A stretch of DNA of 62,889 nt, filler included, from Polymyxa betae A26-41 (taxonomy: Eukaryota; Protista; Endomyxa: Phytomyxea), in assembly GCA_003693705.1 (NCBI GenBank). It is 7 parts of 7 records of this genome, joined end to end, with 100 filler letters (N's around TTAATTAATTAA, not from the genome) between each part and the next. Parts side by side here need not be neighbours in the genome. Positions count along the whole stretch, not along the records: positions 30,086 to 42,859 come from RBZT01000092.1; positions 42,960 to 51,090 come from RBZT01000893.1; 5 more parts are not named here. One strand, 5' to 3'. The translations under genes were made by a program, and so were the position numbers. Under the pieces are notes generated by a model. The model made no database searches, was not told the DNA's origin, and saw only the letters and a list, made by a program, of their open reading frames with translations. Shown one piece after another: positions 1-62,889 of the stretch (positions are counted from its first letter, which is position 1; each line of letters opens with the position of its first letter).

Positions 1-268
1 GCTCTCATACCTTGGTAAACTCCGCGGCGGAGTTTTCATCCACCGTGGCTGTAGGCCATCACCCACTGGTTTCACAGTATAGTAATTCTGCGCGTCGGGG
101 TTCTCGAGCGACTTGGGTTGTTGTGGAGGCGCCACACTGCTGGAAGGTGTACAGATACTAGTCGAGTGTTGGCTCGCGGTGGCAGCGAGATTGTCTGTCG
201 TGTGAGCTTTTTCTCCTCCCCGCGTATAGACGTCTGTTATGCTCTCGGGATTGGACGCAATACCAACA
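1..268 (-). repeat. LTR fragment (likely a 3' LTR on the minus strand), truncated at the window edge
   Basis: Near-identical to 55126-55392; the shared sequence ends at CCAACA (TGTTGG on minus). This copy is preceded on minus by the purine-rich tract AGGGGGGCTCGGG (PPT-like). Confidence 0.65.
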
Positions 269-1413
269 CCCGAGCCCCCCTGTGACCACTTTGAGCTTTA
301 TATCCTACTAAACCATTTCATTCTGCTACTAATCTCGTTAGCCTCGCATCGCTTTAGCTCCCAAGCGAACACATATGAACATAGGAATATACACGGAGTA
401 TGAATATAGACATTATAAGCGATATCGAGGAACTGCTGAGCACCAACTGTTTAAATCACAAAAAAATTGCAAACATCTCAGGAAACTAAACGGAGAATAT
501 TACAAGCATAAAATTGCCAACTTTTTAAAAGCGTATATAGTGAGGATATGTTGAGAGCTGACTTATCAGTAGGGGTATGAGATAGGGTTTCTGTATATGC
601 GGTCGAGTCCATGTTGGATTGAAATTGCTGAGACTTTCATAGGTCCTCTAATAGAGAGGATTCGAATTTAAAATGGGATAATAATGAATTGCTCCGAAAT
701 TGATATTGGGAGCACTTGTAGTTATCATGACATTGTCTGGATATTATCAGTATTGCGGTTAGGATTCATCAGAGCCTGTTCATTTGTTCAGGCCGAGGTG
801 ACGATTTACTCAGAAGAACGCATTCACATTGGTGAAAGATGATCATGTGGATGCTGTTTCACATGATCAAGCCGATTGCAGGCCGGGACGTCCGTCATGT
901 GCATGACCCCAGTTAGGGTTCTAGGGCTTAGGACTGGTGGAGACCGCAAAGCATTTTCTTTAGAAAATGTGGCGAAATCCAGACTTCGTCTTAAAATTAT
1001 TAAAGTTCGTGACATCCAACTGACATATTTGACAATGAGTAATACAGATGACACTCTGATTATAGAGTCCGGCTCATATTTGAATTCAACATAATCTGTT
1101 AATGAAGGTTTTTTTAAACAGACGATATTTTTTACTTTTCGAGGATATTCTGGTGGGCGGTTCAGGCTGTTAACGTTACAAGAAATGCATGCAACATACT
1201 GTGTGATGTTTCAGTCTATAAATGGATAGTTCAGGGGCCTGGCTATTCGCAATACTCTCAAAAGCATTAAACAGTACTGCATTTGCACAGTGTGATTGAT
1301 GTGGGAATATCGCCGAACAGACACAGTGCGTCAGTGCTCGCACTTGTCACATAACATATTTCATGCATGACGGCATGACACCAGTGCTATTTTACCACAG
1401 CACACACGCAGAA

Positions 1414-1517
1414 TGTCGCCTAGGGTAATAATATAACAATAATACAATCATTCTTCGTTTGATATAGAATTTCGCTCCTACTGCGTAGAAGCAATCCAAG
1501 TCGTGCTAGCCACGACA
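1414..1517 (+). repeat. putative short 5' LTR of Copia-1
   Basis: TGTCG...CGACA inverted termini directly before the PBS. The left boundary is inferred because no second LTR is available. Confidence 0.5.
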
Positions 1518-1531
1518 GGTTATGGGCCCAG
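1518..1531 (+). promoter_or_regulatory. primer binding site GGTTATGGGCCCAG (half initiator tRNA-Met type)
   Basis: Follows the LTR terminal CA and has the same type of PBS as Drosophila copia, complementary to the tRNAiMet anticodon arm. Confidence 0.85.
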
Positions 1532-2439
1532 AGCACCGACCCATGTTATCGATGGCGACGAATGCAATGACAAGGGAGCCCCTGGTTGGGTTCATGCTGG
1601 ACTGGCAGAATTGGCAACGCTGGTCGAATCATCTTATGATCGGGGCAAATGCGGCAGAGCTCGACGGTATCTTATTTGGCTCGAGCTCGGAACCAGAGCC
1701 GCTCATTGATGATGGAACTAATGAGAGAGAAGTTGTTGCACGAGAAAAGGAAATCCAAGATTTCCAAAAGCTGGAAAAGTATGCAATTTTCAAGCTGTAT
1801 GCTTTGTTATCAGAGCCGATACAAGATCGATTTAGTGATTATGAAACGCCATCGAAGATGTGGAAAGCTATGCAACTCTACTTCGAAGGAAAGACGCCCC
1901 AAGCGAAATCCGATGTGAAAAGAAAATGGTCGGAGATCAAGTTATCAAAGTGTGATGGAAACATGATCGTGTTCATCAATGAAATTGAAACGACGAAAGC
2001 GTTACTGAAAGCTCATGGTGTGACAAAGACCGAGGAGGAACTCGTCGAAGATATTCTTGACAAGTTGGATGATGATAGCTGGGACAGCTACAAGGAACTG
2101 AAATATACGCAAGGAATGCCTGATTTTGAAACGTTGAAAGCAGATTTGACAATAATCTACAACCGGCGTAACAAGAACAATCAAGAATCAGAAAATGGAG
2201 CATTTAGCAGTCGTGAAAAGCAAATTCAATGTTGGTATTGTAAGAATAAGGGGCATTTATCAAAGAATTGTCCTAAAAAGATTGCAAATAAGTCAAAACC
2301 ATTATCCAAGTTCTTCAAGCGAGGAAAATGTAAGAATGGGAACAAATGCACATATCGTCATGACAATAGACGAGACTCGGGGAAAATAAGTCAGATCAAG
2401 AAAAAGATAAAGATTTGGCGGAATGGGGCTTCTCCTTAA
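1522..2439 (+). CDS. gag: Copia-1 Gag with CCHC knuckle and a degenerate CCCH finger
   Basis: Copia Gag motif (TPSKMWKAMQLYF), CWYCKNKGHLSKNC, then SKFFKRGKCKNGNKCTYRH. Confidence 0.85.
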   Translation: MGPEHRPMLSMATNAMTREPLVGFMLDWQNWQRWSNHLMIGANAAELDGILFGSSSEPEPLIDDGTNEREVVAREKEIQDFQKLEKYAIFKLYALLSEPIQDRFSDYETPSKMWKAMQLYFEGKTPQAKSDVKRKWSEIKLSKCDGNMIVFINEIETTKALLKAHGVTKTEEELVEDILDKLDDDSWDSYKELKYTQGMPDFETLKADLTIIYNRRNKNNQESENGAFSSREKQIQCWYCKNKGHLSKNCPKKIANKSKPLSKFFKRGKCKNGNKCTYRHDNRRDSGKISQIKKKIKIWRNGASP

Positions 2440-5400
2440 GTGATTCGCATTCGACAAAGGCAAGCATCTATGCCGATTCTGGCGCGACCTGTCATACATT
2501 TTGCCAGAGAGAATGGTTTCATAATTTCAAGCCTGTTTCAAATTATCTCAACTGGGGCGATGGAAGTAGCACCAAAATTACCGGAATTGGCGATATCTCT
2601 TTGATTACTCAAACTCAAGACGGCAAAGCCAAAGTCATTTTATATGATGTTCGTTACGCTCCTGAATTCAAGATTAACCTGATGAGCATCAAAAAGGCAA
2701 CTTCGGTAAACTTATCTGTAACTTTCAAAGATAACAATATGAAGTTGATGGACCCGAACGGCAAGACGATTATGAAAGCTTTTGCTTCTGAGCATGATCT
2801 ATACAAGATTCAAGCCGATGTTTGTCTACCATCACGTCAAGAAATTACATTGGCAACGAGTGAAATCCGTAACGAACAAAAGTTACCGTTGATGCAATGG
2901 CATGCTCGACTCGGTCATCTTAACGAGAAATCGATACTGAAGATGGCATCTGACGCCAACGTTACTGGAATGACTCTTCCAGACCAGAAATCCCACCTTT
3001 GCAAGCCCTGTGTGGAATCGAAAATGGCCTCGAAACCATTTCCAGCGAGTCGAACTCCGAAAGCAAGTGAGCTTCTTGATCTTATCCATATTGATCTGGC
3101 CGGACCGATGCAGACGAAAACACCAGAAGGCGCCCGATATTTCGAAGTTATTGAAGACCAAGGACCAGATTGGACCTGAATTTGAACGACTTAAGAATAT
3201 GCTGGAATTGCAAACCGGAAAGAAAATCAAGAGAGTGAGAATGCATCCTGCTGGCGAAAATCGAGGAGGAAAACTCTTCAACCTTCTGAAAGATAATGGA
3301 ATAAGAGTTGAACTGGCAAACGCTGGATGTCAGCAGCAGAATGGAGCTGCTGAGAGAGCGGTTAAAAGTATCTGTACTGGAGCACGGTCATTAATGTTGA
3401 ATGCAGGTGCACCTCAAGCGCTCTGGGGCGATGCTGCGTTGGCCTACACTCTTTGAAGAATAAGAGTCCGAGCACAGTTCGAAACAATGCAATCCCGGAG
3501 TACCTATTTACTGGAAAAACGATCAACACCGGCCATATTCGAGTTTGGGGTTGTATCGCTTACGCCAAGAAAACGAATCCTGATGGAAATTTCGATTCAA
3601 AAGTGACTGAATGTCGACTAGTTGGACAACAACGGAACTGATAGAGAAGGGACAAAAGGATGGACTCTGCGATCTCGGCAGACAGGACGATATATATTCA
3701 GCAGAAATGTAACATTTGATGAATCAAAGGTGATGAAGAAAATGAAACCGAACATACAAGCGGTCGACACTGAAGAAGACGAGGAAAATAATTCGACCGA
3801 TGATGAAATTGAAGAATCAAATGACAATGAAATTCTGGAAGATGATGATAACTCGAAAGAAGTACCTGGTGAAAACGACAATGATTCGATCGCTAAAGCG
3901 AAAGCGAAACGAAAGACAAGACCGCCAGAGAGATATAATCCACAGATCGGGGCCTTTACGAGAACAAACGATATGGACTTCGCTCTTTTAACCAGTCCTG
4001 AACAATTCGTCAATGAGGATCGTGAAACCTTTGAAGAGGCATTATCAGGAGAACATGTATTAGAATGGAAACAAGCAATGGATGAGGAGATTCAAGGACT
4101 TAAAGAAATGGGAACGTTTGAGGAAACGGAAATTTTGAAGACTGATAAGATCAGGAAAACTAAATTTGTTTTCAAAACCAAACATGATGTTGACGGAAAC
4201 GTACTTCGAAGAAAAGCTCGTTTTGTTGCCTGTGGCTACTCTCAACGACCTGGTGTGGATTTTGATGAGACGTACGCACCGGTTGGACGAATGGTCACTA
4301 TTCGAGCGTTGATGTGTAAAAGTGCAATCGAGAAACTGCCAGCTAGACACGCTGACATCGAGAGAGCCTACACAAATGCAGCAATCAATGAAAGAATTGT
4401 AATCAAAAGTATCGAAAACCTGGAAAATACTGGATCTTGAAAAAGGCCTTATATGGATTGAAACAATCGGGAAAAGCATGGGGCGACGAATTAAACAAGA
4501 CCCTCTTAAAACAAGGTTTTGAAAGATACGAATCAGAGCCATGCCTGTATATGCGAAATGATGAACTTATTGTGGTCGTAGTTGACGACTTATTCATGAC
4601 AGCGCCGATGTTTAAGCAGTTAGACAATATCATCCATGAATTATCCATCGCTTACAAAGTCAAGGACCTAGGACCAGTTCGACATGCGATAGGGATGAAA
4701 TTTCAGTTCGGGGAAAATTATGTGAAAATTTCGCAAACTCATTATATCGAAAGTATTCTCACGAAATTTGGAATGAAAGACTGTAAACCGGTTTCAACAC
4801 CGATGGAAAAGGATGGAAACGAAATGATCGAGAAAATAACACATCAAGATGGAACTATAGATCAAGAGCAAGGATTGAATGAATTACCTGAAAACCAAAA
4901 GACAATGTATCGAAGCCTGGTTGGAGCTATGATGTGGTTATCAGTCGGAACCAGATATGACATTGCCTATGCAGTTACGACATTAGCCATGAAAATATCT
5001 AAAGCCAATCAGAGTGATCTGAATAAGGCAAAACGTGTTTTAGCGTATTTGAAAAAGACAAAAAATATTGAATTGAAACTTGGAGGAAATGAGCTGATTC
5101 TTCAAGCTTACTGTGATGCTGCACTTGGCGAAGATCCTAAGGCAAGATCCCGTATGGGGTACATGCTGCGCGTAGGTGAATTCCAGCCTATATCTTGGTC
5201 GTCAAGAACCCAGAAGAGTGTGGCAATAACGACTGCGGATGCGGAATATATGGCGTTGAGCGAAACAGTGCGGGAAATTTTGTGGGTGCGCAGCCTCCTC
5301 GGAGATATCGGTCTCAATCAGGAGTCGGCAACTGTGATTTTGAGGACAATATGGCCTGCATTAAATGGGCAACTGAACCAAAATTGAGTGCTAGAACTAA

Positions 5401-8400
5401 ACACATTTTCCGCCGATTACATGCTGTAAAAGAACTAATCGATCACAACATAATCAAGATCGAATACGTACCTTCTGACGATCAGCTTGCTGATATTATA
5501 ACCAAACCTCTACAGAAGTCGGTCACTCGCGTGGCGTTTGCGAGGTAGGGTTGTGTGAGGTCGTCGGAGGAGGACAGCGTCCCTTGGAGACAGCAGGCGA
5601 GCCGAGGCGGAGCCGGCCCGATGGGCCAGGGCCTTAATCCTGAGCCCAAGAAGCGACCTCTCTCTACCAGCCCCAACGGCGCCAACCGAGCGGGCCGAGA
5701 GAGTCCCCGCCATGACGTTGGATGGAACCGAGTGTTGGGCCTTGCCCTCACTCTGATCTTCAGGCTGTTGGTGGCTGGGGCGGACAGGATCTTGATCCAT
5801 GTCCCGCTTCTATACCCATTAGGACAATACGTCAGCATCTGCGGGATTGCTCTGGGTACGACCTTTTGCGGGTTACTCCCGTACGAACTATACTATACGA
5901 ACACAACATAATAATACAACAATAACACACACAATAACACAGGAATATGCAGAGAACAAAACAAAACCAGCATGTTTTACAACACGGCTACCAAAGAGTT
6001 CCCCTACTACTCGTCCTCATACAAAAACACAGACTTGCACTGAAATAATCTCACCCTTAAACACCCCGATCACAAACAAAAACCATATAAAACCCAGCAT
6101 AAACAATCCAACGAAATCGGAAGATATAATAAGCCCTTCACAACGATTCTACCCCAAAAAGACGATATCACACAGGGGACTCCCACAAATCAAAATACAA
6201 TCAGCTGATACCCTTAACAAACCGACCTACAATCAATACTATCAATACAAAACGCTGGAAAGTATAACACACAAAAAGTTGACACAAATTATACAAAAAT
6301 TTTACGAAATTAGAACCTGTAGAAGAAGCAGCAATATTAGAGGCGGAACGTATAATAGGGCTAAGTCCGCCACGGGATCCGAAACCCACGCAGTCCTGAA
6401 CTCTTGATGTTGCTGTTCGTCTTGATGGGCTGCAGCTCCAACATCACAGCCAATGCCGCCCTGAGCTGCTGATCCATCATCAAGAGGAAAGCCGTCATCC
6501 TCAATGTCCATGTCAAACATGTCCCCGATCACGGCCGCCCTCTTGTCCACGGTCTTGACATCATCGACTTCCTGGAATGGAAACACAGATTCATAGAAGA
6601 ACGCATTCCGTGATTCCACGATCGTGCGCGTTTCCCAGATCAGGAATACCCATGCCTTTTTCGATGTCGAAACCCCCAAGTGAACAGCCCGTTCCGCCTC
6701 CGGTTTCAGCTTCTCCTTCTTTTGGAGACTTATCATCACCCACGCTTCACATCCCCAGACCCTCGCTCGGGATAGGTTCGGTCGCTGACCTGTCAGCGCT
6801 TCAAAAGGAGTGGTACGACCTTGATGACGATTAAGTGGAGCACGATTATGTACCCACGTCGCGTTTGCGGCGGCATTAGACCAAAAGGATTCCGGCGCGC
6901 AGGATCGGACAAGACATGCCCGAACCATAGCGACAATCTTGCCCGCCAATCACCTCAGGGAGTCCATGTTGAAACGCCATCCGCAAAATTCCTGATGGAT
7001 TCCGTCCATATACAATACCTCACGAGAAGAATTTCCGACATATTCGCCATCCTGGTCCGAGCGGAGCACCTCCACGATCTGTCCGGACATCCGTTCGAAT
7101 CTCCGCAAAATCGCCACAGTGTACTTCTCCGTTTCGGACTTTTTAGCCATGGTCACTGTAGCCGCGAACCCAGAGGCATGATCAACCCATATTCCCATGT
7201 AGAGCATACCGTCGTGACTTCTTGTCGAAAACGACTGTAGATCAGCTCCGACAATTTGAGCCAGTCGCAATGTCCGGGTCCTTCGTTTCGGGGTCGCCGA
7301 CATCTTCAGGTTCGCCTCAATACAGATACGGTATTTGCAAGAAGCCATATGGTCCGTCTCGTCAATCCGTAGTCCATCCACGGACTTATTTTGGTTCATC
7401 CTATATAACGTTTGAATACTTATGTCACAGAGTCTCTGATGCGCAAGCTCCGTAGAGATCGCGCCAGGTAAATGGCCTTGGTTTGGAAGTTCGCCGGGGG
7501 AGACCAAGGCGCTCCCCCTTAGCAAAAATCCTGTTCCGCGTGTAGGTCCAGATACAGCAGACCTCTGCGGACAGACCCTGTCACCAACACTTTCCCGTCC
7601 TTATTGACGATCTTTGATGAGCGCGCAGTTTCACGATGTTCTGCGCCCTTCCCCAATTTGGAAAGCGCCGCCCTAATCGCAAATAGGTTCGCAACAGAAT
7701 CAGGGGCATATCCAGCATCGACCGTGATGAAAGTCCCGGTAGCAGCACGCAAAACAACATCCGCGACCATGGACCTGAATACGGTCCCCGCCAACTCCAC
7801 CGACAGTCGGTCGTTCGTTCTCCTCGAACATTTTCAAATTCTTAAAATGCTCTCTGCAACTGGAAAAGTGTCCGCAAGTCATCGCACCATCCATGACCCA
7901 GTCGCGCATGCCCTTCCGAGGAGACTTGCCGCTCGACAATGCTATGCAATATGCGCCTGACCATTACTATTGCCGTCCCCACTGCTCTTGCAGTCAGACA
8001 ATCGATGTCCGAACTTACCGCATTTGAAGCAGTTGCCTTGAAATCCGCCACTATTCCCGTTTCCTCCGCGTCCTCGACGCCCTCGACCGCGTCCACCGAA
8101 CATCGCGTACCCGTCGTTCCCGGCCGAGGCCTGGTCCGTAACCGCCATCCGCCTCAGTAGGGAGATCACGTCGTCAAGGATATTACTCGGAGTTAGGTCC
8201 ACAGAAAGATCTGACAGGCGTTTGTATCGGATCTGCTCCATGTCGTTGGGCAGTGACATGCACATCAGAACAGCTATCACCAAGTCCGGAAGTGCACGGT
8301 CTTTTTCGATCTCCTTTAGACGCAGGTTCAAATCCGTCATAGACTCGAAGTGCTCTCACCGAGCCTTTTTCCGAAGAGCTCAATCAGAAGCGTCGCCATA

Positions 8401-8750
8401 TCCTGATTTGTGGAACCAGCATATTCTTTTGATAACGCGTCCCAGGCACCTGCTGGATCGTTCGCGAATGCCTTGATCAGGGTGAGCTGATACAATGTTG
8501 ACATTCCGGGTGATCGCCTGCATAGCCTTGGCCTTCTTAATCGGGTCCGTGGCAATCTCCGCTTTGGATTTGTCCACATAGTCACCAAGACCGAATTCGG
8601 TGAGCAGCGTTGTCATCGCAAACCTCCATGATGTATAGACGCTGCGTCCGTCCAGCTTGAAGCCGATTGACAGGCTTTGGTTACTGGTAGTTGGATCACT
8701 GGTCGTCGCATCGGCCTCGTCTCCCATTGCACTTGCTCGCTAGGTAGAAG

Positions 8751-8765
8751 TGGGACTCTTAATCT
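8751..8765 (-). promoter_or_regulatory. PBS AGATTAAGAGTCCCA complementary to the tRNA-Lys(CUU) anticodon arm
   Basis: Lies between the LTR and the gag ATG; the same 15-mer is at 50403 and 51266. Confidence 0.8.
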
Positions 8766-8911
8766 GATTCTACGGAATGTGATGTTCAGTATTTAGGGCA
8801 CTTTCAATTGTATTCATTACTGATCATCATGGCCTCGACATCAGCTGTGATAGGCGGCTCACGCGACTCACGCATGAGAGCCGTGTGACGTCACGCCTGA
8901 TCCTTGGAACA
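8765..8911 (-). repeat. 5' LTR of Copia-2 (~147 bp)
   Basis: On minus TGTTCC...AATCA, bounded by the PBS on one side and resumed Gypsy RT coding on the other. Confidence 0.65.
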
Positions 8912-10810
8912 ACAATGCCATCTCCGAAAACTGCAGCGGATCTTATGCACTTTCTTTGCGCTGCGACTAGGATTAGAACTCATATACCTGACTTTGAGCG
9001 TCACGTACGTCCGCTGCGCGACCTTTTGGAGCAACTGCTCCATGGTCAACAGTCTCGTTTTAAGGCTGTCTCGCGGCGTATTCCTATCATGACGCACGCT
9101 TGGACTTCTGAAAATGAGGATTCTTTTCGTAGTACTATTAGCGCGATTTCAAACGCGGTAACTCTATACCATCCGCGTGAGGATCATGATCGCTGTCTTT
9201 TTACTGATGCTTCAGCAGATTCTTATTCTATTATTATAACACAGGTCGAACCTTCAGAGCTCAGTAAGCCTTTTCCTGAACAAAATCACTTTCCGTTAGC
9301 ATTCTTTAGTCGTAGTTTTCGGGGTTCGTCAGCTCGTTGGGCTATTCCCGAAAAGGAGGCGTTCCCTATTGTAGATGCAATTCAACGATTCGATTATCTT
9401 CTGATTTATGATCGTAAACTACGTATTTTCACTGATCACCGCAATCTTACGTTTATCTTCAACCGCGAATCGACTTCGTTTCCTTTGAAACAACACACTT
9501 TGGATAAATTGTATCGATAGGCCCTGAAGCTTAGTTCTGTTGATTATGTTGTTGAGCACATTCTAGGACAGTTCAATGTTTGGGCGGATATGCTTTCGCG
9601 GTGGGGTGCTGGTCCTTCAGTTATACCACTCCGAGTTTGTAGATTGAAACGACAGTCCAACATTCCTGCAGGCATCGTTAATCCTTTGCAGGACCACGTG
9701 TTCCCTACAGAGTCTGAGATTGCTGATGTTCAGCGCGAAGCTCTAAATGGTGATGTCGAATCCTACGCTATTGGATCGATTAATTTTTTTCGTAATCTAG
9801 CTGGACTTTTATTAGCGATACTGGCGTCCTATGGATTCCTGATAGTGCTAAAACTCTTCAACTACGTATTTTGATAGTCGCGCATTGTGGCTCTTCTGGC
9901 CATCGTGGTGTCTCAGCAACGCTTTCTGTTTTACTTCCTCGCTTTTTTTGGTCGAATATACGAGCTGATGTCGCGGAATTTGTTCGCTTATGTTTACATT
10001 GTGTGCCAGGCAAAGCTGGTGATGTAGTCCCTAGACCGTTCGGTGCAACAGCTGCTCCTACAGTTGCTAACGAGATTATTGATTTCGATTATCTATATAT
10101 CGGTCCTTCTAATTTTCAGTCAAAACACTTGTTGGTTATTCGCGATCGACTTTCAGGCTATGTCGATATGTTTCCTGCGGTTGAGCCCAGCGCTGATCAC
10201 GCCGCCGATTCTTTGTTAGATTGGTTTTCTCGTCATGGAATAGCCCCCGTTTGGGTCACAGACCGTGGTACTCATTTTGTGAACTATATTATTGCTGAAT
10301 TAGCTCTACGTATGCGTGCCACACATCACTTTCACTTGGCGTACTGCCCGTGGACGCACGGAGGTGTCGAAACAGCTAATCATCATATTTTATCGGTCTT
10401 TCGATCGTTAATTTCGGAGTTTCGCCTTGCTCTGCGTGATTGGACTTTGCTAGTACCAATTGTACGTTTTGTTTGAATAATACCATTCCGCCCGCCTTAG
10501 GTTTCGCCCCGATTACATTGTTCACTGCACGAGATCCGTCGACTCCTCTCGACGCAATTTGGAACCCACGTAAACAGGAGATTATGTCAATGCCCCTGTC
10601 GGAGATGGCCAAGCGTGTTTCTGACTTGAAAGAGTCGTTATCTAAAATGCACGCTGACGCTGCCGAAAGTCGTGTTAGTATCCGAGTTCTGTCATTGCTG
10701 ATCTCGTTTTTTCTGTTGAAAATCTGGCCTCACATCAGGTTTTTGAGATTCACGAACAGCGTCTTCGATTTTACTCAGATTCAAATCTGAGTGTTACAGA
10801 TGACTTGTTA
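8912..10810 (+). mobile_element. Ty3/Gypsy pol remnant (Gypsy-1): RT end, RNaseH, integrase
   Basis: LFTDAS, WAIPEKEAFPIV, IFTDHRNL, HHCC (AH..GHRG..CLHC), [12 protein letters not shown]; stops and frameshifts present. Confidence 0.92.
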
Positions 10811-10833
10811 ACTGTGTAGTATGGTTGTCTCAC

Positions 10834-10933
10834 NNNNNNNNNNNNNNNNNNNNNNNNNNNNNNNNNNNNNNNNNNNNTTAATTAATTAANNNNNNNNNNN
10901 NNNNNNNNNNNNNNNNNNNNNNNNNNNNNNNNN
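10834..10933. other. artificial contig linker (100 nt of N with central TTAATTAATTAA); also at 29986-30085, 42860-42959, 51091-51190, 55024-55123, 59469-59568
   Basis: Six 100-nt spacers of the same design with stop codons in all frames. Confidence 0.97.
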
Positions 10934-13900
10934 TAGGAGACAAACGACACAGATGGCAACGCAGGAAATAAAATCAGCCAGCACACTGACACCGCTCACG
11001 CTCAGTTCTAGCAACTGGCTAATATGGCGTCGGGCCGTGCTCGCCGGAATGAAGCGAATCGGGGCCCTAGGCATCCTGCAAGGGACCGAGAAGAAACCCA
11101 GCAAAACTGCCGAAATACACATGAAGCCGAATCTCGAATCAGATCCAAAGTCAGCTCAAGTTCTGCACTCTTTATTGAATGAAGCTCGTCAGCAATACAA
11201 AGAAACGCTGACTGCGTTGAAAGCAGCAAAAGCTGCAGTAAAAGAAGATACAGAAGACGTTGACAGAAAGACAGCATTACTCGCAGATGAGGGAGAGGCC
11301 GAAGAAGCTGAAGACGCCTATCTCAAGATTCGTCAACAGCGTGCCAGCACGAAAACTACTCCAACGCTGACCGGATCACTATGGACACCATCAGAAATTG
11401 ACGACTGGGAGAGACGACACGATTACGCATACCACCTTCTGGTAGTATCACTGTCTGAACAGTACCAAGGCATGACAATCAAGTGTCCCGATCTGCCATC
11501 CTTGTGGCGGGCGCTCGAACAGCATTTCGAAGGCAAATCGGCCGCGGATGTCATTCAGGTGGAAAATCGGCTGATGTCGTTGGCGCTGACCGAGAAAGAT
11601 GATCCAGAAGAGTTCCTCAACGAGATCCGACTGATCCAGACTCAGATGGAAAGTTGTGGCGCCCCTTACTCAGACGCGAGAATGTTCTTGACCATCGCTC
11701 AGAAACTCCCTCCAAGAATGCATGGTCTCGGGGATCAATTCCTGTACGGGCCGAAGGAGCGCCAAAATATTGCCTCACTGGAACAAGCCATCAGCGAATT
11801 CGCGAAGAACAATCCAGTCAAGCGCGAACCAGAAAAAGCAAACCTGGTGGAAAAGAAAGAGAAGATAAAATGCAAGCACTGCAAGCTAAAAGGTCACAAG
11901 AAAGAAAAATGTCGAGCCAGATCACACAAATGCATCAAATGTGGTGAAACTGGACATTTTGAAAAGAGGTGTAAAAGTGAAAAGAAAACAAACGAACCTC
12001 CTGCTCCTAAAGAATTGTCGCATTACGCCTTCTCAGTGACTGTGCGGAAATGGGTCGTGGACACAGGAGCCTCATCATCCATCAGCTCCAATGTTGCAGA
12101 AGCTCATCGCACCAATGGCGAATCGCTTACACTGGCGGACGGGTCGACAATCGCGATCACCGGATCAGGACCACTGAACGCCGGATTCCGCATCTCACAC
12201 GTTTTACAGGTACTTCAAGCAAGCACGAATCTACTCTCGTTAGGGAGAGCATGCGAAGACGGCGACATCGACTCGGCCACCTTCGACAACAACGGATTCA
12301 GGCTCTACAAAAACGGAGGCGTCATCGCTTCTGGAGTCAAGCAAAACGGACTGTATCTACTTGAGGAGGGCGGGCGACCAGCACATGTACACATGGCGGT
12401 CTCAACACAGCAATGGCATCGACGACTCGCTCACGCACCGACAAAGACGATCGAAGGATAGTGAACGAAAAGACAGCTAGCGGCGTCGACCTGCAAAAAG
12501 GAAAGTCTGAGTTGACCTGCGAATCTTGCACATCAGGGAAGTCAAAACGCTTACAGTTCCAATCTCGAGACGAAAGCAGACGCGCAGACAAGCCAGGAAC
12601 AGTCCTGCATACAGACCTCTGCGGTCCCATGCAAACCCAGACTATTCAGGGAGTACGATACGCAATGCCGATAATCGACGAATTCTCAAGATTCGTCACT
12701 GTATATTTCCTGAAATCGAAAGACGAAGCCGCCGACGCTTTACTGGAATGCATCCAGCTCTACCGGACTCAGAAGGGCACCTATGTCCAGGTTATTCAAG
12801 CCGATAATGGTGGGGAGTTTACTTCAAATTACCTTAAAGGCAAATTGAAGAAGGGGATCAAATTGCAAACGACGATACCATACATACCTCAGAAAAATGG
12901 AGTCGCAGAGCGTATGAATCGTACGTTAGTCGATCGAGCACGGACGATGCTATTGGACGCCGGTCTTAGTATTAAATACTGGCAACATGCAATGGCCACT
13001 GCAGCACACATCACCAGCAGAATCCCTTCAGCGGCGTGCGGCCACAAATCGCCTTACGAGCTGTGGACGGGTCAGCTGCCTGACATCGGGCACGTGAGAG
13101 TCTTCTGAGAAGCGCCGTAAGTTCGATCCGAAGGCAATTCTCGGAATCTTCCTTGGATACGCTACCGGGCAAAAGGGATACGTGGTGCAAGACCCTGAAA
13201 GTGGAAAGATAATAGTCAGCAGCGACGTGACATTTGATGAGAATCAACTACCAGCTAAGAAGTCGACGGAGAGTCTTAATCTTGACGTCATCGAACGACA
13301 GGTTAGCGGGTCGATCAACGAGACGATTGATGACGAGCAGCCGGCGGAAACGAATGACGAAGCAGGGCAGCCACCGACCAATGACGAAGCTGAACAGGTT
13401 GATGAAGACAAGACCGATGCACCGCCGAGACGATCTTCGAGAGTAACGGGGCAGCCGGCGCGATACGCCGACGAACAAGCAGACGAAATGATACGAAAAG
13501 GACAGAGCAAGTCTTCTGGACATGCCGCGGTCTTGGTGAAAGAGCCGAAAAGCTATGATGACGCCATTGACGGACCAAACGCCGCCAAATGGAAAGAAGC
13601 TATGAACAAGAATATCAGTCACTGATGAGGAACAAGACTTGGAACCTTACCAAATACCACGCGGGCGGAAAGCGATTAAATCCAAGTGGGTATTTAAGAT
13701 CAAAACTCTAGAGGACGGCACCATGGACCGCTTCAAAGCGAGGCTCGTCGCCCAAGGCTTTTCGCAACGCCATGGTGTTGACTACGACGAGACGTTCTCG
13801 CCGGTTGCTACGAAGGCCACGATCAGAATACTTATCGGCTTGAAGTCGCAGGGGTGGTACGTACGGCATGTCGATGTCGATACAGCTTATCTCAACGCGG

Positions 13901-14264
13901 ACGTTGACACCGAGCTTTACATCCTGCAGCCGAAGGGATTCGAGCAATACGACGACCAGGGAGAGATCCTAGTATGCAAGTTAAGAAAGGCAATATACGG
14001 CTTAAAACAGGCTGGCTTAGCCTGGTATGATCACCTTTCGAGACTGTTAATGAAGTTGAAGTTCAGGAAGTCGCTTCACGACCCATGTCTTTTTATCAAT
14101 ACCGCTGGAGTTTATCTGGCGACCTACGTGGACGATATAATTATAGCATCAAAGTTACAAGAAGCTGTTACCGCAGTCGAAGATGGGATGGAGCAGCATC
14201 TGAAGATCAAGCGCTTAGGAGAGATAAGACATTTACTAAGATGGAAGGTCACCAGTTTAGAGAG

Positions 14265-14478
14265 TGTAGCAAATTATTACTTTATTAGAAGAAAATACAA
14301 GAATAGTTGGCAAGTTTCCAAGCTACGACGAGGCTGCGCTAAGATTCGCCCACGGAGTCCTGCGGACACCGTGACGGCCTTTGGGTCCTGGACGTTTCCA
14401 TGACTGAAATACAGATTCATTCTAGATTCTGCCTTCGTCTTTGCGTGTCAAATTCCTAGGACTATTACGACCGCTACA
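14265..14478 (+). repeat. 5' LTR of Gypsy-2
   Basis: TGTAGC...GCTACA inverted termini, starting where copia RT similarity stops. Confidence 0.8.
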
Positions 14479-14497
14479 AAGAATTCTTCCTAGCAGG

Positions 14498-16222
14498 ATG
14501 GCTACATTGACGATTACAACTGATGACGAACCAATCTTCGATGATCAGGAGATAGTCTATGACTGGAGAACTCCAACCGAAGAAGACGACGAAACGGGCC
14601 AAGGATCTGTTGAAGAAGTTGATGATGACCATAGTCAACGAATGCTGAACAATGGCGACGACCAGGACACGGGAAATAGCCTCGGTGCGCCCAATAATGA
14701 AGAATTGGTGGATAACCATAGCCGCCAGAGGACTGATAGCCGAACACGAAGCGTGGCCTCCGGCAATCTCGCTGTGATCGAGACGAACAAGGCTCCGGTA
14801 CTCCGGAAACTGGATCGCAAAGCGATTCTTAAATTCGTTGACAGCAGAGAACGTTACCTGCGCAATTTCCACGATGCAAACACTGCAGGGAATCCACGTT
14901 CGTTGGTTTCGATGATAGAAACGACTATGCTGGAGACGGTCTGTGAATGCGATCTGGGTATTGATGCTGAAAGCGTCAGTGACCAAGACATCGAGGCTTG
15001 GATCAACCAGGCCTTGAAAGAGGATCGGTCGCAGGATTCTCAGATCGAGAAGAAGATGAGGAAGATGAAGATGAACTTAATGATTGAGGCCCGCAGCCTC
15101 CGGGTCACAGACCTGTTGGCCCAATTCAATAAAATTGTCAAAGACAATGGTTGGAAACACCTCTTCACCGATGAAGATGGGCAAAAGATGAAAATTCGGT
15201 TCCTTGTGAATGCAATTGAACCGAAGGAGCTCAAAACCATAATTAAAACCAAGATGAACATTGAGCCCCGGTTTACGAAGCATCCCACGGCGTTTCTGTT
15301 ACTACTGCGTGAGAAGACCATCAACCATGAAGAAACGCGAACGCTGAGCAAAAGGGAGGATGACGACAAGAAGACAACAGTGTGCAAACGGCAGCGCAAT
15401 GACGACAAGAAACCCCGTGAGATGACGAAGAACGAGAAGAATACGGACCGGTCCCAGCTGAGATGTTTCAACTGTGGAAAGTATGGACACGCAGCGTTCA
15501 AATGCCCGGAAGGCCTGTCCAAAGAAGAGGTCCACAAGCTGCTGAAAAAGCACGATAATAAATTCAAGAAGAATTCCAACTACGATATGGTCTGCAGGAT
15601 TGGTAGTGTCCTAGATGAAAGTCGCCAGATAGATGTGAAGATTAGTGATGGTCTGTATGTCCCTGGCATACTTGACAGTGGCGCCACGGATATGTCGCTG
15701 ATCCCACTTCGAATAGCGCAGATGGCGATTCGAAACGACCCAACAATCAAGACGGAACGGCTAAGACAGCCAGTACGACTTCGACTAGGTGACAACAGAA
15801 CTGAGGTAGAAGCCACGGAGTGCGTCAGACTAGATATTGGGCTACGCACAAAAGTCGGAGAAATTGTTACTAGACAGCGAAAGTGCCTGGTCTGGGACGT
15901 TCCTAGTGATGAGATCATACTTGGGAGTGACCTATTAGAAGAACTTGGCATAGAACCAAAAACTGCGCTTGACGCATTAATTATCCAAAAGAGGGCCAGA
16001 ACAGATGAAGTCAAGGTCACAGAAGAAGAAGATTCCAAAGGCGACGAGACCTTATCGGAAGATTTCGAAGATTTTGATGACATGGTAATAAAAAACCACA
16101 CAGATGTCGAAGAAATCGAAAAAGGTCTGAAACCCTTAACTGAAGAAGCTAGAAGAAATGGATTACCAGAAGAATGGACTTCAGCTGGCTCATACACAAG
16201 TATCGAGATGTATGGCGGGTGA
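14498..16222 (+). CDS. gag: Gypsy-2 Gag-protease
   Basis: Long ORF with CFNCGKYGHAAFKC, ILDSGAT and IILGSDLL. Confidence 0.85.
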   Translation: MATLTITTDDEPIFDDQEIVYDWRTPTEEDDETGQGSVEEVDDDHSQRMLNNGDDQDTGNSLGAPNNEELVDNHSRQRTDSRTRSVASGNLAVIETNKAPVLRKLDRKAILKFVDSRERYLRNFHDANTAGNPRSLVSMIETTMLETVCECDLGIDAESVSDQDIEAWINQALKEDRSQDSQIEKKMRKMKMNLMIEARSLRVTDLLAQFNKIVKDNGWKHLFTDEDGQKMKIRFLVNAIEPKELKTIIKTKMNIEPRFTKHPTAFLLLLREKTINHEETRTLSKREDDDKKTTVCKRQRNDDKKPREMTKNEKNTDRSQLRCFNCGKYGHAAFKCPEGLSKEEVHKLLKKHDNKFKKNSNYDMVCRIGSVLDESRQIDVKISDGLYVPGILDSGATDMSLIPLRIAQMAIRNDPTIKTERLRQPVRLRLGDNRTEVEATECVRLDIGLRTKVGEIVTRQRKCLVWDVPSDEIILGSDLLEELGIEPKTALDALIIQKRARTDEVKVTEEEDSKGDETLSEDFEDFDDMVIKNHTDVEEIEKGLKPLTEEARRNGLPEEWTSAGSYTSIEMYGG

Positions 16223-19200
16223 CGTTGGGCCCAGACGCACCGGCGAGAGTTACACCGTTTGTAACCCGGCTAATACCGCATGCAAGGCCATACAAATGTC
16301 CCAATCGGCGGTATCGTACAGATGATAGCAAATTTTTACGACAGTTCATCACAGAACTGGAAACCAACAATCTGGTAGAAGAAAACCCCAATTCAGAATG
16401 GGCTTCCCCAGTTGTCGTCGTGAAGAAATAAGATGGAAGTAGAAGGATGTGCGTCGATCTGCGAGGAGTGAACGCAATATCGGAAAGTACAACATGGCCA
16501 ATGCCATTTTTGGAAGCCATAGTAAATTGGATCCAAATTCTGGTTCAAACTAGACGCATTTAAAGGCTTTTGGATGATGCCATTAGCAGAGGAATGCCGT
16601 GAAATGTTCTCATTCATGACAGACAGAGGAGTTTATATACCGAAAAGATCCATACAGGGCGCTCTGAACTCTACTACGCAGTTTCAGGCGATAATGACTG
16701 AAATATTTAAGAGTCTAATACAAGAATCTGTAATTGTATGGATTGATGACCTATTAGGGTACGCAAGTTCACTGGATATCTGTTTTCGTACTAGAAGCGA
16801 CATTAAGACTAGCAGCTAAACATAATATTAAGCTGAACTTGAAGAAATGTGAATTGTTCACTCGTAGAGTTAAGTTCTGCGGACGAATATTCACTCCGGA
16901 CGGAGTCACGCACGACACCGCCAGAATAGATGCGCTGCTTGCGATTCCGCAACCAAAAACGGCCCGGGACCTGCACCAGTTTCTGATGGCAACACAATGG
17001 ATGAGCAGGTCTATCCCTGAATACAATAAAATGGTTCATGTCTTACAAGATATATTTGCTTAGTATGAAGGATCAACCATCGAGGAAAAAAAAGCATGGC
17101 GAGGCAAGTCCGACTCTCTAGTATGGATGGAGCCCAGAACATGCGCTCGTTTTTGAGAAGCTGAAGACAGCGATAGCCAACAATGTTAAGCTGGCATATC
17201 CAAGAGAAGACATGGTACAGTGCATGTTCACAGATGCCAATGAATCGAGCACTTCAGGAATGGTGACTCAGATTCCAATGGAAGATATAAATAAACCTGT
17301 ATCGTTACAGAAGCATGAGCCATTAGGATTTGTAGGCCACCGGTTTAATAGATGTGAAATGAACTGTAGTGTTGCCGAGAAAGAAGGGTTCACAATAAAA
17401 GACACGATGCAGAAGTTGGATTATTTATTACAGATGAATCGACCATTCAAATTATTCAGCGATCATAAAAACCTGATACAAATATTTTCGCCAACGAATG
17501 TGTCAAAACCAACTGCTCAGAAGCTACAAAGGTGGGCCCTTTACATGCAGCGATTTCACTACCAAATCGAGCACATCAAAGGAGAAGAAAACATTTGGGC
17601 CGATCTGATGACAAGATGGGGAGCGAAACCAGCTGATGACGAAAGCTATACGCATCGATTGATCCGCAGAGTGCGCGCAGTAACTGTCCCAGATGACCAG
17701 AGAATTAGACCTTTACAAAACCCCGAGTTTGTATGGCCTACAGTAGAAGAGATACAGAAAATTCAGAAGAAATGGTTATCAAATAATGACAGCCGAAAAA
17801 TAAATGAAGACGGTTTAATAGTCACAGATAAGAAAAAAGTGATAATTCCGATAGAAGCAGAAGAAATAAGATGCCGGTTATGTATAATCGCCCATGCTGG
17901 AGGAAACAGTGGACACCTAGGGTACGAGACCAGCGCGCAAAAACGGACGCAGTTTTTTCACTGGAAGAGCTGCACCGAAGACGTAAAGGCGGTATGCAGT
18001 TCATGCCTGCACTGCTTGCCCACCAGAGGAGGAATGAGGATCCCACGACCTCTAGGAACTCAGGTTCACGGTCAGCAACCGAATGAATTGTTACACATGG
18101 ATTGGATCTATATCTGGCCAATGAAGAAGAACGGTATTCATGAATACCAGTGGAACCTAATTCTACGAGATGACCTATCAGGGATGATAACGATAACACC
18201 CGCAAAAATTCCTGATACCTCCGTAACAGTAAGGCACTGATGGAGTGGAGGGCCCTGTTCGGAATACCAAAAATACTGGTCTCTGATATGGCGTCCTACT
18301 TTGTTTCGACGACTATGAAGGAGTTCGCCAAAAGGTGTAATATGAAACAGCATATCACCACGGCATATGGACACTACAATATTGGCACTATTGAGGTTAT
18401 CAATAAAATATGTTTTAGCACTAATAAGAGCCCTATTGTCCGAACTCAGATGGGAGAAGGAATACTGGCCATGGCTGAACCGTAACGTTGAGCACACTAT
18501 AAACCACAGAGGACAGAATCGTCTGAATGGTAACGCGCCAGTAACAGTGATGACAGGATTGAAACCTGACAATCCACTTGACGAAATTTTTTAAAATCCC
18601 AGTACGACGGAGTTTTACAAAAATTGCGTTGACAAGAAAAGCATTCAGATGAAAGTTGAAGAATTGCGGGACGTGCTAGACAGCATGCATAAGGCAGTCT
18701 CTAAGACATCCGCAAAACAAAGGACGCTGAAGAAAACAAACCAGAAGAAGTTCAGAAGAGAACCAAACTTTGGAATAGGAGACTTTGTCTTGGTAGGCGT
18801 ACCGGAACCAACAAAGATGACGGGACGTAAACTATTAATAAAATGGCGTGGTCCATTCCGGATCACTGATACAGAGGACAATCACGTGTTCGAAGTGGAG
18901 AATATCATCGATCACAGTAGACGCAGGGTTCATGGCGACCTCATTCAACTATATGCTGATTCCAAACTTAATGTTACAGACGAAATAAAGAAACAGTTCG
19001 CACATGACAATGAATCGTATCAAGTGAACGATTTTATTAACTGCAGACTCAATCCTGAGATTGGACAGATAGAGTTGCTGGTCGAACGTGCTGCAAGTTT
19101 GACGAAATTCGGTATGGAAGATTGTAACCCGGCGACGACACCAGCTGTACATGGACAAGTAAGTCAGCAGGACAAGCAAGAAGAGGAAGACACTAACTTC

Positions 19201-19922
19201 CCTTATCGCGAATGCGTTGGAAGTTTGATGTATATGGCGAACAGCACGCGTCCTGACATCGCATATGCGGTCCATCACGCAGCAAGGTTCGTCACTGATC
19301 CAAAACTTGAACACATACAAGCAGTAAAGCGGATCTTACGATACTTACGAGGGACGATCGACACAGGCATCATCTTCAACGTGACAAGAGCAACGGCCTG
19401 ACCGGATACGCCGATGCCGACTTTGCTGGGCACGACGGCGATTCTCGCTCAACATCTGGCTACATTTTTATGTTGAACGGGCCGATTACGTGGTCATCAA
19501 GACGCCAACGGCTTACCGCTCTCTCGACAACGGAGGCTGAAATATATGCATTAGCAGAGGCAAGCAAGGAAGCGATGTGGATTGTCAGCTTACAGAAAGA
19601 CATGGAAGTGCTACCGCACGAGGTTTCGATCAAGATGATGGAAGACAACGCCGCCAGTTACGCCTTTGTCACCGGGGTGAAGGCGCCGACGAGAACGAAA
19701 CACCTGGCAGTCCGGATCGGGTTCGTACGTGATCTGATCAGCAACAAGGTCATCGAAATGGAGCGTTGTCCGACGACGGCGATGCTCGCCGACCCGCTCA
19801 CGAAGGCGCTCGGGCCAACCGAGTTCAGACGAAAGATGGCGACAATCGTCTCTATCGATATGAATGACAAGGGCTGCGCGCGCACTTTTAAAGGCGCCAA
19901 GTTCAAGTCGGCCGAGGGAGAG

Positions 19923-20154
19923 TGTCAGATTACCACCTGTGACGGGCAGCGCCTCCTCTTGTTGGTTGCGCCACCTCCAACTGTTGACGACTTGACGGTC
20001 GTACCCGACCTATACGATGCGATTGACTACCTTTCTTACAGTCAAAGCGACCTATTTGCAGTCTGTCATAGACTGACGAAAAGATCTGGAAATAAAGACC
20101 TATTTTTATTCGCTATTTTTCTGCTAGACTGTCCTTTAGACCCAAGCTTTTACA
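19923..20154 (+). repeat. 3' LTR of Copia-3
   Basis: TG...CA after the PPT; Gypsy RT (ASPVLVVKK) resumes immediately after 20154. Confidence 0.8.
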
Positions 20155-23100
20155 GGCTTCACCTGTGTTGGTGGTTAAAAAAGAAGGAGGTGGTCACAGG
20201 ATGTGTGTTGATTTACGTGCTGTAAACACCATGTCTGAGAGTACAGTATGGCCAATGCCCTTTCTTGAGTCCATTGTTACTCATTTGGGAGATTCTAAAT
20301 ATTGGTTCAAGTTAGATGCTTTTAAGGGTTTTTGGCTTATGCCGTTAGCAGAAGAATGTCAATCAATGTTCTCTTTTATGACAGATAGAGCAGTTTTCAC
20401 TCCGAGAAGATCTATTCAAGGAGCTTTGAATTCAGCTATTCAATTTCAATCCAGGATGCATGAAGTATTCTAGGATTTGATATTTGACAAGCTAATTATC
20501 TGGATTGATGATTTGCTTGGACATGCTGCGACGTTAGGGCAGTGGTTTGTCATTTTAGAAAGTGTTTAACAGTTGGCTTCACAGTTTAATATTAAATCCA
20601 ATATTGAAAAGTGTGAGCTCTTTTCCACTGAAGTCAAGTACTGTGGTAGAATATTTTCTATTAGCGGAGTGTCTCATGACCCAATGCGAGTTAAAGCTTT
20701 GATAGAGACATCTCAGCCGAAAACAGCAAGAGACTTACAGCAGTTTCTTATGACAGCTTCAATGGATGAGTAGGAGTATCCCGAGTTTAATACTAAGGTA
20801 TATGCTTTACAGCAAATTTTTGAAGAAGCTATGAAGAGACAGCGGTAGAACTATGACGATTGTTAGACAAGTTAGGCTTTCAAAATATGGCTGGAGTCCT
20901 TTGCATGCGTTGGCTTTTGAGGAACTTAAGGCGGCAATTGCTCATCATGTGAAATTGTCATATCCAAAAAAAGATATGATTCAGTGCGTGTACACTGATG
21001 CTAATGAAAGCAATAATTCTGCAGTAGTTACGCAGATACCGTTATCGGATTTAGATAAACTTGTAGCGCAACAAAGACACGAGCCTTTGGGATTTTGTAG
21101 AGGCGCTCAATTGAATTGGTCAATTGTTGAGAAGGAAGGATTTGCAGTAGTTGATGCTTTGAATAAGCTTGATTACTTGCTAATGAGCGACAGACCATTT
21201 AAGCTATATGTTGATCATAAAAATCTAACACAGATCTTTTCCCCGTCCAATGTATCTAAGCCAGTGGCTCAGAAGTTACAGCGTTGGGCCTTAGGAATCC
21301 AGAAGTTTAACTATCAGATAAGTTATATTAAGGGTGAAGATAATGTGTGGTCAGTTTTGATGACTCGTTGGGGAGCATCAACAGCAACGAGTGTTATTAA
21401 CGTTCAAACTCTTAGAGTTGCTTCGTCCACAATTATGAAAAATATTCCAGTTGAATATAGAGTAAGACCATATTACAAAAGAAGGAATTTGTGTGGCCTT
21501 TAGTGGATGAAATTCGTAAATCTCAGAATAAGTATTTGAAATCAGCTACCTATGTCAATGACGACAATTTAAAAGTGAGTAAAACGGGCAAGATAAAGAT
21601 TCCGTTAGAAGACGAGGATCTTAGAATACGTTTGTGTATCATAGCTCATGCAGGAGGAAATATTGGACATATCGGCTACCAAGTTGCATCCGCTAAATTG
21701 GCTGAATATTTTCATTGGCCGAATATGCATACTGACATGAGAAAGTTGTGCAAGAGTTGCTTACTTTTTTTCCTACCAGGGGTGGTATGAGAATACCAAG
21801 GCCGTTAAGAGAAGCGGTTCATGTGCAGTATCCAAATCATGTAGTTCACATGGATTGGATTTATGTGATGACGGCTGAAAAGAAAGGCTCGCATAATTAC
21901 CAGTGGAATCTGATTTTACGAGACGATCTCTCAGGTTATGTTAGAATTACGCCAGCTGCAATACCTGATAGTATAGTCACAGTAGATGCATTGATGGATT
22001 GGAGAGCTTCATCTAGAACTCCTGAAATCATAGTGACTGATATGGCATCATATTTTATGTCTCAGGTCATGAAAGATTTTACCCAGAGGTGTAACATGAA
22101 GCATCATTTTACAGTGGCTTATGGTCATTATAGTAATGGTTCCATTGAGGTAATCAATAAGCATTATCTAGCCCTAATCCGAGCTCTCATTTCTGAGCTA
22201 CATTGGAATAAGAGTGACTGGCCTTGGCTCAATAAGAATATAGAGCATACCTTGAATCATCGCACGCAGTCTAGACTGGGTGAGAAGGCTCCAGTGACAG
22301 TTTTTACTGGTCAACGTCCAGATAATCCTTTAGACCAATTATTTGGAAAGGTTAAGGATGGCTCATTGAATTATTTTAGTCCCGTTAGAGAAGCTAACAC
22401 AAGAAGTGGAAAAGGTAAAGGATTCACTAGCAAAGATGCAAAGAGGAATAGTACTTATCTCAGAGGATTTACGTCGGAAAAACCGTATCCAATCTCGAAT
22501 CTATGAAAGGAACCTAATTTTACTATTGGGGATTATGTCTTGGTTGGAGATCCTGATCCAGTGAAAAGAGCTTGTAAGAAGTTACATTTACAGTGGAAGG
22601 GTCCATTTCATGTAACAGATACCTTAAATAATTACATTTTCGAAGTCGAAAATATTGTGAATGGTACAAAACGGATTGTACATGGGGACCGAATTAGATA
22701 TTATGCTGATAAGCAGTTAAATATAACTGAAGAGATAAAGGACCAGTTTACTTATGATAACGCAAGTTATGAGGTTGAGCGATTTCGAGATTGCCGTTTC
22801 AATTCTGATACTCAGCGGATTGAATTTTTGGTTGATTGGAAAGGTTTCACTCAGACAGACTTAGCTGGGAACCGCTCGAGAGTCTTTGGACGGATGTTCC
22901 TAGTTTGGTACAACGCTATTTATAAAGATTTGAAGTTATCAAATCATGCATTAGCAGATATGGTTCTTGAAGAGCTTAAGAAGTGGACTCTGAAGTGAGT
23001 TGCATGGCTTTTTCCATTCTCTCGCCCGATGGTTTTTTAATGCCGCAACTTAGGATTTCCCGGATCCTCATACAATATCCATAGCTTTTGTTAGGGAGGG

Positions 23101-23300
23101 GAGTGTGTCAATATATACGCAATATTTGACTAACCTCCGATCGGACCTGACTAAACTCCGTTAACGGTGAAACGGAAACTCTCCGAGTTCCGAGCCTACC
23201 TCCGATCTTAGTGATATATAAGGGCTTGTAATCCATCTAATATAATCATTCTGCATTCATCATTACAACTGTAACATCAATTTAGTAGACTTGCTACACA
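20155..23300 (+). mobile_element. Ty3/Gypsy retrotransposon (Gypsy-3), 3' half with chromodomain, PPT and 3' LTR; relative of Gypsy-2
   Basis: RT (RMCVDLR, WIDD), RNaseH, IN, chromodomain-like YEVERFRDCR..EFLVDWKGF, PPT AGGGAGGGGAG, LTR 23104-23300 TGTG...CACA. Confidence 0.92.
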
Positions 23301-24170
23301 AATGAGAAACGATGTTACGTTTTAATATATGTCGATGATGTCATTGTCGCAACAAATTCGAAAACTGCGTTAACCGACTTAAAAAATCGTGCTCAGAGCA
23401 GTTCAAAGTAAAGATCTTAGGTCCCTTAAAATATTTTCTCAACGTTGAGGTGATTCGAGATAGATCAAATCATAAAATATGGCTATCACAAGCCCAATAC
23501 ATCGCGGCTTTACTAAATCAAACAAAAATGACAAACTGTAATCCGACTCCAACACCGGATATCCCAAATTCCCGACTTCACTCCGGAATGAGCCCTCAAA
23601 CAGAAACTGAGCGTGACTTCATGAAACAAATTGGCTATCGCGATGCTGTTGGCTCACTACAATGCTTAGCTTTAAAAATGAGGCCTGATATCGCTCACGC
23701 AGTGCAGCAAATCGCACAATTTTGCCAAAATCCTGGTAAGAAACACTGGGAGGCAATAAAATACATCTTACGCTATTTAAGCGGAACCATAAACTATGGC
23801 ATAGAATACTGCGGAAAATCCCAGTTACTCCACGCATATTTTGGACAGTGCGCAACAAATATTCCGAAGTTCGCCATGTTCGCAGATTCCGATTGGGCAA
23901 ATGACCCCGACAAAAGAATGTCCGTCGGCGGTTTTGCGTTCATGATGCACGGCGGAGTTATTGACTATAACTGTAAAAAGTTCACCGACACTCCCCTATC
24001 ATCCACAGAAGCCGAATGGTACGCTGCCTGCGAAGCTGGCAAAAATGGCTTAATGCTACGCAATTCGCTAAGTGAGATCGGACAGCCAATGTCGAATCCT
24101 CTAATAATCTTCGAAGACAACCAGGGTTGCATCAGTTACGGTAAACTGAGCGCCAACCAATCATCAGTGA
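23301..24170 (+). mobile_element. Ty1/copia RT-RNaseH remnant (Copia-4)
   Basis: LIYVDDVIV, RPDIAHAV, FADSDWAND, SSTEAEW, IFEDNQG; closely similar to 56275-57048. Confidence 0.92.
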
Positions 24171-24390
24171 GAGCATGTACAGATGTTGCGTGATTCCATG
24201 CGTGATTGCCGACTTTGTCCCCATTCGCGCATGCGTTAATATTTCTCATCTCCCACCGGTGCGTTTCTTCGTGCGTTCGTATTCACGCAGGGTGAATCCA
24301 TGCGTGAAGTTGAGCGCATGGATTCCTGCTTGAGTAATAAACAATTTCGAAAAGTTTTGGTTCTGTTTCTACTCGTTTTCGTTCATCGAA

Positions 24391-25367
24391 ATGGCCCCAC
24401 GCTTCAGCTCCGATGAGGATCGGCGATTATGTTCGGCTTGGATCGATATTTCCCAGGATCCTATAAAAGGGAATAATCAGAAGCGGGATGAGCTCTGGAT
24501 CAACATTGCAAATATGTTGAATGCCAACATTGAGGAAGACCAAAAGGGTTTTCGTAACCAGGAGCAATAATATAACCGATTCAGGGTCAGCTTGATTATT
24601 ATAGGATTACATGTTCACATTGCGAATTCAATTTGCATCTAGGCAATCCAAACATCGGTAAATAAATTTATTTCCTGTGTTTTATTAGCTCAGTCGAAAT
24701 ATCAATCTGGGTGGAATGATGCTGACTATCATCGTAAAGCTAAAGCACTTTACGAAACAAAAGAGAAAAAGGAATTCCAGCTTGATCACTGCTACGAGAT
24801 TCAACAGCGTGTTGAAAAATTCAAAACAGAGCCTGCGGTTTCCAAAAAAAAACTAGAATCTGTCGAAAAATTGGCAACTGCAGATGGGAGTGGTTCAACC
24901 CCCCAAGGAAACGATAGTGGGATGAAAACCCCATCCAGACCGATGGGCCGAAAGCAAGCTAAGCGATTATCTTATGGCACGCCTGATGATGTAATTCGCC
25001 AGGCAAAACTAGCCAGGATTCAGGCGTAAACCGAGGCAGCACAAGCGGCTGCTCAGAAAGTTCGCTCGATTTCGACCGAGATTAATGAGCTTCGCAGCAC
25101 GCTATCGTGACGCCTCGCTGCGGCTTCGGAGGGCCGGCCTGGGCCGGATCTTTCGTGCAACTTGACAAGGCTCGCGCTGAAGAAGAGCTGCTTGATCGCC
25201 AGCTAGCCATCGCTCGCAAGCGACTGGAGCTTCAAAAGCTTCATGAGAACTTGGGATTGCCGCAAGCTGTGGAATCGCAAGGTTCATGTCAATGCGACCC
25301 TTGGTCTAGCAACCAGGTCCAGGAAAGTCTGGATGATGAATTCTTCCACTCTGTCACTCGTGAATGA
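24391..25367 (+). pseudogene. Harbinger Myb/SANT-like DNA-binding ORF
   Basis: MAPRFSSDEDRRLCSAWIDISQDPIKGNNQKRDELW, intron ~24585-24642, FQLDHCYEI, RPMGRKQAK; in-frame stops. Confidence 0.8.
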
Positions 25368-25438
25368 ATTAGAGATTGATGACTGTCTTCACAATGAACT
25401 GGTATTGTTAGGGTTAGGCACTTACTAGTTGAGCTCAG

Positions 25439-26875
25439 TTACTCGCAATCTGCATCCCCGAATCGATTCCAGATGTAGTCGATTAGCGCTAGTTGAAGCC
25501 GTTTGTGTTCCTGTTTGCTTTGCACCTCACGGATTCGTTGGGCTTGTGATGATAATGTCGCAGGCATGTCCTGACAGCTTTCTTCAACTACAAAAGGGTG
25601 CTCTGGCTGATAATGTTCATCGCTCTCTATATAATTAATCCGAATCCAAACCATGATCCTGCGCAAATCAACTGAGCTGATGAAGCAAGAGATCAAAATT
25701 GAAAATATCTTCTCATAATCAATGATGAGGTTATGCAGGATTACAAAAGCTTTGATTACAATGGCCATAGCATTCCGATCCCACAGCTCACACGGTTTCG
25801 TCAGAACGTGGAATCTTCTTTGCAGAATGCCGAATGCTCGTTCGATATCTTTACGAACACCTTCTTGCTTCCTAGCAAACAATTTCGTTTTCCTGCTAGA
25901 GGGGTTACGAACGGTTTTCACAATACAAGCATGTTCAGGATAAATTCCATCTCCTAGCCAGTAGGCGAAATTGAATCTCTCACCATTTACTTCAAACTTG
26001 ACAGATGGAGACTGGTCATTGATGATATCATGGTAAAGATGCGACCTAGCGATACTTTGGTGATAGGGACGTAAACCGAGAATCATTTTACCTATCCAGC
26101 ACGTTAATATCATTTAGACATCCGGGAGTTCCGAAGAAGAAGTGCCAAAATCGACAGCTTTTTTCAGCTATGGCTTCCAGAATGATGGTCGGTCCGTCTT
26201 CTTTGCCTGAAGTAAACTGTCCCTGCCATGCCGTCGGGCAAATTTTCCATCGCCAATGCATGCAATCTAAACTTCCCAAGCAGCCAGGAAACCCTCGAGA
26301 TAAATTTTCCTCCAGAACGCGGTTAATATCGCTTGTAGTTGGCGACCGTAATGCCACGCTGCCATAGATTCGGTCAATGGATTGACAAAATCTTTTGAGG
26401 CACTCCAGAGCGGTAGATTTAGCCATCCTGTAAATGAACCGAACTTTGCTGGCCGAAGCACCGCTTGAAAGGATGCGAATGCTACTGCAAATCTTTGGTG
26501 GGATGAAAACCCCAAAAGGTTGGTGCAATCACGCTTCTGGAGGAAATAATCATCATCTTTGACTACGGCTTCAAGGATCTCGTTGAATAAACCCAACGGC
26601 ATCCGGTATAGTTCCTTAAATTCAGAAGGACTATGAACAGGATTCGCTGACCAGTAATCTTCCTTCAGCAGGCGATCGTAAAGTTCGCGTCGCCGAAGTT
26701 TGTTTGGACTACGATCCTTGCCAGCCCGCCTTGAAGAAGAAGGGTACTCCTCGTCGCTGCTTGATTCGGAACTAGAAGCCATAATCATAGGCAAAGGCGA
26801 GAAGCTATCACTTGATATCATCTCCAAATATTGCAGATACGCCTCAATTGCAGCTTCAACGCTTCGCGGGTCCAT
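25439..26875 (-). pseudogene. Harbinger DDE transposase (frameshifted)
   Basis: GFPGCLGSLDCMHWRWK, NDINVL, YWLGDGIYP, RKDIERAFGILQRRF, VILHNLI. Confidence 0.93.
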
Positions 26876-27380
26876 TGAAAACAGTTTTTTATAAAAAATT
26901 CAATTCACGCACGACTATATGATTGTGCTGCTGGGAAACAAGGGGATTTGCGTGATAATCTATGCGTGATTGGTGCATGAAGACTTCCAAATCACGCAGC
27001 ACAATCACGCAACCGCTGTACATGCTCTGAGACACTGTTTCCCCCGCTATGCGCAATAACACATAACCGCGTCTTCAAATCTTCACTCTGATCAGGAATT
27101 ATAATCCTGCAATCCCTCAATACTTTCAATCCTTCTGAATTAACTTTAATAGGAAGTATCAAAATTAGGGGGTATCAAAATTAGATTTTGTGCGCTCCCG
27201 GAGAATCGATTCTCCGAGGAGGTTTGAGACCCCCGGAGAATCGATTCTCCCACGAGATTCAGCAAATTTTTCGATTCTCCCGGGAGAATCACGGAAATAA
27301 AATAGCGTGATCGATTTTCGGGATTGATCTGGTCATGATGTGTCTGTGTGTCTGTCTCGAATATATCATCCATTTCTACT

Positions 27381-28622
27381 ATGAACGCACCGGTTATCCA
27401 AGCTGCCGCTTCGCAGCCACGTGCTGTGGCTGCTAAAGCGCCTCGTAAAGTCGTTACGACCACCGAACCTGAAGATGGTAACGACAGACGTCGTCACACC
27501 AGTATGAAGGAATTTTTAGCAATGGTTACATTTATTGAGAAGCCCGAAAATTTCGCTCTATTAGAAGGTAAAGCGGCAAAGAATAAGTCAGTAGTTTCTG
27601 GTCAGAAATTGACCGAAGTGTCTGGATACAAGTTGCTGGCCGAGTTCGTTAATACCGTTATCGAAGAACAACATCGAAAATGGACGCCGCAACTTGCGAA
27701 AAGTCGTTATACTAGTTATAGGGACAAGAAGTACAAAGTTGCCAAGAAACTTTCGGCACCAGGTTCAACTGGATACGGTATTACTGAAGAAGATCGTCGT
27801 AAGAACATTACTACCATAGCTGAAAAGCTGGAGAGAATTTGTCCTTTTTACGAACGAATGGACGCTGTTTTAGGCAGCCGACAAAATGTCACACCTGCTT
27901 GTGTTGTGGAAGCCGGCGTTCCGCCAAACTTTTTCCCACAGCCTCCCTCTGTTATTAACAGTGATGACGACGACGAAAGTGACAAAGATGACGACAGTAG
28001 TGACGATGATAACGATGAAATTGGTGGACAAGAAGATGCATGTAACCGAGACGACAATGAAGTTGCTGATGATGAGATTGGTAAACCGAATGGTACTGTG
28101 GCCGAGGTCGAGATCAATAGCCAACCAACCAAAGAAAATGACGGTAATGATTTGGACTTGCTTGATGTCGCAATCAATGACGAATCAGTGTCGTTCTGGA
28201 ATCGATATGCGGTTTCCGAGGAAGATCGTTTTTTAACTGACGGGTGGCCTGATGACCAAATTCAGACGGACGGAGCTCCCTGCGCTTCACAGGCTGCCAA
28301 GGATAAGCCTTCATCGAAACGATCACAAACAAAAAATAAGCGCAAGAGCGCTGCGAAGACAGAGATGAATGCCACACGGCTGAGTTTCCCCTCGGAGCCG
28401 ACCCCGCAGATTAAGAAGGGTAAAACCGACTTCACAACGGCATGGATCGAGATGCAGAGTCAACATCTTGCTTTGGAACAGGAAAGATCTCTGCGAGATC
28501 TGGAGTTTCAGCAACGACAGGCAGAGCTCAATGCTGTGAAACTGAAAGAGGATCACCGGTTGGCCACTCAGATAGCCAAAGGCAACTTTATTGCTGATCT
28601 CATGAAAGCGGTCGTAGTGTGA
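27381..28622 (+). CDS. Harbinger accessory (Myb/SANT-like) protein
   Basis: Open ~413-aa frame with KLERICPFYERMDAVLG, acidic tract and C-terminal coiled coil; convergent with a Harbinger transposase. Confidence 0.7.
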   Translation: MNAPVIQAAASQPRAVAAKAPRKVVTTTEPEDGNDRRRHTSMKEFLAMVTFIEKPENFALLEGKAAKNKSVVSGQKLTEVSGYKLLAEFVNTVIEEQHRKWTPQLAKSRYTSYRDKKYKVAKKLSAPGSTGYGITEEDRRKNITTIAEKLERICPFYERMDAVLGSRQNVTPACVVEAGVPPNFFPQPPSVINSDDDDESDKDDDSSDDDNDEIGGQEDACNRDDNEVADDEIGKPNGTVAEVEINSQPTKENDGNDLDLLDVAINDESVSFWNRYAVSEEDRFLTDGWPDDQIQTDGAPCASQAAKDKPSSKRSQTKNKRKSAAKTEMNATRLSFPSEPTPQIKKGKTDFTTAWIEMQSQHLALEQERSLRDLEFQQRQAELNAVKLKEDHRLATQIAKGNFIADLMKAVVV

Positions 28623-28839
28623 CAGAAATCAAGGAAATGGTGAGCATGGTTTTTCCTGACAATTAACCACGACAGTGGCGTATATAAACATCATCACTGA
28701 TCAGTGCAGAATTTCTCAAAGGTCTCAGGTATTTCGGTTTTTGTGATTCTTTCCAGAAGTTATCGCAAAAACCGTCAAACCGAAATACCTGATACCTTTG
28801 AATCATCTGTCTCTTATGCCCATATCTATATTGGATAAA

Positions 28840-29613
28840 TTAAACAAAATCCCAGTACTGCAGTACTTTCTGTTGAATAGATCGTCTCCAATCCGAGATT
28901 GTTCCATTGTTGTGCGTTCCGTAATCTTCGTTGTCACATGATTCTTCTGAAATTATTCCCTGTACCTCTCGGTTGTCCATGTCATCGGCAGGAATTTGAA
29001 GAGCTGTAACCATATTATGCAATACACAACAGGCCAGAATCCAGTCACACGCCTTGTTGACATGAATGGGCTTGTTGATCGAAACTGGAAGCCCTCGAAG
29101 GGACTGCCAGCTGTCATGATTCATTACTTCCGTTCACCTTCCGAGCTACCTCATGAGTCATCNNNNNNNNNNNNNNNNNNNNNNNNNNNNNNNNNNNNNN
29201 NNNNNNNNNNNNAATCATTCTCGAATCTATTCGATTCTTAAAACTTTTGTTCGCCTGCTTCTTCGTAGCCTTCACTTATTCTTCCTCGCCCTGTCCCAGT
29301 CCTCACACCAGCGAGCTTTTAAGATGCCGTTACCGTGTTCTGAGACAACACGCCCGCTAGACAAGCGTCTATTAAACTCCTCATGCGAAAGCCGGAATCT
29401 CCAAACTGATACTGACCTGGTGATAAAAACCGTTCCGGGTTCTTATGAACGTTTGTCGATTCCCAGATGGTTGGATCATGCACTGATCCAGGCCAACCAG
29501 CTATCGCATACCGGATACGACATTATGATCGAACGTCAACAGTACGTTCATTGAATAGCGGCATTTGCGGTTGTAATACACTTCGCCATCTAAGCCAGGT
29601 TTTTGGTGGAGAA
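28840..29613 (-). pseudogene. Harbinger transposase, C-terminal half
   Basis: Manual translation gives YYNRKCRYSMN, GWPGSVHD, FGDSG, FNRRLSSGRVVSEHGNGILKARW, (insertion), QSLRGL, ACCVLHN. Confidence 0.88.
29112..29307. mobile_element. solo LTR or collapsed LTR element inside the transposase gene
   Basis: TGT...ACA termini, exact 5-bp TSD CCAGC (29107-29111, 29308-29312), 50-N gap inside. Confidence 0.85.
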
Positions 29614-29985
29614 TGTTAGGATCGAGTAAAAAGTCCCCTTTTATTGGTTAGATAAGCGGTGCGATGACTCGGGAGCAGAGGGTGGGACGCGGGGGACCGG
29701 TGTCCTGCAACGGAGCGACGTCAGGGAATCCTCGGAGGCGGGGCGGCGGGGCACGGAGTGGAGCGGAGAGAGGGTCGGAGTGGAGCGGTGAGGGGATCGT
29801 AGTGGAGCGTAGGAAGGACGTACGGAGCGGTGCCGGTGAGACGGAGGCGGAGCGGAGACGAAGGTCGGAGGGGAGTCGGAGGTGAGGCGAGGCGAGAGAA
29901 CGAAGCAATAGAGAGTCGGAGACGAGATGAGAAACGTATGAATTTTGGAGTTGATCGGAATGGTTGCGTGGAGGCCGCTCCTCGC
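29614..29985. repeat. probable LTR (GA-rich) truncating the transposase and running to the contig end
   Basis: Starts TGTTAG exactly where transposase similarity ends; abrupt change in composition. Confidence 0.5.
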
Positions 29986-30943
29986 NNNNNNNNNNNNNNN
30001 NNNNNNNNNNNNNNNNNNNNNNNNNNNNNTTAATTAATTAANNNNNNNNNNNNNNNNNNNNNNNNNNNNNNNNNNNNNNNNNNNNGCGGATTTCGACAGG
30101 GGCTCAAGACAAAAGAGAAGAAATCCCTCGGACAGACCTAAACGCAATGGTGATTTGAGAAAATTTTGCCAAAAATTGATTTGGGTGAAACATCAAAATA
30201 GAGACGCATATGCAGATACGAATAGACAGTTCACATTCATTACTAAATCAAGTACGAACAGGTCATACTCGAGTCCGAGTCCATCTTATGAACACTGGAA
30301 GGTCGTCATTGTATTCGATATACTGAAACTCATAAAATGCAAAAAAAGGAAAAAAAGAACTTCGAAAAGCATTTTGAGACGAATCAACCCAGATAGGCAG
30401 TACGGACTGTATTACAGCACTTTAAATACACGAAAAAATCCTGGAAACTTTCTCACATCAGCGTATGCAGACGGATGTTCTTTATAAAGAAATAAACCAT
30501 AATCTGGGTCATCAATAGGAGAGCTTCGAACGAATAGGATACGGTGTTGGAAGGTGTCGGGGGCCGGTATCACCCCACGTAGTGGAGTCTCCGATCTACA
30601 GTTGCGAGCGGGCGTCTTCGTGGCACTCTTCGCCATCTCTATCTTGGACGAACAAATAGATTCTGTCTGGAAGCCTCGTGCTTTTCGCCGATGTGGAAAT
30701 CGAGTGCAGAATATTCACCAAACTGAGTCAGCGGTGTTTCGTTCATACCATTGTAACATCGCCAGATGAAAGAAAGAAAACCTAACAGACAGAATCTATT
30801 CGTAGAGGAGAGAGAGAGAATAGAGAAGGAATAGAGAATTTAGTGACTGAAAGGAGGTTGCGCCTCCGTCGAAGCGCAGCCTGTTTTCCGTCCTCTAAAA
30901 AAGTTTAACGCATAAAGTTTTAACGCATAAACTTTATTTGTTA

Positions 30944-31438
30944 GACCCTGGTTCAAGTAAATAGACGCCTCGGACAATTTCAGAAATTGCGGTCAAAGTA
31001 AATCGCCCATCAATATATCAAGAAATAGATGAACAGTTTTTGCGTGAGTGCCGCAACAAATTCTGCGTCTGTACTGAAAGGGCGCAGTTTGTTGCAATAA
31101 CTCTTTACGTATAAGATTCACGTTCCCTGTTCTTCGTTCGTAATAGTTACCTTGCTTCCAGTGTAGCTTCGTTGTAGTTTTCCAATTGTAATTGCCGAAA
31201 TCTAGCCTGTGCAAACGAACTCCGAGCTGATATCAACGTGTGCCCAGCCAATGATCCCCTCCTGTCACTGAAACCGACACCTGAACCAGGGTTCATGCTG
31301 CAATCATTCCAGCCGCTAGGGTCGTTAATGAAACCACCAGACCCCCTGTAACAGCTTCAGCAACCATCGGATCCATGAAAAAAATGCAATTTTATTGCGT
31401 ATTCTTGACCTGAAATAGACTTCTATTTCAGAAAAGGA
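30944..31438. mobile_element. non-autonomous internal-deletion relative of the Harbinger at 57051-59142
   Basis: Left ~115 bp resembles 57051-57170 and right ~130 bp resembles 59011-59142; both left ends follow TTA. Confidence 0.8.
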
Positions 31439-31709
31439 CCCCACGGAGATAAGAGCTTTGCGCTTGTTGCTGCCACTGTAAGGGCGAGCGATGCGTCAAA
31501 TCTGCAACGACTTTTCTCAGGCAATCGGTATCCATATCTGATGAGAATGTACCTTACATTAGTATGTTCAAAAAATCTGCTTTATCATTATCTGTTGCAA
31601 TGGGAGTGAGAAATAGTTTATAAATCATCCCTTTCAGAGCACAGGAGGAGAAACATCAGAGAAGCCCTCAACTATATGACCTTCAACCATCAAATTGATA
31701 CTTGAGACA

Positions 31710-31728
31710 TGTTAGACGGGAGAGGGTT
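31710..31728 (-). repeat. LTR terminus beside an assembly gap
   Basis: TGTTAGACGGGAGAGGGTT is identical to 51280-51298. Confidence 0.65.
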
Positions 31729-32183
31729 NNNNNNNNNNNNNNNNNNNNNNNNNNNNNNNNNNNNNNNNNNNNNNNNNNNNNNNNNNNNNNNNNNNNNNNN
31801 NNNNNNNNNNNNNNNNNNNNNNNNNNNNNNNNNNNNNNNNNNNNNNNNNNNNNNNCTGTAATCTGGATCGCCATCTTCGGCAATTCCAGGGCGCATCTTT
31901 TCGTGCGTCGTTTAGCCGGGCAGCCTTCTCGGTCGCCATCTCTGTGGTCGCCGGTTCCATTCATGGTCGTCATCCTTGTGATCGCCATTATAACGGTCGT
32001 CGTTTCTCGATCGCCGCTTTGGCCCGTCTAGGCTCTATGTCGGAAATAAACTTGGCTTGTCCTTCGGCTCTTGTGTTCTCTGAATCGGAACTTGACAACT
32101 TCTTCAATCAACTGCTAATAGCGACATCTCCAACTCGTAGCACTGCAGCCTTACCATCGGTCATCATCTGATAAGACAGAGAT

Positions 32184-32256
32184 GCTCTGCTAGCTCAGTT
32201 GGTAGAGCATTGGTCTAATAAGCCAAAGGTCGTCGGTTCGAGCCCGGCGCGGAGCA
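32184..32256 (+). tRNA. tRNA-Ile (AAT)
   Basis: Cloverleaf: GCTCTGC/GCGGAGC acceptor stem, TTGGT-CTAATAA-GCCAA anticodon arm, GGTTCGA T-loop, downstream oligo-T. Confidence 0.96.
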
Positions 32257-32301
32257 TTTATTTTTTCAGTCCGTTCTTCCTTTTGCGGAAATCAGAATTA
32301 G

Positions 32302-32340
32302 GTCCCATAACTGGTGCATGCGTAATCCTTAATACATAAC
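32302..32340 (+). promoter_or_regulatory. putative snRNA-type promoter (USE-like GTCCCA plus AT-rich box) for U3
   Basis: GTCCCATAAC 64 nt upstream of the U3 start resembles the plant USE RTCCCACATCG. Confidence 0.5.
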
Positions 32341-32365
32341 ATGATCCATGTGCCTGATTATTTTC

Positions 32366-32580
32366 AAGATCATACTTGTACAGGATCACTTCTATAGTGA
32401 TTTCTCCTGTCTAGTCATACCCAAATATGACAGATCTACCAACCTGGACGATGACCGTAAAGGTACGATCACTTAGCGTGAGGCTGGAACTCATTGTATG
32501 AACACAATGGGCTTCCACGATGACCGTATCACTTGCTATCATTCCAGCTTGTGATTGTGATCGTATCAGTCTGACAGGTT
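32366..32580 (+). ncRNA. U3: U3 snoRNA
   Basis: AAGATCATACTT (box A'), GGATCACTTCTATAG (box A), GGACGATGA (C'), AGCGTGAGG (B), CGATGA (C), TCTGA (D), terminal stem AACCTG/CAGGTT; 215 nt. Confidence 0.9.
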
Positions 32581-34549
32581 CATTTAAAAAACTAAATCGA
32601 ATCAGCACTCTTTAGACACACGATTTGGCATTTGGCCTCAAATTGGGAGAATTTTTTCGCGTGTTACAGGAATTATTTCCTTGGCGATTCGTCAGTAGAA
32701 CAACGGATGCTATGCCTCAGGCTTGATGGGCCTGCACTAGGGTGTGCCTCCCGAAACAAGACCAAACATCATCTCGCAACTGGACCGGCAGGCGACTGTA
32801 AGGCGACGATCGCGGAGTCACCTCCAAGGCTCTTCTTCCATCTATTAGTGGGGCAACGGGGTGGGCAGAACTACCGCGAGCGGCCTGGCAAGGGCCGGCC
32901 TGTCTCCGACGGCCCTAAATATTCAGTAAATACGCCCCCTGAGTTCCTGCTAGGAATTTGCTCTCGATTTGGTTTACAACAGTACAATAACGAGAATGGA
33001 TCGTACTAGCTGATCTTTAATGGAGATGCGGTGTCCCGATATGTCAAGAATATGGTCGGGATTGGGATCGGATTCGTGATCATCTCTATACAACTTCCAT
33101 ACATATATGGGATCTGCCATAATACTGATTGTCACAGCTCCATATTATCCCTGGTTTAGAGATGTGAAGGAGAAGTCAAAGCGTGATCGATGTTGGTCAC
33201 AGCAGATGATATTCGCCACATCCAAGATCGAGCTCGAGCAGAGTGATTGATAGGCGACAGGAGGTGATCCGATCCTTTGTCAAAATGGGAAATTGGGCTC
33301 AGATCACGACGACGTTCTTCAACCTGGTGATGTTCAATATGTCCAGGTCTTGGACCGAGCAATCTTGTGCGATTCTGCCGATCTGAATGGCATTGTGGCA
33401 TCGCGATTCAGCTCCCCTAAGATAGGTGTCATAACGTCACCAGACCTCCTGCTGGATTGAAGCAAACCGCCCTCATCATCGATCTCCATGTTGATTTCGA
33501 TACAAGATTGTGTTATCATGACGATGGGAAAGGGCAATCTGCTATATAGAGACCTGCCACATTGTGCTCTATCGCCTATCATCATCTGGCCTCAATCTAT
33601 AGCAGGATTCATATCTCCCATCATATCCTGCCCTGCATTACAATTAATACTTTTATAGTCAGTGAACTGTATTCTCTCATTCGTCATTATCAAGGGCGTC
33701 AAAGTTCATGGTTGGCGACTTCACCCATTGAATCATTGGTCAGATGTCAACAGAAAGCTTCCTGCAGAGTTCATTGAGACCCACAACTTGTTCATGCAAT
33801 GAATACACCCATCATTGGTTATCATTTGAACAGCGACATTATTCGGCGTCTTTTGATAGCGTTCGACCATGGCAATGATATACAGCTGTCTTTTTAATTC
33901 GATTCAAGGCATTGAACTCGTCTGTTCAGACCAACTGTATTGATCATCATTGAGCAAGAAAATATGAAAGATCAGGAAATGGATTTCGCAATCAACGATC
34001 TCCTGAAACCCCGTATGAATGCGATAGAAACCATTCCGTTATGATCGAGAGATCATCGAGACGACGCCATCAAACACGCCTCTACATAGATCTAAGAAGA
34101 ACAGGGACAAAATCCACTCTCAACAGACCATCTCATACGATCCATCCAGGGTACAGCAAACCGGAGGTCCAGTACGACTACCCGCCCGGTGCTCGGTTTC
34201 GGCGACACCGAACGCACGGGCCGCTATGGACCGGGAGGGCCAGCACCACCAACCGACCGCCACGGGGCCCCATTGGGCTTCACCGGCGCCGGGGCTCGCT
34301 CGACCGCGCGCCGACACCCACCCCACCCAAACCGGATCGTGCTGGCCCCCGCGATCGATCGACTCTTGCCCTAACTAATCCTAGTCGAATGGTAACAAGT
34401 GCCGGTCGAACCATTCTCATGAGATCGATTCGAGCATTGAGTCATGCATCTGCCTATACAGAATCCGTCATCTTCCGATCCGATGTCTTTCATTCTCCAA
34501 ATCCATTCTTTATCTCTAAATCCCCCCCTGCTGGTCCGATCTCTAAATC

Positions 34550-35496
34550 ATGTTATCGCGTCTCGACGAACTACGTCGCCAGGATGCCGGCCCGGCCCAC
34601 ATCAAGATCGCGGTCCAGGACGACCCGCTGGCGCCCTTCGACGACATTCGCATCGGGATCGATACGATCAACGCCAACTCTGATAAGATCGACCTGCTGC
34701 GCGGCAAGCTGGCCCATGCCGTACGGGACGAAGATCAACGGGCGATCATGACCGATCTGGACGCGATCATGTTACATGTGAAACGTGACGCCCGTGGCAT
34801 CAAGAAATCGCTGGATCGATTGGCCAGTGAGAACGAGCAGCTGTTGGCGTCGCAGCCCGGGTCGACGTCGGGACAGATGCGCTCGAATCTGGTCAGCACG
34901 CAGGCGCAGGCGTTCCAGCGCTGCATGCAACGATATCAGGATGAGACGCAGCGATTCAATGACGACCTGAAAGGGAAGATCGCACGCCAGGCTCGAATCG
35001 TTAATCCCAATGTCACCGATGCCGACATCGACGAGGTCCTACAAGGCGGCGATCCATCAACTCTATTGCAAGATCAAACGGTACAAAATTTCAGAGTTTT
35101 TACAAATTTTTGAAAAAAAATTTGTTGTTAACGGAAATTCTCTTCGAGTTTGTTCTTATGCTGATTTCGCTTTAGATGATGTCGGATTCATCAATCCGCG
35201 CGTTGGAAGAGATCGAAGAACGGCATCGTGGTATGAAGCAGATCGAGCAAGGCGTTCGCGATATTCAGGAGCTGTTCAACGATATGGCGCTGCTGGTTGA
35301 GACGCAGGGCGAGACGTTGAACGTCATCGAGAGGAACGTGGCCGAGACCAAACAGTTCGCCGTCGATGGAGAGGGAAAACTGGCCCAGGCCGAGATCTAC
35401 CAACTTCGAGCGAGGCGGCAACAGATGCTGATCGCCTTGATCCTTATCGTCGTCATCACCGTCATTATCCTGGTCTTCTTCAATCCGTGGTCGTGA
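34550..35496 (+). CDS. syntaxin (Qa-SNARE, plasma-membrane type); exons 34550-35080 and 35176-35496, 283 aa
   Basis: Habc region, SNARE motif ALEEIEERH..IQELFNDMALLVETQGETLNVIERNV, C-terminal TM; phase-0 GT-AG intron. Confidence 0.95.
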
Positions 35497-35871
35497 GACG
35501 ACCCCAAGTACGACGATCTGCGATTTAGGCGGCGTCGTCCAACATAGCCCAATAAAAGCGCCAAGTTTTCGTGTTAATTTTCTGTGGAGAATGTCCGGAC
35601 CAGCTGAGGTCGGGCTGGAATTGGCACTCATCGTGCTGAAAGTATCGCCTTTTGTAGGGTTAGGGTTTCATAAACCTTTTAAAAAAAGTATAATTCTTTG
35701 TGGAAAATGCGGAATTTCTTATGAAAACAGTGGATTTTTGTGAAAAAAGTGGAATTTTTTATGAAAATTGCGACTGCGTGACGCAGATCATCTTGCTCTG
35801 ATTTCGTGGTTGTCTCTTCTGGGTGCTGAACGACCTAGGCCGATCATCGGTTTGGCAGCTGCTTGGCCGAG

Positions 35872-38095
35872 ATGGCGTCCAAAAATGCATTGGGCAGGAT
35901 CCAGGAGATCGAGGCCGAGATGGCCCGAAGTATGTTCGGACCGGTGCCGTTCTGTGTCGCTCGATTTCTCATCGTCTTTGTCTCAGCTCAGAAGAACAAG
36001 GCCACCAATCAGCATCTGGGTCTTTTAAAAGCGAAATTGGCGAAATTGAGGCGTGAGGTCCTGGATTCTGGAGGCGGTGGAGGTGGTAAGACCGGTGAAG
36101 GATTCGACGTCACAAAGTACGTCTAATAGTCGCCGAATCTTTCAAAAAACATCCATTGCTGGATTATTTGTCTTCGTTTCTGCCAGTTCAATTTTCATCT
36201 CATTTTCAACGATTTCTGCACTACTTTTTGCCGATTTTTTTCTATCCCATTCTTTGATTTGTTTCGCTTCTATCATTGGGCTTTTTTCGGTGTTTCCCTG
36301 TTTACAAGCAGGTTCTGATCATATCATTTTCAGATCAGGTGATGCTCGAGTTGGTCTGGTCGGTTTCCCATCGGTCGGGAAATCGACGCTGCTGACCAAA
36401 CTAACGGGGACGCATTCGGAGGCGGCTTCGTACGAGTTCACGACATTAACATGTGTCCCTGGTACATTCCATTATAAAGGATGTCGTGTACAGCTTCTGG
36501 ATCTTCCAGGGATCATTGAGGGGGCTAAAGACGGCAAAGGCCGTGGTCGACAAGGTTCGTCATTCTGCTGCCCATCACCATCGCTTCATCTTCGTTGAAA
36601 CGATTTTATTCCTTTTTCTTCGTAAATTCATCTTCTATTCACTGCGTTTATTCTTCTGCTGTTTCGCTTTCCTCAGTTAGAAGTGGTTTTACCTTTCTAC
36701 TTTCTGAAGAGCATCTTTGTTCTGAACGGGATCTCTGTTTCGAATTCGAGTTTCTTATCGTCTCACAGTTATTGGTGTCGCACGAACCTGTAACCTGATT
36801 CTGATCGTCTTGGATGCATCGCAGCCCATGACTCATAAGCGCATTATCGAGCGAGAATTAGAAGGTGATCATCTGTATCTATTAACTCGAATTCATCCTC
36901 ACATCTCGTTAACAGGCTTCGGAATCCGTCTGAATCAGAAACCACCCAATATCAAGGTCGACTTTCTGCAGTTTATTTTTGTGTTAATTGGAAGCTGTAC
37001 TTGTCTATGTTATTTTCCCTTTTGTGACTTTTCTCAGTTTATTCGTTTTTGATTTTCGCTTCTCTTTCAATGATCGTTATCTGACCATCCTGGAATCAGT
37101 TCGTGAAAAAGGATGCTGGCGGTATCAATATCACGAAGGCCTTGCCATTGACGAAGCTGGACGATTCCACTATTATTGCGATCTGCAAGGAATATCGTAT
37201 TCTGAGCTGTGATGTGACGCTGCGTGAGGATGCATCAGCTGATCAACTTATTGACGTCATTGAAGGTTTTGTATCGTACTCTTCCAACCATTCTCTTCAT
37301 GCTTATCACCTTCGTGCTTGTTCACCTCGCTCCCGTTATTTTATGGGCGTCGTTCTTCTGATTCCAGCCTCTTGGTTATTCGCGGCTGCTTTTTTGTTTT
37401 TACTGATTGTTCTCAGTTACTTTGTGTTTTTTTTGTCGTTCTGCACATTCTCTGACAGCTGTGATGGTCGCAGGCAACCGTCAATATATCCCAGCTCTAT
37501 ACGTTCTGAACAAGATCGATTCGATATCCATCGAGGAGTTGGATCTGCTGAGTCGGGTCCCTCACTACGTTCCCATCTCGGCCAAAGACGAATGGAATTT
37601 TGATGATCTTCTCGTACGCTTTGAATTGCTTTCACTTTTCCTGTCTTTTTTGTATGATCTCTATATCAATTGATATTCTTCTTACGTTTTACGATCTGCT
37701 GCTTTCGACGTCTGTTTATTATAAACAGGTTCTTACCGTTCGTTACAGGAAAACGTCTGGAAATACTTGAATCTATTAAGGATCTACACGAAGCCCAGAG
37801 GACAGATTCCCGACTATACCGCTCCGGTGGTTATGCCCGCCCACAGAAACACTGTGCGACATTTCTGTGGTCGCATTCACAAGGCTCTTTTGGATCAGTT
37901 CAAACAGTACGTTGTCTCGTTTCTTTTCGTTTGACCTTGTTACTTTTTGTATCGCTTCATATAACACGTATCAATGATTGGTTAAACAGCGCATGGATCT
38001 GGGGATCGTCCGTCAAGCACAATCCGCAAAAGGTCGGGTTTGAACACGAGCTACACGATGAAGATGTTGTTCAGATTGTCAAGAAGGTCCAATAA
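35872..38095 (+). CDS. DRG1: developmentally regulated GTP-binding protein 1, multi-exon
   Basis: [61 protein letters not shown] end [14 protein letters not shown]; multiple GT-AG introns. Confidence 0.95.
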
Positions 38096-38197
38096 AAGCT
38101 TCGTTGGTTTATCGATTCCACCATTCCATCCACAACAGAGGTCGCCATCATTGCAAATGTCATATCGACATCGTAATAGGAAGAACGATGGAGGCCA

Positions 38198-39091
38198 TCA
38201 ATAATCAATCGGTCCATTGAGGTATCGATGGAGAGTTCTGGCCAGATCGAATAACCCATAAGCGGTGCCAACGAGAACGAACAGATCGCCAGCTGGGTGT
38301 CGAGCGCAAACGAATGCCATGATATGCAACAGACCCCTGATTGGCAAGGCGCGTTCGTAATCGAACAACCAGCGCACAACGAACAACAGATTCATCACCA
38401 TGAGAACGTTCTTAACCGACGCTACAATGAGATCCGGTGCTGCTGATCTCCGCCCTAATAACAACATGATCAGGATCGCAGAGATCATCGCCATCACCGC
38501 CAGCTGCCCGCTGCTCCCATCCGCAGCGGGTTCCCGTCCTGATCCGTCGTGCAGCGGTCGTGCTGGTCCTTGGTCGTGGAACTGCGCCGGCGGACGAATC
38601 GGTCTCGGGACGTCGTCGTCGTCGTTCGGGCCGCGATAGATGAGATGACAGGCGCCGGTGAAGACGGCCAATACAACCAAACCCGTCATGAACTCCGAGA
38701 GCTTCCCATTACCGAACCAGGGCTCCAACACCCATGACGAGATCCATTGCACGCCCGAGATCAGCGGCAGCGAGGGCAGCGTCGGCATACGATTCGGATC
38801 GATCAACGACCCGAACACGACGGCCAGTACGAAGGTCCCGATCAGCATCAGACCATAGGGCAGGTCAGCCGGCGCCTGCGGCAGACCACGATGGGCAGGG
38901 ACCGGCTGGTCGTTCCACGGCGCCTGCTGATGAGGGTGGTGACGAGGATCGCGTGGTGCTGGCCCTTGTCCGTACGGATTCTGGCGGCTGTTGTAGTATT
39001 GCCGATAATGTTGGTCGTCGCTGATGGAAGAGACGGGATGGAGGGCGATAATGACCATGATGATGGAGAGAAGATGGTCGGGTCGTACCAT
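38198..39091 (-). CDS. hypothetical multi-pass membrane protein with signal peptide
   Basis: 297-aa GC-rich ORF, hydrophobic N-terminus, Q/P-rich segment, several hydrophobic helices; tail-to-tail with DRG1. Confidence 0.7.
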   Translation of the reverse strand: MVRPDHLLSIIMVIIALHPVSSISDDQHYRQYYNSRQNPYGQGPAPRDPRHHPHQQAPWNDQPVPAHRGLPQAPADLPYGLMLIGTFVLAVVFGSLIDPNRMPTLPSLPLISGVQWISSWVLEPWFGNGKLSEFMTGLVVLAVFTGACHLIYRGPNDDDDVPRPIRPPAQFHDQGPARPLHDGSGREPAADGSSGQLAVMAMISAILIMLLLGRRSAAPDLIVASVKNVLMVMNLLFVVRWLFDYERALPIRGLLHIMAFVCARHPAGDLFVLVGTAYGLFDLARTLHRYLNGPIDY

Positions 39092-42000
39092 ATTGTTGAA
39101 GGTGAAGGGAAGTGTGACCCCCCGTAATACAGGTCTATATATAGTTGATAGAAGGGGTTGGGAAATGCCTTGGCGGAGACGCGACGACGAAGTCTCGGAC
39201 CAGAAGTGGCCGCCATTGAATATCGATCAAAGTCCGAGCCTAGCTCGACGCAGATTTTCTCGCAGATCCGCGACGGATCTGTCGGATAATTACTTCGGAT
39301 CAATCAGTCAGGTTTCGGACTTGGTGGGATCATAATGTTACCTATTGCCTTTGCTCTATGAAATGCTCAGCACAAAGGTCAAAAGCCCTTTGCAATGTTG
39401 GCTGGCTGACGGATCCCAATGGCCCGATCTCAGAAACCACTGTATTGAAATTATATTCACTTGATACATGCATGAACAGCATCAGATGGGAGAGGTTCCT
39501 TAAGCCAAGGTTTTGTTCATTCAAACTACGTAACCGTTTGGTTCAAAGTGGACAAATTCGGAATATTCCTACGAACAATCCACAATTGGCCGATTTTCCA
39601 ATCATGGAATGTTTCGCCATCCTCCCTACGACGAACTTCTGAACTGAGGATGTCTCAACGCTGCAATTTCGAGAGCAGCTTTCTTTATAAATCGTTGAAT
39701 TTGGTTTTTGTATTTAGAATGGCTTCTTTATGGCTTCTCTGATGTAAATAATGGTTAGACCTAAACCTAGGTTTGTGAATCGGAAAAATGCAGTATCCCA
39801 ATCTCGTGTAGTCTTGAAACAATGCGAGAGCCCCTTGTCTCGTTTTCGCTGTCAGCCTTCTCTATTTGCTGTGCTGACCCGCCCAGGCGGAGACTCGTTC
39901 GAAACCGGTCGGGATCAGTAGCATGATTCGTGATCGACGTTGACGAGTAGCTGGAACGAGATCGACCATCACGGTGATCGCGGATGGAATCGAATGGAAT
40001 GGAGCCGTCTAGTTTGTTTCCTTTGATTAACAGGCGGTTGATGTCATCTTTAACCAACGAAATCGCTGGCGTTCCTGCTTATCCAGAACCATCATCAATG
40101 CCCATGTTGGAATGGCCCTGCGTTTCCGATTCTTCACATCTGATACGAGTCACTCTGCGTTATTTGTACCAAAAATGGTATACGGGGGAAAGCACGCTTA
40201 TGAGAATCGGATCAACAGTTCAACATGAATTCATGTTTCTAGACCAGGGGCTATTCACTGGCTGCAGATGTAGTTCGAATCTGTTACAGCGAAGGGAAAT
40301 ACAATGCGACCGTCGATATGCAGTTACTAAAACGTCCAGCAGCATCCCTCTGTTACAAATCTGGTCGAAAAAGGTAGATGTGTGGATCGTCAAGGAAGTG
40401 GAATTTTCATTCAGTAAGCTACACATGACAATCAGATATGAATAATGTCAAAGGTTTAATAGAACTCAGTACAGGTATTGCAGTTCATCAGATGATCAAG
40501 GATGCATTCCTTTCAGTAGCGATCGTTTGATTGGATCTATTCTATGCACCTGCTGAACAGCACAGTTTTCACACTGAAGCTAACTGTGGACAAATATCGA
40601 TTGTGTATAATGAGCTCATAGATCGTAGTAGAAAAGGAATCAACGCTCGGCCATACTTAATATGAGTATCAGCTACAATCCGAACAGACACTCGTGAAAA
40701 GTCTCCAATTTCAGGATCGTGAAGATGACGATGTCTCAGATCGGAAGTTGGAATTCGAATTGGTCGTACTGGGAGCTCATGGCAGCTGTAACGTAACACT
40801 GATCTTAAACCTGCAATCTGGTTGAAAGCCTGGCTAGCCGATCAATTTCTGTACAAGGAGACGTGTACGCTCCATTGACGAGCGGGAAGCCCCCAAACAT
40901 CGACAGAAACCCTAAACCCTAGATCAGCCTGTTAGATGAGAGAGGGGTTTGGTCACACGTTCCAGCTGAAGTACAATCACGCTACCATGTCCGGGTCGAC
41001 TCCGTGACAGGGATAAATAGGTCCCAACTCCGCGGCGAGGATGTAACAGAGGAGATCAACCGATATGCAGCTCTTTGGCTCGTTCGCAGTCCGAGAGCCA
41101 TGAGAGCAAGCCCATCTCATCTCAAGGCGCCCTATCGCTGAAAATGTGTGAAATACAGATCCCGAGTCGACAAGAGACGCCTTCGTTTCCCCGTGGACCA
41201 AAGCCTACAAAGAATTCAACAGAGAATAGTGAAGATGAATTTCCAATTCATTGAAGAGAATAAAATAACATAGCCGGGAAGGACAGCGACTCTCTGACAA
41301 GCACAGTGCCCCTCCGATGCTTAGGCCCAACCTGCGGACCAACACGTCCATATAATTCCGAATGGCCAAGATGTCGGGTGAAAATTGGACACTGTGAAAT
41401 CCGGGCTTAAGAATGATTGATTGAATCCGATGACAAATGTCGCTTTTGTTCAACTGAGAGCGAACCGCTTGAGCACCTATTTTCCAATGCCCAAAACTAC
41501 AACAGAAACTAAGCAAATACCGTAGCCAATACACCCCGGCCCACTCAATTTCAACGACGCATAGCATAGCAAATTATGGCAAAACTGCTACGAAAAGGCT
41601 GCGAAGAATGGCGGTGGTACATAGCCGCGATTTTTGAGAAAGCTGGGAGACCAGCAGGGGATAACGACAGCCTCTTGAAGGTACAGGTCCCTGTAGGATT
41701 GGGTAAACCGGTGGCTGCCTTCACTGTCAATATCTCTAAGTCCTCTGTAGGGCTGTACTACGATGAAATTACAAGCTGGATTATCTCTGAAATATTTAAG
41801 TAAGAGAACCTGATGCGAACAGATAGCGCATTCCAATCCAATTCAATCCAATCCATCCATCCAATCCAACACGATCTGTTCATCAACTATGGATTGTTGT
41901 TCTTGTAGTCTGTAGACCTCAACCTGTAAGATTCCCTGCCACAAGTTCGTGAAGGAGTGGGAGGGAGGTGCGGAAAATCAAAATTTTCGGAAAAACTTAC

Positions 42001-43067
42001 TGAATGGAACAAGTATATTAAATAAATGAAACAAACGTGTCCGTCTGCTTGACAGTACATCTTTCTTGGAGGGCCATTAGCTCAACGATCGATATCAGGG
42101 ACCATCGGGTCGCTTAATCCCATCCTTGGTCCAGGTTGAGGTATCGGTCTGAACATTGATAGAAAGCGATACTTCAATGCAGCCCTGTGAGGCTGCATCA
42201 ACTTTGTCACGAAAATTTTCGAGCTCTGTCTGCAAGGCTGTATAACCTTGGGATGGTAGAGCTCCAAGGACACCGTTTTAATCCACTGCGCAAAAAGGTC
42301 CGCCATCAGGTAAGTCCAAAAGTGACTTACATATAGCGGATTTTTTCCCCTAAACCCTAAATCGGCATCAAAACTGTTCCCAGCTGTAAAATTTCGACAG
42401 CAGTGCAATTGTGGGAATCCTCTTGACCGCTGACAACTTCTGGGTTGCTCCCATGTCTTCAATATGTTCTTCATTTACAACTTCCCGTTGCATTATCTTC
42501 ATCGTACGCGTGTAGATGGGCTGGTTCGTTATCGTATTCTAAATCATCGACCATGACTTGGCAAATGGCATCCACAGGCAGAGACGCCTCGTTATCATTG
42601 CCACGATGAGCGGCAGCAAGCGATACGGCGGGCTCGCATCCGCTGGTGGTGGAAAACAGAGTCCAAGCCCCAAGGCCATATCGACCAACGAAGACAAAAT
42701 GCGATCGCTCCCCATTTTACAGTCACGCAAGTTCCTCAGCTATAACTTTAAACTTGCAGATATGTATGGTTGTGCGAAAGACTAGCTATGTAATGAAGCA
42801 GTAATAGAACCCTGTTGTTATTTCTCGTTTTTTTCAGCTTGTGTCAATATTTGTAGAATNNNNNNNNNNNNNNNNNNNNNNNNNNNNNNNNNNNNNNNNN
42901 NNNTTAATTAATTAANNNNNNNNNNNNNNNNNNNNNNNNNNNNNNNNNNNNNNNNNNNNGCTGCTCATGACAGATTCAATTCTTAACGATTGAATGAAAG
43001 ATATCATGATGCCATCAAAATGTATTGCAAAAAACGTGCGTCTGAGATCAGGGGGGCAGCACGACGT

Positions 43068-43583
43068 TCACGGAGCCGCTCCATTCCTCAAAACCCGATC
43101 GATCACGGCCAGCATCTCCTTGAGAACGACGTCTTCAGGGAATTCGGCCACGCCCCATTCGTACGTGCTGGCCCATTCGCTTCTCCGGCGTCGTAATTGC
43201 TCGAGATCGTACGACCCGGATTGTACGACGACAAACATGGCGACGAGTCGCGAGCGGCGATCGCTTAGGTGCCGCACGACTGCTTCGGACAGGATCTCTT
43301 TCGACTCATTGATGCGTCCTTCAATTCGCTCCATCGAACTGTTTGTCATAATCTGGTCTTTGAATCTGTCCCTGAAAATTCGGAGCGCTATGTTGTACTC
43401 GGTCCAATTAGTCTCGGTGAAGTTCTCGTCGAGTTGTTTCGCCAGATGGAGAATGTGCTCGCTTAATCGATCAGCGCTCATCTTGTTCAGATCGGTTTCC
43501 TTTGGAAATCGCATCATGAGAGCAACGCCCACAATAGAGGCCGCCACCACCATCAGAACAATTAAGCATTTCCAGGCCTTCAT
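43068..43583 (-). CDS. tandem SEWASTYEW family protein, copy 1
   Basis: N-terminal hydrophobic helix, LSEHILHLAKQLDENFTE, GSYDLEQLRRRRSEWASTYEW; paralogous to four neighbours. Confidence 0.8.
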   Translation of the reverse strand: MKAWKCLIVLMVVAASIVGVALMMRFPKETDLNKMSADRLSEHILHLAKQLDENFTETNWTEYNIALRIFRDRFKDQIMTNSSMERIEGRINESKEILSEAVVRHLSDRRSRLVAMFVVVQSGSYDLEQLRRRRSEWASTYEWGVAEFPEDVVLKEMLAVIDRVLRNGAAP

Positions 43584-45146
43584 CCGGCTGAGATTTGCAG
43601 TTTTCGCGTCCTGAATCCTGCAGCTCTAAAACAACATCTAGGACTGCTGTAGCCTCAAAAGGCCGGAGCAGATTCTGTGCAATTAATCTCTCCGCATCAT
43701 TCCTGACTCTCGCGAACTCGAGAAATTTTTACGAAACATATTCGCAGGGTTTTCCGAACCCGGATCGACGTTGGTGATCCTCAGGTGGTGGTTTCTATCA
43801 ACGAATGGGAGACGTCCCAGCGGGGTTCGTTGGCGATGAAATTCGTTGATATCGAAACAACCGTATTGAACATCGTCTGAATGAAGCCCACGAACCGCTT
43901 AATACAAAAATTCCGCTAACACGAAGGCGGTTTCGGGTTCAGCGAAACGAGAGCGGTCGGAGCCGGAATTTTGTTCGAATCTCTATCTGTAATCTTCCTT
44001 ATGCAGGGCCTTGTTTTTATTTTCAGGCCTGTATCCATATTGTGCTATAGAAAAGATTGACACTTAATATTGGATTGCAGAAGGATCGCCATTACGGCGT
44101 CTCCTGAATCTGTTCGAATGAGCACGGATTTTGTGGCCAAATTCTGGTTGACGTTCTGCAGGTGCAGGACGCCAGTAATTGATGATTTCAATCATTGGTC
44201 GTGTTGCACTGATCGCAGATATGCACGGGCTTTGTGCTACTTGATGTTGACTACTTCCGGGGACTTTATTGTTCGCCTGACGACCGCAACTCCGATACAT
44301 CATTTCGTGGTCGTGTTTCACCTTGGTTTTCAGGATCACAAACGAAGCAGGAGCAATAAATTATGTGGAACGATGTCGGCGACCATCAATACCTTATAGC
44401 CAGATTCTAGACGATACGATCTAAGGATCGCTTTGTTGATACGATCCTGCTACACAGGCATCTATCTTTATATTGCCTCAAATTACTTTGCTTTCTCGCG
44501 TTTACTTTCAAGATTCTCGGAAATTTTTACGTCATCTGGAATCATCCTGTTGAAACAGAGCTGGACCAATTCGGACTCATGTTCATGGCCTTTAATTCAT
44601 AGCGCCCGCATCCTATCGCCTTCAGTTTGATTACTCATGCATGAAGATGCGAAATGTGAGTGTGAGCCTCAGAGCTGGTTCTACTTAACAAGGCCCTTCG
44701 CGATGGAGGAATTAACTCTGTCAATATCCATCATGCTATCGCAATACATGTTCATGTAGTGGTTTTATTGAACTTTCTCGACATTTAAGTTGGTAGGACA
44801 ATAGAATAGACAATCTTGATCTGGTCATCTGGAACTTTTTCCAGTATCTTATGATAGCGGATGCTACTGTGCTTTGCTCGCTATCGTGTGCAATTGCTCT
44901 TCTCGAGAAATACCGACCTTTGCTGTCTTGATTCAAAGCAGAGCATGTTTCGGTAATCACGCTCAGTTCAAATCGTAAATCTAGCCATTCAGCTTCTATG
45001 ACAGATTCTGCTGATGCCATGAGCTCGGCTCGGCTTCAGTGGTTGATAAGGTATTTGAAGATGTTTTGAATTGCTCTCCATACATTACACTGCTCCAGCT
45101 AATCTGATTATCAAACGTCTCTCGGTAAGGGAAAACAAAAAAGGAA

Positions 45147-45217
45147 TGCGCCATCCGGGAATCGAACCCGGACCAACTCGTTGGCAACGAGCTATTGTAC
45201 CATTCAACCAATGGCGC
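45147..45217 (-). tRNA. tRNA-Gly (GCC)
   Basis: GCGCCAT/ATGGCGC acceptor stem, GCTCG-TTGCCAA-CGAGT, CCGGG-TTCGATT-CCCGG, downstream T-run. Confidence 0.95.
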
Positions 45218-45971
45218 ATCTCTTTCCCTCTAAAATATCAAACATCTATGACGTCTTTCACGGAAGGCAAGTCAGATACCGAATGCGTGGATTGGTTTTT
45301 CCCGCCAGAATGTCATGATAACACTTCACAGCACCCATGCAGCCTCGTTGCGCTCGAAATCCTGCAGGCCGGCAAGCGTTTTTCAAGGAAGGAAGGGCTT
45401 TAGGGTTTTGATAAGGAATAGCGCCATTTGGTGGCCAAGACCATTCCGTCTCTAAACGTACGATATGTTTCATCGAGCTAAACAAGCGAAGTTCCGGTGA
45501 GGGCAAAAATCTCGTCAATTATCTCATTATGCCTGTCTGGCCTATACAATGATGTGTTAAATCATCGCTGCCCGAGCTGTCGAAGATCGGGGAGCTCACA
45601 CCGGAAAGAGAAGATCCTCCCAACCCAATGTATTTTGTCTAGTTCGTGAATCTTTGTCAACAGGCGGCGTTATTCCCTAAGCGCAAGGCCGATTTGGTTG
45701 ACTCTGAATTCACGCTCCAACAATCGCCTTTCGGGATCTGGTGCTGTCCAGAGCCGCAAATTGCTCTTAACCAAACGTTACGAATGCTGATCAATATGAC
45801 GCTTCAATTTTTTAAGTCTTTCTATGGCCGACTGATGGTATCGAGCAGCTCGAGCTTTGAATGTTTTCATAGATAGAGCTGCTCATGACAGATTCAATTC
45901 ATAACGATCATTCAATGATAACTAAATATCATGGAAAAAGTGCGTCAGAAATCAGGGCCAGCACGACCTTT

Positions 45972-46514
45972 TCACAGAACCACTCCACCGTTCAAGACCA
46001 GATCGATCACGATCAGCATGTGTTCGATGTTGTCGTCTTCGGGGAATACCTTCCCGCTCCATTCGTACGTGCTGGCCCATTCGCTTCTGTGGCGTCGTAA
46101 TTGCTCGATATCGTACGAGCGCGATACGACGTCCGAATACATGGCAACGAGCCGTGTGTATCGCTCGTTCCCGAACCGATCGATTGCATCGAGAATGATC
46201 CGTACGGACTCGTTGAGACGTTCCCCCTCAATGATCGTCACCGTTGTGTTTTTGAATCTCTCATGGAGAATACGATCTGCATTCCAGAACTCCGTCCAAT
46301 TATTCTCGGTGAAGTTCTCGTCGGCCTGTTTAGCCAGGTGGAGAATGTGCTTGCTTAATCGATCAATGTTCATCTTGTAGGGATCCGTTACCTTGAAAGA
46401 ACCCGTTGTGATACCGACAATAACGCCCACAATGAAGGTCGCCATAATAATCAGGCCGATTGAGAATTTGCAGATCATCGACCAGCAGAGTTTTCCAGTT
46501 TTCGGGTTCTGCAT
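45972..46514 (-). CDS. SEWASTYEW family protein, copy 2
   Basis: Same motifs and TM helix; shared flanking DNA. Confidence 0.8.
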   Translation of the reverse strand: MQNPKTGKLCWSMICKFSIGLIIMATFIVGVIVGITTGSFKVTDPYKMNIDRLSKHILHLAKQADENFTENNWTEFWNADRILHERFKNTTVTIIEGERLNESVRIILDAIDRFGNERYTRLVAMYSDVVSRSYDIEQLRRHRSEWASTYEWSGKVFPEDDNIEHMLIVIDLVLNGGVVL

Positions 46515-47564
46515 TCAGCTGCAATAGATCGACATGTTAAATAATGGCTGAATCACGGCTGAAGCCGACAAGCGTCAGGACAGTTTTTTGAGCAATCGAT
46601 CTCTCGGAATCAATCCTTTCTGGTTCCGATCATTGTCCACGATATCGTGAACAGTGACATGCTGTATATTACAGCATGTTCGCAGCGATTTCCGAACCCC
46701 CTGATTGATGCTGGGACGAATGGGATTGGCTCCTGTATATCATCTCATACTCGATGATATCGAGCGAGTCAAATTACACCATTGGAAGGATTCGATCAGG
46801 TGTCGGCTGCCAGATTCTGGGTCTTGAATCGAACCAAACCAACATAACATGAAGAATACCATCTGAAGGAATTTAAGTTTGGGTCGAGACTCCCATCAGA
46901 AAAGAAATTGAAGTTGCTTTTTTTAGGGTTTTAATTTTTTTTACTGTTTTTTTTCTCTGAATGTTTAGTTTTTAGTTTTTTTTTGAGTTTTTATTGAAAT
47001 TATTTTCTACTCCATCGTCTGAGAATAGTTGAGCTTCATCGGACAAATCATTCAACAATCAATACACTCTTGCTGGAACAGATCTCGTTGTAGACATCTG
47101 ATTGAAGATGGGCTCGTTTGAACTGGAAAACGGAACCTGTGCTGAACTGATCATGTGATGACAATCTGGAGATGGTGAACAGCACTCAACTAGCTCATAA
47201 CACATCGCAGGTTCGTATTTCGGAAATCCTTCCAGATTATGACGGATTTTGCATGGTTCATTTCAGTGGGAGAGATTTCATGACAAATCGACGAGTTCGT
47301 GAAACAGAGATAGAGGAATATTACCGCCATTATCTTCTTGTATAAGTCCCAGATATATTCCAATATATGATCAATCCGGGGTCAGATCAGGATAACAACG
47401 CGTCTGAGAGTCCACTCAGAATCCAGATTTCGAACATCTCTTCGGTCTAATTCTAATATGGGATCCGAATACGCTTATGACAGATACAATCGATAACGAT
47501 TATTGAATGTATGATATCATAATGACAATAAACGTGAGTCGGTGAATTCGGGCCAGCACGACGT

Positions 47565-48054
47565 TCACGGAGCCGCTCCATCATTTTGCAGAGCCCGATC
47601 GATCACGGCCAGTTTGCGCTTGATGCTGCGGTTTTTTCGGAGTTCTTTCACGATCAAGCTCCATTCGTACGTGCTGGCCCATTCGCTTCTCCAACGTCGC
47701 AATTGCTCGATATCGTACGACCCGGACTGTACGTCCGCATACATGACCTGGAGTGACGTGTTTCGATCGTTTACAAACCGCTCGCCTGTATCAGTAGCGA
47801 TGGTTTCGGCCTTGCTGGTGAATCGATCAACTCGCTCCTTCTCACTCACAGGCACCATCTTCTTATAGAATCTCTCATTGTAAATATCGACTCCATTCGA
47901 CCACGCCGTCCGATTCTCCTCGGTGAAGTTCCCGTCGAGCTGTTTAGCCAAGTGCACAAGGTGCTCGCCTAGTTCATCAGAGCTCATCTTGTACGGATCC
48001 TTCTCTATCTTGTTCGAATCCGTTTCAATTCTGTTGGAATCCGTCTCCTCAAAA
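47565..48054 (-). CDS. SEWASTYEW family protein, copy 3 (no N-terminal TM; exon or 5'-truncated)
   Basis: Frame stays open upstream of the listed ORF through three stalk repeats to a T9-GCAG tract. Confidence 0.6.
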
Positions 48055-48381
48055 CTGCAAAAAAAAACATTATAATATAAACCAAATCAAACGGGCATGC
48101 AGCGATCCAACAGGAGCAGAATTCTATAAAGTTCTAAAACAGCTCGAAAGGACGCTAAATACGAAAACAGCTCAACTTGCAGTGCGCGACTTCAACATCT
48201 TCAATTCATCTCTATCCTGTGTGTTTGGACTCTCGATAGTCGCTATAGTTCCAAAAATTCTAATATGGGATCCTAAACATTCATGACAGATTCAAATCGA
48301 TAACGATTGTATCTATGATATAATAAATGTCATCAAATGTACTGCAAAAAACGCGCGTCATGGGTAGGGCCAGCACGACGT

Positions 48382-49152
48382 TCAAGGAGCCGCTCCATCA
48401 TTCAACAACGCCTGATCGATTGCGGCCAGGCGATGGTTGAGGTGGACGTCCTCTTCTGAGAATACCTTCACGCTCCATTCGTACGTGCTGGCCCATTCGC
48501 TTCTCCGGCGTCGTAATTGTTCGATATCGTGCGACCCGGACTGTACATCTAAATATAGGACCTGGAGAGGCGTGTTTCGATCATATACAAACCGCTCGAT
48601 AGCAGTAGTAATGATCCGTTTGGCCTCCTTGATGGGTCGTTCAATACGCTCCCCTTCACTCATTGTCACCCATTCTGTTGAGAATCTCGCATTGAAATTA
48701 TCGGCTGCATCCAGGTACTCCGCCAAACTAGTCTCGGTGAAGTTCTCGTCGACCTTTTTAGCCAGGTGGAGAATGTGCTCGCTTAATCCATTAACGCTCA
48801 TCATGTTGGGATCAGTTTCCATATTCTTCGATTCCATTTCTATCTTGTTCGAATCCGTTTCAATCTTGTTCGATTCCATTTCCATCTTGTTCAAACCCGT
48901 TTCCTTTTCGTTCAAATCCGTTTCCATCTTGTTCGAATCCGTTTCCTTTTCGTTCGAGTACGTTTTTATCTTGTTCGAATCCGTTGCCATCGTCTTGGTA
49001 TCGGTTTCCTTGAATGATCCCGATAATGTAAAGAGAATAACGCCCACAATAAAGGTCGCCACCACAATCACGCCAATCAAGCATTTCCAGACCTTCGACC
49101 GACTGAGTGTTCCAGTTTCGGGGTCCTGAATCCAGCTTCTGTAGAACGACAT
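48382..49152 (-). CDS. SEWASTYEW family protein, copy 4 (longest, ten 7-aa stalk repeats)
   Basis: 256-aa ORF: short N-tail, TM, ten ETDSNKM-like repeats, conserved domain. Confidence 0.85.
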   Translation of the reverse strand: MSFYRSWIQDPETGTLSRSKVWKCLIGVIVVATFIVGVILFTLSGSFKETDTKTMATDSNKIKTYSNEKETDSNKMETDLNEKETGLNKMEMESNKIETDSNKIEMESKNMETDPNMMSVNGLSEHILHLAKKVDENFTETSLAEYLDAADNFNARFSTEWVTMSEGERIERPIKEAKRIITTAIERFVYDRNTPLQVLYLDVQSGSHDIEQLRRRRSEWASTYEWSVKVFSEEDVHLNHRLAAIDQALLNDGAAP

Positions 49153-49199
49153 CTTTAATGATGGCTGACTCAGGGCGGAAGCCGCAAAAGATCAGGTGT

Positions 49200-49316
49200 G
49201 AGCAGTGTCTGCGCAATATGCCGCAAAAGGTCAGAGCAGTGTCTGCGCAATATGCCGCAAAAGGTCAGAGCAGTGTCTGCGCAATATGCCGCAAAAGGTC
49301 AGAGCAGTGTCTGCGC
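49200..49316. repeat. 34-bp tandem repeat, ~3.4 copies, upstream of copy 4
   Basis: Exact unit GAGCAGTGTCTGCGCAATATGCCGCAAAAGGTCA. Confidence 0.95.
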
Positions 49317-49835
49317 TATAATCTCTCAGAATCAATCCGGACCCGATTCAAACAGTTCTCGGTTGACAGATTCTGGGTCTTTGAATCGATTTAATCCTTA
49401 ATAACATGAGGAACACAATCTGACGACATTCAAGGTTGGATCGAGACTCCCATCAGAAAATGAATTGAACTGATGATTGGATCGTCTCGGAATAGTTGAC
49501 CATTATCGGGTCAATCTCTAATAAACAAACCCGTGGTTACTGTTAGGGTTTGTGCAGACTCGCATCCGAACTACAAACTACTGCAGGCGCCTGATTTGGT
49601 CCTGCGGATCGTTTTGTTGTTACAGTAGTCATACTGACCGATCAAGATGACGCTCTTTAACGCTTTCTTTGACCTCGATTTGGTATCGAACAACTCTCGA
49701 AAGATGAACAATTTCTTAGATCGAGCTGCTCATGACAGATTCAATTGATAACGATTATTCAATGTATGAGATGATATATTAACGCCATCAAATGTCATGC
49801 AAAAATCTGCGTCGAAAATAGGGCCAGCACGACGT

Positions 49836-50277
49836 TCACGGAACAGCTCCATCATTGTCAAGGGCCTGATCGATCACGGCCAGCATGTGGTTGATCTTGA
49901 TTTTGACGTCTCCGGAGAATTCCTTCAAGATCCATTCTTATGTGCTGGCCCATTCGCTTCTGCGGCGTCGTAATTGCTCGATATCGTACTCCCCGGACAG
50001 TACGTCCAAATACATGACCACGAGTGCCTTGGCTCGCTCCTTTGTAGACCGCTCGACGGCTTTAATAACGATGATTACGGCCTGATAGAAGCGTCGTCCA
50101 ATTCGCTCCCTCCCAATCATTGTCGCTCTTTGGCTGTAAAATTTTTTGCTGAAAATATGGCATGCTTTGTTGTACTCCGCCAAATTATTCTCGGTGAAAT
50201 TCTTGTCGAACTGTTTAGCCAGGTGGAGAATGTGCTCGCTTAATAGATCAGCGCTCATTTTGTTGGGATCCGTTTCC
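49836..50277 (-). pseudogene. SEWASTYEW family copy 5, with premature stop and copia insertion
   Basis: TAC>TAA in ST(Y)EW; 5' part replaced by an LTR from 50278. Confidence 0.85.
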
Positions 50278-51090
50278 TGTTAGAAGAGATCGACCGTGAC
50301 ACGACGCGCGATCATCATGAGTCAAGTCAAGTTCTGTTTACTTACGAATAATGGTCAGTGAATAAAAATTACGAAAACTATCCTCAACCGACTAACTCAA
50401 TTAGATTAAGAGTCCCAACTCGCCTCTGAGCTATCATGACTAACGGATCGCAGCAGTCCTCGGAACCTGTTGCCAGTGGCACCGCTGATGCCGCTAGCAC
50501 CATGAACATGTCCATTGGTTTCAAGCTCACCGGAAAGGAGATTTTCACAACGTGGACGTTTGCAATGAACACCATGTTGTCCGCTTATGGACTTTCCGAT
50601 TACATTGACGCGGGTAAAGCGTCTCTCGCTACGGATCCCCTCAAGAAAGCCAGAACGATGCTCGCGATTACCAGGAACATCGATCTGAGCCAGCTGACGC
50701 TTATCAAAGCATTTGCGAATGATCCGGCGGGAGCATGGGCGGCCCTGTCGGCCGAATACGCTGGAAAGACGAGTCAGGACATGCAACGCTCCTCATCGAT
50801 TTGTTCGGCATGCGCCTGCACAGTAACGCGTCGGTTGAGGATGCGAAGAAGCACTTTGAGGCGATGGTGGATTTGAACCTGCGTCTGAAAGAGATCGAAG
50901 AAGAGCGTGCTCTGAAGGACGTCAGGATGGGCGTCATCATGTGCATGTCCCTCCCAAACGACATGGAACAAGTTCGGTACCGTCGGCTATCGGGACCTTC
51001 CAAGGAATTGACCCCATCCAACGTTCGCGATGATGTTATCTCGTTGCTTCGACGGATGGCGGTCATCACTGATTCTACTGACTCGAACGC
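50278..51090 (+). mobile_element. Ty1/copia 5' end (LTR 50278-50403, PBS 50403-50417, frameshifted gag); same family as Copia-2
   Basis: Gag shares SIGFKL, ATDP.KKA, LTLIKAFANDPAGAW and MCMSLPNDMEQ with 8727-7942. Confidence 0.9.
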
Positions 51091-51265
51091 NNNNNNNNNN
51101 NNNNNNNNNNNNNNNNNNNNNNNNNNNNNNNNNNTTAATTAATTAANNNNNNNNNNNNNNNNNNNNNNNNNNNNNNNNNNNNNNNNNNNNACAGGGTTGT
51201 ACCTCTCTCCCGAATGTTCGCTTGTCTTTGCAGCGAAACTCCACGCAGCTATATATAGAGGCAAG

Positions 51266-51414
51266 TGGGACTCTTAATCTGTTAGACGGGAGAGGGTTTT
51301 GAACTGGAATGTGTTTGAAGAAGTGTTTTATTTGATAGCATGCAAGCGGAAGACAATGCTTCCGGTTGAATTAGCTTGAGTCAACGCTATTGATATCTCG
51401 AGATTGATCTAACA
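51266..51414 (-). mobile_element. 5' LTR (51280-51414) and tRNA-Lys-type PBS of a further copia
   Basis: TGTTAGA...TCTAACA 7-bp inverted termini with the adjacent 15-mer PBS. Confidence 0.8.
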
Positions 51415-52184
51415 GCGCTCATATGCTAACACTGATTCAGGTAGTTAATTAAATGCACAACTTCATGATGGGCGCATATTTCGTGATGCATTCTGCGCTG
51501 CGAATGGCTCTAGGGTTCAGAATGCGAGCAATTAGCATCGCACAGATTTAGGCGGATTGGTCAGACCTTTCCTGACCGCACTAAAAGAAGTGTTTTTTCC
51601 GATTTCATTGTTATGGCAGCTAGACTTACATTTGCTGGTTTTCCTGCCAATCATCTGGCTCTTCTGTAATCGCTGTTTCAAAAGTTGTTATGATTTGTAA
51701 TCGAACCAATGCGTGGCTTAGCCTGGCTGTGTCAATGAGAAGCTCTGAGATTCTGTCTACAGAAATGAGGTTTTTGAAGCAACCACAGAATTCATTCGTT
51801 TAATAAACTGATTGAATCCATCCCAGCAATCATAGAGGACTGAGCAAAGTGGCCTGTACATTTTGAATTGAGTTTCGATTTTTACAGATGAATGCAGCAT
51901 CAAAACGCTGACCATCTTCTGACATAGATCGTCTCCATCTTGAACAATATGTAACTGTTAAAAGCAGTCGCAGAGCAGTGCCTGACAATCAGATACAGAG
52001 GGGTTTGTTTCGATCAAAAATCGCTGTATGTCTGACATGGATCACAAACCCTAAGAAAAAGCACATTACCGCACAGCGTTGAAATCGAATTTTTAAAAAA
52101 TCTGGAAGATCTGGCAATAGGTGGCATCATAGTTTAAAGGAAACCAATTCGGATAATTAAATTTATTGCACAAGCAGCATCGCG

Positions 52185-53291
52185 TCATTCGGCAGACTTG
52201 GACTTGGCCTTTTTAGCTTTGGGATACGTCGACCATTTCTTCTCCTTCTTCTGAGTTCCTTTCGATTTTTTGAGCTCTTCAGCTTTCCTCTCTTTTCTCC
52301 TCGTCTTCTTCGCCTTCTGCGGCGTGCGCTTCTTCTCCTTCGGTACGGACTGCGACAGTTTCGCTTTCTTCCGTGGCAGCGACGGCGTCTCTGGTCCTCG
52401 GCCCCGTTTCCGATTCGGGTTCTTGAAACATTCCGATGCCTTATGCTGAGTGCTACCGCAGCGGAAACATTTCAACGTGCGGATGTCAACTCCGTTCAGA
52501 TCCGCGGCCGAGATCGAATCCTGCAGTTTCGGGTGTGGACAATCTGATGCCAGATGGGCCGGCATGGAGCAGTTGGCGCACTGGCCCTTGTCATGTCGTC
52601 GCACCGAGTGCTGTCCACAGTTGAAATGTCCCTGAGCGCCACAGACGAAGCAGTGAAGCTGGGCGGCGCCTGGACTCGACATATGGGCTCGCGAGCACCG
52701 TACGGCATCATGGTGATGCCGTGAGCAAATCCAGCAGAACAGCCGCGATTGCCGAGGCGTGTCTTTCGGGCATCGGTAGGCGTCGTGATCCAGCTGGCCG
52801 CACAGAAAACACGGAGCGCGTTTCGGCTCCGCTTCGCAATCCGCTTTGCGGTGTCCAACACCGCTACACTGATAGCAGCGTAGCGTAACATCAACCGGGT
52901 TGAAGTAGCGTTGCCCACCGGATAGACGCCGCGACGGCGTCCGAACCTTTTTCGATTGGACTTCGGCATTATAGTGAATCTCGTCTTTCATCTCAATGAA
53001 TTCCTCTGCGATGATTCCGTCGTCATCTTCGTCGTCATCAGATATAACGATTATTTCGTCATCGAGCTTGTGATCCGTGTCGGATTCCGATGAAATATAC
53101 ACGACCTCATGGTCGTCTTCGAGAGGGACAATCTCAGCTGAAACAATTCGAAAGTCTGCGGCTCTCTTCGAGCGACGAGACGGGGGAAGGTAGCTGCTGT
53201 CCGAATCGCTCACGACTGCAGCTAGGTCGGAGCTGCTGCCGTCATCGTCGTCGCTGAGGGCGTATAGACGACGGATGGCATCAGCATCCAT
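52185..53291 (-). CDS. multi-CCHC zinc-knuckle protein, Air1/Air2/ZCCHC7-like
   Basis: Acidic N-terminus, RYF motif before the first knuckle, six CX2CX4H-type knuckles, Lys-rich tail; no adjacent pol or LTR. Confidence 0.75.
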   Translation of the reverse strand: MDADAIRRLYALSDDDDGSSSDLAAVVSDSDSSYLPPSRRSKRAADFRIVSAEIVPLEDDHEVVYISSESDTDHKLDDEIIVISDDDEDDDGIIAEEFIEMKDEIHYNAEVQSKKVRTPSRRLSGGQRYFNPVDVTLRCYQCSGVGHRKADCEAEPKRAPCFLCGQLDHDAYRCPKDTPRQSRLFCWICSRHHHDAVRCSRAHMSSPGAAQLHCFVCGAQGHFNCGQHSVRRHDKGQCANCSMPAHLASDCPHPKLQDSISAADLNGVDIRTLKCFRCGSTQHKASECFKNPNRKRGRGPETPSLPRKKAKLSQSVPKEKKRTPQKAKKTRRKERKAEELKKSKGTQKKEKKWSTYPKAKKAKSKSAE

Positions 53292-55125
53292 GACGTCAGA
53301 GATCAGAGACCACGAATCTAATCAGAACGTTTTGTGCGCGGTCCGTGCGCACTTTTTCAGAAAACTTTTTTTGAAAAAGTTTGTTTAGACTGAGGATTTT
53401 CGCGACTTGATTTGCTGTAAAAACTAGAAATAGCCTGCTTCGTCCAGTCATGCAACTGTGTCCCTTCAATGAAGCTATTGGCTAATACAGATTTCATAGA
53501 GTTGCGATCAGCTCAACATTATGTTAAGGGCTCAGATTTTTACCGTAACATGGACTTTGTTAAAAAAAGTTCGAAAATATTTGGTCACACAAGGATAGGT
53601 TGGTAGCTCTCAGCCAATATTTCAATAGCAATGTGAGTATAATACAATCCCGCCAATTGACAGCAAATGATTCATTTAATTTCAAACGACGAAGATCGAT
53701 TAGGTCATCAGCGCCTAATCGGTGAACGGATTCTGAAGAGTTAGCAAAGCTATAAAAACGAACCCATTTATCATATCCTGTCTAAGTATTGCTCCTACTG
53801 GGATCCCAGACTCTCATAGATCGTCCTATATAGCATCAATATCGCTGAGCTGCATCGATAAACTTTGCCATGAATTTGTAGTGCACCAAATGGTCCATAG
53901 ATCGGGCGGTCAAGCTGGATATTCCCGATTCTGAATGGATGAGTGCTATGGCTAAGGCAGTCGTAGTCCTTGTCCTCTTAAGCCCAGCAGCGCTTGAGGC
54001 GGAATCCTCCATAATCGGTTGAAAGGATGGATCTCTCTGAAATCTAGATGTAAGAGCACCTTTTGGCAGGATGATCCGCTGCCTATTTACTTAAGATCGG
54101 CAAACTAGAAAATTCCAATCGAATTTTTGGACGAGTTCATTTCCGGAACAATGGTGGTTGAGGCATATTTGCAAAGGATTGAGAGCTTTGCTGAGCGCCT
54201 GTCTTAGAGGGTATCGCAGTAATTCATCATCTCTTAATGAGACCTGGTCGTGAATGGTCTAGAGAAATATGTTGAGTTGGTTTCCGATGAAACTGTTTCC
54301 TCACTTCAACATCGAACCGCATATTGGCGTTGCTCACGATTGTAGGTTTAGGAGAAGATTCATAAACAGAATCCCCAGGCCGGGACTTGAACCGGAATTA
54401 AGCTGAGGCGATAGGGTCGTCCCATCTGCAGACAAATTCATCAGGATTTCTGGAGCAGTTTTCCAGCAGACATGCTCGTATGGGATTTACAACACGAGAA
54501 AAGGCTATGTTTAGCCATCAGTATATCGTCTTTCTTTTCAACTTTTCTGTGAATAATATCGATTAATTTCAGAATTTCACGAGATGATTTTCAAATCAGC
54601 AGTGTTGTTCTTCAGCGACAAAACTTTGGTTCCAAAGGACTATCCTGTGCCTCTACAAAGCAGTCGAGATAAAAAAAAGGGAATGAAAGAAGCAGCCGCC
54701 TCATTGAGATTTCAATACAGTAAGTCCATATCTGTTGGAACTGCAGCGACTATCGTGGAGTCCAAACACACAGAGTTGGTGAGAATTGGGAAATTAGTGT
54801 ATTGAGGGACGCAGATCCGGTAAATGTACCCGGGCGAACGGCTCTCGCCAGTGATCCCTTTCCAAGATTAGAAAGGGCCACAGTGGCTCTTCGGGTCCAC
54901 GCCGTGGCCATTCCGGTGGACGCAGTCGCCGTTCCGAGTCTGGGACTTGGGCTCCGTGGAGGCTGCGCCGGCGGTTCCGACAGTAGGTACCTATAAGTCT
55001 ATATACATCTTCCTGCTCTAATTNNNNNNNNNNNNNNNNNNNNNNNNNNNNNNNNNNNNNNNNNNNNTTAATTAATTAANNNNNNNNNNNNNNNNNNNNN
55101 NNNNNNNNNNNNNNNNNNNNNNNGC

Positions 55126-55392
55126 GCTCTCATAGCTTGGTAAACTCCGCGGCGGAGTTTTCATCCACCGTGGCTGTAGGCCATCACCCACTGGTTTCAC
55201 AGTATAGTAATTCTGCGCGTCGGGGTTCTCGAGCGACTTGGGTTGTTGTGGAGGCGCCAACTGCTGGAAGGTGTACAGATACTAGTCGAGTGTTGGCTCG
55301 CGGTGGCAGCGAGATTGTCTGTCGTGTGAGCCTTTTCTCCTCCCCGCGTATAGACGTCTGTTATGCTCTCGGGATTGGACGCAATACCAACA
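55126..55392 (-). repeat. LTR fragment, second copy of 1-268
   Basis: Direct sequence match with few differences. Confidence 0.75.
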
Positions 55393-55590
55393 CGGATATC
55401 ACCAATTTTCTGCGTACGCAAAAAAATCCGCGTGACTGAGGGCCAGTCACGCAGTTATTGTCGAAACAATTTTGAAAATACAGAATATATTTTCTATTTT
55501 TGGAACTTCAAGCGATGCGATGGGCCCGCTCAGCGTGGAGTATGAGAGCTCCGACGACTATCCAAAATTGCTGGCGTCATTCTGTGCGTA

Positions 55591-56258
55591 TTGGGTGATT
55601 GTCCGGGTTCTTCAATGTCGAAGGCCCTTTCTGCAGTTGAAGACAATGAGTGCGACAGCGATTTGCATCACACATTGAAAAACTTGAATTGCAGTGACCC
55701 TTATCCACTATCGGAATTCATCGATAACTCTGATGAGAATATTGATGTCCATATGAAGCTTTCTGATAAGGAAATCGTCCAGTCTGTTAAGGGATCCTTG
55801 GTTGATGAACCCATCAGTGAGGATATGGACCACGATAACGAGATTTTTGAATGTTTGTCTCCGGAGCAACGAATTCAAGCTCTGAAAACTATGTCCGCAA
55901 TGTTAGGTGAAGACCCGGAAGCTAACTTTCAATTATCCGCAAAGTTCATCGAATGTTGCAAAATTTGAAAGATAGCGAGCGACAGAAGCGAGAATCTTCT
56001 CTGCGACAGCCCACGATTCTTTAGATTCAGCAACGAAATCGACTGACGTGTCCAGAATAAGACAAATGCTGCATTTTAGTGATTGTTTAATATTTTCTGA
56101 TAAAGGTTTTTGGGCTTTTTTGTATCGGATATTAGATAATCGAAAACTCCCTGTCGTATCGGATATCATCCATAGAACGGCACATAATTTCTGAAATTTT
56201 AATCGGTTATCAGAGGATATCTGATATCGGAGTATCGGTTATCAGGGTAGGCACGGTA
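55591..56258 (+). mobile_element. possible pogo/Tigger-like transposon 3' remnant
   Basis: LSDKEIVQSV plus acidic tail resembles pogo-family C-termini; subterminal ATCGG/GATA repeats end in CACGG-TA. Confidence 0.4.
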
Positions 56259-56274
56259 TGTCGCTCATTTAGCG

Positions 56275-57048
56275 AATGAGAAACGATCTTACTTTTTAAA
56301 ATATGTCGATGATGTCATTGTCGTAACAAATTCCAAAACCGCGTTAACCGAATTGAATAATCGTGTTCAGCAGCAGTTCAAAGTAAAAATCTTAGGTCCC
56401 TTAAAATGTTTTCTCAACGTTGAGGTGATTCAAGATAGATCAAATCATAAAATATTGCAATCACAAGCCCAATACACAGCGGATTTACTAAATCTAACAA
56501 AAATGACAAATTGTACTCCGACTCCAGCACCGGAAATACCTAATTCCCGACTTCACTCCGGAATGAGCCCTCAAACAGAAACTGAGCGTAACCTCATGAA
56601 ACAAATTGCCTATCGCGAAGCTGTTGGCTCATTAAAATACTTAGCTTCAAAAACGAGGCCTGATATCGCTCACGCAGTGCAGCAAGTCGCACGATTTTGC
56701 CAAAATCCTGGTAAGAAAAATTGGGAGGCAATAAAATACATCTTACGCTATTTAAGCGGATCCAATAGACTATGGCATAGAATACTGCGGAAAATCCCAA
56801 TTTCTCCACGCGTATTTTGGACAGGGCGCAACAAATTTTCCGAAGTTCGCCATGTTCGCAGATTCCGATTGGGCAAATGACCCCGACAAAAGAAAGTCCG
56901 TTGGCGGTTTTGCATTCATGATGCACGGCGGAGTTAATGACTATAAATAACTGTAAAAGGTTCACAGAAACTCCCCTATCATCCACAGAATCCGAATGGT
57001 ACGTTACTTGCGAAGCTGGCAAAAATGGCTTAATGCTACCCAATTCGT
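56275..57048 (+). mobile_element. Ty1/copia RT-RNaseH remnant, paralog of Copia-4
   Basis: Colinear with 23301-24070 with extra frameshifts. Confidence 0.9.
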
Positions 57049-57050
57049 TA

Positions 57051-59142
57051 GAACCCTGGTTCAAGTAAATAGACGCCTCGGACTATTAAGAAATTGCGGA
57101 CAAAGTAGATCGCCCATCAATTTAGTAAGAAATAGATCAACAGTTTCTGCGTGAATGGCGCAACAATCTGCTGATGAAAGGGATTTGCAGTGGACGATCC
57201 CGATGATCGAGACGCAAATGAAGCTTCGTTGAGAGACACACGTAAAGTACTTTCAGAGCAAGCATAATCCGAATGCGGCGGGTGAAGGCTGGGCTTTAGT
57301 TGTAAAGGACTGGTGCCAGCAACATGAACGGAATGTTCCGTTAAGCAAGATTCGTTCGAAGTACGATGCACTCCTGAAAAAGTGGAGGGATTTCGGGCCA
57401 ACTGGAACGGAATCAAAGAAGACTGCTAACGTAAAACCTGATCCTAACACCATAGATGATCCAGTTCTGGCTGTCATCACACCTTTTTTGCCAAATCCCC
57501 AGGAACGTGATCAGATCTTGGACAGTCCACTGATCACGTTGGCGATCTTGCACCAGAAGACGACAGCGAGGATATGGACGGTGATGTTGACTTTCCAGAA
57601 TCTGGAGCGCCTCCAGCGAAACGCCCACGCGCTGGAGTGTCCTCAAACGCACCTGATCTTGGCGACAAAATGGAATCCGCTTTCTCCATGGCTTCCGAAA
57701 GCGTTTCCAGCTTAGCGAAGGTTGTTAGCGGTCAGGCCGCGGACGGCTTGAAAACTTATATGCAAGAGAGTCGTGATGCTCTAGTCTCTTTAAAGCAGTC
57801 CATTGATCATAGCACAAAGATTCAGTTGGCGGTGCTCGAAGCTATTCAACAACTGCTAATGGCGGTTCTTAATTGATGACAAATAAACCTTAACAATGTC
57901 ACGCCGCAGCTTGGTTCTCCATCTACTGCTTCGACCAGATCACTTTGTGGTTGATTATTGTCTGGGGGGAGGGAGGGCGTTATCATCATCTTTCTCCGAA
58001 ATAGGAACATCATCGGATAACGCAATGAAAGCGTTACGAAAGATGAGGCAGCCGCTAATGGTTCGCGCTGCTTGAGCGCTGGCCGTTTTTTGTTTTCGCT
58101 CTGGGCGCCACCCGTTTTCAAGGTTGCCTTTCAGATTGAGAGCCGCTTTAAACCGTCGGAAACGATTTTTCAGCCTTCCAAAAGCGTTCTCCACCACGAT
58201 TCGCGTACATGAATGCAGATAGTTGTAGTTGCGCTCCTTTGACGTGAACTCGTCGTTGATATCATAAGGAATTAAACAATGGGTGTACAACTGATAACCA
58301 GCGTCCGCAAGGATTACTTTGTTAGTAGGCAACAGCTGATGGATTGTTCTCCCGAACTCGGAGCGGTTGAATACACCCTTATCGTCTTCAGCGTCAGGCC
58401 GCGTGGCGTAGCTCCGAAAACGACGTTTGTAGTGAACAACACCTTGTACGTTAATGGCAGGATATCCTTTCCGGCAATACCATCCCTCGTAATCATGCGG
58501 ACGCTCAATCTCGATCAAGGTCCCGTCAACGGCCAGACAGGCATCGGGAAAGCCGCAAATGCTCACAAATCCCTTTGAAAATTCTTGCCATTCTTCATGA
58601 GAAGTTGGAAGGTAAATGAATCGAGGACCCAATCTGTCAATTACAATGTCTAAAACCTCTTCGATATACCGCAAAGCAGAGGCTTTGCCCATTCCGAAAA
58701 CTTTGGCGGAATCGACGACAGATCCAGATCTTGTCAGGTAATGTAGGCAAACAGCAACACGTTGGCGGACGAAGAACTTTGCATTGTGGTGAATGCGCCC
58801 GAGATAGGAATCCCATTCAATGTTCACCAGATTGACAATCTCATCGAATGACCGCCACGAACAAGCGGAATGTGTCGCGAAACCAACCTTCAAAATACTC
58901 AGGACGTTGATCAGCAGCAGCAAATTGATTTCGCCGAATTGCATGAGCTGTGCTCCAAGGGCGGCGCCTGGACCTCCCGTCCCGATGATCTGGATAACAA
59001 GCGGCAATCATTCCAGCCGCTAGGGCCGCCAATGAATATGACCAGACCCCCAGTAACAGCAGCAGCAACCGCCGGATCCATTAAATAATGCAATTTTATT
59101 CCGTAATCTTGACCTGAAATAGACGTCTATTTCAGAAAAGGA
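57051..59142. mobile_element. third PIF/Harbinger element inserted in the copia remnant
   Basis: Plus-strand accessory ORF remnant (KIRSKYDALLKKW, ~57250-57876), convergent transposase, 22-bp palindrome CTGAAATAGACGTCTATTTCAG at 59114-59135. Confidence 0.85.
57955..59081 (-). pseudogene. HARBI1-like DDE transposase, frameshifted near both ends
   Basis: GFPDACLAVDGTLI, WYCRKGYPAINVQ, ILADAGY, RIVVENAFGRLKNRFR. Confidence 0.9.
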
Positions 59143-59733
59143 TGTTGAATCAACAGCTATTTGGTGTTGCCGGATAAGAGAATTCAGATTGATTATGAAC
59201 GAAGTGTGGCTAAGGTACCAGAATCTCTCGTGCAATACACGGCCTTTTCTTCAACTTCGATAAAAGTTTATTAATAATTGATTGGATATAAATAGCTGAT
59301 GATAATGAAACTGACATTCTGGGACCTAACTCCGGCGCGCAGTTTTTGCTGCGCAGTTTTCTTGATATGCAGGAACATCATCTCGCGAGGACGGTAAGCC
59401 GATGAGAACTTCAACAGTTGTTTCAGTTTTCATTATCCAAGAAAAATTAAAAATATTTTTTTTTTTCANNNNNNNNNNNNNNNNNNNNNNNNNNNNNNNN
59501 NNNNNNNNNNNNTTAATTAATTAANNNNNNNNNNNNNNNNNNNNNNNNNNNNNNNNNNNNNNNNNNNNCATCGGATCGTACTGGCCCCCCTCTGCAAATA
59601 TGTGAATCGTTTCCTCGACTCACCTCTGGTGAAATCTGAGCACGATGGGGCCGTAGGGTCGTCTGATCCTGTTGATCAATATTGATCTTCCGGGCTTCCA
59701 GATTCCAAAAAGCTTCAAAAAGGACGAGAGNNT

Positions 59734-60381
59734 GTGGTCTGGTTTGAGAAATTTCTCAAACTTTTGTATGGCCTTCACGACCTTAATCTCGATAATCCAG
59801 CTGAATTGTTTATTATGGCTCAGATCGCCGATTTAATCGTTTGCGAGTCGATGTTGAAGTTATGTGATGATTTTCTCAGCGCGATCTGTTATAACAAAGA
59901 TAATGTTCTGGATGTCGCTTTATTTTGCCAGAAATATTCAGTCCCGAACACATTTCAAGTGGTGAAGAAATTCATTGCGGACAATTTTTATCCCCTACAT
60001 GAAAATCGAAAACTTTACAAGATCCAGCAGGAACATTTCTTTGATATCATGAAACTACCACCTGCAAGCAGAATGTGGCAATTTATTGCAGTGTTCTGCT
60101 ATGCGACTTGTCAAGTTCCCTTCAAAGTCAAAAAACCGGAGAAGGATTGTATTCCATTTATGTTTTTTCATGACTTTGCTATAAAAGATGCTGATAAAAG
60201 AAAGCTCTTTCAAGCTGTGGTGCTTGAATCCAGTACAAAGTGGGATCAACAGACGTTGAATAACATCACCAAATTTTTCAACAAACGCGACAAAAACAAA
60301 CTGTTTGGCCGCTCAGCAGAAGATCGTGCTTTTTTCTTCCAGAACTTAACCGAATGCTACTATCGTTTACAAAACACATAA
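59734..60381 (+). CDS. BTB/POZ-BACK-like protein, 5' end unclear
   Basis: FEKFLKLLYG, ADLIVCESMLKLCDDFL, NVLDVALFCQKY and KFIADNF follow the BTB-to-BACK pattern. Confidence 0.6.
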   Translation: MVWFEKFLKLLYGLHDLNLDNPAELFIMAQIADLIVCESMLKLCDDFLSAICYNKDNVLDVALFCQKYSVPNTFQVVKKFIADNFYPLHENRKLYKIQQEHFFDIMKLPPASRMWQFIAVFCYATCQVPFKVKKPEKDCIPFMFFHDFAIKDADKRKLFQAVVLESSTKWDQQTLNNITKFFNKRDKNKLFGRSAEDRAFFFQNLTECYYRLQNT

Positions 60382-61202
60382 CAAATTGCTGATTTTCTCC
60401 ACAATCTCGCTCAATAAACACACCACTCCTTTTATCATTCTTTGCCATCGACATTGTGACTTGCAAAGCCTGTTTAGAGATCACATTTTACTCTGTCCCG
60501 TAATCAGAGCTGTGGTATTCCACTCAGAAATTTCATTGATGCTTGAAATATTCCATCCTCATCTTCCATATTCAATGAACGATTTCCTGGATTCATGGCC
60601 GATGTATCGCTTGACACATCAATGCTATGTTCTGTTCGTCGTCTCATTGAGCGTACTCAGAACGACCTATCCGATTGATGCTACAAAAGGGGAGGATTGG
60701 ATTGGATTTGACTCATTGTTGGACCTTTGGGCAGTGTATTCGGAGATATTTCAGCCTTGATGACAAAAAAGCAGTTCAGCCTTACAAAGGACTTCGAGAT
60801 TTTGACAGTGAATGCCGCCACTGATTGGCCCAGTCCTACTGCTGGGAGTTCAACTCTCTACCTTTAAGTGTCGTGTCGCGGCCTCCTGCTCAGCTTGTGA
60901 AAATGTCGAAGCTGTATGACACATCGATTTTTCACATCATTCCGGCGAAGTCCGCCATAATTATGCAGTTCCATACTAGGCTGTCGAAATTGCAGTTTTT
61001 GGCCCTATTGTTCGGTCTGTTTCAATTTTCTGGATTTGATCAATAAATTGTGTCGTTGGATTTCAAATGCCGAGAGCTGCAAGCTCTGTCGCAGCAATCG
61101 TAGGGCTGAGTATCTTACGGGAGCCACGAAGCGATTTGCTGTGGACCTGAATGGGACCAAGATTGTGAAGAATGAAATCACCCCGATTTCACGGTCTACA
61201 AG

Positions 61203-62056
61203 CAGGGATTCCGGAATAACAATTCCTTATATATTCCTTCCGGTGAATAAATTGATTAAATTATTCCGAATTGGACCGCCGCAGAATAAATTATTCCTAT
61301 TCCTGTCTGTCATGGAGTTATTTATTCCGGAATATGGAATATATTCCTAGAAATATTCCAATTATAAATGCGAACGTCGTTGCGGGCACCGCGGCTGCTT
61401 TTCATTGGCAAAACGACGACCGCTGAAGGAGTGATGCCCCGGGCTGATAGTAAGGAGCTTGTTGCAAAATATTTTGTGGATGGCGAGGACCATGTCTGGA
61501 CCTATCACTGTGGGAAGTCCCGCAAGAAAAACCGAGAATGGCAGAACATGCTGAACCATATCAACTGGCATCACCCGGATACTATTGAGCAGGCGAGAAC
61601 ATCTTCACAAGCATCAATTTCTACGTTTATTCGAAAAAAAGATTCCAATATATTTAGTTGGATTAAGTGGATTATGGAGGACTTTGTGGAAGACTTGCTT
61701 CGCTTCACCTTTTGCGAAAAAGAGAGCCCGAGGTTATTTAGCGAACTTGAACCAGTTTCTGTCGACTTTCTTGAACGAAATGGCCAAATTGACCTTTTTA
61801 GTTGAGGGAAATCAAACGATGAATCTGGATCAGTTTGCCATTGTATTTGACCGATGGACGGAGGTTACCCTGGGATATCGAGTTGATGCATACTAACATG
61901 GAATAAATAGGAATAATTTCCAAAATCTTTAGGAATTCTTCCCACAAAGGAATACATATTCTTATATATTCCTCCCGCCTTCTACCCGGAAAAATTAAAT
62001 TTTAATGGGTCATTAGGAATTACTCCTAGTCATGAATTATTTATTAGGCATCCCTG
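61203..62056 (+). mobile_element. internally deleted hAT transposon
   Basis: CAGGGAT...ATCCCTG termini, exact 8-bp TSD TCTACAAG, GGAATA/TATTCC subterminal repeats, BED-finger and transposase remnants (NMLNHINWHHPD, NIFSWIKWI, FAIVFDRWT). Confidence 0.93.
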
Positions 62057-62390
62057 TCTACAAGCACGTTACAAAAGCTCGTACTGGAGGACTTTTGTAG
62101 GTGGTCCAGTATTACGCCGTCTCATTTCATGCTGCTCTAAAGACATAGAGAGGTTCCCAACTCCGTTAACGTAATCCGTTTCGTCACAGTCGATTCCGTT
62201 TGAAATGCTCCGGAGATCCGCGCTCTAAAGACGATTCTATGTGATTATCTCTTTTCGGATCAGAAGCAATCCGACTCAGTGTCCACTCGCTGCTCCAACC
62301 AGGAATGGGCCTGCACGACTTTACTGAACCCTCACCAAATAACTGAATACGCATATCGAATTTGAGCTCAACTGGACAATCCTTTATTGA

Positions 62391-62792
62391 TTACGAGCTT
62401 TTGTTAGAATTTCCAGCAGATAGAGAAGGACATTGTCCAGTATGTCCAGGACAGTAATTTTGTCGAAATTGATAATGATCTATATGATGTCCAAATATAT
62501 GAGAGAAATAATTGACATCATTATTACAATGATGTTCAAGACAGTATAATATTGGATTTACAGAATCTCGGAGATATTCATCCAGATCAGATGAAGAAGT
62601 CAAATTCTCCTTCTTCATGTAATCATTCATTAGCTGAAGACACTTCAGCATGGGCTTCTGTGATATATTCAGAAAATACAAAAAACTGGAACACAGAAAT
62701 ACCGTCTCAAATCCTTTCATAGAATCTTTCAATAGACAATGAGCAAGGTCTCCTCTATCACGAACTAGTTGCGATTCGATGGAGAATTTCAT
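62391..62792 (-). CDS. hypothetical protein fragment
   Basis: 133-aa ORF with no recognised motif. Confidence 0.25.
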   Translation of the reverse strand: MKFSIESQLVRDRGDLAHCLLKDSMKGFETVFLCSSFLYFLNISQKPMLKCLQLMNDYMKKENLTSSSDLDEYLRDSVNPILYCLEHHCNNDVNYFSHIFGHHIDHYQFRQNYCPGHTGQCPSLSAGNSNKSS

Positions 62793-62889
62793 ATCCGTAC
62801 TGACAATGAGAGTCTCAAATCCGCACTTTTTACCCTTGACTTCGCGATTAGAACAAAACTCCCGAAAATTGAGAAGATGTTTGGTTTAA

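Follow-up and report, generated by a model that had tools for sequence, protein, structure and literature searches.

A tandem array of orphan, putatively membrane-anchored proteins in the genome of Polymyxa betae

The window analysed here (62,889 nt of the P. betae A26-41 assembly GCA_003693705.1, in seven parts joined end to end) contains, in the piece at positions 42960–51090, a row of similar genes in which conserved and highly divergent stretches alternate, raising the question of what kind of family they form and what drives its divergence. The initial annotation, made without database searches, proposed a type II surface or secreted family under diversifying selection and undergoing birth and death. 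The array of five paralogs is real, and it represents a new family of a familiar kind: orphan, duplicated, fast-evolving surface genes are common in intracellular parasites, and the surprise is therefore moderate. The reading favoured here, at a probability of roughly 0.55, is that the genes encode small type II surface proteins exposed to the host, as a family specific to its lineage that evolves by birth and death in an intracellular root parasite.

The array and the condition of its copies

The piece carries five paralogs of one intronless gene, all co-oriented as originally described, here on the minus strand, and 50–57% identical to each other at the protein level (Table 1). The shared flanks noted at the outset were also recovered: the 3' flanks are related in all five copies (62–79% identity), and the 5' flanks are related in copies 1, 2 and 4 (families D5, D6, D11 and D14), a 125-nt stretch being 80% identical in copies 2 and 4. 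The tRNA gene was the sole match in an Rfam search of the piece, the GC content of which is 46.1%, the value for the P. betae draft genome being 45.1% (PMC6328671). Contigs of an independent DNA run (X2), considered through their loose ends and joints, contain at least two further copies located elsewhere in the genome. Long plus-strand ORFs lie over each copy and were, in our judgement, antisense shadows, in a frame sharing wobble positions; they were set aside.

Table 1. Features of the array (positions along the window; helices, stalks and domains are predicted).
Feature	Position	Strand	Description
Copy 1, intact, 171 aa	43068–43583	-	Short basic tail, uncharged helix aa 6–24, one stalk unit, five-helix domain
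Block D, most conserved (in copy 1)	43155–43211	-	omega 0.1–0.2; W-x-x-(K/T)-Y-x-W core
tRNA-Gly(GCC)	45146–45218	-	Between copies 1 and 2
Copy 2, intact, 180 aa	45972–46514	-	Uncharged helix aa 17–40
5' flank of copy 2	46515–47049	-	Related to copy 4 flank (49153–49516) and to about 120 nt of copy 1 flank
Copy 3, broken 5' end	47565–~48065	-	Body and three stalk units, without hydrophobic helix
Copy 4, intact, 256 aa	48382–49152	-	Uncharged helix aa 24–47, long stalk
Copy 4 stalk	48799–49009	-	Ten 21-nt (7-aa) units
34-nt tandem repeat	49200–49320	.	3.6 copies, 98% match, in copy 4 5' flank
Copy 5, broken	49836–50277	-	Stalk cut by copia LTR
Copia-type LTR retrotransposon	50278–51090	+	Inserted in copy 5; reaches edge of piece

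Only copies 1, 2 and 4 consist of an intact ORF in one exon with a hydrophobic helix at the N-terminus, so the description of five membrane-anchored proteins holds for these three, copy 3 lacking the helix and copy 5 being cut. In copy 3, homology with the other copies stops near 48065, an in-frame stop is present at 48087–48089, and the DNA upstream shows no relation to the remaining 5' ends. This junction is also crossed by contigs of run X2, and is therefore not the error of a single assembly. A spliced first exon was considered for this copy, a T-rich acceptor-like signal being present near 48056–48068, but no hydrophobic helix was seen in any upstream frame. Copy 5 has a premature stop at 49938–49940 as well as the insertion, both breaks being known from this assembly only. 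Neither broken copy was repaired for the analysis; they were taken as separate pieces or with an X in place of the stop. The stalk, initially given as a 7-aa segment, does have a unit length of seven residues, but the number of units varies: copy 4 has ten, copy 3 has three, and each of the others has one.

The element in copy 5 consists of an LTR-like sequence from 50278 to about 50403, a primer-site-like sequence at 50404–50417 and a gag region from 50436. The description of the region as rich in transposable elements needs correction: it contains this one insertion, at the right end, and a short high-copy repeat fragment near 45634–45693. The closest named relative of the gag sequence is on a 597-nt contig in a Beta vulgaris (sugar beet) assembly, and is probably parasite DNA within the plant assembly. 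The family itself has no Pfam transposable-element domain, and no inverted repeats flank its units. By this test it is not encoded by a transposable element, and the copia sequence is an insertion into copy 5. The gene has been duplicated in tandem together with its flanks, and two copies have been lost, one by loss of the 5' end and the other by retrotransposon insertion, in support of the birth-and-death evolution originally proposed.

Some information about expression comes from run X4, a bulk sample of unrecorded kind for which only contigs were used. These contigs cover 100% of copy 1, 86% of copy 2 and a paralog located elsewhere; of the distal intergenic DNA they cover only 10%, and of copies 3 and 4 no part. 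Copy 1 is also fully covered by contigs of run X3, whereas copy 4, although intact, is uncovered in both runs. The X4 pattern resembles transcripts of copies 1 and 2, a hint rather than the proof that contigs cannot give; silence of every copy, which would have counted against the original proposal, was in any case not what this run of unrecorded kind suggested.

Conserved blocks, variable blocks and selection

Nucleotide identity is 0.83 in block A, 0.61 in the middle block, 0.93 in block D, 0.63 in the loop and 0.81 in the C-terminal block, bearing out the alternation of conserved and variable blocks. The W-x-x-(K/T)-Y-x-W core of block D is kept in distant relatives. The NFT sequon is present in all five array copies, as first noted, but is not a hallmark of the family: the outgroups keep the stalk-to-helix-1 motif and the W-x-x-K-Y-x-W core, and lack both the sequon and the arginine run, which are therefore local features. 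A role for the RRRR run in cleavage or targeting throughout the family was also considered and rejected, the outgroups retaining only the W..Y.W core.

The conserved block had been said to be almost identical even at synonymous sites, which proved to be an overstatement. Synonymous divergence (pS) is 0.17 in block D versus 0.28–0.38 elsewhere, and 77% versus 69% of four-fold sites are identical, but 4 of 13 invariant degenerate columns show synonymous changes, and a lower synonymous rate for the block was not significant in a codon model (p=0.20). Gene conversion, which the original description implied, found no support, as comparison of the five copies revealed no tract (all p>0.16, with low power for short tracts or outside donors). 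Conversion was therefore discarded as the source of the conserved block, and purifying selection on this Trp/Tyr/Arg-rich stretch is enough to explain it.

A counting method yielded dN/dS values of 1.27 for the middle block and 0.21–0.44 for the conserved blocks. Codon models, in our own implementation and on five sequences, gave, under a shared synonymous rate, omega values of 0.38 for block A, 1.59 for the middle block (p=0.005 against 1) and 0.10 for block D, these blocks having been picked after inspection of the data; when the middle block was given its own branch lengths, its omega was 1.45 (p=0.12). A dN/dS well below 1 in the middle block, an outcome that would have spoken against the original proposal, was thus not observed (omega 1.3–1.6). 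The comparison of models M2a and M1a, which is independent of blocks, favoured positive selection on the five copies (2dL=26.8, p=1.5e-6), with 18% of sites at an omega of 4.5, and this site test remained significant when double-nucleotide changes were permitted (p=9e-5). Restricted to the three intact copies, the test gave p=0.07 and, with double changes, p=0.63. The proposed diversifying selection is thus supported by the five copies together, but not significantly by the intact copies on their own. Whole-gene omega is about 0.8. Two blocks are under purifying selection, and a fraction of sites, most of them in helices 2 and 3 of the predicted fold, shows excess amino-acid change; the sites of high posterior probability cluster in these helices and, by helical phase, lie approximately opposite the conserved face.

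Relatives, topology and predicted fold

The family was unrecognised at the outset and has remained so: there were no matches in Pfam or among PDB sequences, and none in viral or bacterial collections, related-locus scans having covered metagenome, viral and prokaryote sets. No housekeeping or transposable-element domain was found, and none of the domains of known plasmodiophorid effector folds (ankyrin, LRR, LysM/chitin-binding, kinase) was matched. Exact look-ups gave no match, nor did a word search covering only 0.55–1.75 times the query length, so that its blank result is weak; the ESM Atlas, searched by features and by structure, yielded no family match (structure TM of 0.50 or less). The absence of named relatives rests on the search of an HMM profile against 1.84 billion representative proteins, which returned three matches (E 2e-16 to 9e-8); a second profile search added nothing to the relatives already found. 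No description of the family was found in the literature, where an earlier mention is possible in two P. betae papers (Decroes 2022).

The three distant relatives are 20–30% identical and are singletons on metagenome or run contigs. One of them sits on a 21-kb contig with two further, broken copies in tandem; this contig comes from an intron-bearing eukaryote, and next to the trio lies a split WW-MyTH4 gene, of a kind typical for eukaryotes. In a phylogenetic tree, the five array copies group together to the exclusion of the outgroups (support 95/98), with near-star branching. The arrays therefore originated, or were renewed, independently in each lineage.

Each of the seven full N-termini (copies 1, 2 and 4 and four outgroup proteins) has a basic tail before an uncharged run of 19–27 aa, with more positive charge on the N side of the run than on its C side (charge difference -1 to -8). 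This pattern fits that of classic type II signal anchors and favours the type II topology initially put forward, as a prediction from sequence. The ectodomain is predicted by AlphaFold to be entirely helical, with five helices (pLDDT 91.8, pTM 0.80). Foldseek searches of PDB and viral structures with this model gave no match, and VIA-align recovered only generic three-helix bundles, with a best Z of 9.4 over 84 residues. Helices 1–3 superpose on such bundles (FliT 5gna, the YpkA Rho-binding domain, BAG and SNARE Habc; Z 7–9.4), but these Z values are below the chance level for helical bundles (about 13), the superposition spans about 85 of 143 residues, and identity is 7–12%, so no function can be read from these matches. 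No catalytic motif was seen in the protein, and a binding or display role is therefore the simplest reading.

Possible roles and comparison with known systems

According to the favoured reading, the protein of each intact gene would begin with a short, basic tail in the cytosol and continue, through a single helix that is not cleaved, into a stalk of differing length and a compact outer domain of five helices. This domain would lie on the surface of the parasite, either the plasmodium within the host cell or the zoospore. The conserved blocks would keep the fold, and the variable helical faces would meet host proteins, either as partners in binding or as a surface that host immunity recognises. 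Such contact could drive both diversification and copy turnover, with copies arising by tandem duplication and dying when they lose the 5' end or receive a transposon. A surface location and contact with the host are suggested by analogy with the host-exposed large gene families of microsporidia (NemLGF), which are likewise clade-specific, without known domain, provided with a signal or TM anchor, locally duplicated and rapidly evolving in obligate intracellular parasites (PMC5423893). In the P. betae family, clade specificity and the lack of a known domain were both observed, and rapid evolution was observed on five copies. No sequence link was found between the two, however, and host exposure was demonstrated by proteomics in the microsporidian case, whereas here it is a proposal; the microsporidian definition also requires at least 10 members per genome (PMC5423893), as against five in the array and at least two further copies on run X2 contigs.

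It is possible, if rather doubtful, that the proteins are instead secreted effectors, the helix being a long signal peptide or the protein being clipped at the stalk, so that a soluble helical domain would be freed into the host cell and bind host targets there. The helix of copy 1 begins at residue 6, small-residue -3/-1 motifs resembling those of cleavable signals lie behind the helix in copies 1, 2 and 4, and proteins of 140–170 aa, orphan and helical, resemble many effector candidates. The hydrophobic regions are nevertheless 19–27 aa long, rich in beta-branched residues and preceded by basic N-tails, with Trp at their ends in the outgroups, and the 70-aa extended stalk of copy 4 would better suit a tethered protein. 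The largest cluster of the P. betae secretome, cluster 5 of a structural survey, consists of "orphan helical proteins" (PMC12503489), and the present family shares this description and this species; the cluster is cross-species, however, its listed P. betae identifiers are not consecutive, and TM proteins had been removed from the set beforehand. A motif search of the supplementary files of this survey, which do not include the cluster sequences, gave no matches.

A receptor or adhesin of the zoospore, acting in root attachment, in self/non-self recognition before fusion or in the uptake of carried viruses, and owing its diversity to host range or to pressure from viruses, not to plant immunity, would fit the type II layout, the variable stalk and the variable outer faces, as well as the recurrence of tandem clusters in a distant relative. 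It seems unlikely, given that the cytosolic tail is of merely 5–23 aa, with no signalling motif seen, and that a receptor of this type did not turn up in the literature. Near-neutral drift of a dispensable family, duplicated by local recombination and constrained only in its fold core, would account for the whole-gene omega, the two broken copies of five and the non-significant site test on intact copies, the high omega then reflecting relaxed constraint and two dead copies. However, relaxation cannot yield an omega above 1, the five-copy site test is significant, purifying selection on the conserved blocks is clear in every copy, and the family persists across 20–30% identity, all of which makes drift very improbable.

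Surface proteins with conserved ends and a hypervariable middle, anchored in the membrane and encoded by tandem arrays with pseudogenes, are found among the RIFIN/STEVOR proteins, the VSGs and the Leishmania PSA proteins. The P. betae array resembles these variant surface antigens in all of these respects, its membrane anchoring being predicted. There is no homology, though, and the putative type II anchor is N-terminal, rather than a C-terminal TM segment or GPI; the host is a plant, without antibodies, and the conversion or mosaics expected of variant antigens were not detected within the array (all p>0.16). As to the mutually exclusive, switching expression of such systems, the X4 contigs cover copies 1 and 2 together with another paralog, but not copies 3 or 4. 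The more ambitious idea that the array belongs to a variant-surface-protein system, the first in any plant-parasitic protist, with anchored, positively selected paralogs whose expression differs by stage or isolate and which set host range or virus-vector interactions in Polymyxa, is a long shot. If true, such a system would have been overlooked because secretome pipelines discard TM proteins.

Host-interaction genes of plasmodiophorids are known almost exclusively from lists of soluble secreted proteins from which TM proteins have been removed (PMC12503489). A putatively anchored family that shows signs of diversifying selection, is clustered in tandem in two lineages or more and lacks a relative among the named proteins searched provides concrete candidates for the parasite–host interface of the rhizomania vector, and its members are possible markers for isolate typing. 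Comparison with run X2 shows 3 differences in 247 nt of copy 3, two of which change an amino acid, versus 3 in 5421 nt of the other long pieces, a contrast noticed post hoc that hints at allelic diversity.

Intergenic DNA between copies 1 and 2

A diverged second copy of window positions 44740-45750, including the tRNA-Gly(GCC) region, is present in the independent DNA run X2, which suggests a segmental duplication of this stretch. Positions 45634-45693 are a short piece of a high-copy repeat, with numerous loose ends in all four runs. Positions 44081-44559 are covered in both X3 and X4, two further sequencing runs with contigs matching the locus, and possibly correspond to an unannotated transcript; a Pfam search with the ORFs of this interval gave no match.

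The outgroup contig

In L001, the contig carrying the tandem trio of the outgroup, positions 7500-14654 form an AT-richer block (43% GC versus 55%) with phage- or Polinton-like genes, including a protein-primed polB-like piece and an AAA ATPase. The junction of this block with eukaryote DNA may reflect either a chimeric contig or an insertion.

Copy 4 and the copia element

The intact copy 4, which neither X3 nor X4 covers, lies just downstream of a tandem repeat (see table). The copia retrotransposon inserted in copy 5 has a primer-site-like stretch, also found in the sugar-beet-assembly contig L004, that reads as the complement of the tRNA-Lys(CUU) anticodon arm, and this complementarity suggests half-tRNA priming.

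Features located in the window and in L001
Feature	Position	Remark
Split gene, WW and MyTH4 domains	L001 5158-6850	Adjoins outgroup cluster
34-nt tandem repeat	Window 49200-49320	Immediately upstream of copy 4
Primer-site-like stretch, 3' of copia LTR	Window 50404-50417	Also present in L004
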